A stretch of 64,000 nucleotides of DNA from an uncultured Candidatus Sumerlaeota bacterium (lineage in GTDB: Bacteria > Bacillota > SLNR01): the NCBI GenBank assembly GCA_964600665.1, contig CAZRKC010000003.1, positions 24,209 to 88,208 of the forward strand, given 5' to 3'. The first letter of the stretch is position 1. Every line of letters begins with the position of its first letter. Below the pieces are notes generated by a model. The model saw only the letters and a list, made by a program, of their open reading frames with translations, was not told where the DNA came from and did no database searches. Position numbers and translations under genes: made by a program. Of this stretch, positions 1 to 64,000 are shown piece by piece.

Positions 1-627
1 GCTGTAAAGGATTCAATACAAACCTTTTCCTTAAGTATATCGGAGGAATGAATAAAGGCAGACCAAACGATGAGGACATCAAGCATGCAAATGAATTTGC
101 ATCAAATCTTGTGAATATGCAATTGAATAAAATGCATATTTAACGACTTGCCGGCATCGAGCAATGCTATAAATTGATTATCGTAAAAATTGAACTTATG
201 TAATTTTTTCCAGTATATGCAGCTAAGCGAGCGAAATGCAAAATAAGTCAAGTTAGTTTCAGTGTGTTAAATTCTTCGCTGCCATTTTTGAGCATTCTCC
301 CAGCGGGTGAACGTTTGAATGCGAAAGCACCTTGTAGGTGAACAGTTGACACATTAGGCTCATTTATCAGAGATAGCACCGGTTCCGGAGCACTACGGAT
401 CATAAAGATATTGCCAGCACTGGCTGTTCCCATGCCTCAAGAGGATTATGAAGATCGTGGAATAGAAATCTGCAGTTGCTTCTTGTTGTTCAGGATCTTT
501 TAGGAATAGGTGTGATTGAAAACCCATATTCACTCTTTGACTTCGGAATCAAGTAGTCAATGCATCAAGAGCAAAGGAATTTGAAATATCGTGAGCCTTA
601 ATCGAATTGAAAGAGAGGAATATCTGA

Positions 628-1278
628 ATGAAATATCTTCAAAAGCTCGGTGGATTTTCTGCTTTTTATCTGGCAATGTCGTATGTATTCGGATTTGCAA
701 TTTTTATTATCGTACTCGATTATCCAAGTATTACAAACCCGTCTCAAAAGATGGAGTTGATAGTCAATCAGAAGGACATAATCTTCACGACAAATATCTT
801 AATGTATGTGCTTTTTGGTTTCTTCCTTATATTTTTGAACTTGGCTCTTTATGAAAAGCTTAAAGATAAGACACCGATTTTAATTAAAATTGCCACGAGT
901 GTAGGTATTGTATGGGCGGCCTTGTTAATTGGAAGCGGGATGGTTTCAAATGCTGGACTTATTCCGGCAATTACATTGTATCAAGCCGATCCTGTTCAGG
1001 GTACAACCTACTGGTATGCGATCGAAACGATTGCAAATGGTTTGGGAGGACAGAATGGAGAAATCTTAGGAGGGGTTATGACATTATTAATCAGTGTCGC
1101 AGGATTAAGAGGGGGATTGTTACCGAAGAATTTGAATTTTCTAGGCATCATCGTAGGTGTTGTAGGTATTATCACAATACTGCCTGGATTTGTGTCGTTT
1201 GTATCGATATTTGCCATGAGTCAGATTATATGGTTCATCTGGCTTGGAATTATCCTGGTGAAAACAACCCGTGATTAA
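628..1278 (+). CDS. Multi-pass membrane protein of unknown function (DUF4386-like)
   Basis: 216-aa ORF with a purine-rich RBS (AGAGAGGA) before the ATG. It has about six hydrophobic segments and no catalytic motif I recognise. Confidence 0.55.
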   Translation: MKYLQKLGGFSAFYLAMSYVFGFAIFIIVLDYPSITNPSQKMELIVNQKDIIFTTNILMYVLFGFFLIFLNLALYEKLKDKTPILIKIATSVGIVWAALLIGSGMVSNAGLIPAITLYQADPVQGTTYWYAIETIANGLGGQNGEILGGVMTLLISVAGLRGGLLPKNLNFLGIIVGVVGIITILPGFVSFVSIFAMSQIIWFIWLGIILVKTTRD

Positions 1279-1798
1279 ATGGTATACTGAAAATTCCTGG
1301 TTCTAAACAGCTCTGGCAATATAACGGTAGTTGTATCCTCATTAGGCCGGAATACATGCACCATGTATGGAGCGATAACTTTGCAGAGGCCCGGTTAAAA
1401 AGCGGCCAGAGAGATAGATGCCTTCACATCACCGATGGGCATACCCGAGAATATCTGACTAACATACCCAGACGGAACTCGACGCATAGAGGATCATCGG
1501 AACTCTATCCGATCTATGTGTTAGGAAAAGGAAGTCTGTTACATTCGCAGCGATAACGGGGTGAGTTTAGAGCTCGCAAATTAAGAAAAAGGCAATATTT
1601 GATGGCTGTGAAAACCTCCTTTATTGAACCCAACTGTCTTTAGGAGAAAGATTATGGTGAAAGCTTTTGTGGTGCAGCTCAAGAATTTTCCCGCAATGCG
1701 GTGTCCTTCGGTTGAGACACTCAAGTATTAGAAATAACTGTCTACCAATACCTTAGGCCTTAGGGTATGAACCCTAAGGCCCGATCTTCATCTGATTA

Positions 1799-3007
1799 TT
1801 ACTGCAAAAGTTTGGAGATAACTTTGGAAAAACGGCGGACACCCTCTGTTATCTTTTCTTCGTTAACAGCGGTGAAACACAGCCGAGCCTGATTGTAGCC
1901 TTTCCCTTCAACCGAATAGAAAGCGGGGCCGGGACGATATGCGACACCTGCTTCTACGGCGCCCTTTAGCAATTTTATACCATCGATTTTGTCTTCCGGG
2001 ATGGTAACCCATAGGAAATAACCGCCTTTCGGTTTGGTCCAGGTGACGCAATCTGGCATGTATTTTGCTAGTGCGGCAATCATGGTGTCCCGTCGATGCT
2101 TGTATAGACTGCGAGACTTATCCACATGCCGGGTAAGTTCCCCTCGCAGACTGAATTCAGCCGCGAGAGCTTGTGTCAAGGTACTACCCATAAGCGAAGT
2201 CAGACCTTTCGCTATTGACAAGACCTTGATTAATTCCGAATCCGCGACGATCCAACCAATTCGTGTACCAGGAGCGAAGGTCTTGGAGAAAGTGGTTGTG
2301 TAGATAACAAGTCCTGTGTCATCCAGAGATTTGATGGTTGGCAATTCATCGCCTTCGAAACGAAATTCGATGTATGGATCATCTTCAAAAATTAGCACAC
2401 CGTATTGTATGGCGATTTCGAGGAGAGTTTTTCGGCGTTCAAGTGTAAGGGTCACACCGGTCGGGTTCTGATAATTCGGAAGAATGTACATGAATTTAAC
2501 CTGGATCCCTACGGCCGCTTTCTCAGCTATTGCTTTTTCAACTAATGCAGGAATAATGCCGTCGTCGTCGATTGGAATGGGTAGCAGTTTACAACCAAAG
2601 GCCTCGAAAGAAGCAATCGCCCCTGAATAACTGGGTTCCTCGATAATGATATAATCGCCTGGATTGATGAACACTTTGCAGAGCAGGTCAAAAGATTCTG
2701 TAGAACCATTGACGAGCATGACATTATCGATGGTTACTTTTTGGTTTTTGGTGTTGGCCAAATCAACTATGTGTTCCCTCAATTTCCTGTAACCAGCAGA
2801 AGGTCCGTATTGCAAAGCAATCGATGCTTCATTGTCCATGACATAATTGGTAATCTCTTTAATTTGATCTTTTGGAAAATAATCTGAGTCTGGGAAACCA
2901 GCGGAGAAGTGGATAGCGTCTGGTTTCAAGTCTGCCAGGATTTGATTGATGATTGACGGGCTGGCTTTGTTTACAAGCGGCGTATAAAGATGTGAGTATT
3001 TAGACAT
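1799..3007 (-). CDS. PLP-dependent aminotransferase, class I/II fold (Aro8/LysN-like)
   Basis: 402 aa with LQYGPSAGY, NYQNPTG and FSKTFAPGTRIGW (PLP-lysine region) motifs. It is divergently paired with a MocR-type regulator. Confidence 0.85.
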   Translation of the reverse strand: MSKYSHLYTPLVNKASPSIINQILADLKPDAIHFSAGFPDSDYFPKDQIKEITNYVMDNEASIALQYGPSAGYRKLREHIVDLANTKNQKVTIDNVMLVNGSTESFDLLCKVFINPGDYIIIEEPSYSGAIASFEAFGCKLLPIPIDDDGIIPALVEKAIAEKAAVGIQVKFMYILPNYQNPTGVTLTLERRKTLLEIAIQYGVLIFEDDPYIEFRFEGDELPTIKSLDDTGLVIYTTTFSKTFAPGTRIGWIVADSELIKVLSIAKGLTSLMGSTLTQALAAEFSLRGELTRHVDKSRSLYKHRRDTMIAALAKYMPDCVTWTKPKGGYFLWVTIPEDKIDGIKLLKGAVEAGVAYRPGPAFYSVEGKGYNQARLCFTAVNEEKITEGVRRFSKVISKLLQ

Positions 3008-3145
3008 TGCTTAACCTCCCTTAAATCTTTTTAGATGCTGTTGTAATGGTGACCCTTGGAAAAACGAGCTGCAGCGATTCCCAATATATGGGCATGGCGG
3101 CGAGTGTTTGCATGACGCGATGAATAATAATACCTACAATTTAAT

Positions 3146-3179
3146 TATAGTATTGCACTCTATGAGAGGCAATAGTATA
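3146..3179. promoter_or_regulatory. Inverted repeat in the aminotransferase/MocR divergent intergenic region (candidate MocR operator)
   Basis: TATAGTATTGC (3146-3156) and GCAATAGTATA (3169-3179) are reverse complements at 10 of 11 positions, separated by 12 bp, just upstream of the regulator start. Confidence 0.4.
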
Positions 3180-3211
3180 ATTGTATGGAGGACAATAAAA
3201 GAGGTGGTTGT

Positions 3212-4615
3212 ATGTACGACAAATATGGAAATGAAATAACCTGGGTGCCGAACTTGAAGGAAAGCGATCTGCCAAAGTATCAGGCAATAGCATACTGCCT
3301 GGAAGAGGATATTAACTTGGGGCTATTGGTTCCGGGCCAGAAACTCCCACCCCAAAGGGTAATCGCTGATTATTTAGGTATTAACCACAGCACTGTGACT
3401 CGAGCCTACAAGCTTTGCGCCGAAAAGGGGTTAATTCATGGCACCGTAGGACGGGGTACTTATATTAGTAGCTATGCAGGTATTCCCCAGCATCTATTGA
3501 CCGATAATCTTGACCCGACAATTATTGAGATGGGTATGGTGTTGCCGCTTTATGAGACAAATGAAAAAATAATTACTTTTCTTCAGGATGCGTATCAGAA
3601 GGTAGACTATAGTTCGGTTTTGCAGTATGTTCCACCGGAAGGGCTCAACAAACATAGATATGTCGCCTCCAAATGGCTCCGGAATTTCAAATTGGAGTGC
3701 CCGCCGGAGCAGATAATCATTACCACCGGTTCCCAGAGTGCGCTGGCAGTCATCCTAACCAGTCTGTTCAATAAAGGTGACCGAATAGTAGCCGATGAAT
3801 ACACCTATACCGGCTTAAAAAGTCTGGCGAATCTCCTGGGGATTATCTTGATACCGGTCAGAACAGGTATTGATGGCATTGATACAACCGAATTGGAGGT
3901 TGCCTGCCGCCGGGAAAAGGCAAAAGGGATATATCTGATTCCTGACTGTCACAACCCTACAACTGCGTCAATTACCCCAGACAAAAGAAAAGAAATAGCA
4001 CGAATCATTGTTGATGGCAACTTGCTACTCATTGAAGATGGGACCTTTGGTTTTTCAGTGCCTGATAAAGTCAGGCCAATCAGCAGTTATATCCCAGACA
4101 ACAGCTTATTTATCACTGGTGTGTCCAAGATGCTGAGTACTGCTTTCCGGATTGCCTATATTGCTTCCCCTCGTAAATATCTCAAGCAACTAACTCATGG
4201 CACCAATCTGATTACTCGGATGGCATCTGCCCTGAACGCCGAACTCGTATCACTGCTACTGAACTCACCTTCGTACGAGCAAATTGTTGCAGATAAAATG
4301 GAAAAGATAAAAGAGCGCAACCGGTTAGTCGATGAAGTTCTATGTGATTATGATCTGGTTCCCAATGAAAATTCATTTTTCCGGTTTTTACTGCTTCCGC
4401 CCGCAATGTCGGATGATGAGGTTGAACGCGCTTGTCTGGCTAGGGGAGTGCAGATTTTTTCAGCTAAACGGTTCTCCGTAAGTGCTGAATCAAAGATTAA
4501 TGCGGTTCGTTTATCAGTTAGCGGCCCCCGTGATTCCGGAGAATTAAGAAAAGGGTTACAAATAATCAGAGAAGTCCTCGAGTCGACGGCAGTGAGTACG
4601 CAACTGATACTTTGA
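3212..4615 (+). CDS. MocR/PdxR-type transcriptional regulator (GntR winged-HTH fused to aminotransferase-like domain)
   Basis: N-terminal HTH (LPPQRVIADYLGINHSTVTRAYKLCAEKGLI) followed by a ~350-aa fold-type-I PLP domain. Start moved from 3185 to ATG 3212, which lies behind AGAGGTGG. Confidence 0.85.
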   Translation: MYDKYGNEITWVPNLKESDLPKYQAIAYCLEEDINLGLLVPGQKLPPQRVIADYLGINHSTVTRAYKLCAEKGLIHGTVGRGTYISSYAGIPQHLLTDNLDPTIIEMGMVLPLYETNEKIITFLQDAYQKVDYSSVLQYVPPEGLNKHRYVASKWLRNFKLECPPEQIIITTGSQSALAVILTSLFNKGDRIVADEYTYTGLKSLANLLGIILIPVRTGIDGIDTTELEVACRREKAKGIYLIPDCHNPTTASITPDKRKEIARIIVDGNLLLIEDGTFGFSVPDKVRPISSYIPDNSLFITGVSKMLSTAFRIAYIASPRKYLKQLTHGTNLITRMASALNAELVSLLLNSPSYEQIVADKMEKIKERNRLVDEVLCDYDLVPNENSFFRFLLLPPAMSDDEVERACLARGVQIFSAKRFSVSAESKINAVRLSVSGPRDSGELRKGLQIIREVLESTAVSTQLIL

Positions 4616-5442
4616 CGTCGAGAGGGTTGTTCATTCTGTCTCGCTTCATAAGAAATACCAGTCGATAAAATGAATGATGACTATTGAATTTTTGGTCACG
4701 ATGTTGTCTTTATTACAATGTCATAACCGGGGTATAGGGGCTGCAAAGAATTAGTAAGATATACCTTGGCTTATCTAGAACCCCAGACAAAATGATTGAT
4801 ATGCCCTCGAATAAGGGGGAAAAAAATTGGCCTAAGATATCTATACCATCACTGGAGTCAAGTATAAACCATACTATTGCTCCAAATGGGAATCATCACG
4901 AAAGGTGATCATTTGTTTCATTGTTGCTTTGGGAGTGATCTGATTACTAAAGCTTCGTTATCGTGTAGAGCATTATCATTGAACACGATACGAATTTTTT
5001 TGCCTTCAAATATTCTTTCGTATGTTGTAATAGGAAAATCTGATGACACTGTAGCCTGAATAAATTTCTTTAACTGTATAATGACTCCTCGAAAGGGGAT
5101 TTTTGCATTTCTGGTAGGTATTCTCATAATAATGTATAACAATAATAAACATATTAAATGTTTTTGGTATTAATCAATCTTACTCATGAAGCAGATCGCG
5201 ATTTAACGATCGGAAAGCGTCGAACTGCATTGAATCAAATAGAATATTGGCCATGATTGAATATGAAATAGCGTTACTATGATATTTAGAAAACTTGATG
5301 ATAGTCTTTAACTTTAAAATAAATCAGAATCAGCGAAGGATGAAGAATGTCGTGTGATTTATGGACTACACGAAATAATCAGCAATTCAGCATGTGGAAG
5401 TCTCTCTCATTTAATCAAACCAGCAGGGGAGGAGTTACTTCA

Positions 5443-5697
5443 ATGATTGGTTCTTCCGTATGGGATCCACTAAATTTTTGGCCGTATTTAATTGGACTTA
5501 TTGGGATCTTCTTAATCATGAGGGAATTTGTCATGTGGTATTGGAAAATAAATGAAGCCTTGGATGAAATGAAGAATATCGGTAGATCACTCAAAAGCAT
5601 GGAGAACTCACTGAATGAAGTTGCCTCAACTTTAAAGATCATGCAAAGGAACCATGTGGTTCAATCGATAGAATCAAACACAAATAGGATGGAATAG
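5443..5697 (+). CDS. Small single-pass membrane protein with C-terminal coiled-coil-like region, unknown function
   Basis: ATG 5443 follows GGGGAGGAG. One TM segment (FWPYLIGLIGIFLIM) is followed by a charged helix. It sits in an AT-rich, gene-poor stretch. Confidence 0.35.
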   Translation: MIGSSVWDPLNFWPYLIGLIGIFLIMREFVMWYWKINEALDEMKNIGRSLKSMENSLNEVASTLKIMQRNHVVQSIESNTNRME

Positions 5698-6087
5698 CAG
5701 TAAAGCATGGGCTGATTAGGTATTTGGTCGGGTCAATGGACATGTAATATCAAATTGAAATATCAAAATCGGGAATATATAATCGTTTAGATATGGTTGA
5801 ATGGTTAATCAGTTCACTTTTCTTCCTGGATTTGAGAAAAATGATTTTATCGGAATGAGTGAATGGCTTGAAAAGTGACCGCATCACGGCTTTGAATACT
5901 AACCTAGCGGGCGCATCATGAAAGACTGCAATAAGCTAAGATGATTATGCAATGAAATATCAAAGATTATAACCCAGGAGCCTTTTTCAGGATAAGGATT
6001 TGGCTGCTTCTGAATCGATATGAACATTAAGTTGGGTGAGGAAGTGGTTGGTCGTTTCGATACATCCATCGTATTAGGTGGTGACTT

Positions 6088-6549
6088 ATGGAATATCATA
6101 TCATCGGCATCAGAGACAATCATGAATACCTGGATAGAGCGATTGAATATTTCTCAAACCACTGGGACATCGATCGCCGCATATATCGCAATTGCATCAC
6201 CTATTCTATTTGCACAGATAGCACCTTGCCGAGATGGTATCTCATGCTTCATCATGAGAATATTATCGGTGGATATGGCATCATTACCAATGATTTTATC
6301 AGTCGGCAGGATCTATATCCATGGATCTGCGCATTGTATGTTAATGAAGAATATCGCGGCCAACATTTGGGAGAAAAGCTCCTAGAGCATGCGAGAACTG
6401 AAGTTTCAAATCTAGGATTTCCAAAAGTATATCTTTGCACTGATCACATTGGTTACTACGAAAAATATGGATGGACATATATCGGGGATGGGTTTCACCC
6501 ATGGGGGGAAACATCAAGAATCTATGAGCATGACTCAATACCGGGATAA
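6088..6549 (+). CDS. GNAT-family N-acetyltransferase
   Basis: 153 aa with a motif-A-like YVNEEYRGQHLGEKLLEHA. RBS GGTGGTG precedes the ATG. Confidence 0.75.
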   Translation: MEYHIIGIRDNHEYLDRAIEYFSNHWDIDRRIYRNCITYSICTDSTLPRWYLMLHHENIIGGYGIITNDFISRQDLYPWICALYVNEEYRGQHLGEKLLEHARTEVSNLGFPKVYLCTDHIGYYEKYGWTYIGDGFHPWGETSRIYEHDSIPG

Positions 6550-6604
6550 CAGCACTCAGCTGGTCCAATTCTCCGGCAAAGTCTCACAGTGGATTTTCAT
6601 ATCC

Positions 6605-6636
6605 GTATGCGATTTGATCGCAATTTGATCGCATAC
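6605..6636. repeat. Palindrome containing a tandem 11-bp direct repeat upstream of the deaminase gene
   Basis: GTATGCGAT (6605-6613) pairs with ATCGCATAC (6628-6636). Inside it, ATTTGATCGCA occurs twice in tandem (6612-6622 and 6623-6633). Confidence 0.6.
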
Positions 6637-6672
6637 AGAATATCATGATGCAAAGAAAGTCAGGTGTTGGTC

Positions 6673-7965
6673 ATGCGAATACTGATTTCGGACATCGATA
6701 CCGTAAGGCAATCCGAAGGGATTCTTTCCATTGAAAAGACGAGTGTATGCATTGAGGGGCAACACATTTTAAGTGTGGGAAGCCAACCGGAAGGATTTGT
6801 TCCTGACAAAATCATCAGGGGTCAAAACAAGTTGCTCATGCCTGGGTTAATTAATGCCCACACACATTCATATATGACCCTTTTTAGAAACTACGCGGAT
6901 GATCTGCCCTTCCATAACTGGTTATTCGACCATATCCTCCCCCTGGAAGATCGACTCACCGCAGAGGATTGTTATTGGGGATCCTTACTTGCAATCATGG
7001 AAATGATTCGAACGGGAACGACCTGTTTCTTTGATATGGTGATGTTTATCCATGAAACAGCCAATGCCGTCGCCGAAAGCGGCATCCGCGCTTGCCTCTC
7101 CAGAGGATTGGTGGGTGAAGGCAGTGATGCTGGTGGACAACGACGATTAACGGAAGCAAAGGATGAGATTAACCGATGGCAAGGGAATTCAGATACGTTG
7201 CTTCGTTTCATGTTTTCTGCCCATGCTCCATACACATGTGATCCAAAGTTTCTGGAAATCGTGATTGCTGAAGCCAAAGCCCACGGTATGGGGTTGTGCA
7301 TTCATCTTGCAGAAAGCTGGAAAGAAGTCGAAACGATTCACGAGAAATATGGGGTGACACCCACAGAATATCTCAATCAGATCGGGTTTTTCGATGAACA
7401 TACCCTGGCCGCTCACTGTATTTATCTAACAGAAAGTGACCTGGATGTATTAGCTGCAAAGAAAGTGAGCGTTGTTACGAATCCTGTCAGCAATTTGAAA
7501 CTCGGCAATGGTTTTGCTCCGCTAAAAGGAATGAAGGAGCGACATATCAATGTCTGCCTGGGAACGGACAGTGCGGCGAGCAATAATACACAGAATTTAT
7601 TCAAGGACTTGCAGTTTGTGACATTGATCCATAAAGGCGTCAACGAAGATGCAGAGATGATCAGTGCTGAAGAAGGATTCAAGATGGCGACAGTTAACGG
7701 GGCTAAAGCATTGGGAATGGATCGCCATGTTGGCAGGATTGAAGTGGGAATGAAAGCAGATTTAGTCATTATGGATATGGACCAACCACATTTTTATCCG
7801 AAGAATAACTTGATATCCGCCCTTGCCTATTCTGCCAGCGGTTACGAAGTCGAGACCGTTATGGTAAATGGCAAGATTCTATATGAGAATAATGAATTCA
7901 AAACGATCGATGCGGAAAAGGTCCGATATCATATTGAAAGAATTAGCAAAAGGCTTGTACTCTAA
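6673..7965 (+). CDS. mtaD: Amidohydrolase-superfamily deaminase, 5-methylthioadenosine/S-adenosylhomocysteine deaminase-like
   Basis: PGLINAHTHSYMTLFRNYADDLPFHNWL, HLAES and GTDSAASNN metal/substrate motifs. ATG 6673 behind AGGTG is preferred over GTG 6664. Confidence 0.7.
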   Translation: MRILISDIDTVRQSEGILSIEKTSVCIEGQHILSVGSQPEGFVPDKIIRGQNKLLMPGLINAHTHSYMTLFRNYADDLPFHNWLFDHILPLEDRLTAEDCYWGSLLAIMEMIRTGTTCFFDMVMFIHETANAVAESGIRACLSRGLVGEGSDAGGQRRLTEAKDEINRWQGNSDTLLRFMFSAHAPYTCDPKFLEIVIAEAKAHGMGLCIHLAESWKEVETIHEKYGVTPTEYLNQIGFFDEHTLAAHCIYLTESDLDVLAAKKVSVVTNPVSNLKLGNGFAPLKGMKERHINVCLGTDSAASNNTQNLFKDLQFVTLIHKGVNEDAEMISAEEGFKMATVNGAKALGMDRHVGRIEVGMKADLVIMDMDQPHFYPKNNLISALAYSASGYEVETVMVNGKILYENNEFKTIDAEKVRYHIERISKRLVL

Positions 7966-8141
7966 GGTGGCGGAACGAATCAGGCACCTTCTGAGTTCCG
8001 CTTCGTATCAATGCGATGAATGCGACTGCAAAAAGCATCTGAAATCGCATGGTTGATCAGCTCAATACTGAACTACTGGCAATTGATCATGTTGGATTAA
8101 TCAAAGCAAGGAACAAATCGACAAATGAAAGGTTGGCATAT

Positions 8142-8792
8142 ATGACAGAAATCAGACTGCGAAAAGAAACCCCTGCTGATTATCGTGAGGTTGAGAATGT
8201 AACCCGGGAAGCATTCTGGAATCATCATTCACCGGGTTGCGATGAACACTATCTATTACATATAATCAGAGAATCAGATGCATTCATCAGGGACTTGGAT
8301 TTTATCGCTGAAATCGACGGGAAAATCGTTGGAAACATTGTTTACACAGAATCCAAAATTTTGGGAGATAACGGCGAATGCTGCAATACCATCACTTTCG
8401 GTCCGATTTCTGTCATGCCGGAGTATCAGGGGATCGGGATTGGACGAATGTTGATTAAGCATACCATTGAACTGGCACGAAGTTGTGGGTATAAAGCAAT
8501 ATTGATTTACGGTGATCCTGATTACTACAGCAGATTCGGTTTTGTTGCGGCCGAAACATATGATATCCGAACCCCTGATGATATGTACGCAGCGCCACTC
8601 CAGGTACTGGAGTTATATCCAGGAGCGCTATATGGGTGTTCCGGGCGTTTTTTCGAAGATACTGACTATGAGATCGATGCAGCGGCAGCCGCTGAATTTG
8701 ATAAAATATTTCCTCACAAAGATCGACTCAGTGGATTACCAACGCAAAGAAGATTTGAGGAGCTCGTCAAATCGAGAAAACCGAGATTATGA
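8142..8792 (+). CDS. GNAT-family N-acetyltransferase (YhbS-like)
   Basis: VMPEYQGIGIGRMLIKHTIELA acetyl-CoA motif. The N-terminal 31 codons of the ORF-track call were dropped in favour of ATG 8142 (MTEIRLRKETPADY). Confidence 0.75.
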   Translation: MTEIRLRKETPADYREVENVTREAFWNHHSPGCDEHYLLHIIRESDAFIRDLDFIAEIDGKIVGNIVYTESKILGDNGECCNTITFGPISVMPEYQGIGIGRMLIKHTIELARSCGYKAILIYGDPDYYSRFGFVAAETYDIRTPDDMYAAPLQVLELYPGALYGCSGRFFEDTDYEIDAAAAAEFDKIFPHKDRLSGLPTQRRFEELVKSRKPRL

Positions 8793-9102
8793 TACAATCT
8801 TGGGCTCAATGTGTGCGCGGTCGAATCATATTTGGGAATTGATTTCATAAGGAAATTGCGTTAAATATTAAACGAACAATATTCTCTTATCTTCTCCGGT
8901 GTGTAGTGCCTATATTATTCGCTGTCTGAACAAAAGGGCATGCCAGGAATTTGGTGCAAACTCCCCCATTCAGATGGAGCTTCGAGGATCACACAGAAAA
9001 TTGATGTGAAGGTAGTTGCATTTGAAATTTCGAAAGTCATTATTATTAGTAATGTTTTAGGAATGGATTCAAAACGAATTCAAGATGAATGGAGGTAGAC
9101 AT

Positions 9103-10437
9103 ATGCTCAAATTCCCGGAGGGGTTTATGTGGGGAACGGCCACTTCTGCTTACCAGATTGAAGGAGCTTGGAATCAAGACGGAAAAGCCATGAGCATTTG
9201 GGATGAATTTGTGAGAAGGCCCAACACCATCAAAAACGGGGATACCGGGGATATTGCCTGTGATCACTATACTCGTTACAAAGAAGATATTCGTCTACTT
9301 AAAGAACTTGGAGTCAAAGCATACCGGTTTTCCCTGTCATGGCCGCGGATCATCCCAGCAGGTGCTGGTGCTGTCAACCAGAAAGGTTTGGACTTTTATA
9401 AACGCATCCTGGATGAACTGCACCACCATGGCATCATGCCCTTTGTCACTTTGTACCACTGGGATCTGCCCCAGGCACTTCAAGAACACGGCGGCTGGAC
9501 CCAGCGGGATATCGTGGGGCATTTTTCTGACTACACCGAAACGGTGGTCAAAAACCTGGGCGGTATGATCCATCACTATATCATCATCAATGAACCGTCG
9601 GTGATTGCCTATGTGGGCCATTATCAAGGGGTTCACGCACCGGGCATGGCAGATAAAAAAGCATATATCGCCGCCACCCATCATTTGAATCTCAGCCACG
9701 GGGATAGTGTCGAGGTCATCAAATCCAGCTATCCCAAAGCCACGGTGGGCTCCACATATACGCATTTCCCCATCCGCCCTGTCAGCCAGAAGCATGACGA
9801 TATTCGCGCTGCGGCCATCATGGATGCCGCCTGGACAAGGGTATATCTGGACCCCATATTCTTGGGACACTATCCGGCGATCCTGGCTCAAGAATTCGAA
9901 CCACTCATTAGAGACGGCGATCTGGATCGGATCAACAATCCCGGTGACTTTTTGGGGATCAACCACTATTCTCCGGATTATGCCCGGGCGGATCAAACCG
10001 ATGCGCTGGGGGCTGTCCTGGACTATGCCCATAATTCCATGGAGGATTTAAAGGATGATGACCATACCGACCTGGGATGGATCATTGAGCCGGAGGCATT
10101 GCACGAAACCCTGCTAGATGTGAAAAATCAATATGGCTCCCCGGTGGTCTACATCACCGAAGGGGGATGTGCCTACAATGATGAACCGGGTCAGGATGGC
10201 CGGATCCATGACCAGCGCCGGATCCGATACTATGAACGATACCTGACCCAGGTCAAAAAGGCAATGGATGCGGGTGTAGATGTGCGGGGATATTTCGCAT
10301 GGAGTTTTCTGGATAATTTCGAGTGGGGGGAAGGGTACGATCCCCGCTTCGGACTCGTCTATGTGGACTTCAAACATGGGTTGAAGCGGATTCCAAAGGA
10401 CAGCTACTATTGGTATCGGGAGCTGATCCATGCCTAG
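9103..10437 (+). CDS. Glycoside hydrolase family 1 beta-glucosidase
   Basis: FPEGFMWGTATSAYQIEGA, TLYHWDLPQ, the acid/base IINEP motif and a nucleophile motif YITEGG (a variant of ITENG). ATG 9103 is preferred. Confidence 0.9.
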   Translation: MLKFPEGFMWGTATSAYQIEGAWNQDGKAMSIWDEFVRRPNTIKNGDTGDIACDHYTRYKEDIRLLKELGVKAYRFSLSWPRIIPAGAGAVNQKGLDFYKRILDELHHHGIMPFVTLYHWDLPQALQEHGGWTQRDIVGHFSDYTETVVKNLGGMIHHYIIINEPSVIAYVGHYQGVHAPGMADKKAYIAATHHLNLSHGDSVEVIKSSYPKATVGSTYTHFPIRPVSQKHDDIRAAAIMDAAWTRVYLDPIFLGHYPAILAQEFEPLIRDGDLDRINNPGDFLGINHYSPDYARADQTDALGAVLDYAHNSMEDLKDDDHTDLGWIIEPEALHETLLDVKNQYGSPVVYITEGGCAYNDEPGQDGRIHDQRRIRYYERYLTQVKKAMDAGVDVRGYFAWSFLDNFEWGEGYDPRFGLVYVDFKHGLKRIPKDSYYWYRELIHA

Positions 10438-10446
10438 ATCGATAGG

Positions 10447-10479
10447 GGCTTTGCGATGCGTTGCATGCAAAGCCTTTTT
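10447..10479 (+). terminator. Rho-independent terminator after the beta-glucosidase gene
   Basis: GGCTTTGC/GCAAAGCC 8-bp stem followed by TTTTT. Confidence 0.7.
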
Positions 10480-10843
10480 GATGTTGCAGGTTCTTACTGA
10501 CTTAGCGCGTCATCCCGCTGACAAAGAGGTGCAAATTGCTCGGGATTGCGATATGATATTGATTAGTATCAGGATCAAGGACGTCAACCAGTGGCTGCAT
10601 CCCAAAAGGATTGCATCCCCTGGTTCGATGTCAATCTCAAGATCAGATAAAGGCGGTATGGGTCCACTCATTGCCGGTGCGATGATCACCACACCAGATG
10701 CAAATATTCTAATAATCAATCCACAAGCATCAGCATCATCTTGCGAGTTTCCGGGTATGGAGCGATCCGCATTCGTTGCGGAAATGGATGATCCGGTCTT
10801 GAGACAGGCAAAGGCAAATGGATGATTGATAAGGATGGTAAAT

Positions 10844-12310
10844 ATGAACACAGATGGAAGTGGGAAAATAATCTTCACACCCGTTGAAACGAAACGGGCA
10901 TCGCAGCTGGTCTACGAGACGATCCGGGACCAGATCCTGCGCGGCGAACTGAAACCCGGGGATAGTCTGCCTTCTGAGCGGCACTTGATGCGATTGTACC
11001 GACGCAGTCATCCCACCATCCGGGAAGCCATGCGCATGCTGGAAAGTGCAGGGTTTATTCAGGTCCTGCCCGGGAACACCAGCGTGGTGACCCACCAGGC
11101 AGGGGTTCCCCTGGAACAGCCACTGGCAGAGTATTTGCGTTACACCCGGGTCCCGTATGACCAGATTCATGAGTTCATCCAGTCTGTGGAACCGGAATTG
11201 GCCCGATTGGCAGTTACACGTCGGGATATGGCGGATCTGACAAAAATGAGCCAGCTCCTGGATTTACCAGATAGCAGTCAGCCTTTTGACAGGACCATGT
11301 TTTTAGATTTTCACCGGATTCTCGTTCAATCGACCAGAAATGACCTGGCGGGCATTATCTGGGATGCCGTGGTTAATATCATGGGCAACAGCGGTGTATG
11401 GACAGATGCGACTCCATTCCAGAAGCAACAGGAGATGGTGATGCTGCACCGGCAGTTGGTGCACGCCTTGGAAACACAGGATGCGGATCGTGCCTCACTA
11501 TTGACGATCCAGTGCTGGTCTCAATGGGAGCACGAATTCCAAGCCTTAAAAGCGGAATCCAAAGACAGTATGTTCGAAATAACCGGCCTGAACATGGAAA
11601 ATCATCATCAGCCTGAAAAGCAGTATGCCCGGGTATCGGAAGGGGTCTATGATCAGATAAGACAGAAGATCCTCTCCGGAGAACTCCAGGCAGGAGATCG
11701 TCTGCCCCCGGAACGGGAACTCATGCATATGGTGGGACGCAGCCGGCCGACCATTCGGGAAGCGCTGCGAATGTTGGAGAACAATCATTATGTGACCACA
11801 GCCCGAGGCAGCGGAACTGTGGTGCTGGAAGTGGGACTGCTGGGTGCAGAACGATCCCTGCAGCACTTGCTGCAGTTGAATGCCATCACCGGTGCGCAAG
11901 CCAGTGAATTGCGGAATATCTGTGAAACCGTGGGGGCCGCATGGGCTGCCCAACGACGAAACGCAGACGACCTGGCGCATTTGGATGGCATTTATCAAAA
12001 AGCGATGGCTAGGTTGGACGATGTTCGTTTTTCCATGGAATGCGGGCGCGAACTGAATCTGGCACTGGCCAAAGCGTCTCACAATCATGTCATGGTGGTG
12101 GTCAGTCATCTATTAACCACGGTGAATTACCGGCTGGTGGCGGCATTCTGGGAACAACAGATCAACGATGACCCGGCAAAAATGGTGGTGTATTCCAGAC
12201 AGATCTGGCAGCAGCACGAAAAAATACTGGCAGCTATCAAACAGCAAGACCCGGAGCAGGCGAAAGCAATGACCAAAGCACATATCCAGGAATCCTTGGA
12301 AGGAGTTTGA
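10844..12310 (+). CDS. Tandem-duplicated GntR/FadR-subfamily regulator (two HTH+FCD modules in one polypeptide)
   Basis: Module 1: VYETIRDQILRGELKPGDSLPSERHLMRLYRRSHPTIREAMRMLESAGFI plus an all-helical domain. Module 2: VYDQIRQKILSGELQAGDRLPPERELMHMVGRSRPTIREALRMLENNHYV plus a second helical domain. It is one uninterrupted frame. The start is ambiguous between 10826, 10835 and 10844. Confidence 0.8.
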   Translation: MNTDGSGKIIFTPVETKRASQLVYETIRDQILRGELKPGDSLPSERHLMRLYRRSHPTIREAMRMLESAGFIQVLPGNTSVVTHQAGVPLEQPLAEYLRYTRVPYDQIHEFIQSVEPELARLAVTRRDMADLTKMSQLLDLPDSSQPFDRTMFLDFHRILVQSTRNDLAGIIWDAVVNIMGNSGVWTDATPFQKQQEMVMLHRQLVHALETQDADRASLLTIQCWSQWEHEFQALKAESKDSMFEITGLNMENHHQPEKQYARVSEGVYDQIRQKILSGELQAGDRLPPERELMHMVGRSRPTIREALRMLENNHYVTTARGSGTVVLEVGLLGAERSLQHLLQLNAITGAQASELRNICETVGAAWAAQRRNADDLAHLDGIYQKAMARLDDVRFSMECGRELNLALAKASHNHVMVVVSHLLTTVNYRLVAAFWEQQINDDPAKMVVYSRQIWQQHEKILAAIKQQDPEQAKAMTKAHIQESLEGV

Positions 12311-12312
12311 TC

Positions 12313-12341
12313 AAAAAGCATCGCTAACCGGTGCTTTTTTG
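12313..12341 (+). terminator. Rho-independent terminator after the regulator gene
   Basis: AGCATCG/CGGTGCT stem (one G-U pair) with a 5-nt loop, followed by TTTTTT. Confidence 0.7.
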
Positions 12342-12342
12342 G

Positions 12343-12371
12343 TTGCCAAGCGCCACGCTCCGTGGTATAAT
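12343..12371 (+). promoter_or_regulatory. Sigma-A-type promoter of the oxidoreductase operon
   Basis: TTGCCA (12343-12348), 17-nt spacer, TGgTATAAT extended -10 (12366-12371). Confidence 0.6.
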
Positions 12372-12388
12372 TGGTCAGAACAGTTATA
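12366..12388. promoter_or_regulatory. Imperfect palindrome overlapping the -10 box (candidate GntR/FadR operator)
   Basis: TATAATTGGTC-A-GAACAGTTATA. Arms match at 9 of 11 positions around centre 12377. The core TGgTCAGAaCA resembles FadR-subfamily TGGT...ACCA-type sites. Confidence 0.45.
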
Positions 12389-12424
12389 TATTTAAAACGG
12401 ATCTCAATCCTGGGAGGTGGGTGT

Positions 12425-12628
12425 ATGCCCCGAATCGAAATCGACTCCGAACTGTGCAAAGCATGTAAACTTTGTATCGGTGTGTGTCCTCAGAAAATCA
12501 TTGAATTGGGCGAGGTGTACAATTCCAAAGGCTATTATTACGCCAAGCAAACAGAAAATGGTCATTGTATCGGGTGCAAAATGTGTGCCATCATCTGTCC
12601 GGATGCGGCTATCACCGTTTATCAGTAA
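12425..12628 (+). CDS. 2-oxoacid:ferredoxin oxidoreductase delta subunit (2x[4Fe-4S] ferredoxin)
   Basis: 67 aa with CKACKLCIGVCP and CIGCKMCAIICP clusters. ATG 12425 follows GGGAGGTGGG. Confidence 0.85.
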   Translation: MPRIEIDSELCKACKLCIGVCPQKIIELGEVYNSKGYYYAKQTENGHCIGCKMCAIICPDAAITVYQ

Positions 12629-12642
12629 AGGAGGCATGGCAA

Positions 12643-13695
12643 ATGGCAAAAAAAGAATTGCTGGAAGGGAATATTGCTGTCTGTATGGCGGCTATTCGCG
12701 GCGGCTGCCGGTTTTATGCCGGTTATCCCATTACCCCACAGACATCCATCACAGAGTATTTTGCATTACATATGGCTGAAGCAGGCGGCGACTTCATCCA
12801 GGCAGAAAGCGAAATCGGTGCCATTAATATGGTAGCCGGAGCATCTGCCGGCGGACTGCGGGCGATGACCGCCACATCTGGTCCCGGATTTTCCCTCATG
12901 GCAGAAGGCATGTCGTTTATGGCTGGTGGTGCTTTGCCCGGCGTGATCGTGGATGTTCAGCGCTCCGGTGCCGGGGGTGGAAACCTGCTGGCATCCCAGA
13001 GTGACTATAACTATGCCACAAAAACCTTGGGGCACGGCGGTCTACGCGCCTTTACCGTGGGTCCGGAATCCGTTCAGGAAGCTGTGGACTGGACATATAA
13101 AGCATTCGATATCGCGGATCAATACCGATGTTTGTTCATCCTGTTGACCGACGGCATGACCGGGCAGATGATGGAGCCGGTTGTCCTGCCACCATATAAG
13201 ACGGAGTTCCCCTCTAAAAACTACATTGCGAACGGGAATGAAGGCCGGGAACGCCGGGTGGTCAAAGAGTTCGAATTCGATATCTATACCCTGGAGAAAA
13301 AATACAAACAGTATGCCAGGATGTATGAAGCGTGGGCAGAGACTGAAGCAGCCTGGGAAGAAGTTGCCATGGAAGATGCTGAAATCGTGATCACAGCCTG
13401 GGGCTCTGCGGCACGCATTACCAAAACTGCCGTGGAGAATTTGCGGGAGCAGGGTATCAAGGTTGGACTGATTCGTCCCATCACTCTTCATCCGTTCCCG
13501 AAAGCACCCTATGAAAAACTGGATCCCAGTCGAGTCCGACAGATCCTCACCGTAGAAATGGCAGATCCGCCGCAGTTCTTCTATGATGTGGATGCCGTGT
13601 TAGCCAGACGGATTCCCCATCAGTATTTCACCCGGTCCGGCGGTGTGATTCCGAATCCGGATGAGATTGAAGACGCGGTGAAAAAGCTCATTTGA
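12643..13695 (+). CDS. 2-oxoacid:ferredoxin oxidoreductase alpha subunit (Kor/Vor type)
   Basis: 350 aa with the GYPITPQT motif typical of OFOR alpha subunits. ATG 12643 follows AAGGAGG. Confidence 0.85.
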   Translation: MAKKELLEGNIAVCMAAIRGGCRFYAGYPITPQTSITEYFALHMAEAGGDFIQAESEIGAINMVAGASAGGLRAMTATSGPGFSLMAEGMSFMAGGALPGVIVDVQRSGAGGGNLLASQSDYNYATKTLGHGGLRAFTVGPESVQEAVDWTYKAFDIADQYRCLFILLTDGMTGQMMEPVVLPPYKTEFPSKNYIANGNEGRERRVVKEFEFDIYTLEKKYKQYARMYEAWAETEAAWEEVAMEDAEIVITAWGSAARITKTAVENLREQGIKVGLIRPITLHPFPKAPYEKLDPSRVRQILTVEMADPPQFFYDVDAVLARRIPHQYFTRSGGVIPNPDEIEDAVKKLI

Positions 13696-13725
13696 TTGGC
13701 GAATTCAAGGAAAGGGTGAGGCAAA

Positions 13726-14478
13726 ATGACAGTGGTATACCAAAAAAGCAAAGGGCTGCTGCCGGTATCCCCCGGATACTGTCCGGGGTGCATGCACTCC
13801 ACAGCGCATAAGATCATTGCTGAAGTATTGGAAGAGAAGCAAATTCTGGGGAAGACCATTCTGGTTTTACCGGTGGGTTGTTCGATTTTAGCCACCAACT
13901 ATTTTAACTTTGACCTCCTATGCTCACTTCATGGCCGGGCGGCAGCCAATGCCGTGGGCTTAAAGCATGCGCAGAAAGACAAAGTTGTCCTGGTGTATCA
14001 GGGAGATGGAGATGCGGCATCCATCGGGCTAACTGAAACCTTCTATGCCGCCAATCGGGGTGAACCGATTACAGTGATCATGATCAACAACCAGATCTAT
14101 GGCATGACAGGCGGTCAGCTGTCTCCTTGTACATTGATGGGTCAGCAGACCACCACCACATCCGCCCAGGGACGACAGGCGATGGAAAGCGGTTATCCCG
14201 TGCGCATGGCAGAAATCATCAGTCAGCTGGAAGCGCCCATGTTTGTCGGCCGGTTTGCCCTCCATAAACCGGCAGAAATCCTCAAAGCCAAAGCGGCCAT
14301 CGCCCGTGGGATCGATCTGCAGATCAACTGCAAGGGCTATTCCTTCATAGAGTTATTATCAGCTTGTCCCACCAACTGGGGCATACCCACAGATGAGACC
14401 CCGGGATATATGGATGAAAAAGTGATTCCGGTGTTCCCACTAGGGATATTCAAAGAGCCGAAAGGAGTGGAAAACTGA
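13726..14478 (+). CDS. 2-oxoacid:ferredoxin oxidoreductase beta subunit (TPP-binding)
   Basis: 250 aa with CPGCMH and GDGD...NNQIYGMTGGQ TPP motifs. Confidence 0.85.
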   Translation: MTVVYQKSKGLLPVSPGYCPGCMHSTAHKIIAEVLEEKQILGKTILVLPVGCSILATNYFNFDLLCSLHGRAAANAVGLKHAQKDKVVLVYQGDGDAASIGLTETFYAANRGEPITVIMINNQIYGMTGGQLSPCTLMGQQTTTTSAQGRQAMESGYPVRMAEIISQLEAPMFVGRFALHKPAEILKAKAAIARGIDLQINCKGYSFIELLSACPTNWGIPTDETPGYMDEKVIPVFPLGIFKEPKGVEN

Positions 14479-15023
14479 TGGATGCGTCCATTTTGATCGG
14501 GGGATTTGGCGGACAAGGCGTGCAGACATTGGGTAAATTGCTGGCGTATGCGGCGAATGATGCGGACCAGCATGTGACATTCTATCCGGCCTATGGTGGT
14601 GAGATGCGCGGTGGAACTTCCAATTGCACCGTGGTAATCAGCGACCGGAAAATCGGCGCCCCCGCTCGCAATCTGTGCGATTATGTCTTGGCTCTGAACA
14701 GTCCGTCCAGTAAGCGGTTTGAATCCAGGGTCAAACCGGGTGGGGTGATGATCGTAAACAGTTCGCTGGTGAAAGATCTGCCGACCCGGACCGACATCCA
14801 GGTGATCCAGCTGCCCATCAATGATCTGGCGGCCGAGATGGGGAATATGCGGGCTGCCAATGTGATTCTGTATGGCTTCTTCACATCTTATAGCCAGGTG
14901 GTGGCAGAAGACAGTGCCAGGAATACCCTCAAGGAACGGTTGGGGCGAAACGAGTCATATGCTCAAATGAATGAACAGGCGTTTCTCAAAGGGAAAGCCC
15001 TGGCTGATAACATCAAAAAATAA
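14478..15023 (+). CDS. 2-oxoacid:ferredoxin oxidoreductase gamma subunit
   Basis: 181 aa with GGFGGQGVQTLGKLLA and YGGEMRGG motifs. Its start overlaps the beta-subunit stop. Confidence 0.85.
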   Translation: MDASILIGGFGGQGVQTLGKLLAYAANDADQHVTFYPAYGGEMRGGTSNCTVVISDRKIGAPARNLCDYVLALNSPSSKRFESRVKPGGVMIVNSSLVKDLPTRTDIQVIQLPINDLAAEMGNMRAANVILYGFFTSYSQVVAEDSARNTLKERLGRNESYAQMNEQAFLKGKALADNIKK

Positions 15024-15037
15024 GGTAATAAACGACC

Positions 15038-15069
15038 ACACCCTCGGAATCTCTTGATTCCGAGGGTGT
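15038..15069. terminator. Bidirectional hairpin terminator between convergent operons
   Basis: Perfect 13-bp stem ACACCCTCGGAAT/ATTCCGAGGGTGT with a 6-nt loop, between the gamma-subunit stop and the ggt stop. Confidence 0.65.
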
Positions 15070-15200
15070 AATTAATTGGGCGGAAATTCCCTGAGTCGTT
15101 TGCAATGAATTCGTCTTCCAACTTCCAAATATCATATGGAAACGATGTGTATGAATTCATTGAGAACCGGATTGTCATGCTGGTCAGTCCGGGTTTCAGA

Positions 15201-16811
15201 TCAATAACAGCAGATAGTGCCGTCGGTTCTGGATTCCGTTCCGCCGTAATAAACGCCATTTTCCCGCCAAATGATCTGGCCTCGTCCGAATAACAAGGCA
15301 CTGGTTTCATAGATAATATCATGCCCCAGGCGCTCCAGGGCGCCCGTATAGTAAGACGGGAAACCGGGTTCCACGATAAACTTCTTGCCGTTGGTCCACT
15401 GCCAGCGGGGCGCATCCAAGGCCATCTGGGGGTTCAGCCCGAAGTCCAGCATGTTCATGATCACCTGAACATGCCCTTGGGGTTGCATATAGGCGCCCAT
15501 GACACCGAACGGTCCCACAGCTTTCTGGTCTTTCATGATGAAGCCGGGAATAATGGTGTGATAAGTCCGTTTCCCACCGGCCAGACAATTGTCATGAGAC
15601 GGATCCAGAGAAAAGTCTGCACCTCGGTTCTGCAATCCGATTCCCGTTCCTTCCACCACGGCACCGGACCCGAAACCCAGGTAGTTGCTTTGGATGTACG
15701 AAACCATGTTCCCCTCGGCATCGGCGGTGCATAAATAAACCGTCCCGCCAGGTGCCGGACTGCCCGCGTTGAAATCCTGAGCATGTGTCCCGATAAGTTT
15801 CCGGCGTTCAGCCCCGTATGCATCCGTGAGGAGATCTCTAGGGGACACCGTCATGTGTTTGGCGTCCGTTACGTATTTTTTCCCGTCGGCAAACGCCAGC
15901 TTGATGGCTTCAAATTGTTTATGGAATGTGTCGATGTCATCCCGGGCAGCAAAATTGAACCCTTTGAGGATGTTCAGCGCGATCAAAGCCACGATTCCCT
16001 GGCCGTTGGGCGGGATCTCGCAGATATCGTATCCTTTATAATTCACGCTGATCGGTTCCACCCATTCCGGCTGGTAGGCCGCCAGATCGTCTTTGGTGAT
16101 AAACCCGCCGTGGGTCCTGGCGCTTTGATCGATGGCTGCTGCCAGGGCACCCCGGTAAAAACTCTCCGCATTCGTTGCCGCGATGTCAGCCAGGGTTCGG
16201 GCATGATTGGGTAGTTTGACGAGATCGCCGGCCTTGGGTGCTTTGCCCCCGGGCATATATGTGCGGAGCCATTCCGCCAGGACTTCATCGCTGAGATGGG
16301 CTTTCAGCCGTTCGTATCCCTTTTCCCAGTAGTAGCCGACGATGGTGGACACCGGATAGCCATCCCGGGCATAGCCGATGGCCGGGGCTAATGTTTCGGT
16401 CATTGGCAACTTGCCGAACCGTTTGACTAAGGCCGCCCAGATTGCCGGCTGTCCCGGTACCGTTACGGTATCCCATCCGAAGGTGGGCATTTTGGTATAG
16501 CCTTTGTTTCGCATGGCCTCAATGGAAATGCTTTGCGGTGAATATCCGCTGCCATTGATGCCGTAGAGTTTCTGTTCCTTCTCCATCCAAACCAGAGCAA
16601 AGGCATCCCCACCGATGCCGTTGGAAGTGGGCTCCACCACGGACAGACATGCAGCCATGGCTACCGCAGCGTCCACGGCATTGCCGCCGTTTCGCAGGAT
16701 ATGCATCCCGGCATTGGCAGCCAGGGGGTGGGAAGTGGCCACCATGGCGTTTTCGGCGATCTGGGTATATCGATTGGACGGGTAAGGCTGAAAGTGACAG
16801 TCGAATTTCAA
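15201..16811 (-). CDS. ggt: Gamma-glutamyltransferase-family Ntn hydrolase, no signal peptide (predicted cytoplasmic)
   Basis: MVATSHPLAANAG..GGNAVDAAVA, an autoprocessing/nucleophile region PGGTVYL, and a GFGSG motif. Start reassigned to TTG 16811 behind AAGGAGA, giving MKFDCHFQPYPSNRY. The ORF-track N-terminal 115 codons are judged non-coding. Confidence 0.85.
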   Translation of the reverse strand: MKFDCHFQPYPSNRYTQIAENAMVATSHPLAANAGMHILRNGGNAVDAAVAMAACLSVVEPTSNGIGGDAFALVWMEKEQKLYGINGSGYSPQSISIEAMRNKGYTKMPTFGWDTVTVPGQPAIWAALVKRFGKLPMTETLAPAIGYARDGYPVSTIVGYYWEKGYERLKAHLSDEVLAEWLRTYMPGGKAPKAGDLVKLPNHARTLADIAATNAESFYRGALAAAIDQSARTHGGFITKDDLAAYQPEWVEPISVNYKGYDICEIPPNGQGIVALIALNILKGFNFAARDDIDTFHKQFEAIKLAFADGKKYVTDAKHMTVSPRDLLTDAYGAERRKLIGTHAQDFNAGSPAPGGTVYLCTADAEGNMVSYIQSNYLGFGSGAVVEGTGIGLQNRGADFSLDPSHDNCLAGGKRTYHTIIPGFIMKDQKAVGPFGVMGAYMQPQGHVQVIMNMLDFGLNPQMALDAPRWQWTNGKKFIVEPGFPSYYTGALERLGHDIIYETSALLFGRGQIIWRENGVYYGGTESRTDGTICCY

Positions 16812-16897
16812 AATACCATCTCCTTGTATGGGGTCCGTGAAAGACTCCGAGATTTCCTTGTGGTTATTAATTATTCGCCGGTAGCGGTTTATCCTTT

Positions 16898-16923
16898 TCC
16901 GGCAGATGAAAACATCTGCCGGA
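16898..16923. promoter_or_regulatory. Perfect palindrome/hairpin in the ggt-permease divergent intergenic region
   Basis: TCCGGCAGATG-AAAA-CATCTGCCGGA forms an 11-bp stem. It lies about 90-110 nt upstream of the ggt start on the minus strand and has no U-tract. Confidence 0.4.
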
Positions 16924-17005
16924 CCATTTGCCAGAGCCAAAGGCGATATATGAGCAATGCCGGGCTGAATATTGAACAAAATTATGGGCACAACACCTGA
17001 AGTCC

Positions 17006-17034
17006 TTGCCAACGGCTGTTCCTTCCGATATATT
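17006..17034 (+). promoter_or_regulatory. Sigma-A-type promoter of the permease operon
   Basis: TTGCCA (17006-17011), 17-nt spacer, TATATT (17029-17034). Confidence 0.5.
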
Positions 17035-17128
17035 AGTAATTGGGTTTTACCGTCGGTCACAGGTGGGTCATTGAGACAGTCTGATCGCAAACATGAACCA
17101 TCTACTTCAGAACAAAAGGAGATCCATA

Positions 17129-18667
17129 ATGCACACCCTTTTGGCCTTTGCGCCACTGCTGATTTTACTGTCCTGTCTCTTGATTTTTAAACTCTCTGCG
17201 TCAAAATCCGCCGCCTTGGCGGTGCTTTCCGCCATTATCATTGCATTTACGGCTTTCGGCATCGACGGGTTCGGACTGTCTGTAGCCATGAGCAAGGGAA
17301 TGGCTCTGGCCTTGTATGTTTTGCTGATCATCTGGGCGGCAGTCTTTCTCTACCATCTGGTATATGCCTTTGGGGCCATCGACGTGATCACTAAGAACAT
17401 CCTGCTGTTTATCAAAGATCCCTTCACCCAGTTTTTGATCCTGGCCTGGCTCTTTGCCTCCGTGCTCCAGGGGATCGCAGGCTTTGGTGTTCCTGTGATC
17501 ATCGTGGTGCCGATTCTGATCCATATGGGTTTTGACCGGCTGAAATCTGTTTCCGCGGTTCTTTTGGGTCACTCCTGGTCCGTCAGTTTCGGGTCCATGG
17601 GGTCGTCCTTTTTCACCATCGCCCTGGTCACCAACTTAAATCAGCAAAACATCGGTTATGCCATGGGTATCTTTGACGCCCTGGCCATGGTGATGATGGG
17701 GCTGATCGTCTGCTATATCTACGGTGGGTTGACCTATCTGAAAAAGGGTTTGATCTATGTTATCCCGTCATCTTTGGTGATGATCGCGGTGATGTTTACG
17801 GTGATTCGCCTGAACCTCGTCTCGCTGGTGGGACTCCTGACCGCTTTATCCGGCCTGATCACCATGTTTTCGATCTATGTGATCAAAGACCGCCCCGGAC
17901 GTCCGAAAGAAATGTATTGCAGCCAGCTGACCCTGGGGAAAGCCTTGCTGCCGTATCTGATGATCATCGGCCTGTCGTTGCTCTTTCAAACCATGAAATT
18001 AGGCCGATATTACATTGCCTTTAAATTCCCTGCCTTTGTCACCGCATTAGGATATGCAGTCACCCCGGAAAAGGCTTATGCCAAGATCCTCCTCTTCGGT
18101 CACCCGGCACCCATTATTCTCATGGCATCTGCCGTGGGGATGCTGGTCTACTGGCAGTCCGGGATCTGGTCTGGGTCCAAAATGCAGAAGGTGATCCAGG
18201 ATACGGTGAATAAGAACATCAATACATCCTTGACTTTGATCTTTCTCATTACCATGGCATTAGTGATGATGGATTCCGGCATGACCACCACGCTGGCCAC
18301 TCAGGTGGCAGCGGTCACGGGCAGTGCGTATCCGTTATTTGCCCCCCTCATCGGTGTCCTGGGGAGTTTCATCACCGGCAGCAACACCAATTCCAATGTC
18401 ATTTTCGGCAAGTTCCAGATCTCAGTGGCCACCGCCTTAGCCGTCAGCCCGTATATCATGGCTGGAGTCCAGTCCATTGCCGGGTCCATCGGGGTCAGTG
18501 TGGGACCCACGACCATGCTTATGGCGGCTTCTGCATCCGGCATGACCGGCCAGGAGCCGGAAATCTATAAAAAAGTGATCAAACCGGTCCTGCTCACCGC
18601 GTTGCTGATGGGGATCCTCAACTATCTGCTGCTCATGGTGTTCCGGATCAATATTGGAGGTTTATGA
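17129..18667 (+). CDS. LctP-family 2-hydroxycarboxylate (L-lactate/glycolate) permease
   Basis: 512 aa and highly hydrophobic with more than 12 TM segments. It has the family-typical GSFITGSNTNSNVIFG motif. ATG 17129 follows AAAGGAGA. Confidence 0.8.
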   Translation: MHTLLAFAPLLILLSCLLIFKLSASKSAALAVLSAIIIAFTAFGIDGFGLSVAMSKGMALALYVLLIIWAAVFLYHLVYAFGAIDVITKNILLFIKDPFTQFLILAWLFASVLQGIAGFGVPVIIVVPILIHMGFDRLKSVSAVLLGHSWSVSFGSMGSSFFTIALVTNLNQQNIGYAMGIFDALAMVMMGLIVCYIYGGLTYLKKGLIYVIPSSLVMIAVMFTVIRLNLVSLVGLLTALSGLITMFSIYVIKDRPGRPKEMYCSQLTLGKALLPYLMIIGLSLLFQTMKLGRYYIAFKFPAFVTALGYAVTPEKAYAKILLFGHPAPIILMASAVGMLVYWQSGIWSGSKMQKVIQDTVNKNINTSLTLIFLITMALVMMDSGMTTTLATQVAAVTGSAYPLFAPLIGVLGSFITGSNTNSNVIFGKFQISVATALAVSPYIMAGVQSIAGSIGVSVGPTTMLMAASASGMTGQEPEIYKKVIKPVLLTALLMGILNYLLLMVFRINIGGL

Positions 18668-18813
18668 TGACCCGTAAAATCGCACTGGTTTTGTTCATCC
18701 CCGTATTTTATATGCTGTATTATGCCAGCAGCAGTGGTGATACGGCCATAGGAACCGCCGGGATCCTGGCGTTTATGGTGCTGGCTGCCGCTCAGTTTAT
18801 TTTGAAAAAATGA
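18664..18813 (+). CDS. Unannotated micro-ORF: 48-49-aa two-helix membrane peptide translationally coupled to the permease
   Basis: ATGATG overlaps the permease TGA (18665-18667), and GGAGG lies at 18656-18660. The peptide is MMTRKIALVLFIPVFYMLYYASSSGDTAIGTAGILAFMVLAAAQFILKK. It is below the ORF-track cutoff. Confidence 0.55.
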   Translation: MMTRKIALVLFIPVFYMLYYASSSGDTAIGTAGILAFMVLAAAQFILKK

Positions 18814-18838
18814 GGGACTCTTCCAACATGCTTGCTGC

Positions 18839-18863
18839 AGCAACCTTTTGGGGTTGCTTTCTT
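18839..18863 (+). terminator. Probable terminator after the permease/micro-ORF
   Basis: AGCAACC/GGTTGCT stem followed by TTCTT. The stem is modest and the U-tract is interrupted. Confidence 0.4.
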
Positions 18864-19003
18864 GCTGGGTGGAATCGTAAATCTGTATTGTCCGAAAGGA
18901 GTCTGCCCGGTGAATTGCGAATATAGCAAATAACAGGTCGCCCGTGTCCGGTTCGGTTCCGGACGGAGAGCACCGTTGACGAAAACAGAGGGAGGAACCA
19001 AAG

Positions 19004-19582
19004 ATGAATGTGTTTGATGCCATCACCACCCGGCGGACGATCCGCAAATATGACCAAACAAAGCCCGTACCTTCAGAACTGCTGACCAAGGCAGTGGAAT
19101 GCGCCCGCATGGCTCCCACCGGAGGCAATTTCCAGTCCTTGAAGTTTGCCATCGTGGAAAACCCGAAAATGGTGGAGGATATTTTCTATATCACCAAATG
19201 GGGGATGCATCTGCCTGATGGATCAGCGACCCCTAAAGCAGGCGAATTGCCCACCGCTTTTGTGTTTATTCTGCATGACAAAACCATCAGCTCGGCAGTC
19301 CCCAATAATGACGCCGGTGCCGCTGCACAAAGCATGATGGTGTACGCCTGGAGTGAAGGTGTAGCCAGCTGCTGGATCGGCAACATCGACCGGGCCAAGG
19401 CAACAGAAATGATGCGGCTTCCGGAGAATCTCACCATCCACACCCTGGTGGCCTTCGGTTATCCGGCTATGGTGGCCCATCCGGAAGACCTGCAAGGGAC
19501 AGACACCAAATACTTCTATCGGGACGGGGAATTTATCGTACCGAAACGGAAATTTGAAGACATTACCTTGCGTTACAAGTAG
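19004..19582 (+). CDS. Nitroreductase-family (FMN) protein
   Basis: 192 aa with the typical N-terminus FDAITTRRTIRKYD. RBS GAGGGAGGA. Confidence 0.8.
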   Translation: MNVFDAITTRRTIRKYDQTKPVPSELLTKAVECARMAPTGGNFQSLKFAIVENPKMVEDIFYITKWGMHLPDGSATPKAGELPTAFVFILHDKTISSAVPNNDAGAAAQSMMVYAWSEGVASCWIGNIDRAKATEMMRLPENLTIHTLVAFGYPAMVAHPEDLQGTDTKYFYRDGEFIVPKRKFEDITLRYK

Positions 19583-19587
19583 AGAAG

Positions 19588-19615
19588 AAGGGCACCAGCT
19601 GGTGCCCTTTCTGTA
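19588..19615 (+). terminator. Rho-independent terminator
   Basis: AAGGGCACCAGCTGGTGCCCTT hairpin followed by a T-rich tail. Confidence 0.7.
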
Positions 19616-19812
19616 TAAAAAGAACATTCTTCGCCGATCACATGAGCTAAAACAGCAATTGTCGGCAGGCCTGTGTGTGACATGTTTATGCTGTGGGATG
19701 AATGGGCCATCCGGCATCAATAGAGCTGCACGGATGCACCCGCAAGACCGAGGGTTCATGCCTCGGGAACGATAAATAGAAAGATGATGGCGGATCAAAT
19801 GGAGGGGTTCCC

Positions 19813-20691
19813 ATGCGCGCACTCATACTCTGCTACTCTCTTTACGGAACCACCCGCCGGGTTGCAGACAGCATTGCAGGGGGTTTGACGGCAGCCGGAT
19901 ACCAGGTGGATATCCAGACGATTCAGAAAGACCGGAGCCCCGATCTGGCAGGATATGACCTGGTCGGTGTGGGGGCACCCGTCTATTATTTCAAGCTTCC
20001 CATCCATGTTATGCAGATGATTCGCCTGTTGCCGCCCTTGAAGACGCGACCGGTTTTCGGCTTTATGACCTACGGCAGTGTTGCCTGGAATGCAGGGCAG
20101 ATGCTCCATGATGCCCTTGAGGCCGCCGGCGGGAACTGCCTCGGTGTCTTCATGTGCCGGGGAAACGGGGTGTACTATCCATATAACCGTCAGGGTTGGC
20201 TGGCGTCCCACGGCCATCCGGATCTGGAGGATCTCAGCGCCGCTGTGACCTTCGGAACACAGGTGGGACAAGGGCAACAGCTTCCGGTTGCCGCTGCCGG
20301 TGTCAAGCCACCACCGTTGGTTTACTGGTTGGAGCAGCGCATGACCGCACCTGTCATCATCCGCGGGGTTTTGCAGCGTTTGTTTCGTTTGCACAAGCAC
20401 CGCTGCATTCGCTGCGGCCGCTGTGCGGCTCAGTGTCCGGTGGCAAATATCCGGCTGGAGGACGGCGGTTATCCCCGCTGGGGTCACGCCTGTATCCTGT
20501 GTTTAAACTGTGAGGCTGTCTGTCCCAAAGAGGCCATCGTCTCCCCCCTGAGCTGGCGGGTGATCCAACCCATGATCCGGTACAATGTGCGAGGACTCCA
20601 AAAAGATCCCGCCATTGAGTTGGTGCGGGTGCGCCACCGCTACGGGCGGCTGAAATATCTGGATGAGCCAAACCAAAATAGACGGCTGTGA
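19813..20691 (+). CDS. Flavodoxin-like domain fused to 2x[4Fe-4S] ferredoxin domain (EFR1-type)
   Basis: N-terminal ALILCYSLYGTTRRVA flavodoxin-like start; C-terminal CIRCGRCAAQCP and CILCLNCEAVCP clusters. Confidence 0.75.
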   Translation: MRALILCYSLYGTTRRVADSIAGGLTAAGYQVDIQTIQKDRSPDLAGYDLVGVGAPVYYFKLPIHVMQMIRLLPPLKTRPVFGFMTYGSVAWNAGQMLHDALEAAGGNCLGVFMCRGNGVYYPYNRQGWLASHGHPDLEDLSAAVTFGTQVGQGQQLPVAAAGVKPPPLVYWLEQRMTAPVIIRGVLQRLFRLHKHRCIRCGRCAAQCPVANIRLEDGGYPRWGHACILCLNCEAVCPKEAIVSPLSWRVIQPMIRYNVRGLQKDPAIELVRVRHRYGRLKYLDEPNQNRRL

Positions 20692-20730
20692 TGCAAGCTG
20701 CAAATTGACGGCCCAAAATGCAATTTGTCC

Positions 20731-20759
20731 TTGACATAACCTCGGGTATCTGTTGTAAT
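20731..20759 (+). promoter_or_regulatory. Sigma-A-type promoter upstream of the tRNA-tuf unit
   Basis: TTGACA (20731-20736), 17-nt spacer, TGTAAT (20754-20759). Confidence 0.5.
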
Positions 20760-20814
20760 ATATATGCAGTTGTGTTGCCGAACCCGCTGCGTGCATCCAC
20801 TGAATCATGAATAT

Positions 20815-20900
20815 GGAGAGGTTCCCGAGTTGGCCAAAGGGGGCAGACTGTAAATCTGCTAGCAGCGCTTTCGCTGGTTCGAATCCAGCCCTCTCCACCA
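20815..20900 (+). tRNA. tRNA-Tyr (anticodon GTA), class II with long variable arm, CCA encoded
   Basis: Acceptor GGAGAGG/CCTCTCC, anticodon arm GCAGA-CTGTAAA-TCTGC, T-loop GGTTCGAATCC, 3-prime ACCA. Confidence 0.9.
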
Positions 20901-20916
20901 TCGCATACTCATGCGG

Positions 20917-20992
20917 GCCCACGTAGCTCAGTCGGCAGAGCGTATCCTTGGTAAGGATAAGGTCACCGGTTCAATCCCGGTCGTGGGCTCCA
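20917..20992 (+). tRNA. tRNA-Thr (anticodon GGT), CCA encoded
   Basis: Acceptor GCCCACG/CGTGGGC, D-arm AGCTCAGTCGGCAGAGC, anticodon loop TTGGTAA, T-loop GGTTCAATCC. Confidence 0.9.
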
Positions 20993-21139
20993 TTTTTGTT
21001 GGATAGCCAGTGACCGCATCAGAGAAGGAAAAGCACGATTTCTGTAGAAATCAACTCCACAGTCCATCTCGATTAAGGTCTGTGATTTTTGGCATATAGG
21101 TTTGAAGACTTGAATACATTATCGCTGTGAAACGACGAA

Positions 21140-22356
21140 AAGGAGGAAAAGAACAATGGCAAAGAAGAAGTTTGAAAGAACGAAGCCGCATGTAAATGTA
21201 GGGACGATCGGGCATGTGGACCATGGGAAGACGACGCTGACAGCGGCGATCACCATGTGTCTGGCGAAATCCGGGATGTCGGAAGTAATGAGTTACGATA
21301 TGATCGACAAAGCGCCGGAGGAACGGGAACGAGGGATCACGATCAACACGGCGCATGTGGAATATGAGACGACCAAACGGCATTACGCCCATGTTGACTG
21401 TCCGGGACACGCGGACTATGTAAAGAACATGATCACCGGAGCCGCACAGATGGACGGGGCGATCCTGGTGGTATCCGCCGCAGACGGCCCGATGCCGCAG
21501 ACCCGGGAACACATATTGCTGGCGAGACAGGTCGGGGTACCCAACATAGTGGTCTTTTTGAACAAGGCCGACATGGTGGATGATCCGGAACTGATGGAAC
21601 TGGTGGAGATGGAAGTCCGGGAATTGCTGAGCATGTACGAATTTCCGGGAGACGATATTCCGGTGATTCCGGGATCAGCCCTCAAGGCGATGAACTGCGC
21701 CTGCGGCAGCCGGGAATGTGAAGACTGCAAAGCGATCTGGGAACTGATGGATGCAGTGGACTCCTACATACCGACCCCGATTCGTGACACAGACAAACCC
21801 TTCATGATGGCGATCGAAGATGTGTTTACGATCACCGGACGAGGGACAGTGGTCACCGGTCGAATCGAGCGGGGGATGGTCAAAGTCGGGGATGAAGTGG
21901 AGATCGTCGGGTTTACAGAAAAGCCGCGGAAAGTCGTGGTCACAGGCGTGGAAATGTTCCGCAAGCTGCTGGATCAGGCAGTGGCCGGGGACAATGTGGG
22001 CACATTGCTTCGGGGAGTGGACAAGAATGATGTGGAACGGGGTCAGGTATTGGCCAAGCCGGGATCCATCAAACCCCACACCAAGTTTCAGGCGAATGTG
22101 TATGTGCTGTCCAAAGAAGAAGGCGGCCGGCACACACCGTTTTTCAATGGTTATCGGCCCCAGTTTTACTTCCGGACCACGGATGTAACGGGGATGATCA
22201 AGTTACCGGAAGGCGTGGAAATGGTCATGCCGGGGGACAACATCACCATGGGGATCGAACTGATCACCCCCATCGCCGTCGAAGAAGGCCTTCGGTTTGC
22301 GATTCGTGAAGGCGGACGGACTGTAGGCGCCGGTGTGGTTGCCACCATCGACTGAT
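21140..22356 (+). repeat. 1217-bp direct repeat, copy 1 (RBS plus the entire tuf gene)
   Basis: Line-by-line comparison with 37440-38656 (offset exactly 16300) shows only two differences, at 22277 C/T and 22325 A/G. Both are synonymous. Confidence 0.95.
21156..22355 (+). CDS. tuf: Elongation factor Tu, copy 1
   Basis: 399 aa with [14 protein letters not shown] and NKAD GTPase motifs. Confidence 0.97.
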
Positions 22357-22414
22357 TTGTGTTGTCAATAAGACTGCCGCTGCCGGGTATGAGAAATATT
22401 TCCCAGACGGTGTC

Positions 22415-22443
22415 TTGACTTTCAATGGGTTGTATGTTAAATT
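22415..22443 (+). promoter_or_regulatory. Sigma-A-type promoter upstream of rpmG-secE-nusG
   Basis: TTGACT (22415-22420), 17-nt spacer, TGtTAAATT extended -10 (22438-22443). Confidence 0.5.
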
Positions 22444-22495
22444 TATATGGCGGCAGTTGCAGAAAATGGTTGCTGCGTTTTAGGAGGTGGCTATC

Positions 22496-22645
22496 ATGCG
22501 GGTGCAGATCACCCTAGCTTGCGGCGAATGTAAACGCCGGAACTACATCACAACAAAAAACAAGAAGAACGATGCAAACCGGATCGAAATGAAGAAGTAC
22601 TGCGGACATTGCAAAGTTCATACGCTACACAAAGAAACACGGTAA
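22496..22645 (+). CDS. rpmG: Ribosomal protein L33 (zinc-ribbon form)
   Basis: Hand-translated 49 aa: [55 protein letters not shown] lies upstream. It is below the ORF-track cutoff. Confidence 0.9.
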
Positions 22646-22773
22646 GGCTGTCAACACTCACATAAAGTATCGTGAAGGCTCGCAGTTCCCATACCGGGAG
22701 CAGGGCTCCATCGCTTTTGGGGGTTGGAGCCCATTGCGGGCCTTTGTATATTTCCATATAAGGATGTGAAGTG

Positions 22774-22974
22774 ATGAATCGGATCACTAAATTTCTGGAG
22801 CGGACGAAACGATTTTTCCGGGAACTGCGCTCTGAGCTGAAGAAAGTTGTCTGGCCGACCCGCAAGGAAACCATTCAGTACACGGTCATCGTGGTTACAT
22901 CCGTGGCCGTTATTTCGGTATTTATATGGATGGTCGACTCAGTGTTCAGCGGACTGCTGCGCCTGATAATTTAG
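22774..22974 (+). CDS. secE: Preprotein translocase subunit SecE
   Basis: RFFRELRSELKKVVWPTRKET motif plus a single C-terminal TM segment. The gene sits before nusG. Confidence 0.9.
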   Translation: MNRITKFLERTKRFFRELRSELKKVVWPTRKETIQYTVIVVTSVAVISVFIWMVDSVFSGLLRLII

Positions 22975-23024
22975 CAGATTAGGGGGTGGGGGCCCGGTTG
23001 CGGCAAGATGGAGGGTCCCTTTTT

Positions 23025-23549
23025 ATGGAAAAGTACTGGTATGTAGTCCATACGTATTCCGGCTATGAGAACAAAGTTAAAGCCAATTTGGAAAAGCGGG
23101 TCGAGTCCATGAACATGCAGGACAAGATTTTCCGCGTCTTAGTTCCCATGGAGGAAGAAGTCGAAATTAAAAACGGCAAAAAGAAAATCACCAAGAAGAA
23201 GGTCTTCCCTGGATACGTCCTGGTGGAGATGATCGTCACGGACGATTCCTGGTATGTGGTGCGGAATACTCCCGGTGTCACCGGCTTTGTCGGCTCCGGA
23301 TCCAAACCCATATCATTGCAGGACAGTGAAGTCCGGGCTATCATGCGCCAGATGGGGATGGAGGAAGCCCGACCCAAGGTGGCATTCCAGCTGCGAGAGA
23401 CTGTCAAGGTGATCACCGGTCCTTTTGACGGTTTTGTGGGGACCATTGATGACATTAATGCCGAGCGGGGGAAACTAAAGGTCCGGGTCTCGATGTTTGG
23501 CCGGGAAACGCCCCTGGAATTGGATTTTTCACAGGTGCAGAAGCTTTAA
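23025..23549 (+). CDS. nusG: Transcription termination/antitermination factor NusG
   Basis: MEKYWYVVHTYSGYENKV NGN start and KOW region GPFDGFVGTI. ATG 23025 is preferred over 22986. Confidence 0.93.
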   Translation: MEKYWYVVHTYSGYENKVKANLEKRVESMNMQDKIFRVLVPMEEEVEIKNGKKKITKKKVFPGYVLVEMIVTDDSWYVVRNTPGVTGFVGSGSKPISLQDSEVRAIMRQMGMEEARPKVAFQLRETVKVITGPFDGFVGTIDDINAERGKLKVRVSMFGRETPLELDFSQVQKL

Positions 23550-23627
23550 CGACTGACACGGTTCCAGCAGGGACACCTTGTTGGGGCTTTTTTGTTGAAT
23601 GGTTTGCATGCAAAGGAGGTGAAACAT

Positions 23628-24053
23628 ATGGCAAAGAAAGTGATCGGTATGGTCAAGTTGCAGATTCCGGCAGGTAAAGCCAATCCTGCGCCCCCCGTCG
23701 GTCCGGCATTGGGACAGCACGGTGTGAATATTATGGGATTTTGCAAAGAGTTCAATGAACGCACTGCTCCCCAGATAGGTCTGATCATTCCAGTGGAGAT
23801 CACCGTTTTTGCAGACAGGTCATTCTCCTTCATCTGCAAAACACCCCCGGCCGCGATTCTGCTGAAAAAAGCAGCGGGTATCGAACGGGCTTCCGGTGAA
23901 CCCAACAAAAAGAAGATTGGCAAAGTGTCCATCGCCAAAGTCAGGGAAATCGCCGAGACTAAGATGGAAGATTTAAACGCTGCCTCAGTGGAAGCTGCGA
24001 TGCGGATGGTTGAAGGCACAGCCCGGAGCATGGGCATCGAAATCGAAAAGTAA
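23628..24053 (+). CDS. rplK: Ribosomal protein L11
   Basis: [30 protein letters not shown] 23628 follows AAGGAGG. Confidence 0.95.
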
Positions 24054-24104
24054 GCAAATCGTGGGAGGATATGATCCGCTAATACCACAAAGGAGGAACG
24101 TCAA

Positions 24105-24809
24105 ATGGCTAAAGAAGGCAAAAACCACAAGCAAGCCGCGGAAAAAGTTGACCGCGAAAAATTGTATGAAGCAACAGAAGCCCTGTCTCTGGTAAAGGAA
24201 ATTGCCAGCGCGAAATTCGACGAATCCGTCGAAGCGGCAGTCCGTCTGGGTGTCAATCCCAAATATGCGGATCAAATGGTCCGGGGTACTGTGGTACTCC
24301 CCCATGGCACAGGGAAAACGAAAAGTGTTCTGGTCTTCGCCAAAGGCGACAAAGCCAAAGAAGCCGAAGCAGCAGGAGCAGATTTTGTAGGCGCGGAAGA
24401 TATGGTTGCCAAGATCGAAGGCGGTTGGACGGATTTTGATGTTGCAGTAGCGACCCCGGACATGATGGGGACGGTGGGGAAACTGGGTCGGATTTTAGGG
24501 CCCAAAGGGCTCATGCCCAACCCGAAAACCGGCACTGTGACTTTTGAAGTCAAGAATGCCATCGAAGAGATCAAAGCGGGTAAAATCGAGTACCGCGTTG
24601 ACAAGGCGGGAATTGTTCACGCCCCCATCGGCAAAGTATCATTTACGATGGAAAAACTCAGCGAAAACCTCTCAGTCCTCATGGATGCTCTGAACAAGGC
24701 TAAACCGGCCAGTTCCAAGGGCAACTATTTGCGGAGCCTGACGGTGTCTTCCACCATGGGCCCCGGTATCCGGGTGAACCCGGTGGGCGTTGAGAAACTC
24801 AATTCATAA
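24105..24809 (+). CDS. rplA: Ribosomal protein L1
   Basis: 234 aa with L1-typical [16 protein letters not shown] and [11 protein letters not shown]. Confidence 0.95.
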
Positions 24810-24821
24810 GCGGTAAGCGTA

Positions 24822-24850
24822 TTGACTGGCTGGCAGCCTCATGATATAAT
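24822..24850 (+). promoter_or_regulatory. Sigma-A-type promoter of rplJL
   Basis: TTGACT (24822-24827), 17-nt spacer, TGaTATAAT (24845-24850). Confidence 0.6.
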
Positions 24851-25017
24851 GCCAAAGGTAAGTACATAAGTTTGCAATGCCGTAGACAGCAGGTACATGG
24901 TTTAATGGCTCTGGCCACCTGCCGAGGCGTGGAGAAACATATCGGATGGTATGGATTCCTCTGCGTGTCTGCGCAGAGGATTTATTTTTTGACATAAGTA
25001 AGAAGGAGGTGGATGGA
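24851..25017 (+). ncRNA. L10-leader-type 5-prime UTR with attenuator hairpin
   Basis: ~165-nt leader. CCTCTGCG/CGCAGAGG hairpin (24958-24979) followed by ATTTATTTTTT, immediately before the rplJ RBS. A leader regulated by L10(L12) is established for Firmicutes. Confidence 0.55.
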
Positions 25018-25539
25018 ATGAGTATACGTTCAGAGAAGGAAGCTGTTGTCAGTGAAGTCAGAGAAAAGCTTGACAAGGCGAAGTCAGTGGTCCTGACGGA
25101 CTACCGCGGTCTGAATGTGGCCGAAGTAACACTCCTTCGTAAAAAATTACGGGAAGCAAAAGTGGAATACCGGGTCATTAAGAACACCATGACCCGATTT
25201 GCTGCGAAAGATCTGGGGTTGGAAGCCATGGACCCCTATCTGGAAGGGCCGACCGCACTCGCATTCAGTTATGAAGATCCGGCAGCCGCGCCCAAGATTT
25301 TGACCGAGTTTGCCAAAACCAGCAAGAAATTGACCATCAAAGGCGGCATGATCGAAGGCAAGGTCATCGATGAAATCGGTGTCCAGACCCTGGCAGATCT
25401 GCCCCCGCGGGAAGTCTTGCTTTCGATGGTACTCGCCGGGATCCAGACCCCCATCGTCAACTGGGTCAGTGTCCTCAACGCTCCTATCCGTGGCTTTATT
25501 TACGCCCTGGATGGCGTGCGTAAGCAGAAAGAAGCGTAA
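25018..25539 (+). CDS. rplJ: Ribosomal protein L10
   Basis: 173 aa. ATG 25018 follows GAAGGAGGTGG. The gene sits between rplA and rplL. Confidence 0.93.
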   Translation: MSIRSEKEAVVSEVREKLDKAKSVVLTDYRGLNVAEVTLLRKKLREAKVEYRVIKNTMTRFAAKDLGLEAMDPYLEGPTALAFSYEDPAAAPKILTEFAKTSKKLTIKGGMIEGKVIDEIGVQTLADLPPREVLLSMVLAGIQTPIVNWVSVLNAPIRGFIYALDGVRKQKEA

Positions 25540-25583
25540 GTTAATCCATACAGATGAGATACGAAGAAGGAGGTGAAATATTA

Positions 25584-25967
25584 ATGGCAACTTTAACGAA
25601 AGATCAGATTCTCGAAGCGATCGAAACCATGACAGTGCTGGAACTAGCTGAACTGGTGAAAGCGTTTGAAGAGAAGTTTGGAGTATCTGCTGCTGCTCCG
25701 GTGGCAGTCGCTGCTGCCGCTCCGGTAAACGCTGCTGCAGTTGTGGAAGTTGAACAGACCGAATTCGATGTCATCCTGACAGGTGCAGGTGAAAAGAAGA
25801 TTCAGGTCATCAAAGTCGTCCGTGAATTGACCAGTCTGGGTCTGAAGGAAGCAAAAGACCTGGTGGATGGCGCTCCCAAGGCAGTGAAAGAAAAAGTCAG
25901 TAAAGATGAAGCTGAAGCGGCAAAAGCCAAGCTTGAAGAAGCGGGTGCATCTGTCGAAGTGAAGTAA
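25584..25967 (+). CDS. rplL: Ribosomal protein L7/L12
   Basis: Ala-rich hinge and C-terminal [13 protein letters not shown]...[12 protein letters not shown]. Confidence 0.95.
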
Positions 25968-25997
25968 TCCAAGGATTAGTTGGATGTATACAGCCAT

Positions 25998-26027
25998 AAA
26001 GACACTCTCAGTCAGGGTGTCTTTTTG
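25998..26027 (+). terminator. Rho-independent terminator after rplL
   Basis: AGACACTCT/AGGGTGTCT 9-bp stem (one G-U pair) followed by TTTTT. Confidence 0.7.
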
Positions 26028-26058
26028 GCTTAACACTTGCGAAAATAAGTGGATTTGT

Positions 26059-26087
26059 TTGACATATATGATGACTTGTGATATTAT
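26059..26087 (+). promoter_or_regulatory. Sigma-A-type promoter of rpoBC
   Basis: TTGACA (26059-26064), 17-nt spacer, TGaTATTAT (26082-26087). Confidence 0.55.
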
Positions 26088-26187
26088 AATTTATTGCCAT
26101 AAGAATAATTATTGGCGTCAAAACGGCGATTTGCATCTCGTCACAACCGGGGAATTTCCCCGGCGAAATAGACGGAGGCGAAAAGCG

Positions 26188-26238
26188 ATGATAGGAAGCG
26201 ATGTGTTTAAAGTAAGCAGTAAAACATCAAGCTTATAG
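26188..26238 (+). other. Candidate 16-codon leader ORF in the rpoB 5-prime UTR
   Basis: GGAGG (26174-26178) lies 9 nt before ATG 26188. The peptide is MIGSDVFKVSSKTSSL. The stop TAG 26236-26238 lies inside the 5-prime arm of the downstream hairpin. Confidence 0.3.
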
Positions 26239-26270
26239 GGAGAGAATTTCTTATAAGCTTAATTTATTTT
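26229..26270 (+). terminator. Terminator-like hairpin (possible attenuator) in the rpoB leader
   Basis: AAGCTTATA/TATAAGCTT 9-bp AT-rich stem with a 14-nt loop, followed by AATTTATTTT. The stem is weak. Confidence 0.35.
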
Positions 26271-26302
26271 ACTACCGATCTTGAAATAGGGGGAACGATT
26301 AC

Positions 26303-29300
26303 ATGGCAAACTACATCGAATCGACAGCCAGTGCAAAACGGTTCAGCTTCGCAAAAATCGATGAAGTCCTGCAAATGCCCAATCTGATTGAGATCCAGAA
26401 GAATTCGTACGATTGGTTTCTCAAAGAAGGGCTCCGGGATACATTCCGGGATATTTCACCGATCCAGGATTTTACCGGAAACCTGGTTCTGGAATTCACC
26501 GATTACAGTCTGGGCGAACCCAAGTATGTCGTGGATGAATGTAAAGAAAGAGACGTGAACTACAGCGCCCCCTTAAAAGTCAGAGCGCAACTCATCAATA
26601 AAGATACAGGTGAAATCAAAGAGCAGGAAGTCTACATGGGGGATTTCCCGTTGATGACGGATAGTGGTACCTTCATCATCAATGGAGCTGAACGAGTCAT
26701 CGTCTCCCAGTTGGTCCGCTCCCCGGGGGTCTATTATGGCGAACATATCGACACCTCCGGAAAGCATCTGTTTACCTGTACCATCATCCCCAACCGGGGG
26801 GCATGGCTGGAGTTTGAGACCGATGCCAACGACATGATCCATGTTCATATCGACCGGACCAGGAAATTACCGGCGACCATCCTGTTGCGAGCCCTGGGCT
26901 ATGGCAGCGACCAGGCTGTCCAGGACTTATTTGGCGATGAGGACATCATTGCCCATACTCTGGAAAAAGACAATACCAAATCAGAAGATGAAGCATTGAT
27001 CGAAATCTACAAAAGACTGCGACCCGGCGAGCCACCCACTGTGGACAGCGCCCGTTCATTGCTGAATACCCTGTTTTTTGACCCGAAACGATACGACCTG
27101 GCTAGTGTGGGTCGCTACAAAATCAATAAGAAACTAAAACTTCGACGGCGGATTTTGAACACACATTTGGTTAATCCATTGGTGGATCCAACCACCGGCG
27201 AAATCCTTTACGATGCCGGCACTCAGATCGACAAGAAGATGATCGACCGGATGGAAGAATTGGATATCCGGGAAATCGATATCAAGACCCGGGACGATGT
27301 GACGCTGAAAATCATCACCAATGAAGCCTTGCCCACTACCTTCAAAACCATTACTCGGGATGATGTGGTGGCTGCAGTCAGCTATCTACTGAGCCTGCGC
27401 CATGGATTGGGCAATACCGATGACATCGATCATCTGGGGAACCGCCGGTTGCGATCGGTGGGAGAACTCCTCCAGAATCAATTCCGGATCGGCCTCTCCC
27501 GGATGGAACGGGTGGTCAGAGAACGAATGACCATTCAGGATGTGGATGTGATCACTCCGCAGGCGTTGATCAATATTCGCCCGGTAGTGGCGTCCATCAA
27601 AGAGTTTTTCGGCAGCAGTCAGCTGTCTCAGTTTATGGATCAAACCAACCCCTTGGCGGAACTCACCCACAAACGCCGCTTAAGTGCTTTAGGTCCGGGT
27701 GGACTCAGCCGGGAACGGGCGGGGTTTGAAGTCCGTGATGTGCATCACTCTCACTACGGCCGCATCTGTCCCATTGAAACCCCGGAAGGTCCCAACATCG
27801 GACTGATCGGATCCTTGAGTACCTACGGCCGGGTCAATCAGTACGGGTTTATTGAGACGCCTTACCGGCGTGTGGACAAGGACCTTGGCATCGTCACGAC
27901 AGACATTGACTACCTGACAGCAGATGAAGAGGACGAATGCGTCATTGCACAGGCCAACGTGTTATTGGAAGAAGACGGCCGGTTCCGGGATCCAACGGTT
28001 ACGGTTCGTTTCCAGCATAAGATTTTAGTGGTTCCCACCCACGAAGTGGATTACATGGATGTGTCACCCAAACAGGTGGTCAGTATTGCCACTGCGTTGA
28101 TCCCCTTCCTGGAAAATGATGATGCCAACCGGGCGCTGATGGGTTCCAACATGCAGCGACAGGCGGTACCTTTGCTGCGGACGGATTCCCCCCTGGTGGG
28201 CACCGGCATGGAAGGCAAGGCGGCACAGGATTCCGGTGTGCTGATTCTGGCAAAAAAACCGGGGTATGTGGAAAAAGTCAGCGGTTACGAAGTCCTGGTG
28301 AAAAACGATGATGGTTTCATCGACCGGTATGCCCTTGTCAAGTTCCGCCGATCCAACCAGGGTACCTGTATCAATCAGAAACCCATTGTGAAAAAAGGAC
28401 AGCGGATCGAAATCGGACAGGTGATTGCAGACGGTCCCTCCACAGAAGATGGCGAACTGGCGTTAGGCCGCAACGTCCTGGTGGCGTTTATGCCCTGGGA
28501 AGGCTACAACTACGAAGATGCGATCCTGATCAGCGAAAAGCTGGTGAAAGAAGATATTTTCACCTCCATCCACATCGAAGAATATGAAGCAGATGCCCGG
28601 GACACTAAATTGGGTCCGGAAGAAATCACCCGGGACATTCCCAATGTCGGGGAAGAGATCCTTAAGGATCTGGATGGCCGTGGCATTATCCGGGTGGGTG
28701 CAGAAGTGCGTCCCGGAGATATCCTGGTGGGGAAAGTCACCCCCAAAGGAGAGACCGAACTCACTGCAGAAGAACGCCTGCTTCGGGCCATTTTCGGTGA
28801 AAAAGCGCGGGAAGTGCGGGACACATCCTTGCGAGTCCCCCATGGTGAAAGCGGAATCGTGGTGGATGTGAAAGTATTTACCCGGGATAACGGCGACGAA
28901 CTGGTACCGGGTGTGAATCAACTGGTACGGGTGTACATCGCACAGAAACGAAAGATATCCGAAGGCGACAAAATCGCCGGCCGCCACGGAAACAAGGGTG
29001 TCATTGCCCGAATTCTGCCGGAGCAGGATATGCCGTTTATGCCGGATGGGACACCGGTGGAAATCGTCCTGAATCCGATGGGGGTTCCCTCCCGGATGAA
29101 TATCGGTCAGATTCTGGAGACCCACCTGGGATGGGCTGCCCGTGTCATGGGCATGAAAATGGCCACCCCCGTATTTGACGGACCCACCGAGTTGGAAGTC
29201 CTGGACGAACTGAAGAAAGCCGGATTACCGGAAAATGGCAAGATCCAATTGTATGACGGCCGCACCGGTGAACCCTTTGATAATCAGGTCACTGTCGGCT

Positions 29301-30061
29301 ATGTATATATGTTGAAACTGGCGCATTTGGTGGATGACAAGATTCATGCCCGGTCCACGGGCCCGTACTCCTTGGTCACCCAGCAGCCTTTGGGCGGGAA
29401 AGCCCAGTTCGGTGGACAGCGATTCGGGGAAATGGAAGTGTGGGCGCTGGAAGCGTATGGTGCCAGCTACACCCTCCAGGAACTCCTGACCGTTAAATCC
29501 GATGATGTGGTGGGTCGGGTCAAGACTTACGAAGCCATCGTCAAAGGTGAAAATGTTCCTGAACCCGGTGTGCCGGAATCCTTCAAGGTATTGATCAAGG
29601 AACTCCAGAGTCTGGCATTGGATGTGAAGATCCTCACAGAGGATGCCAAAGAGATCGAGATTCGGGAAAGCGATGACGATCCGTCATCAACCCCCACCTT
29701 AGGACTGAATATCGACGGCAATGAATTAGGTGCGGACGACGATGATTACCGGCCGGTCCGCAAGCCGCTACCGCCATTGGTACCGGTGATTCCTATTGAT
29801 GATGATGCCGATACCGATTTGGAACTGGAAGACGAAGATTTGGATGATGAAGACACGGATATGGAAGAAACCCTTGAGTCCGATGAGGAAGTGGACAGTG
29901 AGGCCACTGCAGAAGATGGCAGTCCCCTGACACTGGCCCGGAAGGGGAAAGACCCGGTTCGGGATGAGTTCGAAGGCACCAAGAAGCCGAAAAAGGCCAA
30001 GCAGGACAAGAAACCCAAACGTATTATCCTGTCCGATTACGAAGATGAGGAAATCGAATGA
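26303..30061 (+). CDS. rpoB: DNA-directed RNA polymerase beta subunit, with long acidic C-terminal tail
   Basis: 1252 aa with [21 protein letters not shown] and [12 protein letters not shown] motifs. Confidence 0.97.
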
Positions 30062-30140
30062 TCGGGCATCCGGTGAGGTTTGGAGAACCACCGGATTGCA
30101 AAAGGCTTTGGACTGAAAACGAATGAAGGGGGATAAGCCT

Positions 30141-33100
30141 TTGCTGGAACTGAACAATTTTGACTCAATCAAGATCGGATTGGCTTCACCGGAACAGATC
30201 CGCGAGTGGTCAAAAGGTGAGGTCAAAAAACCGGAAACCATCAACTACCGGACACTGAAACCCGAGCGGGAAGGGCTGTTTTGTGAAAAAATCTTTGGCC
30301 CCACCCGGGACTGGGAGTGCCATTGCGGTAAATACAAACGGGTTCGATATAAAGGGATCATCTGCGATCGCTGCGGTGTGGAAGTGACCCGCTCAAAGGT
30401 CCGCCGTGAACGGCTGGGCCACATTGAGTTAGCCGCATCTGTTTCCCACATCTGGTATTTCAAAGGGATTCCCAGCCGGATCGGGTTGCTGTTGGATATG
30501 TCTCCGCGTTCCCTGGAGCGGGTGCTGTATTTTGCTGCATATATCGTCACAGATCCGGGCAGCAACACCTCACTCGTGAAAAAACAACTGTTAAGTGAAG
30601 CTGAATACCGGGAAAGCCGGGAGAAATTTGGTAATGCCTTCAAAGCCGGCATGGGTGCCGAGTTCGTACGTGTGCTGTTAGCAGAAATTGATCTGGAAAA
30701 GCTCTCAAATGAACTGCGAAAAGAACTGCGGGAAGTGACCGGCCAACGGAAAGTCCGGGCGATCCGCCGTTTGGAAGTGGTGGAAGCCTTCCGGAAGTCA
30801 GAAACCCGGCCGGAATGGATGATTTTAGATGTGATCCCCGTGATTCCGCCGGAATTACGACCCATGGTGCAATTAGACGGTGGCCGCTTTGCCACCTCCG
30901 ACTTAAATGACCTCTACCGCCGGGTGATCAACCGGAATAACCGGTTGAAACGACTCCTGGATCTGGGTGCACCGGACATCATCGTTCGCAATGAAAAGCG
31001 GATGCTGCAGGAAGCTGTGGATGCCCTCATCGATAACGGGCGTCGCGGTCGACCGGTGACCGGGCCTGGTAACCGACCCTTAAAATCCCTCAGCGATATG
31101 CTTAAAGGCAAACAGGGACGTTTCCGCCAGAATCTGCTGGGCAAGCGGGTGGACTACTCCGGCCGATCCGTCATCGTGGTGGGGCCGCGTTTGAAACTCC
31201 ATCAGTGCGGGTTACCCAAAGAAATGGCGCTGGAACTCTTTAAACCCTTTGTGATGAAACAGCTGGTTAAACAGAATCTGGCCCATAACATCAAAAGCGC
31301 CAAGCGCATGGTGGAACGGGTCCGACCAGAAGTATGGGATGTACTGGAAGATGTGATCAAGGAACATCCGGTGCTCTTGAACCGGGCACCGACCTTGCAT
31401 CGACTGGGGATCCAGTCTTTTGAACCGGTTTTAGTTGAAGGCCGGGCGATTCAGATCCATCCCCTTGTCTGCACTGCATACAACGCAGACTTCGATGGTG
31501 ACCAGATGGCGGTGCATGTGCCGTTGTCAGCGGAAGCACAGGCAGAAGCCCGGATCCTGATGCTGTCAACCCATAATATATTGAACCCCAAAGACGGCAA
31601 GCCTGTGACCACACCCACGCAGGATATGGTCATCGGTTGTTATTACCTGACCCTGGCGGAAGATGAACATGTTCCCAAGCTCGGCGCACTGGCGTCCATG
31701 GATTATGTCCATCCGGAAACCGGCGAGATCTTGGTAGCAAAAGAAGAGCGCTTGAACATGGATACCCTGGAGCGACTGGCTGCGGCCGGCATCCAGGTGG
31801 ATGTCAAGTCCATCCCCTTCTTTACCAGCACCGCCGAAGCCTTGATGGCGTATGCGAATCACGATATCAGCCTCCACCAGCATCTGATGGTGATCTATGA
31901 AGGTGCGAACAAACATACCACTGTGGGCCGGCTGATCTTTAATGAAGTACTGCCGCCGGAACTCCGGTATGTGAACCGGGCGGTGGATAAAAAGGCATTG
32001 GGGAATATCATTTCCGAATCGTTCCGTCTCTTTGGTAGTGTATTGACTGCCAAGGTGCTGGACGGGATCAAGGAACTGGGCTTTAAATATGCCACCCAGG
32101 CCGGGATCACCATCGCCGTCACGGATATCAAAGTACCTGAAGAGAAAGTCGGGATCCTGGCTGAAGCCGATGCGGATGTGGAACAGATCGAATATCAGCA
32201 TCGACGCGGGCTGATCAATGATGATGAACGGTACAACAAGGTGGTTCAGGTTTGGACCAAAGCCACTGAAGACGTTACTGAAGCACTAAAAGATTCTTTT
32301 GACCGGTTCAATCCGGTCTATATGATGGCCACATCCGGCGCCCGAGGGAACATCCAGCAGATCCGTCAGCTGGCCGGGATGCGGGGATTGATGGCTGACC
32401 CGTCTGGCCGGATCATCGATGTACCGATTAAGGCCAATTTCCGCGAAGGGTTGACGGTGTTGGAATACTTCACATCGACCCATGGTGCGCGAAAAGGATT
32501 GGCGGACACGGCGCTGCGAACTGCAGATTCCGGCTACCTGACCCGACGGTTGGTCGATGTTGCCCAGGATGTGATCGTCCGGGAAGAAGACTGTGGCACC
32601 ACCAACGGTATCATGGTATCCGAGATCAAAGACGGCTCTGAGACCATCGAGTCATTCTACGACCGGATCGTCGGCCGTATCTGCCTAGATGATATCCCGG
32701 CACCGGAAGGATCCTATACTCCCAAGCCGGTGGTGACACCTTACGAAGCGTTTTACGAAGATAATCTGGGGAAAGTATCCCATAGTGACTGGACCCATCC
32801 TGCAACCGGTGAATTGATCATGGAAGTAGGCGACCGGTATACCGAGGACACCATCAAGCTTCTGGATGAAGCCGGATTGTTGCCGGAACCACCGGAAGAT
32901 GAAAATGCCTATATCATCCGGGCTAATCAGGAGATCACCGAAGACATTGCGCGAAAAATCGTGGACGCCGGCATCAAGGAAGTCCGGATCCGTTCCGTCC
33001 TCACCTGTCGTTCCCGTTACGGGATCTGCATTAAATGCTACGGTCGCAATCTGGCTACTGGCGGCATCGTGGAAATCGGGGAAGCCGTGGGTATTGTGGC

Positions 33101-33905
33101 TGCTCAATCCATCGGTGAACCCGGCACGCAGCTGACCATGCGGACATTCCATACCGGCGGTGTTGCTGGTGACGATATCACCCAGGGTCTCCCGCGGGTG
33201 GAGGAGCTCTTTGAAGCCCGCAAGCCCAAAGGACAGGCCATCATTTCCGAAGTATACGGGCAGATCCATATCGGTGAGAACAAAGGCCGCGTTGAGATCG
33301 AAGTCCGGACAGAAAACAACGAGAACAACCGGGCGTATATGGTTCCCTACGGAGCCCGGATGGTACCGGAAATTAAAGAAGGCAGTTATGTAGACGCCGG
33401 ATCTGAATTGACGGAAGGATCCATCAACCCCCACGATCTGTTGAAAATCAAAGGATTGCGGGGCGTGCAGATGTATCTGCTGGATGAAGTCCAGAAAGTG
33501 TACCGACTTCAGGGTGTGGATATCAACGATAAACACATCGAGGTCATGGTCCGGCAGATGCTCCGGAAAGTCAAAGTAGAAGATCCGGGCGATACCGATC
33601 TTCTCCCCGGTGGCTTAGTGGATATCTTCGATTTCGAAGAAGAAAATGCCCGGGTCATCGCCAATGACGGATTGCCGGCTGCGGCTAAACCCATTCTCTT
33701 AGGGATCACCAAAGCGTCTCTGGCGACGGATTCGTTCCTGTCGGCAGCATCCTTCCAGGAAACAACCCGGGTGTTGACCGAAGCCGCCATTAAAGGCAAG
33801 ATCGATCCTCTCCTGGGACTGAAAGAGAATGTAATCATCGGCAAATTGATCCCGGCTGGAACCGGAATGTCTCGATATCGCAACATCCGGCTAAAACCGC
33901 ATTGA
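30141..33905 (+). CDS. rpoC: DNA-directed RNA polymerase beta-prime subunit
   Basis: Zn site [23 protein letters not shown] and catalytic [12 protein letters not shown] 30141 behind AAGGGGGA gives [17 protein letters not shown], matching the usual Firmicutes N-terminus. ATG 30123 is the alternative start. Confidence 0.95.
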
Positions 33906-33912
33906 TTGCTTA

Positions 33913-33941
33913 TTGACACTAGTTTTTAATGGTGTTAAAAT
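33913..33941 (+). promoter_or_regulatory. Sigma-A-type promoter of the L7Ae-rpsL-rpsG-fusA-tuf unit
   Basis: TTGACA (33913-33918), 17-nt spacer, TGtTAAAAT (33936-33941). Confidence 0.55.
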
Positions 33942-33999
33942 ATTAGAGTGTCTTATTGCGCCCATGGCTTTGATGCAGTTGACCGGGAGGGGATAAACG

Positions 34000-34248
34000 A
34001 TGCCAGACCGACTGAAATCTGCAAAGAAAAAATTCGTTGGCACAAAACAGACTCTCAAGGCAGTCGAGAACGGAAAAGCGAAGGTGGTCTACTATGCCAA
34101 AGACGCTGAAGACCATGTGTTGCGACCGCTGTTGAAAGCATGTAAGGAGAAGGCGATCGAAGTGGTGACCGTTGATACCATGCAGCAGCTGGGAAAAATC
34201 TGCGGCATTGAAATCGGTGCTGCGGCTGCCGCCTGGAGCGCGGACTGA
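34000..34248 (+). CDS. L7Ae-family ribosome-associated protein (YbxF-like)
   Basis: 82 aa (VGTKQTLKAVENGKAKVVYYAKDA). It occupies the conserved Firmicutes position between rpoC and rpsL. Confidence 0.8.
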   Translation: MPDRLKSAKKKFVGTKQTLKAVENGKAKVVYYAKDAEDHVLRPLLKACKEKAIEVVTVDTMQQLGKICGIEIGAAAAAWSAD

Positions 34249-34334
34249 GGATTGAACACGGCAGGACGGTTTTACCGCCGCCCTGCCGGATATCACATAT
34301 TAAATAGGAATGTTTGAGAAAGGAGGTGGATCGT

Positions 34335-34712
34335 GTGCCGACTATCAATCAGCTTGTCAGAGAAGGCAGAGAGACCATTGAAAAGAAATCCAATGCACCA
34401 GCATTGAAGAACAATCCGCAAAAGAGGGGCGTTTGTACCAGGGTGTATACCACAACGCCGAAGAAGCCCAATTCTGCACTGCGGAAAGTTGCCAGGGTCA
34501 GACTGTCCAATCAAATCGAAGTGACTGCATATATTCCCGGAATCGGACATAATCTGCAGGAGCACTCAGTCGTTCTGGTCCGGGGTGGTAGAATAAAAGA
34601 CTTGCCTGGGGTTCGATATCATATCGTCAGAGGAACTTTGGATTCATCCGGAGTTCAAAATCGTGGACAGGGACGCTCCAAATACGGAACAAAACGCGCC
34701 AAGAAGAAATAA
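34335..34712 (+). CDS. rpsL: Ribosomal protein S12
   Basis: GTG 34335 behind AGGAGG gives (M)PTINQLVR; also [14 protein letters not shown]. Confidence 0.95.
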
Positions 34713-34733
34713 GGATAAGAGATTGCAGAGTAA

Positions 34734-35216
<483 letters not shown>

Positions 35217-35331
35217 TTGATGATACGGGACGGGAACACCCGGTGGTAGACACGACTCGGGCTGGCAGTTGCCCGGGTACCAGAAGCAGCTGATGATGCA
35301 GGTGCAGTTCTCATTGAAGGAGGAAGCGGAA

Positions 35332-37410
35332 ATGACCAGGAAGTTCTCATTGGAAAAAACACGCAATATCGGAATCATCGCTCATATCGATGCGGGTAAG
35401 ACCACCACCACAGAACGGATTTTGTATTATACGGGACGGGTGCACAAGTTGGGTGAGGTTCACGACGGGGCAGCCACCATGGACTGGATGATCCAGGAGC
35501 AAGAACGAGGGATCACCATTACATCGGCGGCTACGACCTGTGAATGGAAAGCCCATCGAATTAATATTATCGACACGCCCGGGCACGTGGATTTTACCGT
35601 CGAAGTGGAACGGTCCTTGCGGGTACTCGACAGCGCAGTGGTTATTTTCTGTGCAAAAGGCGGTGTTGAACCCCAATCCGAGACCGTCTGGCGACAGGCG
35701 GACCGCTATCGGGTTCCCCGGATGGCGTATATCAACAAAATGGATATTACCGGTGCGGACTTCTTTCGGGTCGTGGATTCCATTCGCAGTAAACTGGGTG
35801 CCAATCCGGTACCCATCCAGGTTCCGGTCGGCGTTGAAGATACTTATCGCGGCGCAGTAGACCTGGTGACCATGAAGGCGAATATTTACACGGATAATCT
35901 GGGGACTCAATCTGAAGAAGCAGAGATTCCGGAAGAATTGAAGGTGCTTTGTCAGGAAACACGGGCGAAGATGATCGAAGCGATCTCAGAGCACGATGAA
36001 GAACTGATGGAGAAGTTTCTCAACGATGAAGAACTAACTGCAGACGAGATTCGCCGGGGGATCCGCAAGGCCACCATAGGCCTCCACATCATTCCCGTGG
36101 TATGCGGGACTTCATACCGGAACAAAGGGGTGCAGCCGTTGCTGGATGCAGTGGTCTACTACCTGCCGGCACCGGTGGATACACCGCCCATCCATGGCAT
36201 CAATCCGGATACGGAAGTGGAAGAATTCCGAAACACCAGCGATGAGGAACCATTCTCTGCCCTGGCGTTCAAGATCATGACGGATCCGTACGTGGGCAAG
36301 CTGGCATTCTTCCGCGTGTACTCAGGTGTGCTGGAATCCGGATCATATATCTACAATGCCACCAAAGGCAAACGGGAACGAATCGGCCGCATTCTCCAAA
36401 TGCATGCCAATCACCGGGAAGAAATCGCCAAAGTGTACGCCGGAGACATTGCAGCTGCAGTGGGTTTACGCGACACCACCACTGGGGACACCCTGTGTGT
36501 GGAAGAAAAACCAATCATTCTAGAATCCATGAAGTTTGCCGATCCAGTCATCGATATTGCCATCGAACCCAAGACCAAGGCAGACTTTGACAAAATGGCG
36601 ATCTCCCTCAATAAAATGGGAGAAGAGGATCCCACATTCCGGATGCAGACCAACACGGAAACGGGACAGACGATCATCTCCGGGATGGGTGAACTCCATC
36701 TGGAAATCATCGTGGACCGACTGCTTCGGGAATTCAAAGTGGATGCCAGTATTGGCAGACCCCAGGTGGCGTATAAAGAATCCATCGAAGGGACCACGAA
36801 AGTCGAAGGGAAATTCATTCGCCAGTCCGGCGGCCACGGGCAATACGGTCATGTTTGGTTGGAGATCCAGCCCCTGGAACGGGGAAAAGGATTTGTCTTC
36901 AACAACAAGATCGTCGGTGGCGTGATTCCTAGAGAATACATTGCGCCGGTGGAAGCAGGTGTCCGCGAGGCCATGACCAATGGTGTGCTGGCCGGATATC
37001 CCATCGTGGATGTGGAAGTGACCTTGTATGACGGGTCATACCATGATGTCGACTCATCTGAAATGGCATTCAGGGTGGCCGCATCCATCGCATTCAAGAA
37101 CGGGATCATGAAAGCGAAGCCGATCCTGGTGGAGCCGATTATGAAGGTAGAAGTGATTGTGCCCGAAGAGTACATGGGAGATGTCATTGGCGATATCAAT
37201 TCCAGACGCGGAAGCATTCTGGGGATGGAAACCGAAATCGCGACTCATATCATCAAATCCCATGTGCCATTGGCGGAAATGTTTGGTTATTCCACTATCC
37301 TGCGGTCCAAGACCCAGGGACGGGGAACCTACTCCATGGAGTTCTCCCATTACCAGACCGTTCCCCAAAGTATTTCAGAAAGCATTGTCGCCAAGAACCG
37401 AGGGTATTGA
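35332..37410 (+). CDS. fusA: Elongation factor G
   Basis: [35 protein letters not shown] 35332 follows GAAGGAGGAAG. Confidence 0.97.
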
Positions 37411-37439
37411 TCTGAAACCATACAACTACACTAAAGCGC

Positions 37440-38656
37440 AAGGAGGAAAAGAACAATGGCAAAGAAGAAGTTTGAAAGAACGAAGCCGCATGTAAATGTA
37501 GGGACGATCGGGCATGTGGACCATGGGAAGACGACGCTGACAGCGGCGATCACCATGTGTCTGGCGAAATCCGGGATGTCGGAAGTAATGAGTTACGATA
37601 TGATCGACAAAGCGCCGGAGGAACGGGAACGAGGGATCACGATCAACACGGCGCATGTGGAATATGAGACGACCAAACGGCATTACGCCCATGTTGACTG
37701 TCCGGGACACGCGGACTATGTAAAGAACATGATCACCGGAGCCGCACAGATGGACGGGGCGATCCTGGTGGTATCCGCCGCAGACGGCCCGATGCCGCAG
37801 ACCCGGGAACACATATTGCTGGCGAGACAGGTCGGGGTACCCAACATAGTGGTCTTTTTGAACAAGGCCGACATGGTGGATGATCCGGAACTGATGGAAC
37901 TGGTGGAGATGGAAGTCCGGGAATTGCTGAGCATGTACGAATTTCCGGGAGACGATATTCCGGTGATTCCGGGATCAGCCCTCAAGGCGATGAACTGCGC
38001 CTGCGGCAGCCGGGAATGTGAAGACTGCAAAGCGATCTGGGAACTGATGGATGCAGTGGACTCCTACATACCGACCCCGATTCGTGACACAGACAAACCC
38101 TTCATGATGGCGATCGAAGATGTGTTTACGATCACCGGACGAGGGACAGTGGTCACCGGTCGAATCGAGCGGGGGATGGTCAAAGTCGGGGATGAAGTGG
38201 AGATCGTCGGGTTTACAGAAAAGCCGCGGAAAGTCGTGGTCACAGGCGTGGAAATGTTCCGCAAGCTGCTGGATCAGGCAGTGGCCGGGGACAATGTGGG
38301 CACATTGCTTCGGGGAGTGGACAAGAATGATGTGGAACGGGGTCAGGTATTGGCCAAGCCGGGATCCATCAAACCCCACACCAAGTTTCAGGCGAATGTG
38401 TATGTGCTGTCCAAAGAAGAAGGCGGCCGGCACACACCGTTTTTCAATGGTTATCGGCCCCAGTTTTACTTCCGGACCACGGATGTAACGGGGATGATCA
38501 AGTTACCGGAAGGCGTGGAAATGGTCATGCCGGGGGACAACATCACCATGGGGATCGAACTGATCACCCCCATCGCTGTCGAAGAAGGCCTTCGGTTTGC
38601 GATTCGTGAAGGCGGACGGACTGTGGGCGCCGGTGTGGTTGCCACCATCGACTGAT
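37440..38656 (+). repeat. 1217-bp direct repeat, copy 2 (RBS plus the entire tuf gene)
   Basis: Identical to 21140-22356 except at 38577 and 38625. Confidence 0.95.
37456..38655 (+). CDS. tuf: Elongation factor Tu, copy 2
   Basis: The protein is identical to copy 1. It sits in the canonical position after fusA. Confidence 0.97.
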
Positions 38657-38799
38657 AAAATCCAATGGTTCCGGCCGGTTTCGGCCGGCCGGAGCCGATG
38701 ATATTGGCATGAACGATGATGTGAAAGGTTGCTGGCTCGGCCAGGGAATTTCCACGGAGTGTGCCTGTTCCAGAAACGGGTGAAAAGGAGGTTATCAAA

Positions 38800-39108
38800 A
38801 TGGCAAAACAGAAAATCAGGATCCGACTGCGGGCGTTTGATCACAACATCCTGGATCAATCCGCACTGAAAATTGTTGAAACAGCGAAAAGGACCGGGGC
38901 AAGTGTATCCGGACCGATCCCGCTTCCCACGGAAAAGAATATTTACACGATCCTTCGTGCTCCCCATAAGTATAAGGATTCTCGGGAGCAGTTTGAAATG
39001 AGGACCCATAAACGACTGATCGATATTATCGAACCGACGCCGAAAACAGTGGATGCCCTCATGAAGCTGGATCTGCCGGCTGGTGTGGACATCGAAATCA
39101 AATTATAA
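38800..39108 (+). CDS. rpsJ: Ribosomal protein S10
   Basis: [18 protein letters not shown] 38800 follows AAAGGAGG. Confidence 0.95.
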
Positions 39109-39158
39109 ATGCGGCAATACCGCAGGGTATTGCGGATCGATTTACGGGGAGGTGGCAA

Positions 39159-39791
39159 ATGATGAAAAAAGGAATTATCGGGAAAAAGCTGGGCATGACG
39201 CAAATATTTGACGAAACCGGTCTATGCATTCCCGTTACTGTCGTTGAGGCGGGTCCCTGTGTGGTGGTTCAAAAGAAGACAAAAGAAGTGGACGGTTACG
39301 AAGCCATTCAAGTGGGCTTTGGCGCAGTGAAGGAAAAGCATGTTAATAAACCGAAAAAAGGTCATTTTGAAAAAGCCCATGTTGAACCGCGGAAAGTGAT
39401 CCGTGAACTGAAACTGGAAAATAGCAGTGAATTCACGGTTGGCGATGAGATCAAAGCCGACATGTTCGAAATCGGCGATATGATCGATGTAGCCGGCACT
39501 TCCAAGGGAAAAGGCTTTGCTGGACCCATTAAACGGTGGGGGTTTGGCCGCGGACTCATGACTCATGGCTCCAAATATCACCGGAGAACCGGTTCCTTGG
39601 CTTCCGGGCGTGAACCATCCCATGTGTTCAAAGGCAGAAAGATGCCAGGACATATGGGCAGTGTACGCCGGACAGTCCAGGGACTGAAAATCGTTCGTGT
39701 CGATGCAGATCGTAATTTGATTCTGATCAAAGGTTCGATTCCGGGCGGCAAAGGTACGCTCGTGACGATCAAGAGCAGCGTCAAAGTTTAA
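39159..39791 (+). CDS. rplC: Ribosomal protein L3
   Basis: [15 protein letters not shown] and GKGFAG motifs. Confidence 0.95.
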
Positions 39792-39838
39792 ACCAATATC
39801 AATTGATGGTCGAAGAAAGTAAGAAAGGAGGCTTTGCT

Positions 39839-40462
39839 ATGCCGGTAGTAGCTTTATATAACATCAAGGGAGAGCAGATCGGAGACATCCAGCTCAGCGA
39901 CCATGTCTTCGCAGCCGAAATCAATCAATCCCTGATTCATGACGTCGTCGTTATGCACAATGCCAACAAGAGACAGGGGACTGCAGCAACCAAGACCCGC
40001 GGACTGGTCCGTGGGGGTGGACGCAAACCCTGGCGTCAGAAAGGAACAGGCAGAGCCCGTCACGGATCCATCCGGTCACCCCTTTGGGTGGGTGGTGGTA
40101 CTGTGTTCGGACCTTCTCCCCGGGACTATTCATACACCATGCCGAAAAAAGCCCGGAGAGCTGCTTTACGTTCCGCATTATCTGCCAAAATGGAGTCCGG
40201 TGACATCATCGTTATCGACTCATTTGAAGTATCAGAACCCAAAACCAAACAGGTCGTGGAATTGTTGCACAACCTGAATGTGAACGGGAAGGCCATGTTG
40301 GTCATCGGCGGTTACGACAGCAATGTGTATCTGTCGTCCCGCAACATTCCGGGGGTCAAATCATCTCCGGCCAGAGAAATCAATGTGTCCGATGTTATGA
40401 TCTACGGGAAAATCATCCTGACCCAAGACGCCGTAGCAAAAGTGGAGGAGGTGCTAGCATAA
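39839..40462 (+). CDS. rplD: Ribosomal protein L4
   Basis: [33 protein letters not shown] 39839 follows AAAGGAGG. Confidence 0.95.
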
Positions 40463-40749
40463 TGCAGAATCCACATGATGTCATCCGCCGTCCGGTAATC
40501 ACTGAAAGAAGCATGGACATGATGGCGATGAACAAATATGTCTTCTATGTTGACAAACGCGCCAACAAAGCTGAAATCAAAAGCGCTGTGGAGCAGGTTT
40601 TCAAAGTGAAGGTTCTGGCAGTGAACACCAGTCATGTTCGTGGCAAGGCCAAGCGCATGGGCGTTCATCGAGGCTTCACCCCTGACCGGAAAAAGGCCAT
40701 TGTCACTTTGGCTGAAGGACAGAAAATCGAATTCTTTGAAGGTATCTGA
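40462..40749 (+). CDS. rplW: Ribosomal protein L23
   Basis: 95 aa ([27 protein letters not shown]). Confidence 0.93.
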
Positions 40750-40789
40750 TGAAAACACACGACGAATTTGCTGAAAGGAGGGAATGGTA

Positions 40790-41611
40790 ATGGCGATTAA
40801 AAAATTCAAACCGACCTCGCCAGGTATCAGGACCATGACCATCTCCACCTTTGATGAGATTACCACAGACAAACCCGAAAAATCGCTGCTGGCTCCTTTG
40901 AAAAAGAAAGGTGGTCGCAATGCCCAGGGCAGACTGACGGTAAGACACCAGGGTGGCGGACATAAACGGAAATACCGCATCATCGACTTTCGCAGGGACA
41001 AAGACGGGATCCCCGCAAAAGTAGCAACCATTGAGTACGATCCCAACCGGTCTTCCCGGATTGCACTGCTTCATTATGTTGACGGGGAGAAACGGTACAT
41101 TCTGGCACCAGCCGGATTGACCGTGGGCACTATGATCATGTCCGGTGAAGAAGCAGACATCAAAGTGGGTAACGCGCTGCCCTTGAGAAACATTCCGTTA
41201 GGAAGTATCATGCATAACATCGAGGTCTATCCCGCCGGCGGTGGGAAACTGGTCCGGTCTGCAGGTACATCCGCGCAGCTGATGGCGAAAGAAGGCAAGT
41301 ATGCACAGATTCGGATGCCTTCAGGGGAAATCCGGATGATCAGTCTCGAGTGCAAAGCCACCATCGGACAAGTTGGCAACATCGATCATGAAAACATTAC
41401 CATCGGAAAAGCGGGTAAGAGTCGCTGGCTGGGGATTCGTCCCACAGTCCGGGGCGTCACCATGAACCCGGTGGATCACCCCCATGGTGGTGGTGAAGGT
41501 AAATCTCCTATCGGTCGGAACCCTGTTACACCTTGGGGCAAACCGGCGCTGGGAGCCAAGACCCGTGGCAAGAAGCGGTCTGACCGGATGATCGTGAAAC
41601 GTCGCAAGTAA
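40790..41611 (+). CDS. rplB: Ribosomal protein L2
   Basis: [36 protein letters not shown] 40790 has better RBS spacing than 40784. Confidence 0.95.
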
Positions 41612-41647
41612 GGCAGGAATCACCCGAGGAGAAAGGAGGACTGGAAA

Positions 41648-41932
41648 ATGAGCAGATCTCTGAAAAAAGGGCCATATATCGAAGCGAGCCTTCTGAAGAA
41701 AGTTGAAGATATGGACACAAAGAAGGACAAAAAAGTCATTAAAACCTGGTCCCGGCGGTCCACCATTCTGCCGATCATGGTTGGACATACGATTGCGGTT
41801 CATGACGGAAGGAAGCACGTGCCAGTATACATCACGGAGGACATGGTGGGTCATAAGCTAGGTGAATTTGCTCCCACACGTCTTTTCCGCGGCCATGGTT
41901 CCCATACGGAAAGATCGACATCCTTGAAATAA
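41648..41932 (+). CDS. rpsS: Ribosomal protein S19
   Basis: [31 protein letters not shown]. Confidence 0.95.
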
Positions 41933-41968
41933 CGGCAGGAAAGACGAGTTGGGGAGGAGGGTTAGAAT

Positions 41969-42310
41969 ATGGAAGCAAGAGCGGTAGCCAAGTATGTGCG
42001 CATCGCACCCCGCAAAGTCCGGATCGTCATGGACCTGATCCGTGGCAAAGGTGTGGACGAAGCATTAGCAATACTCAAATATACGCCCAAAGCAGCATCC
42101 GAGGTCCTGACCAAAGTGGTATCGTCAGCGGCCGCCAATGCTGAAAACAATTTTGACATGGACCGGTCCAGCCTATTCATTACCGAGGCATTTGTGGATC
42201 AGGGACCGACCCTCAAACGGGTACATCCCCGTTCACGAGGTCAGGCGTTTAAGATCCTGAAGAAGTCCAGTCATATCACGGTTGTAGTCGGGGAGAAGAA
42301 GGAGGGATAA
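41969..42310 (+). CDS. rplV: Ribosomal protein L22
   Basis: [25 protein letters not shown]. Confidence 0.95.
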
Positions 42311-42313
42311 AGA

Positions 42314-42979
42314 GTGGGTCAAAAAATACATCCAAAGGGAATTCGCATTGGTATCATTCGCGATTGGGACGCTAAGTGGTTCGCCCCCAAAAAGGACTAT
42401 GCCAACTATCTCATCGAAGACATCAAAGTCCGCGAATATGTTAAAGAAAAACTGTTCTTGGCCGGGGTTCCCCGGGTTGAGATCGAGCGATCCGCTAACC
42501 GCCTGAAGGTCACCGTCCACACAGCAAAACCGGGTATGGTGATTGGCCGGGGCGGCACTGGTGTAGAACAATTGCGTAAAGATCTGGAAGTCATGACCGG
42601 CAAAACGGTCAACATCAATATCATGGAAATCAAGTCCCCTGAACTGGATGCACAACTGGTGTCGGAAAACATTGCGGCACAGCTGGAAAAGCGCACATCC
42701 TTCAGACGGGCGATGAAACAGGCCGTAGGCCGAACGATGAAAGCCCGGGCACAAGGAATTAAAATCATGGTTGGTGGACGATTGGGCGGCGCAGAAATTG
42801 CCCGTTCCGAATGGTATCATGAAGGTACCGTACCCCTGCAGACTTTGCGGGCGGATATTGACTACGGTTTTGCTGAAGCGAAGACCACTTACGGCAGGAT
42901 CGGCGTCAAAGTTTGGATCTACCGTGGTGAAATTCTTCCCACAGCCAAGAAAAAGGCCGCTGCGGAAGGAGGAAAATAA
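42314..42979 (+). CDS. rpsC: Ribosomal protein S3
   Basis: GTG start; [13 protein letters not shown] and KH-domain GMVIGRGG. Confidence 0.95.
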
Positions 42980-42982
42980 ACG

Positions 42983-43411
42983 ATGTTGATGCCCAAACGT
43001 GTTAAACACAGAAAAGTACAGAGAGGTACCATGAAAGGCAGAGCCCATCGTGGATCCACGATTGCTTATGGGGAGTTTGCCATTCAGGCAATTGACGGTG
43101 CATGGGTCACCAGCCAGCAGATCGAGGCAGCGCGTATCGCCATGACTCGTTCGATTAAGCGGGGAGGCAAGGTATGGATCCGGATTTTCCCGGATAAGCC
43201 TGTGACCGCAAAACCGGCTGAAACCCGAATGGGGAGCGGCAAAGGTGCCCCGGAATACTGGGTCGCTGTTGTCAAACCGGGACGTATCCTGTTCGAAATG
43301 AGTGGTGTTGACGAAGAAACCGCACGTGAAGCATTACGTCTGGCTTCCCATAAGCTGCCGATCAAGACAAAATTCCTGAAACGGGAAGATATGGGTGGTG
43401 AAGCGCAGTGA
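42983..43411 (+). CDS. rplP: Ribosomal protein L16
   Basis: [15 protein letters not shown] and [12 protein letters not shown]. Confidence 0.95.
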
Positions 43412-43617
43412 AAATCACAGAAGTTCGTGATATGTCAAACAATGAGTTGAACGTAAAACTCAAGGATATGAAGGAAGAACTATTCAATCTTCGATTCCAG
43501 GCCGCAACAGGACAGCTGGAGAATCCGATGCGCATTCCCAAGGTTCGAAGAGACATTGCCCGGATCAAGACCATCATCCGGGAACGGGAAATCAAGTCGA
43601 TGGCCAAACAGGCCTAG
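43408..43617 (+). CDS. rpmC: Ribosomal protein L29
   Basis: The GTG start overlaps the rplP stop; [18 protein letters not shown]. Confidence 0.9.
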
Positions 43618-43659
43618 TGAAGCGGTGCACGCGGATACGCAAGAAAGGAGGCAATACGG

Positions 43660-43917
43660 GTGGAAGACAGGAACAAACGGAAACATACAACCGGGATCGT
43701 GGTCAGTGATAAGATGGACAAAACCGTCGTTATCAAGGTAGACACAAAAGTCAAACATCCTTTGTACGGGAAAGTTATGCGGGCGTCCAAAAAGTACAAA
43801 GTGCACGATGAAAACAACGAGTGCAAAGTGGGCGACGAAATCTTGGTGATGGAGACCCGGCCCTTAAGCAAAGATAAGCGGTGGAGACTGGTTGAAATCG
43901 TGAAAAAAGCCGAATAA
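43660..43917 (+). CDS. rpsQ: Ribosomal protein S17
   Basis: GTG start; [16 protein letters not shown] and [15 protein letters not shown]. Confidence 0.93.
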
Positions 43918-43955
43918 ACATGATGGATGAGAGCTGCTGAAAGGAGGGTTATCTG

Positions 43956-44324
43956 ATGATTCAGGCCCAGACGATTCTGAATGTCGCTGACAATACCGGA
44001 GCCAAACGGTTGATGTGCATACGGGTAATGGGCGGTTCAGTCCGTAAATACGCCAATATTGGGGACATTATCATCGCTGCTGTTAAGGAAGCCACGCCCG
44101 GGGGCGTTGTAAAGAAAGGGGATGTGGTCCGTGCCGTTGTCGTACGCTCTGCAAAAGGGTTGTCCCGACCTGACGGATCCCATATTAATTTCGATGACAA
44201 TGCAGCAGTGATTATTAATGATCAGAATGCACCCCGCGGTACCCGTGTTTTCGGACCCGTGGCCCGGGAGCTCAGGGAAAAAGATTTCATGAAGATCGTT
44301 TCCTTAGCCCCGGAAGTAATCTAA
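43956..44324 (+). CDS. rplN: Ribosomal protein L14
   Basis: [22 protein letters not shown]. Confidence 0.95.
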
Positions 44325-44348
44325 GGGATCGAGAGGAGGTTAGGAAAC

Positions 44349-44684
44349 GTGACCCAGAAAAAATTGCATGTGAAATCAGGAGATACGGTTGTTGTCATCT
44401 CTGGCAAGGATAAAGACAGAGTCAAAAAGCGGAAAGTACTGTCTGCGATACCCAAAGAAGGTCGCGTCATTGTTGAAGGGGTCAATATGGTCAAACGCCA
44501 TACCAAACCGACTCAAAAAGTGATGCAGGGTGGTATCATCTCCAAGGAATCCCCCATTGCTGCCTCCAATGTGATGTTGGTCTGCAGTCGCTGCGGGAAA
44601 CCGACCCGAACCGGCAAGAAGACCCTGGAGAACGGAAAGTCCGTTCGCTACTGCAAGAAATGCGGTGAAATCACCGACAAGTAA
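44349..44684 (+). CDS. rplX: Ribosomal protein L24 carrying a Cys4 zinc-ribbon-like C-terminal region
   Basis: GTG start; KOW region [16 protein letters not shown]; CSRC (79-82) and CKKC (102-105). Confidence 0.93.
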
Positions 44685-44706
44685 GTTTCCGAAAGGAGGT
44701 AGGATC

Positions 44707-45252
44707 GTGAACAGGCTGAAAGAGAAGTATGCAAACGAAGTGGTTCCTGCATTGATGCAGAAATTCAATTATAAAAACCAGATGGAAGTACCGAAGCTGG
44801 AAAAAATCGTGGTCAACATGGGCGTCGGCGCAGCGATTCAGGAAGCAAAAGCCCTGGATTCTGCCGTCAAAGACCTGGCTGCAATCACTGGGCAAAAACC
44901 GGTGATCACGAAAGCCAAGAAGTCCATTGCGAACTTTAAGCTCCGCCAGGGTATGTCCATCGGTTGCAAGGTTACCCTTCGCGGCCAGCGGATGTATGAG
45001 TTCCTGGATCGTCTGGTTAGCGTTTCACTCCCAAGAGTCCGCGATTTTCGGGGAATATCCTCAAAAGCTTTTGATGGCCGGGGCAATTTTACATTGGGCA
45101 TCAAAGATCAGTTGATCTTTCCCGAGATCGAATATGACAAAGTGGAACGTGTCCAGGGTATGGATGTGGTGATCGTAACCACGGCCAAAACGGACGAAGA
45201 ATCGAAAGAATTCCTGCGTCTGATGGGAATGCCTTTCAAAGAGCAGGATTAA
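44707..45252 (+). CDS. rplE: Ribosomal protein L5
   Basis: GTG 44707 behind AAAGGAGG gives (M)NRLKEKY, the canonical L5 start. Confidence 0.95.
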
Positions 45253-45283
45253 TCGACAATTCCACGGAGGAGGGATAAGATAC

Positions 45284-45469
45284 ATGGCCAGAAAAGGACT
45301 GCTGGAAACCTGGTCCAAGGACCCGAAGTTCAAAGTCCGGTTTCACAACCGGTGTCGGATATGCGGTCGTCCTCATGCATATCTCCGGAAATTCGGAATG
45401 TGCAGAATATGTTTCCGTGAATATGCGCACAAGGGAGAAATTCCCGGAGTGACAAAATCGAGCTGGTAA
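45284..45469 (+). CDS. rpsN: Ribosomal protein S14, type Z (zinc-binding)
   Basis: 61 aa with CRICGRPH...CRICFRE. Confidence 0.95.
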
Positions 45470-45499
45470 GGAAAATACCGAGGAAGGGGGGATCTTGCG

Positions 45500-45898
45500 A
45501 TGGTTATGACAGATCCTATCGCTGATATGCTTACTAGACTGAGAAATGCTAACATGGTAAGACATGAGCAGGTCGAAGTCCCGGCTTCTAACATGAAGAA
45601 AGCTGTTTTGGATATTCTCAAACACGAAGGGTTCATTCACACCTATGAGTATATTGAGGATGGAAAACAAGGCATCTTGAAGGTCCGTTTGAAATACGGT
45701 CCGGATCGGGAAAAAGTTATCACAGGGTTGAAACGGATCAGTAAACCTGGTCTGCGGGTATATGCCAAACGGGATGAGATTCCGCGAGTCCTGGGTGGTT
45801 TGGGCGTTGCTGTGTTGTCCACATCCAAAGGAATTATGACAGACAAACAGGCGCGCAAAGACGGTGTCGGTGGAGAAGTAATCTGCTATGTCTGGTAG
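45500..45898 (+). CDS. rpsH: Ribosomal protein S8
   Basis: [20 protein letters not shown]. Confidence 0.95.
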
Positions 45899-45912
45899 AA
45901 GGAGGTGCTGAA

Positions 45913-46449
45913 ATGTCACGAATCGGCAGAAAACCAATAGACATCCCGGAAGGGGTTAATGTCACAATCGATAACGGTTTGGTCAAAGTTACCGGCCCCA
46001 AAGGGGAGTTGGAACGGACCATCAACCGAGAAATTCAGGCCGCCATCGAAGGCAGCCAGATCCTGGTTCAGCGTCCTTCTGAAGCGAAAAGGCACAAAGC
46101 GCTTCACGGACTGACGCGTACACTGATCGCCAATATGGTGGAAGGCGTGACCCAGGGTTTCAGCAAGACCTTAGTACTCTCCGGAGTTGGCTATCGTGCC
46201 AACAAGCAAGGCACCAAGCTCGTGCTGTCCGTTGGGTACTCAAAACCTGTGGAAATCGAAGAACCCAAGGGGATTGAGTTTGAAGTCACAAACCCCATCA
46301 CCATCGTGGTTAAAGGAATCAACAAAGAATTGGTGGGTGAAACCGCCGCGTTCATCCGAAGCACTCGAGACCCGGATCCGTATCGTGAAAAGGGTGTCAA
46401 GTACTTGGGTGAAGTGATCCTTCGCAAGGCAGGCAAGACTGGAAAATAG
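45913..46449 (+). CDS. rplF: Ribosomal protein L6
   Basis: [15 protein letters not shown]. Confidence 0.95.
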
Positions 46450-46487
46450 TCGCTCTGCAGCGTAAACAAGGAAAGAGGTGAGTCTGG

Positions 46488-46856
46488 ATGCTCAAGAAAG
46501 CAGATAAAGAAATTGCCCGAAAAATCAGGCACAAGCGTGTAAGAGCCAAGGTTTCAGGTACAGGAGAACGGCCGAGACTGAGTGTTTTCCGCAGCAGTAA
46601 ACATATTTATGCGCAGATCGTTGATGATCTGGCCGGCAAGACATTGGTTGCTGCATCGACACTGGAAAAGGAATTGGCCGATAAATTGGATTCCACCTCA
46701 GACTCCGCAGCCGCAAAAGCAGTGGGAGAACTTCTGGGACAAAAGGCGCTAGCCAAAGGCATCCAAAAGGTGGTTTTTGACCGGGGTGGTTATGTTTACC
46801 ACGGTCGGGTAGCAGCTCTGGCAGAAGGAGCCCGGGAAGCAGGCCTGGAGTTTTGA
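46488..46856 (+). CDS. rplR: Ribosomal protein L18
   Basis: [30 protein letters not shown]. Confidence 0.95.
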
Positions 46857-46893
46857 TCATGATCGGGATACGGCTGGAAAAGGAGGGGAAATC

Positions 46894-47394
46894 ATGAAGA
46901 GAATCGATCCGAGCCAACTGGAACTCACCGAACGTGTGGTGACTGTGAACAGGGTGGCGAAGGTTGTTAAAGGGGGTCGCCGGTTTAGCTTCAGTGCGCT
47001 GGTCGTCGTAGGTGACGGACAGGGTCATGTGGGTGCTGGACTGGGAAAGGCACAAGAAGTGCCTGAGGCCATCCGCAAAGGTGTGCAAGACGCAAAGAAA
47101 AACCTGATCAAAGTACCCATGACCGGAACGACGATTCCCCATGGTATCATCGGGGAGTACGGAGCTGGCAGCGTGCTCTTAAAACCGGCATCCGAAGGGA
47201 CCGGTGTTATCGCAGGCGGTCCGGTGCGGGCAGTTCTGGAATCCGCAGGGGTTCGAGATGTGCTGACCAAATCATTAGGATCATCCAATGCCAACAATAT
47301 GGTTCATGCGACCATGGACGCATTGAAGAAAATCAAGCGGGTGGAAGATGTCGCCAGACTCCGCGGTCGCACCGTTCAAGATTTGTTGGGTTAG
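46894..47394 (+). CDS. rpsE: Ribosomal protein S5
   Basis: [27 protein letters not shown]. Confidence 0.95.
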
Positions 47395-47406
47395 GAGGGA
47401 CTACAC

Positions 47407-47595
47407 ATGGCAACGAAACTTAAAATCACGTTGGTCCGAAGTTTGATCGGCCGACCGGAGAAACAACGTAAGATCGTAAAAGCACTGGGTTTTTCCAAGA
47501 CCAACCAGACTGTTGAGCGGGACAATTCCCCCGTGATTCAAGGTATGGTGAGAAAAATCAGCCATTTGCTGGCTGTTGAAGAAGTCGAAGTATAA
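47407..47595 (+). CDS. rpmD: Ribosomal protein L30
   Basis: 62 aa (KITLVRSLIGRPEKQRKIVKALG). Confidence 0.93.
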   Translation: MATKLKITLVRSLIGRPEKQRKIVKALGFSKTNQTVERDNSPVIQGMVRKISHLLAVEEVEV

Positions 47596-47634
47596 CCAGA
47601 GATGATATTATTCGCAATGAAGGAGGTGCTGTAG

Positions 47635-48078
47635 ATGAAGCTGCACGAGTTAGCGCCTGCACCAGGAGCAAGAAGACCTAACAAGCGGGTCGGCCGAGGA
47701 TTGGGATCCGGTCTGGGTAAGACTTCCGGGCGTGGTCACAAGGGTCAGAAATCCCGATCCGGTGGTGGTGTTCGTCTTGGCTTTGAAGGTGGACAGATGC
47801 CGATTCAAAGAAGACTCCCGAAACGAGGATTCAGCAATTACCCGTTCAAGAAAGAATACGCTGAGATCAATGTGGAAACACTCAATCGGTTCGATCAGGA
47901 AACGGTCGTTACACCCGAATTGCTGAAAAAGGCCGGGATCGTAAAAGATATGAAGGACGGTTTGAAGATATTAGCTCGCGGGGAATTAGAAAAACCCATG
48001 ACCGTCCATGCGCATAAGTTCAGTAAAGCAGCCGTGGAGAAGATCGAAGCGGCCGGTGGAAAAGCAGAGGTGATTTGA
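47635..48078 (+). CDS. rplO: Ribosomal protein L15
   Basis: [39 protein letters not shown]. Confidence 0.95.
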
Positions 48079-48079
48079 T

Positions 48080-49339
48080 TTGTTCGATGCCGTTCGCAAT
48101 ATCTGGAAGATACCTGATTTAAGAAAACGATTTATCTTCACACTGGTCATGTTTCTTGTTTTCCGGATAGGTACCCATATCCCGGTACCGGGCATTGATG
48201 TCTCGAAGATCGAAGGCCTATTCCAGGGTGGGACCGTGTTTGGTTTTCTGGATCTCTTCTCCGGTGGTGCTTTGAGCAGACTATCATTGTTTGCCCTGAA
48301 CATTTACCCGTACATCACCGCCACCATCGTCATGCAGCTTTTGACCATCATTGTTCCGAAGCTGGAGGAGATGGCAAAAGAAGGCGGGGAAGAAGGCAAG
48401 AAAAAGTTGACCCAGTACTCCCGCTATGGTACCGTCTTTTTGGCGCTGATCCAAGCGGTGGCACTGACTTTCACACTGAAAAGCGCTGTGATCGACTGGG
48501 GTTGGTACTCTGGTATCGTGATTACTGTCTCATTGATCACGGGTACCGTTTTTCTGATGTGGCTTGGTGAGCAGATCACCGAACGGGGAATTGGTAATGG
48601 AATATCCCTGATCATATTCGCCGGGATCGTATCCCGATTGCCGGCAGGGGCAGTCAATCTGGTCCAGTATGTCCGGGTTGGTTCCATCAACATTTTCAAC
48701 CTGATCGTACTCTTCGTCGTCGGTGCTTTCATTATCGCCGGTGTCATCTGGGTACAGGAAGGGTCCCGGAAAATTCCAGTCCAGTATGCGAAACGGGTTG
48801 TCGGCCGGAAAGTTTACGGTGGCCAGAGCACTCATATCCCCATGAAAGTCAATCAAGCAGGGGTGATACCGGTCATATTCGCGTCGTCACTGTTGGTGTT
48901 TCCGTTGACGATTGCGCGGTTGATCAACAACTCATTTATCCAGAACATCGCCAAGTACTTGGAATTTGGAACACCGGTGAATACGGTGATGTATGTCAGT
49001 TTGATCATATTTTTCACCTATTTCTATACCGCCATCACGTTCAATCCGATTGAGGTGGCGAACAATCTGAAGAAGTACGGTGGATTTATTCCCGGGATCC
49101 GTCCGGGCCGTCCGACCTCAGATTACTTAAACCGAATCCTGACCCGGATCACGTTGGCCGGGGCGCTGTTTCTGGCATTTGTGGCAGTCATGCCTGACTT
49201 GGTGGTTCGCGTTACCGGCATTCCCGGGATCACATTTGGTGGCACCAGCCTCCTGATCGTGGTATCCGTTGTGCTGGAGACCATGCGTCAAATCGAATCC
49301 CAGATGCTGATGCGGCATTACAAAGGGTTCATGAAATAA
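48080..49339 (+). CDS. secY: Preprotein translocase subunit SecY
   Basis: TTG start, 419 aa, 10 TM segments; IPDLRKRFIFTL and GISLIIFAGI motifs. Confidence 0.95.
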   Translation: MFDAVRNIWKIPDLRKRFIFTLVMFLVFRIGTHIPVPGIDVSKIEGLFQGGTVFGFLDLFSGGALSRLSLFALNIYPYITATIVMQLLTIIVPKLEEMAKEGGEEGKKKLTQYSRYGTVFLALIQAVALTFTLKSAVIDWGWYSGIVITVSLITGTVFLMWLGEQITERGIGNGISLIIFAGIVSRLPAGAVNLVQYVRVGSINIFNLIVLFVVGAFIIAGVIWVQEGSRKIPVQYAKRVVGRKVYGGQSTHIPMKVNQAGVIPVIFASSLLVFPLTIARLINNSFIQNIAKYLEFGTPVNTVMYVSLIIFFTYFYTAITFNPIEVANNLKKYGGFIPGIRPGRPTSDYLNRILTRITLAGALFLAFVAVMPDLVVRVTGIPGITFGGTSLLIVVSVVLETMRQIESQMLMRHYKGFMK

Positions 49340-49999
<660 letters not shown>

Positions 50000-50005
50000 A
50001 TCGAT

Positions 50006-50752
50006 TTGATCATTCTTAAATCCAGACAGGAACTGGAGTGCATGGCAAAAGCCGGCAGGCTGGTGGCAGAGGCCATCTTCGCACTGAGACAGTCTGTCAA
50101 ACCGGGTGTGACCACCGGGCAACTGGATAAGGTTGCTGAAAAAGTGATCCGGGCTGGAGGCGGACTACCTGCCTTCAAAGGATACCATGGTTTTCCGGCC
50201 AGCATTTGCACCTCCGTCAATAGTGAAGTGGTGCACGGCATCCCCGGCCTTCGAGTTTTGAACGAAGGGGATATCGTCAGCATCGATATTGGAACCATCG
50301 TTGATGGATTCTATGGAGATGCAGCCGTCACGATTGCGGTGGGCACGATTACCGAAGCAGCCCAACGGCTCCTGACCGTTACTGAAGAGTCATTGATGGC
50401 CGGAATTGCACAAGCAAGACCGGGGTCCCGATTGACGGACATTTCTCACGCAGTCCAGTCTCATGTGGAAAGTCATGGTTTTTCAGTGGTTCGGGATTAT
50501 GTCGGGCACGGCATTGGCCGAGACATGCACGAGGATCCGCAGATACCGAATTATGGGCCGCCTGGGCGGGGACCGCGCCTTGAAGAAGGCATGGTACTGG
50601 CAATCGAGCCAATGGTCAACGCAGGAGGCTACCGAGTGGAGACGCTGCAGGATAACTGGACAGTCGTCACAGCAGATCAGAGTCTTTCCGCTCACTTTGA
50701 GCATACTATCGCAGTGACAAAAGACGGACCGTTAATACTGACATGTCTGTAG
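50006..50752 (+). CDS. map: Type I methionine aminopeptidase
   Basis: TTG start; HGIP, DIG..VDGFYGD, GHGIG and EPM metal-ligand motifs. Confidence 0.93.
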   Translation: MIILKSRQELECMAKAGRLVAEAIFALRQSVKPGVTTGQLDKVAEKVIRAGGGLPAFKGYHGFPASICTSVNSEVVHGIPGLRVLNEGDIVSIDIGTIVDGFYGDAAVTIAVGTITEAAQRLLTVTEESLMAGIAQARPGSRLTDISHAVQSHVESHGFSVVRDYVGHGIGRDMHEDPQIPNYGPPGRGPRLEEGMVLAIEPMVNAGGYRVETLQDNWTVVTADQSLSAHFEHTIAVTKDGPLILTCL

Positions 50753-50822
50753 CCTCATATCAGGATGATATCCTGATCAACACATTGGTTCCCGTTCAGT
50801 GAGAGGAGGTCGAAAGAATCCG

Positions 50823-51041
50823 ATGCCTAAAGAAGATACCATCGAAGTGGAAGGTACTGTCATCGAGCCGTTACCAAATGCCATGTTCCGAGTGGAGCTG
50901 GCCAATGGGCATAAGATCCTGGCTCACGTATCCGGAAAGATCCGCATGAATTTTATACGGATCCTCCCCGGGGACAAAGTTACGGTTGAATTGTCACCCT
51001 ATGACTTGTCCAGAGGAAGGATCATTTATCGCTTCAAATAG
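50823..51041 (+). CDS. infA: Translation initiation factor IF-1
   Basis: [29 protein letters not shown] 50823 follows GAGAGGAGG. Confidence 0.95.
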
Positions 51042-51061
51042 AAGGCGAAGGGGGAATTACC

Positions 51062-51175
51062 ATGAAAGTCAGAGCGTCTGTCAAAGCGATCTGTGAAAAG
51101 TGCAAAGTGATCAAGCGCAAAGGCGCCGTGATGGTGATTTGCGAAAATCCTAAGCATAAACAGAAACAAGGCTGA
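51062..51175 (+). CDS. rpmJ: Ribosomal protein L36 (zinc form)
   Basis: Hand-translated 37 aa: [37 protein letters not shown]. It is below the ORF-track cutoff. Confidence 0.93.
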
Positions 51176-51205
51176 AAACAATTTTTAAGTGGGAGGTGTC
51201 AATAG

Positions 51206-51577
51206 ATGGCACGTATTGCGGGTGTGGATTTACCCAGAGAGAAGCGAGCTGAAATTGCCTTGACATATATCTATGGTATTGGCCGCTCGACTTCCAATGA
51301 GATCCTGGCGAAAACCGGTATCAATCCAGATACCCGGGTCCGGGATCTGACTGAAGAGGAAGTCAATAAACTGAGGGACACCATCGACAAGAATTATCGG
51401 GTCGAAGGTGACCTGCAACGAGAAGTGCAGCTGAACATCAAACGACTGATCGAAATCGGCTGCTACCGTGGCATCCGTCACCGCCGGGGATTGCCTGTGC
51501 GGGGACAAAACACAAAGACCAATGCTCGAACCCGTAAAGGGCCGAAGCGGACCGTCGGTGTGAGGAGAAAGAAATAG
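51206..51577 (+). CDS. rpsM: Ribosomal protein S13
   Basis: [14 protein letters not shown] and [16 protein letters not shown]. Confidence 0.95.
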
Positions 51578-51595
51578 TAAAGGAGGGAAACCTGT

Positions 51596-51985
51596 ATGGC
51601 AAAACGTACCGCCCGACCCAAACGTAAAGAACGTAAAAATGTGGATAAGGGGGTCGCCCATATTCAATCCACATTCAATAATACCATCATCACGATCGCT
51701 GATTTGCGAGGCAATGTAATCTCCTGGTCCACGGCCGGCAATGTCGGCTTCAAAGGATCACGAAAAAGCACGCCATTTGCTGCACAGATGGCTGCTGAGG
51801 AAGCAGCTAAGGTCGCGATGGACCAAGGGATGAAGGAAATTGAAGTGTTTGTCAAAGGACCTGGGTCAGGCCGGGAGGCGGCCATTCGTGCGCTTCAGGC
51901 TGCCGGTCTGGAGGTCAACATGATCAAGGACGTGACACCGATTCCTCACAATGGGTGTCGTCCACCTAAACGACGAAGAGTGTAA
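51596..51985 (+). CDS. rpsK: Ribosomal protein S11
   Basis: [16 protein letters not shown] and [18 protein letters not shown]. Confidence 0.95.
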
Positions 51986-52006
51986 CTTAGGAGGTGCAAA
52001 TCAATT

Positions 52007-52636
52007 ATGGCCAGATACACAGGGCCGGTTTGCCGGTTGTGCCGGCGTGAAGGGATCAAGCTATATCTGAAAGGTGAACGTTGCTACTCAGATAAGTGCG
52101 CCATGGAAAAGCGGGCATTTGCTCCCGGACAGCACGGACAGGCCAGAAGCCGCAAACCGTCTGAATACAGCATCCGACTGCGGGAAAAGCAGAAACTTCG
52201 CCGATACTACGGCGTGCTCGAAAAACAATTTGCCAGTTATTTTGAAGACGCAGCCAGACAGAGAGGAATCACCGGGGAAAACCTGTTGCAGATTCTCGAA
52301 AGCCGCCTGGATAATGTGGTCTTCCGAATGGGTTTTGCCAACTCCCGTGCTGAAGCCAGGCAGTTGGTCAAACATAACCACTATGAAGTGAATGGCAAGC
52401 GCGTCAACATCCCGTCTTATCTGACGAAAGCCGGCGACATGGTCGCTGTCCGGAGTAAAAGCCGAAGCTCGGATAAGTTCAAAGAACTGTCTGAAACCAG
52501 TTCCCAGAAAGGGTTGCCAGCCTGGGTTGAATCCAATCTAGAAACCATGGAAGGGCGGATCGTGCGATTGCCGCTGCGGGAAGAGATCGATGTTCCTGTA
52601 GATGAGCACTTGATCGTCGAACTGTACTCCCGTTAA
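52007..52636 (+). CDS. rpsD: Ribosomal protein S4 (zinc-finger form)
   Basis: [16 protein letters not shown]...CYSDKC, plus an S4 RNA-binding domain. Confidence 0.95.
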
Positions 52637-52707
52637 TCGGCACCCAGTTTAATTGCACCCTCACCATATCAATGGATCATGGGGCATAAGGAAAAAAGGG
52701 GGGCTAA

Positions 52708-53658
52708 ATGATGATTGAAATCGAAAAACCCGTCATCGATTGTATCGAGATGGACGATGATGGCACATACGGTAAATTTGTGTTGGAACCCCTGGAAAGA
52801 GGGTTTGGTATGACAATCGGAAATTCCCTGCGCCGCGTGTTGTTGTCTTCATTACCGGGTGCAGCGGTGACTTCCGTCAAAATCGAGGGCGTTTTGCATG
52901 AGTTTTCCACCATTCCCGGAGTCGTGGAAGATACCACCGACATTATTCTGAATCTGAAGTCGCTGCGGTTTAAGATGCATACGGATGAGCCGATGACGTT
53001 GCGTCTCCATGTGAAGGGTGAAAAGGATGTCAAAGCAGTGGATATCAGTTTGAACAGCGATATCGATATTTTGAATCCCGATCAACACATTGCAACCCTC
53101 GACAGTATGGCAGAACTTGAAATGGAATTGACGGTGGCCAAAGGACGCGGTTATGTAGCCGCAGACAAAAACAAGCGCCCCGATCAAAGCATCGGCGTGA
53201 TTCCGGTGGACTCCATATTTACCCCGATCCAACGGGTCAACTATCATGTCGAAGATACCCGGGTCGGCCAGGTGACTGACTATGATAAACTCACCCTGGA
53301 AGTTTGGACAGACGGGAGTATCTCACCCGTGGAAGCAACCAGCCTGGGTGCAAAAATCTTGAATGAGCATTTGGCTCTCTTTATGGGACTGAACACCGAA
53401 ACCGATACCGTGCAGATCATGGTGGAGAAAGAAGAAAATGCCAAAGAGAAGGCTCTGGAAACACCCATTGAAGAATTGGACTTCTCCGTCCGCTCATATA
53501 ACTGCCTGAAACGGGCAGGGATCCATACTGTTGCGGAACTGGCTGACAAGACTGAAGCTGAAATGATGAAAGTTCGTAATCTAGGGAGAAAATCCTTAGA
53601 AGAAGTTAAACTTAAGCTGGCCGCTCAGGGTTTATCCCTGAGAGAATCAGAAGAGTAA
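52708..53658 (+). CDS. rpoA: DNA-directed RNA polymerase alpha subunit
   Basis: [25 protein letters not shown]; C-terminal domain [16 protein letters not shown]. Confidence 0.95.
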
Positions 53659-53677
53659 AAGAGGAGGGGAACCGGTC

Positions 53678-54016
53678 ATGGCGAACCGAAAACTTGGCCG
53701 CACCATGGCGCACAGAAGAGCGCTGCTCCGCAACCTGATCACGTCGTTGCTGTTGAGCGAAAAAATCGAAACCACAGAAATGAAGGCGAAGGAACTCAGC
53801 CGAATCGCCGATCAAATGATCACCCTGGCCAAAAAGGGCGATCTACATGCACGGCGACAGGTCTTGGAATATGTGTTTGATGAGAATGCTGCCCGTAAAC
53901 TCTTCGATACCATTGCCCCGCGGTACGCGGGCAAAGAAGGCGGATATACACGGGTAATCAAAACGAGTTTCCGCCGAGGGGACGCGGCTTCCATGGCAAT
54001 CATTGAATTCATCTGA
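53678..54016 (+). CDS. rplQ: Ribosomal protein L17
   Basis: [16 protein letters not shown] and GGYTRV. Confidence 0.95.
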
Positions 54017-54050
54017 TGACAGTGCCGGGGCATTCCGCAAGTGATTTGGG

Positions 54051-54902
54051 ATGGTAGGTGCGATGATGGATACGATAATCAGCTTGGAGCATGTAAGTCA
54101 CCGGTACAACGCCGGCGAAGAGAATGAAATCAAGGCTTTAGACGATGTTTCCCTGACCATTCGTCGCGGCGAGTTCGTCGCGATCATTGGTCATAATGGG
54201 TCCGGAAAATCGACATTAGCCAAACACATCAATGCATTGTTGTTGCCATCGGAAGGAACCGTAATCGTCAATGGGATGGATACGGGAAAGTCGGAAAACC
54301 TCTGGGAAATCAGACGGTCTGCAGGTATGGTGTTTCAAAACCCCGACAACCAGCTGGTGGCTACCATGGTGGAGGAAGACGTGGCATTTGGTCCGGAGAA
54401 TCTGGGAGTACCGGTGGCGGAGATCCGCCGCCGGGTGGATGAATCCTTAGCACTGGTGAATATGTCCCATTGCTGGGAGCAATCCCCTCACACCCTTTCG
54501 GGAGGACAGAAACAACGCGTCGCCATTGCGGGTATCTTGGCGATGAAACCGGACTGCATTGTCCTGGATGAGCCCACCGCGATGCTGGATCCAATCGGAC
54601 GCCAAGAGGTGCTGGACACCATCCTCCGTTTAAATCGAGAAGAAGGAATGACGGTGGTGCTGGTCACACATTATATGGATGAGGCCGTGGATGCGGATCG
54701 GATCGTTGTCATGGACGATGGGCACATTGTCATGGACGATACACCCTTGCAGGTTTTTTCCAGGGTGGACGAATTGCGCAAACTGCGACTGGATGTCCCC
54801 CAGATGGCCGAACTTGCGGCACAACTGCGAGAAGCTGGATTCAATATTCCACCGGATGTCTTATCGGTGGAAGCGATGGTGGATGCACTATGTCGATCAT
54901 AA
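54051..54902 (+). CDS. ecfA1: ECF transporter ATPase subunit A1
   Basis: Walker A GHNGSGKST, signature LSGGQKQRVAIAG, Walker B IVLDEPT. The start could be 54063 or 54066. Confidence 0.88.
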   Translation: MVGAMMDTIISLEHVSHRYNAGEENEIKALDDVSLTIRRGEFVAIIGHNGSGKSTLAKHINALLLPSEGTVIVNGMDTGKSENLWEIRRSAGMVFQNPDNQLVATMVEEDVAFGPENLGVPVAEIRRRVDESLALVNMSHCWEQSPHTLSGGQKQRVAIAGILAMKPDCIVLDEPTAMLDPIGRQEVLDTILRLNREEGMTVVLVTHYMDEAVDADRIVVMDDGHIVMDDTPLQVFSRVDELRKLRLDVPQMAELAAQLREAGFNIPPDVLSVEAMVDALCRS

Positions 54903-55753
54903 TTGAAAACCTATGGCATGTGTATAACGAGAATACGCCCATGGCGATACCTGCTTTGGAAGATATTAATTTGACCATTGAAGATGGAGAGAGTGTGGGC
55001 ATCATCGGACGCACCGGATCCGGAAAATCGACTTTGGTGCAGCACTTCAACGGTTTGATCCTGGCGACACGCGGACGTGTGCTGGTTGATGGTGAAGATT
55101 TAAAGGATAAGAAAACCGATCGTAAACGGGTTCGACAGAAAGTGGGATTGGTTTTTCAGTATCCGGAATACCAGCTGTTCGAAGAAACGATTGCTGCTGA
55201 CATCGGGTTTGCACCCAAGAATATGGGACTGAAACCGGATGAAATCCAAAAAAGAGTCCAGGATGCCATGGCAATGGTGGGTTTGGATTATGAGTTGTTC
55301 AAGAATCGGTCTCCTTTTGAACTCAGCGGGGGACAGATGCGACGGGTGGCGATTGCCGGAATTCTGGCCATGGAACCCAAAATTCTCGTCCTTGACGAAC
55401 CGACAGCCGGATTAGATCCAAAAGGCCGGGCAGATGTTCTGGCCCAGATTCGGGAAATGCGCCGCCAAATGGGTATCACCGTAATCATGGTCTCTCACAG
55501 TATGGATGAGATAGCGCAGATCGTAGACCGGGTTTTGGTGATGGATGAAGGGAAAATTGTCATGCAGGGTCCCGTCAGAGACATTTTCCAACGAGCTGAA
55601 GAGCTAAAAGCCAGAGGTTTGGGGATTCCCCAAGTGACGGAGCTTATGTATAAGTTGAGAAACAAAGGGTTGGATGTATCCACCCGGGTGATCAATTTAA
55701 CGGAAGCAAAAGACGCCATTGTTTCCATCGATTGGGGGCATGGCGATGTTTGA
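54890..55753 (+). CDS. ecfA2: ECF transporter ATPase subunit A2
   Basis: GRTGSGKST, LSGGQMRRVAIAG, LVLDEPT. It overlaps ecfA1 by 13 nt. Confidence 0.88.
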   Translation: MSIIIENLWHVYNENTPMAIPALEDINLTIEDGESVGIIGRTGSGKSTLVQHFNGLILATRGRVLVDGEDLKDKKTDRKRVRQKVGLVFQYPEYQLFEETIAADIGFAPKNMGLKPDEIQKRVQDAMAMVGLDYELFKNRSPFELSGGQMRRVAIAGILAMEPKILVLDEPTAGLDPKGRADVLAQIREMRRQMGITVIMVSHSMDEIAQIVDRVLVMDEGKIVMQGPVRDIFQRAEELKARGLGIPQVTELMYKLRNKGLDVSTRVINLTEAKDAIVSIDWGHGDV

Positions 55754-56555
55754 GAATATTACCATCGGGCAGTACTACCCGGGGAAATCGGTGATCCACC
55801 GCTTGGACCCGCGGACGAAGATCAATTCTGTTTTGGCCTTGGTGGTTGCCATCTTTATGGCCCGGCACAGCATCACGATATTGGGACTGTCGGGGCTGTT
55901 AGTGGGAATCGTCATTATTGCGCGGATCCCGTTTAAGTATTTGATGAAAGGGCTTCGCCCGATTTTATTGATCGGAACCTTGACATTTTTATTAAATGTT
56001 TTCGTGACCAGTGGCACGGTTATATTCCTCATCGGACCCCTGCGGGTGACCGAAGAAGGTCTTCGCCAGGGTGGTTACCTGGTGTGGCGTCTCATCATGT
56101 TGGTCATGACAACATCAATGTTGACACTCACAACTCCTCCCGTGACATTGACGGATGGTTTGGAAAGCGTGTTAAAACCGTACAGACGGCTTGGAGTACC
56201 AGCCCATGAGCTGGCCATGATGATGACCATCGCCTTGCGCTTCATCCCCACATTGATTGAAGAAACCGGGAAGATCATGAAAGCGCAGATGGCACGTGGT
56301 GCAGATTTTGAAAGTGGTAACATTGTCAGAAGAGCGAAAAACCTGATCCCGCTTTTGGTCCCGCTTTTTGTCAGTGCCTTCCGCCGCGCGGATGAATTGG
56401 CGATTGCCATGGAATCCCGCTGCTATCGGGGAGGCGAGAACAGGACCAGGCTGAAGCAGCTGAAATATACCCGGCTGGATGCTGCCGGTTATGCCATGAT
56501 GGCAGCGGTCCTCATGGCTGTGGTGTGGCTCCGGTACAGAGGAACGGTGTGGTAA
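55740..56555 (+). CDS. ecfT: ECF transporter transmembrane subunit T
   Basis: GKSVIHRLDPRTK start region and ARGADFES/RRADELAIAMESR coupling helices. The start is 55740 or 55746. Confidence 0.85.
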   Translation: MAMFENITIGQYYPGKSVIHRLDPRTKINSVLALVVAIFMARHSITILGLSGLLVGIVIIARIPFKYLMKGLRPILLIGTLTFLLNVFVTSGTVIFLIGPLRVTEEGLRQGGYLVWRLIMLVMTTSMLTLTTPPVTLTDGLESVLKPYRRLGVPAHELAMMMTIALRFIPTLIEETGKIMKAQMARGADFESGNIVRRAKNLIPLLVPLFVSAFRRADELAIAMESRCYRGGENRTRLKQLKYTRLDAAGYAMMAAVLMAVVWLRYRGTVW

Positions 56556-56573
56556 GCGAGGGGTGAGCGGCAA

Positions 56574-57323
56574 ATGAACATCAAATGTGTCATCGCGTAT
56601 GACGGAACTGACTTTTGCGGGTATCAACGGCAGAAGAACTTACGCACCGTGCAGGGAGAATTGGAACAGGCAGCGGCTAAACTTTTCAGAGAACCGGTGA
56701 CTGTGTATGCGTCTGGTCGAACGGACAGTGGTGTCCACGCCAGAGGACAGACCATTAACTTCCGGATCACTCAGCAGATTCCGGTGGAGCGCATCCCATT
56801 TGCCTTGAATAGTTTGCTGCCGGACGATATCGTTGTCAAAACAGCAATGACCGTACCCGATAATTTTCACGCCCGGATCCACGCTATGGAAAAAACGTAT
56901 GCATACTACATTTTGAACCAGTCACAACCGGATCCGTTTTTAAAGCGCTACTGCCTTCACATCCCCCAGCCCCTGGATGTGGAGCGAATGCAGCAAGGTG
57001 CGTCACATGTGGTAGGAACCCATGATTTTTCCACTTTTTTGGCGACTGGCAGCCGCGTGACCGACGCGGTCCGCCGGGTGACCCGATCTGAGATGATCCA
57101 AAAAGAAGACATGATCGCATACCAGGTGTCTGCCAATGGATTCCTCTACAACATGGTGAGAATCATCATCGGGACACTGATTGAAATGGGCAGGGGGAAA
57201 ACTGACCCCGATGATATGCCAGGGATAATCAGGGCCAAAAACCGGGATGCAGCAGCTGAGACAGCGCCGCCCCATGGGCTGTTTCTGGAGAAGGTCATGT
57301 ATGACAGGGCATCTTTCACTTGA
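56574..57323 (+). CDS. truA: tRNA pseudouridine(38-40) synthase
   Basis: YDGTDFCGYQRQ and GRTDSGVHARGQ (catalytic Asp). Confidence 0.92.
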   Translation: MNIKCVIAYDGTDFCGYQRQKNLRTVQGELEQAAAKLFREPVTVYASGRTDSGVHARGQTINFRITQQIPVERIPFALNSLLPDDIVVKTAMTVPDNFHARIHAMEKTYAYYILNQSQPDPFLKRYCLHIPQPLDVERMQQGASHVVGTHDFSTFLATGSRVTDAVRRVTRSEMIQKEDMIAYQVSANGFLYNMVRIIIGTLIEMGRGKTDPDDMPGIIRAKNRDAAAETAPPHGLFLEKVMYDRASFT

Positions 57324-57347
57324 CATGGAAGGACCGGCTATTATAAA
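57320..57347 (+). promoter_or_regulatory. Possible promoter for rplM-rpsI (followed by a ~100-nt L13-leader-like UTR)
   Basis: TTGACA (57320-57325, overlapping the truA stop), 16-nt spacer, TATAAA (57342-57347). Confidence 0.4.
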
Positions 57348-57445
57348 ATATCCCTGTGACACATAGCCGGACATGGCTTGCCGACCCAACGCGGGCGGTT
57401 TACATACCAAAAAAGATTGAGTCTTGATTGACAGGAGGGAATTTT

Positions 57446-57880
57446 ATGAAAACTTATTCGCCGAAACCGGCCGATATAGAGCACAAGTGGCTTGTTGTAG
57501 ACGCAACAAACCAAACGCTCGGCCGTCTGGCCAGTGAAGTGGCCAGCATTCTCCGGGGTAAACACAAACCCATCTTCGCTCCTCATATGGATACCGGTGA
57601 TTATGTGATCGTGATCAACGCTGAAAAAATCCATTTGACAGGTAAAAAGATGACGGACAAGTTCTACCACCACCACACAGGTTATCCAGGTGGTCTCAAG
57701 TCCATATCGTATGGCAAGCTCATTGCCACCAAGCCGGAAAAAGTGATCGAACTGGCTGTCAAAGGCATGCTGCCCCATAATAAACTGGGTGCTGCCATGT
57801 TCAAGAAATTGAAAGTGTATGCAGGACCTGAACATCCCCATTCAGCACAACAGCCAGCAGAGATGAAAATCGTCGGCTGA
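57446..57880 (+). CDS. rplM: Ribosomal protein L13
   Basis: [23 protein letters not shown] 57446 follows CAGGAGGG. Confidence 0.95.
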
Positions 57881-57904
57881 TTCTAACGAGAAGGAGGTAC
57901 AATC

Positions 57905-58297
57905 ATGGCACTTGTCAATTATGCCGGAACAGGTCGTCGGAAGCAGTCTGTTGCCCGGGTTCGTCTCATTCCCGGTTCTGGACAGATCGTCGTTAACGGC
58001 CGTCCGATGGAAGATTATTTCAAATTGAAAACCCTTCATATGATCATTCAGCAGCCATTGAATACGGCCGGTGTGATCGAAAAATATGACGTCTTGGTTA
58101 ATGTGTATGGTGGTGGCGTTTCCGGACAGGCGGGCGCAGTTCGTCACGGTATCGCCCGGGCACTGTTGAAGGTTGATCCGGAGTACCGTCCAGGACTGAA
58201 GAAAGCCGGTTTTCTCACCCGGGATCCCCGGATGGTGGAAAGAAAGAAGTATGGCCTGAAGAAAGCGCGGAAAGCGCCTCAGTTCTCAAAGCGGTAA
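57905..58297 (+). CDS. rpsI: Ribosomal protein S9
   Basis: [14 protein letters not shown] and the C-terminal [12 protein letters not shown]. Confidence 0.95.
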
Positions 58298-58305
58298 TCA
58301 TGCAG

Positions 58306-58337
58306 AAGGGAGGATATCGGTCCTTCCTTTTATTTTT
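58306..58337 (+). terminator. Rho-independent terminator 1 after rpsI
   Basis: AAGGGAGGA/TCCTTCCTT 9-bp stem (one G-U pair) followed by TTATTTTT. Confidence 0.7.
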
Positions 58338-58338
58338 C

Positions 58339-58376
58339 CCTGCTCACACCGGTCATCATGCTGAGCAGGTTTTTTT
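58339..58376 (+). terminator. Rho-independent terminator 2 (in tandem)
   Basis: CCTGCTCA/TGAGCAGG stem followed by TTTTTTT. Confidence 0.65.
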
Positions 58377-58428
58377 CTGTAGAAATGGAATACATCTGTT
58401 AAGAATGTTTTGACTGGGGGTTTGCACA

Positions 58429-59790
58429 TTGGATCGAGTATTGGTAGGAGGACGGGTCATCGATCCGGAATCCGGATTGGACAAAATCGTCAACATAGGC
58501 ATAGAAGGCAATAAGATTACCACCATCAGCTGTAGCGATATCGAAGGTGATGACATCATATCCGTGGCGGGACTGGTTGTGGCGCCTGGATTCATTGATA
58601 TCCACATGCACGAAGATCCCATAACCCATTTGGAAGGCGAAGTATCCTACCCCACCTTTGACCGGATGGTATCCATGGGGGTCACCACTGCTGTGGGTGG
58701 AAACTGCGGTTACAGTCGTTATCCCCTTCAGCCATATTTCGCGCTTCTGGAAGCGCAAGGGATACCCCTTAATTACGCAGGGTTTTCAGGATACATCAGT
58801 ATCAGGGAAGCCATAGGTCTGGTTGATCGATACCAACCGGCCGACGCCGACCAGAAGGTGCAGATCCAGGATTTGATTCGTCAAGAACTGGAAAGTGGCG
58901 CTGTGGGGATCTCATTCGGATTGGAATACGCCCCCGGTATCACGACCAAGGAAGCAATTGATGCCGCAAAGGTGGTTGCAGAATTTCCCGGGCGGCTGAT
59001 CAGCGCTCATTTCCGGGCAGATTGTGAGCATGCGGTGGAGTCCATTGAAGAATTAACCGAAATTGCGCGACTGACCGGTGTCCCCATGCAGATTTCGCAC
59101 CTTGGCAGTTGTGCCGCATTTCCCGGCATTATGGAAGATGCCCTGCGGACATTGGATGAGGCACGTTCGGAGGATATCGATGTCATGGGAGATTGCTATC
59201 CATACAATTGCTTTTGCACTTCCATCGGCTCAGCAGTCTTCGATCCCGGTTGTTTTGCAAAATGGGGGGTTGAACCATCCGCACTGATGGTGGCCGAAGG
59301 TCCGCATCGGGGTGAACGTTGCGATGAAGCATTGTTTGCCCAGCTGCGAGTCGAAGCACCGGAAACCATGGTAATCGGATTTGTCATGAATGATGATGAG
59401 GTGATTCGAGCCATTCGTCATCCACTGATCATGCTCTGCAGTGACGGTTCATTCAGGGGCGATCAAGGACATCCCCGAGGGGCAGGAACGTTTCCCCGGG
59501 TTTTGGGGCGCATGGTTCGGGAAGAAAAGACCATCAGTATGATGGAAGCGCTGGCGAAAATGACCATCGTACCCGCCAGACGCTTGAATCTTAAACACAA
59601 AGGGCGGGTCACAGTCGGCGCAGATGCGGATCTGGTGATTTTTGATCCGGAACGGATCATGGACAAGGCAGATTTTGATTCCCCTACCGACGCACCGGAG
59701 GGGATCGAGATGGTTATTGTGCAAGGTACGCCAGTGGTGCGAAACAATCGGATCGTATCAAGACAGGCAGGTCAAGTCATACGTTTTTAA
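58429..59790 (+). CDS. N-acyl-D-amino-acid deacylase (D-aminoacylase) family amidohydrolase
   Basis: TTG start; APGFIDIHMHED, GVTTAVGGNCGYS, and the C-terminal ADLVIFDPERIMDKADFDSPTDAPEGIEMVIVQG typical of the family. Confidence 0.8.
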   Translation: MDRVLVGGRVIDPESGLDKIVNIGIEGNKITTISCSDIEGDDIISVAGLVVAPGFIDIHMHEDPITHLEGEVSYPTFDRMVSMGVTTAVGGNCGYSRYPLQPYFALLEAQGIPLNYAGFSGYISIREAIGLVDRYQPADADQKVQIQDLIRQELESGAVGISFGLEYAPGITTKEAIDAAKVVAEFPGRLISAHFRADCEHAVESIEELTEIARLTGVPMQISHLGSCAAFPGIMEDALRTLDEARSEDIDVMGDCYPYNCFCTSIGSAVFDPGCFAKWGVEPSALMVAEGPHRGERCDEALFAQLRVEAPETMVIGFVMNDDEVIRAIRHPLIMLCSDGSFRGDQGHPRGAGTFPRVLGRMVREEKTISMMEALAKMTIVPARRLNLKHKGRVTVGADADLVIFDPERIMDKADFDSPTDAPEGIEMVIVQGTPVVRNNRIVSRQAGQVIRF

Positions 59791-59801
59791 GGGGGATGGC
59801 G

Positions 59802-60110
59802 ATGGAAATCAAAGCAGTTCCGGGTGATTGGGTCGAAGTGTACACAATCGTGCTCCCTGCCGGGGAGCGAGCACCACAGGTTCCGGCAGATACGCAGCAA
59901 GTCCCGTTGGAAATGCGGGTTCGGGGATTTTTGATGCACGAAGCTGGGATCGGTCAGCCGGCCGTGATTCAGACATTGACGGGCAGAGAAATGTCCGGTA
60001 CACTGTCAGCGATCAAGCCCGCATATCCCCATGGGTTCGGGGCGCCAGTCCCGGAAATGCTGGCGATCGGGCGCGAACTCCGGGCATTGCTGGAGGTGGA
60101 CGAAGGATGA
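59802..60110 (+). CDS. ortA: 2-amino-4-oxopentanoate thiolase alpha subunit (OrtA-like)
   Basis: ~102 aa (GDWVEVYTIVLPAGERAPQVPADTQQVPLEMRVRGFL...). This matches my recollection of the OrtA family. Its stop overlaps the start of the PLP beta subunit. Confidence 0.7.
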   Translation: MEIKAVPGDWVEVYTIVLPAGERAPQVPADTQQVPLEMRVRGFLMHEAGIGQPAVIQTLTGREMSGTLSAIKPAYPHGFGAPVPEMLAIGRELRALLEVDEG

Positions 60111-61513
60111 AGGATATGAGCTATACCGGTGTGATGGCGCGTAAGAATGAAATCATGAAACAATCCGTGGGAATTGATTTTACCGAGTTTGAGAGCGGGT
60201 CGATTGCGTTTGATTACGAAGGAATGATGTCAAAAACCGGATACTCTTTAGAAGAAGTCATCCACATCCAAAAAGAAAGTAATGTGGGAAACACTCCGTT
60301 ATTGGAACTGAAACAGATTACCCGACTCGTGCGGAAAATAGCAACCAAGGGTAAGGGGGCGCGCATATTCGTCAAGGACGAAGCTGCCAATCCCTCGGGT
60401 AGCTTCAAGGCCCGACGGGCAGCGGTATCGGTCCATCATGCGAAGAAACTGGGCTATGCCGGGGTCATCGCTGCCACCAGCGGAAATTACGGTGCCGCAG
60501 TGGCCTCGCAAGCAGCCATGAAAGGTTTGCGGAGCATCATCGTCCAAGAAGTCTACGACAGCCTCGGCCGGGGGCAGCCGGAAATCATTGAAAAGGGGCG
60601 AAAGTGCGAAGCCTACGGAGCCGATGTGTATCAATTGAGTGTCGGGCCGGAATTATTTTATGTTGCCCTGCAATTATTAGAAGAAACCGGTTATTTCAAT
60701 GCGTCCCTCTATACGCCTTTTGCCATTGCCGGAATTGAGACCCTGGGGTATGAAATCGGGCGGGAAGTTTCCCAACGGTTCGGGAGAGTGCCGGATTGTG
60801 TGGTCGTGACCCATGCCGGTGGCGGTAATATGACCGGGACTGCCAGAGGCCTGATCAAGGCGGGGTGTCATGATACACGGTTGGTGGGGGCCAGTGTGGA
60901 CTTAAAAGGCCTTCATATGGCCAGTGATGGGGATTTCAACCGGAAGTCCTTTACAACGGGACATACGGGTTTTGGTATGCCGTTTACGACCCAGCCGGAT
61001 CGGGCCGATGTGCCGCGAAATGCGGCGCGGAGCTTGCGGTACATGGACCGTTATGTAACCGTGACCCAAGGAGAAGTGTTCTATGTAACGGAGATGCTGG
61101 CGCAATTGGAGGGTCTTGAACGAGGGCCTGCCGGAAACACGTCCCTGGCAGCTGCTTTTGCGATAGCCCGGGAGATGGATGAGGATCAGATTCTGGTGGT
61201 CCAGGAGACAGAATACACCGGTGCCGGAAAACACCCCATCCCCCAGTTGACCTTTGCCAGACAGAACGGAATCGAGATTCGCCGGGGTGACCCTAAAGAT
61301 AGTCAACCGGGGAAGAGTATCATCATCCCCAGGCATCCAGAAGAGATCCGGGTGGTGGATCAGGATATGGATCAATTACGCCGGTCGTATTTGAAAAAAG
61401 CAGTGGAAGGCCACCAAACCAGGCCATTGACATCTGAGGATCTGGCCTTTTTGGCAGATGAGACCAAAACCAGTCTGGAATATATCCGTTCCTTCATGCA
61501 GTCGTTAAGTTAG
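60107..61513 (+). CDS. ortB: 2-amino-4-oxopentanoate thiolase beta subunit (OrtB-like, PLP, Trp-synthase-beta fold)
   Basis: 468 aa starting from ATG 60107 (ATGA overlap with ortA). PLP-lysine motif NPSGSFKARRA and a GGGN loop. The 93 upstream codons of the ORF-track call are the ortA region read in another frame. Confidence 0.75.
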   Translation: MKDMSYTGVMARKNEIMKQSVGIDFTEFESGSIAFDYEGMMSKTGYSLEEVIHIQKESNVGNTPLLELKQITRLVRKIATKGKGARIFVKDEAANPSGSFKARRAAVSVHHAKKLGYAGVIAATSGNYGAAVASQAAMKGLRSIIVQEVYDSLGRGQPEIIEKGRKCEAYGADVYQLSVGPELFYVALQLLEETGYFNASLYTPFAIAGIETLGYEIGREVSQRFGRVPDCVVVTHAGGGNMTGTARGLIKAGCHDTRLVGASVDLKGLHMASDGDFNRKSFTTGHTGFGMPFTTQPDRADVPRNAARSLRYMDRYVTVTQGEVFYVTEMLAQLEGLERGPAGNTSLAAAFAIAREMDEDQILVVQETEYTGAGKHPIPQLTFARQNGIEIRRGDPKDSQPGKSIIIPRHPEEIRVVDQDMDQLRRSYLKKAVEGHQTRPLTSEDLAFLADETKTSLEYIRSFMQSLS

Positions 61514-61542
61514 GGCTTGTTCTGAAAATGGAGGTGGATACC

Positions 61543-62946
61543 ATGGAAGGAATCGTGTGGGGCGGCATCAGTCCGCATCCTCCCCTGATCATTCCTGCCA
61601 TCGGGCAGAATGATATTCGCCAGGTTTTTGATACCTGTACGGGCATGACCCAGTTGGCCAGGAGTCTAAGGGAAGCAAAACCTCAGGTGTGTGTGCTCAT
61701 TTCTCCCCATGGACCCTTCTTCTATGATGGTTTGCCCGTTTGGGATGTACCGCACATGGAAGGCAGTTTTGCTCATTTCGGATTCCCGAATATCCGGTTT
61801 GGCCTGGATATCGATCAAACACTAGCGAAAGCCATTGTTGAAGTCGGACACGCACAGGGAATATCATTCATCTCGCTGGATGAAAGCATGATCCAGCGTA
61901 CATCCGTCAGACGTGAACTGGATCATGGGGTGCTGGTTCCCTGGTTTTATATCCGCCAGGAAGGAATTGCGATTCCCGCTGTCATTATTTCCATGGGGAT
62001 GCTGACCTATCAGGAGCTATTTCGGGCGGGCAAAGCCATTCAGACAGCCGCGAAACAAGATGGACGTCGAATCGCCATACTGGCCAGCGGAGATATGTCT
62101 CACGCATTGAGTCAGTCTGCCCCTTCCGGGTACAATCCAGCCGGGAAAGAATTCGATGAAACACTGGTGGCGATGCTTCGGGAGAATCGATTGCAGGATA
62201 TCCTGACCATCGACCCGGCACTGATCGAACGGGCAGCCGAATGCGGCTATCGACCGGTGACCCTGTTGTTGGGGGCTCTGGACGGATTGCAAGTCAAGAC
62301 TCAGGTCCATTCATATGAAGGGCCCTATGGTGTCGGGTACCTGACGGCTTCCATGGAAGTGGCAGGGGAAACCGATTCAGCGCATATGCCAAAGAGCAGT
62401 CCGGATCCAGCCAGTGAAACTTTGGACACTTCGCGAACCCAAGAGCATCCCCTGGTGCAACTGGCACGCAATACACTGGAAGCGCATATTCACCAAAAAC
62501 CATTTTCACCCCCAGATCCCCTTCCTTCAGAGTGGACCAGACGGGCGGGCGCATTCGTCTCCATTAAAAAAATGGGGCAGCTGCGGGGGTGTATCGGCAC
62601 CATTTCTGCTGTACGGGAGAATCTGGCTATGGAGGTTATGGCTAACGCCATCAGCGCTGGCACAGAGGACCCCCGGTTTTACCCGGTGACAGTGGCTGAA
62701 CTCCCACATTTAGTATATTCGGTGGATGTCTTGATGGAGCCTGAACCGGTGACGGATCGGGGACACCTGGATGTGCATCGGTACGGTATCATCGTCCGTC
62801 AAGGGAGGCGAACCGGGCTGTTGCTGCCGGATCTGCCGGGTATTGAAAAAGTGGATGATCAGATTCAAATCGCCTGCCAGAAAGCCGGTATCGATCCAGA
62901 CGGTACATTCACCATCGAACGCTTTGAAGTCATTCGTTATCAGTGA
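61543..62946 (+). CDS. Fusion protein: class-III extradiol dioxygenase/Memo-like N-domain + AMMECR1 C-domain (AmmeMemoRadiSam system protein A type)
   Basis: N-domain: GGISPHPPLIIP, ISPHGP, LDHGVLVP, ASGDMSHAL. C-domain: GAFVSIKKMGQLRGCIGT and EDPRF (AMMECR1 hallmarks). ATG 61543 follows GGAGGTGG. Confidence 0.8.
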   Translation: MEGIVWGGISPHPPLIIPAIGQNDIRQVFDTCTGMTQLARSLREAKPQVCVLISPHGPFFYDGLPVWDVPHMEGSFAHFGFPNIRFGLDIDQTLAKAIVEVGHAQGISFISLDESMIQRTSVRRELDHGVLVPWFYIRQEGIAIPAVIISMGMLTYQELFRAGKAIQTAAKQDGRRIAILASGDMSHALSQSAPSGYNPAGKEFDETLVAMLRENRLQDILTIDPALIERAAECGYRPVTLLLGALDGLQVKTQVHSYEGPYGVGYLTASMEVAGETDSAHMPKSSPDPASETLDTSRTQEHPLVQLARNTLEAHIHQKPFSPPDPLPSEWTRRAGAFVSIKKMGQLRGCIGTISAVRENLAMEVMANAISAGTEDPRFYPVTVAELPHLVYSVDVLMEPEPVTDRGHLDVHRYGIIVRQGRRTGLLLPDLPGIEKVDDQIQIACQKAGIDPDGTFTIERFEVIRYQ

Positions 62947-62959
62947 GGAGCGAGTGGTG

Positions 62960-63946
62960 ATGAAAGAAGCGATGTTTTACAGCCATCAGACTGATGGGCG
63001 GATCCAATGTCACCTCTGCCCCCACGGGTGTCAGATAAAACCCGGAGGACGGGGAATTTGCCGTGTGCGCGTCCATCAGAACGGCCGTTTGGAAACGACC
63101 AACTTTGCTCAGGTTTCGGCTTGTGCCTTAGACCCCGTGGAGAAGAAACCATTGTACCATTTCCATCCGGGAAAGACCATTTATTCACTGGGGACATTTG
63201 GATGTAACTTATCCTGTCAATTCTGTCAAAACTGGGGAATATCCCAGGGAGATCCCCCGGTTAGAACGTTGCTGCCTCCGGATGCTGTTGCGACAGCTCA
63301 ATTGCATGCCCGTGATGGTGACTGCATTGGATTGGCCTACACCTATTCTGAACCGGTGGTGTGGTACGAATATGTGCTGGAAACGGCCAAATTGGCACGG
63401 GAGGCGGGGCTTAAGAATGTGATGGTGACCAACGGCATGATTCAACCAGAACCCTTAGGCATGCTTTTACCGTGGCTGGATGCCATGAACATCGACTTGA
63501 AGGCATTCTCATCTGATTTCTACCGAGAGATCTGTGGCGGGTATATAGAACCGGTAAAGGATGCAATCCGACTGGCAGCTGCATCCTGTCACCTTGAACT
63601 GACAGTCTTGCTGATCCCTGGATTAAACGATGGCGATGCCGAGATTCGGGCGTTATCTTCATGGGTAGCTGAAATCGATCCATTGATTCCTGTCCATTTT
63701 TCCCGATATTTCCCGCAGTACAAGATGACGCGGCCGCCGACATCCATCGCGACCTTGCAGAAAGCTAGGGATATTGCCAAAGAGGTATTGTCCTTCGTCT
63801 ATGTGGGGAATGTTCCGCAGATGGCTGAAAGCAATACCATCTGTCCTCGGTGCGGCCACTTATTGGTCCGCCGGGACCGGGGATTCGTGGAATTGGGACT
63901 GGCCGCTGACGGGACATGCCCCCAATGCGGGTATGATGGATTATAA
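62960..63946 (+). CDS. AmmeMemoRadiSam-system radical SAM enzyme (PFL-activase-like)
   Basis: N-terminal Cys-rich CHLCPHGC...GICRVR, radical SAM CNLSCQFCQNW, C-terminal CPRCG...CPQCG. ATG 62960 follows GAGGAG. Confidence 0.8.
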   Translation: MKEAMFYSHQTDGRIQCHLCPHGCQIKPGGRGICRVRVHQNGRLETTNFAQVSACALDPVEKKPLYHFHPGKTIYSLGTFGCNLSCQFCQNWGISQGDPPVRTLLPPDAVATAQLHARDGDCIGLAYTYSEPVVWYEYVLETAKLAREAGLKNVMVTNGMIQPEPLGMLLPWLDAMNIDLKAFSSDFYREICGGYIEPVKDAIRLAAASCHLELTVLLIPGLNDGDAEIRALSSWVAEIDPLIPVHFSRYFPQYKMTRPPTSIATLQKARDIAKEVLSFVYVGNVPQMAESNTICPRCGHLLVRRDRGFVELGLAADGTCPQCGYDGL

Positions 63947-64000
63947 AAGCAATTTCCGAATTCTGGAGGGTTTAACACTTAATTGCCGAATACTCTTCAA

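Follow-up and report, generated by a model that had tools for sequence, protein, structure and literature searches.

The window analysed here, a stretch of 64,000 nucleotides of DNA, contains near its 3' end five genes in which a D-aminoacylase-like amidohydrolase and the two subunits of 2-amino-4-oxopentanoate thiolase (OrtA and OrtB) precede an AmmeMemoRadiSam gene pair. This locus raises the question of whether the arrangement provides the pair with a functional handle, as proposed in the initial annotation, or whether separate modules have come to lie side by side.

Gene content of the block

Re-reading of the sequence confirmed five open reading frames with tight, operon-like spacing on the + strand (58429-59790, 59796 or 59802-60110, 60107-61513, 61528 or 61543-62946, and 62960-63946), in agreement with the earlier coordinates. 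Given starts at 59802 and 61543, the gaps are 11 nt between the amidohydrolase gene and ortA and 29 nt between ortB and the fusion gene, while 13 nt separate the latter from the radical SAM gene, and ortA and ortB share an ATGA overlap (60107-60110). The start at 59802 is also the JGI gene call in L001, the comparison locus corresponding to the window, after correction for a 2-nt intergenic indel. Purine-rich Shine-Dalgarno sequences precede the four starts that were read, with AGGGGGA at ortA (59802), GGAGGTG at the fusion gene (61543), GGAG at the radical SAM gene (62960) and GGGGG at the TTG start (58429). A GGAGG-type ribosome-binding site had been ascribed to each gene; this holds as purine-rich sequences at these four starts, and fits the first gene only loosely, its sequence being GGGGG. 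The gene identities stood, with the OrtA, OrtB, AMMECR1/Memo and radical SAM models all scoring above the NCBIfam cut-offs.

Comparison against Pfam, NCBIfam and the PDB places the first product (58429..59790, + strand; 453 aa) among the metal-dependent amidohydrolases of the N-acyl-D-amino-acid deacylase (D-aminoacylase) family, with matches to Pfam Amidohydro_3 and Amidohydro_1 and a TTG start that is kept in relatives. The closest solved structures are the N-acyl-D-glutamate deacylase of Bordetella (3GIP; E 2e-55) and the D-aminoacylase of Alcaligenes (1M7J; E 1e-49). The HxH motif, the Cys of GNCG, two His and the Asp of SDG, which we take to be the metal ligands, align with 3GIP, and the protein shares the fold family of both enzymes. 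However, it is only distantly similar to them (E 2e-55 over two stretches), and the nearest NCBIfam subfamily model, PRK09061, is matched at 303.7 bits, under its cut-off of 340. Amidohydrolases of the D-aminoacylase family are common in amino-acid-fermenting Clostridia.

OrtAB is a PLP-dependent thiolase, which converts (2R)-2-amino-4-oxopentanoate and CoA to acetyl-CoA and D-alanine. Its small subunit is encoded by ortA (59802..60110, + strand; NF040739, 119.8 bits against a cut-off of 70; PF22010, 117 bits) and its PLP-dependent subunit by ortB (60107..61513, + strand; NF040741, 838.8 bits against a cut-off of 550), the start of which overlaps the ortA stop. In an alignment of 24 OrtB sequences, the window OrtB matches approximately 200 invariant columns. 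The oxidative ornithine degradation pathway has been described (PMC8803604, PMC3091704). Relative to the clostridial ornithine cluster (orr, oraS, oraE, or-4/GlmL-like, ord, ortA and ortB), as in Clostridium sticklandii and C. difficile, the window ortA and ortB score as equivalogs and form the typical overlapped pair, with the window Ort sequences 66-78 % identical to the OrtB proteins of complete clusters. In contrast, the amidohydrolase occupies the usual position of ord, and neither the window nor the 7 kb downstream contains ord, oraS, oraE, or-4 or orr.

The fourth gene (61543..62946, + strand) encodes a fusion of AmmeMemoRadiSam protein B, as an N-terminal Memo/LigB-like domain (TIGR04336, 28.4 bits, just above the cut-off of 26; Pfam LigB, 137 bits), and protein A, as a C-terminal AMMECR1 domain (TIGR04335, 130.1 bits against a cut-off of 99; Pfam AMMECR1, 150 bits). 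The fifth (62960..63946, + strand) encodes the AmmeMemoRadiSam radical SAM enzyme (TIGR04337, 327.4 bits against a cut-off of 220; PF04055), whose translation shows a CNLSCQFC (CxxxCxxC) motif. All 120 fusion homologues listed, from among 6567, share the two-domain architecture. A check past position 64000 for ornithine partners or a stand-alone Memo gene had been proposed; when the contig was extended, neither ord, oraS/oraE or orr nor a separate Memo gene appeared downstream. The Memo component is present as the N-terminal domain of the fusion, a common architecture, rather than missing. PMC7159879 credits the description of Memo-AMMECR1-radical SAM systems to Burroughs et al. 2019. By comparison with the system defined by TIGR04335, TIGR04336 and TIGR04337, the window has the three components adjacent, with the B-A fusion representing the standard Bacillota form; the proteins themselves are no different, and only their upstream neighbours (ortAB and the amidohydrolase), confined to one clade, are unusual.

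Boundaries and transcription

Two hairpin/T-tract terminators had been placed between the ribosomal operon and the block, and these are real: a terminator search picks up the first hairpin, and folding yields both. The tandem intrinsic terminators (58304..58376, + strand) follow rpsI and comprise a first stem-loop at 58304-58331 and a second stem at 58340-58368, the T run of which occupies 58370-58376; the region 58298-58380 folds at -28.1 kcal/mol (z = -3.9 versus shuffles), and the architecture is conserved in three relatives (L003, L168 and L169). No internal terminator is present within the five-gene block. Downstream, terminator search and folding, together with the L001 gene table, were applied to the 86-nt spacer between the radical SAM gene and cdaA, which begins at 63947..64000 (+ strand) in the window. 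No terminator-like structure was found in this spacer, which folds worse than shuffles (z +2.6), and the same-strand string therefore runs on beyond the window into cdaA-cdaR-FAD protein-glmM-glmS, as listed in the L001 gene table. Contrary to a bounded five-gene unit, the block is open at its 3' end, and it corresponds exactly to the rpsI-to-cdaA interval on the same strand. Because the spacers are short and terminators absent, the five genes are likely to be co-transcribed, with transcription possibly reading on into cdaA. The spacer at the ortB/fusion junction measures 472 nt in L003. Co-transcription would reflect the long co-directional gene string of the region rather than a shared function.

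Gene neighbourhoods in related loci

The comparison drew on approximately 170 related loci overall, with the best 80 fusion-anchored loci from metagenomes and the best 80 species-level loci anchored on OrtB each constituting a sample and not a census, and the window clade itself falling outside the latter set. The radical SAM gene adjoins the fusion gene in 61/80 of the best fusion-anchored loci, while ortA, ortB, ord, oraE and orr were found within 10 kb in none (0/80); cwlD or rpsI lies upstream in 17 of the 44 with at least 3 kb of upstream sequence. Among the best 80 OrtB-anchored loci, ord (71/80), oraS (71/80) and oraE (62/80) are frequent neighbours, an amidohydrolase occurs near ortB in just 2/80, and the pair is found in 3/80, or 3/53 when only loci that extend 8 kb or more downstream are counted. 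The neighbourhood statistics, put forward in the initial annotation as a refutation test of its own proposal, are thus largely negative on both sides of these samples. The 3/80 is somewhat above the ~0.7 % expected by chance, taking 20 kb out of a 3-Mb genome, which counts against reading the genes as separate modules.

In L016, L064 and L083, the pair comes after a complete ord-ortA-ortB-oraS-oraE-or4-orr cluster, following orr and not ortB, from which it lies ~5 kb distant; as arcC/OTCase come next, ornithine genes flank the pair on both sides. The orr/pair junctions are operon-like, two being gaps (6 and 12 nt) and one an overlap (8 nt). In L064, rpsI and cwlD are both missing from the 8.6 kb upstream, and the cluster-plus-pair block of that locus is not tied simply to the ribosomal region. 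Both the junctions and the differing upstream context of L064 count against separate modules.

Many Bacillota carry the pair shortly after rplM-rpsI(-cwlD) with no ortAB at that site, and it takes the same slot in Desulfotomaculum nigrificans (L086) and L170. The order rpsI-cwlD-fusion-rSAM recurs, and continues into argCJBD-OTCase, cdaA-glmM or arcC-OTCase. Set against the conserved Bacillota string rpoA-rplQ-ecfA1-ecfA2-ecfT-truA-rplM-rpsI...cwlD...cdaA-cdaR-glmM-glmS, the window block occupies the rpsI-cdaA interval, the slot used by the pair in many loci, but the window clade has ortAB and the amidohydrolase additionally inserted, and its members lack cwlD, L004 excepted. The arrangement does extend beyond this genome, to four further loci (L003, L004, L168 and L169) which with the window/L001 form the only clade showing the five-gene layout; in L016, L064 and L083 the pair is likewise present, but after the full ornithine cluster. 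The clade is monophyletic for OrtA+OrtB (193/200 bootstrap replicates), and its five loci therefore represent roughly one evolutionary event. That the layout is kept while the fusion protein falls to 47-51 % identity within the clade again counts against separate modules.

Elsewhere the constituents part company. L087 encodes the amidohydrolase and, after a 98-nt gap, fusion-rSAM without ortAB; at cdaA and glmM it resembles the window about as closely as do L003, L168 and L169 (cdaA 83 %, compared to 84-86 %; glmM 64 %, compared to 64-65 %), and more closely than does L004. In L005 the order is rpsI-cwlD-ortA-ortB, the amidohydrolase is absent, and the 645 nt after ortB contain no fusion gene. 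In the 3.56-Mb chromosome of Anoxybacter fermentans, ~0.55 Mb separates the ornithine cluster, at about 3.02 Mb, from the fusion gene, at about 9 kb. Together with the rarity of the amidohydrolase among the best OrtB loci, these cases suggest that the modules are gained and lost independently.

Interpretation of the gene order

The initial annotation proposed a true functional operon, in which the AmmeMemoRadiSam pair, alongside OrtAB and the amidohydrolase, processes D-amino or 2-amino-4-oxo acids, or modifies or matures the thiolase. The tight spacing without an internal terminator, the persistence of the layout in five divergent loci and the position of the pair directly after orr in L016, L064 and L083 are consistent with this. 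Such an operon nevertheless appears very unlikely, as ortAB is missing from the fusion-anchored sample and the pair from 77/80 of the best OrtB loci, L087 retains the pair and amidohydrolase without ortAB, the same slot holds the pair in genomes without ornithine genes there, and A. fermentans has both systems far apart. The rpsI-to-cdaA/glmM gene order is also unchanged across the window clade, and the persistence of the five genes therefore amounts to no more than background synteny. Maturation of the thiolase is further disfavoured in that, to our knowledge, OrtB, as a PLP enzyme, has no need for radical SAM maturation. A more restricted pathway, in which amidohydrolase-ortA-ortB is self-contained apart from the radical SAM pair and the hydrolase cleaves an N-acyl or peptide precursor to yield a D-amino acid or the substrate of the thiolase, replacing the ord/oraSE/orr route, is unlikely. 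Members of the window clade keep the trio and their OrtB is strongly constrained, stand-alone ortAB also occurs in six loci (L005, L019, L020, L043, L053 and L076), and amidohydrolases lie 5' of a full ornithine cluster between M20 peptidases in L066 (44 % identity) and adjoin ord in L077 (28 % identity). The trio is, however, split in L087 and L005, the amidohydrolase is nearby in only two of the best 80 OrtB loci, named isolates with both amidohydrolase and ortB carry them on different contigs or >10 kb apart, and ord, oraSE and orr may be elsewhere in the same genome.

A general tie of the Bacillota pair to ornithine/arginine metabolism, or to the spore-cortex amidase CwlD, would account for its repeated neighbours (argCJBD-argF, arcC-argF, the ornithine-degradation cluster or cwlD). 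In the best 80 fusion-anchored loci argC/argJ lies downstream of the pair in 5/80 and OTCase within 10 kb in 8/80; arcC-OTCase occurs in L113, with L086, L016 and L064 as further arginine/ornithine-type cases outside this set, and cwlD is directly 5' of the pair in many loci (12-nt gap in L170). Yet nearly all arg/arc/cwlD-type loci have the same rplM-rpsI-cwlD block upstream and are therefore not independent events, cdaA-glmM instead comes next in L098, L105, L107, L111 and the window clade, and most of the best 80 fusion-anchored loci are without any arg/arc/cwlD/ornithine marker. AMMECR1 and Memo homologues are also found far outside spore-formers, and this tie is highly improbable.

The block most probably comprises three separate, known modules side by side in a conserved syntenic slot, and not one pathway. 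The Memo/LigB-AMMECR1 fusion and radical SAM enzyme form a complete two-gene AmmeMemoRadiSam system, positioned in many Bacillota between truA-rplM-rpsI(-cwlD) and housekeeping or arginine genes; the ortA-ortB thiolase would be a second module, and the D-aminoacylase-family amidohydrolase heading the block a third. In some related genomes the whole ornithine-degradation cluster appears to occupy the same slot directly 5' of the pair, while in the window clade only ortAB is present there, with ord, oraS, oraE, or4 and orr absent and the amidohydrolase 5' of ortA. No remnants of these five genes were found, and the clade layout may or may not have arisen by deletion within a full cluster. Since the pair normally sits at this spot without the thiolase across the ~170 loci, the adjacency of ortAB and the AmmeMemoRadiSam pair is most plausibly an accident of gene order in one lineage, and not a clue to the function of the pair.

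Proteins and boundaries of the gene block

The five + strand open reading frames across 58429-63946, which encode an amidohydrolase, OrtA, OrtB, a Memo(LigB)-AMMECR1 fusion protein and a radical SAM enzyme, were recovered at the coordinates of the initial annotation, and the gene names assigned there were borne out by NCBIfam and Pfam. OrtA and OrtB exceed the cut-offs of the curated equivalog models NF040739 (119.8 bits; cut-off 70) and NF040741 (838.8 bits; cut-off 550), respectively, and OrtB is under strong constraint, since the window sequence matches every invariant column of the OrtB alignment. The two proteins are predicted from their sequences to form a 2-amino-4-oxopentanoate thiolase, an enzyme whose thiolytic cleavage yields acetyl-CoA and alanine. 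The AMMECR1 domain of the fusion protein was identified with TIGR04335 (130.1 bits; cut-off 99) and PF01871 (150 bits), and its N-terminal LigB/Memo-like domain with PF02900 (137.3 bits; cut-off 26.3) and, marginally, TIGR04336 (28.4 bits; cut-off 26). The stand-alone Memo gene (protein B) that was to be sought is thus already present as the N-terminal half of the fusion. Both domains occur in all 120 listed homologues (the best 120 of 6567), and the fusion is a common architecture in Bacillota. The radical SAM enzyme matches TIGR04337 (327.4 bits; cut-off 220) and contains the CxxxCxxC motif as CNLSCQFC. The amidohydrolase passes Pfam Amidohydro_3 and Amidohydro_1; among NCBIfam models the closest is PRK09061 ('amidohydrolase family protein'), with 303.7 bits against a cut-off of 340. 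Its closest solved relatives are the N-acyl-D-glutamate deacylase 3GIP and the D-aminoacylase 1M7J, and in the alignment with 3GIP the HxH (DIHMH), the Cys of GNCG, the His of SAH and of ISH, and the Asp of CSDG all match up, positions which we take, from the 1M7J structure, to be metal ligands. 'D-aminoacylase-like' is a fair label for the first gene.

The close spacing originally described holds given starts at 59802 for ortA, as also called by JGI, and at 61543 for the fusion gene, both preceded by a Shine-Dalgarno sequence at the right distance. The adjacent ortA and ortB genes are translationally coupled through an ATGA overlap (60107-60110), and the radical SAM gene follows the fusion gene after 13 nt. 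The two successive terminators after rpsI are likewise present on the + strand, as a first hairpin (58304-58331) with a T run behind it and a second whose stem (58340-58368) is followed by a T run at 58370-58376. The folding energy of 58298-58380 is -28.1 kcal/mol, and none of 200 shuffles folds as well. This terminator pair, the ribosome binding site and the TTG start (58429) of the first gene are kept in three relatives, and an AAGAAT element upstream of the ribosome binding site is conserved between the window and its relatives. No sigma-70 promoter scored above shuffle expectation, the interval from the terminators to the first start codon contained no site, and Rfam searches over 57000-64000 (E up to 0.1) returned no riboswitches or leaders.

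The gaps within the block are short and free of terminator-like structure, and the same is true of the 86-nt spacer between the radical SAM gene and cdaA, which folds worse than its shuffles. Co-transcription of the five genes is therefore plausible from the sequence and, if real, would probably extend into cdaA. The block had been taken to end after five genes; judged by the features used to delimit it, the same-strand string runs on past the radical SAM gene. Operon-like spacing in such long co-directional housekeeping strings is weak evidence for shared function. The radical SAM protein is also encoded, with identical sequence, on a 69,860-bp JGI metagenome contig from the same organism (L001), where the gene is followed by cdaA, cdaR (YbbR), a gene for a FAD-dependent protein, glmM and glmS. 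The ord, oraS, oraE, orr or separate Memo genes that the initial annotation proposed to look for past the window end do not occur downstream in L001, and ord, oraS/oraE and orr are absent from both the 64-kb window and this extension; they may lie elsewhere in the genome.

Two further features of this region can be recorded. The FAD-dependent protein (L001:12847-14415; PF21688 FAD-depend_C, ~520-550 aa) is encoded between cdaR and glmM at the same position in loci L003, L004, L087, L168 and L169, breaking the usual cdaA-cdaR-glmM order. Furthermore, truA is an intact 249-aa open reading frame in the window (56574-57323) and is called as two (173 + 76 aa) in L001 (3609-4362), with 97 % identity between contigs that are otherwise near-identical; the split is likely a frameshift or assembly difference.

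Gene neighbourhoods of OrtB and of the fusion protein

The OrtB alignment was used to collect 80 genome loci at species level, each with flanks of up to 10 kb, and the fusion-protein alignment to collect 80 metagenome loci. Both collections are the best 80 of longer lists, so that the counts represent samples, and markers (the five window proteins and those of the reference loci) were detected by tblastn. Among the best OrtB loci ortA lies directly upstream of ortB in 80/80, and within 10 kb are found ord (71/80), oraS (71/80), oraE (62/80), the GlmL-like or-4 (57/80) and orr (49/80). The fusion and radical SAM genes, hereafter the pair, occur within this distance in 3/80 (3/53 of those whose flank downstream of ortB is 8 kb or longer), and the amidohydrolase in 2/80. 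In the three pair-containing loci (L016, L064 and L083) the pair comes after orr rather than ortB, at the end of a complete ord-ortA-ortB-oraS-oraE-or4-orr cluster, and is succeeded by arcC and/or ornithine carbamoyltransferase (OTCase) and a 440-aa P-loop protein. The cluster identities in L083 were confirmed by NCBIfam, with orr below the cut-off yet the sole match.

Several side observations emerged from these loci. Five loci (L083:18931-20253; L016:16812-17543; L064:19721-21034; L085:11673-12989; and L113), among them that of Anoxybacter fermentans with its otherwise unrelated context, encode a protein of ~440 aa after the radical SAM or OTCase gene. This protein is a P-loop NTPase that gives a weak cobW match and is distantly similar to cyclic 2,3-diphosphoglycerate synthetase. 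Stand-alone ortA-ortB genes, with no ord, oraS or oraE within 10 kb, occur around position 10001 in L019, L020, L043 and L076 and at 4326 in L053, and adjoin a ~475-aa membrane protein gene and a two-component-like gene pair in L019, L020 and L043. These loci suggest a second use of the thiolase, independent of the ornithine cluster. Directly upstream of a complete ornithine cluster in an Alkaliphilus MAG (L066:426-3953), an amidohydrolase homologue (44 % identity) has an M20-family peptidase gene on either side, a hint that in some organisms D-aminoacylase-type hydrolases may supply the pathway with ornithine or related amino acids.

Around the fusion gene, no ortA, ortB, ord, oraE or orr was detected within 10 kb in any of the best 80 loci. 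The radical SAM gene adjoins it in 61/80, and a recurring layout is truA-rplM-rpsI-cwlD-fusion-radical SAM, followed by argC-argJ-argB-argD-OTCase, cdaA-cdaR-glmM or arcC-OTCase. Among the best 80, 44 loci extend 3 kb or more upstream, and 17 of these have cwlD or rpsI on that side. The same slot is occupied in Desulfotomaculum nigrificans (L086) and in L170 (7242-10286), where 12 nt separate cwlD and the fusion gene. Since the pair occurs in this slot without ortAB, it is a long-standing resident there, independent of ortAB, and its position reflects conserved local gene order beside rpsI/cwlD. In many Bacillota the pair comes directly after cwlD, the gene for the spore-cortex amidase, which in turn follows rplM-rpsI (fusion-anchored loci L088, L090-L092, L096, L106, L107, L109, L111, L113, L116, L125 and L128). 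Among the neighbour signals observed for the pair this one is the strongest, but it may be plain synteny.

Gain and loss among relatives of the window

L001, L003, L004, L168 and L169 share the five-gene layout between rpsI and cdaA, with identities to the window of 76-78 % for OrtB, 47-51 % for the fusion protein, 78-88 % for RpsI and 77-86 % for CdaA. Their OrtA and OrtB proteins form one clade in 193/200 bootstrap replicates, and the five loci therefore count as about one evolutionary event. A further relative, L087, resembles the window at the level of L003, L168 and L169 and above that of L004 (CdaA 83 %, GlmM 64 %), and has the amidohydrolase gene, a 98-nt gap and then fusion-radical SAM-cdaA, without ortAB (L087:7928-10000). 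The locus with the closest OrtB among the GTDB loci collected (L005; 74 %) has the order rpsI-cwlD-ortA-ortB, with no amidohydrolase or ord gene, and no fusion gene in the 645 nt that follow. Taken together, L087 and L005 indicate that the three modules (amidohydrolase, ortAB and the pair) were gained and lost independently. Nor is the tight junction between ortB and the fusion gene conserved, as the 29 nt of the window correspond in L003 to a 472-nt non-coding spacer (9423-9894) in which no terminator, promoter or gene remnant was found. In-situ deletion from a full ornithine cluster is plausible; permissive tblastn searches for ord, oraS and oraE remnants in the non-coding gaps of L003, L004, L005 and L087 gave chance-level matches only. 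As a separate observation, RpsI is matched in L087 by overlapping fragments only (50 % identity), which suggests that this rpsI is frameshifted or misassembled.

The ornithine genes and the fusion gene also occur unlinked within one genome. Anoxybacter fermentans (CP016379.1) has the fusion gene ~9 kb from the record start and the ornithine cluster (DapB-like ord, ortA, ortB, NUDIX, oraS, oraE, MutL-like) at 3.01-3.03 Mb of 3.56 Mb. OrtB and the fusion protein of Thermosediminibacter litoriperuensis are reported on contigs of unequal length.

Interpretation of the gene arrangement

The AMMECR1/Memo/radical SAM (AmmeMemoRadiSam) system is widespread, from archaea to humans. We know of no substrate for it, and it would therefore be valuable to tie it reliably, through genomic context, to a defined pathway. 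The initial annotation saw such a handle in ortAB. What it observed of the genes, their spacing and the terminators stands, whereas its interpretation is borne out in part only. Functional coupling of the pair with ortAB is very improbable: co-localisation does not recur across independent lineages in either sample of 80 loci, and the five-gene cases all stem from a clade whose relative L087 retains the pair without ortAB. The association is limited to a few related lineages. Some observations still favour coupling: the pair is found beside ornithine genes slightly more commonly than random placement predicts, L016, L064 and L083 have operon-like junctions, the upstream context of L064 differs, and arg or arc genes often follow the pair among the best 80 fusion loci. 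Nearly all of these cases, however, have one and the same synteny block upstream and are hence not independent. That the pair is tied more broadly to ornithine/arginine metabolism, or to cwlD, is likewise very improbable. Some Bacillota may have drawn the pair into ornithine/arginine catabolism, with amidohydrolase, OrtAB and the pair as a minimal working core in the window's clade. Its placement between orr and arcC/argF (L016, L064), after orr (L083) and after ortB (the window's clade) fits this proposal, which would place the orphan system in a metabolic context for the first time, but we regard it as very unlikely. A wider OrtAB clade uniting the window's clade with L016, L064 and L083 is weakly supported (57/200 bootstrap replicates), and common ancestry of all pair-adjacent clusters is not established.

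On the best-supported reading, three known modules lie next to one another in one conserved slot: an AmmeMemoRadiSam system, complete and at its usual site, ortAB where some relatives hold a complete ornithine cluster, and an amidohydrolase of the D-aminoacylase family, of a type common in amino-acid-fermenting Clostridia but rare near ortB. All five proteins are ordinary members of families already described. The thiolase genes resemble those of the canonical ornithine pathway (orr, oraSE, ord, ortAB; PMC8803604), whereas ord, oraSE and orr are not nearby. The A, B and radical SAM components are all present and adjacent, as in the known Memo-AMMECR1-radical SAM system, credited to Burroughs et al. 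2019 in a passage of PMC7159879. Our literature search found no paper tying this system to ornithine genes. New here is a clade-specific gene order only, which offers no functional handle for the orphan system, and the link to ortAB suggested at this locus does not hold up. As by-products, the AmmeMemoRadiSam pair is seen to have a conserved chromosomal slot in Bacillota, and in one clade the ornithine module is truncated to ortAB, which lies beside a D-aminoacylase-like gene.
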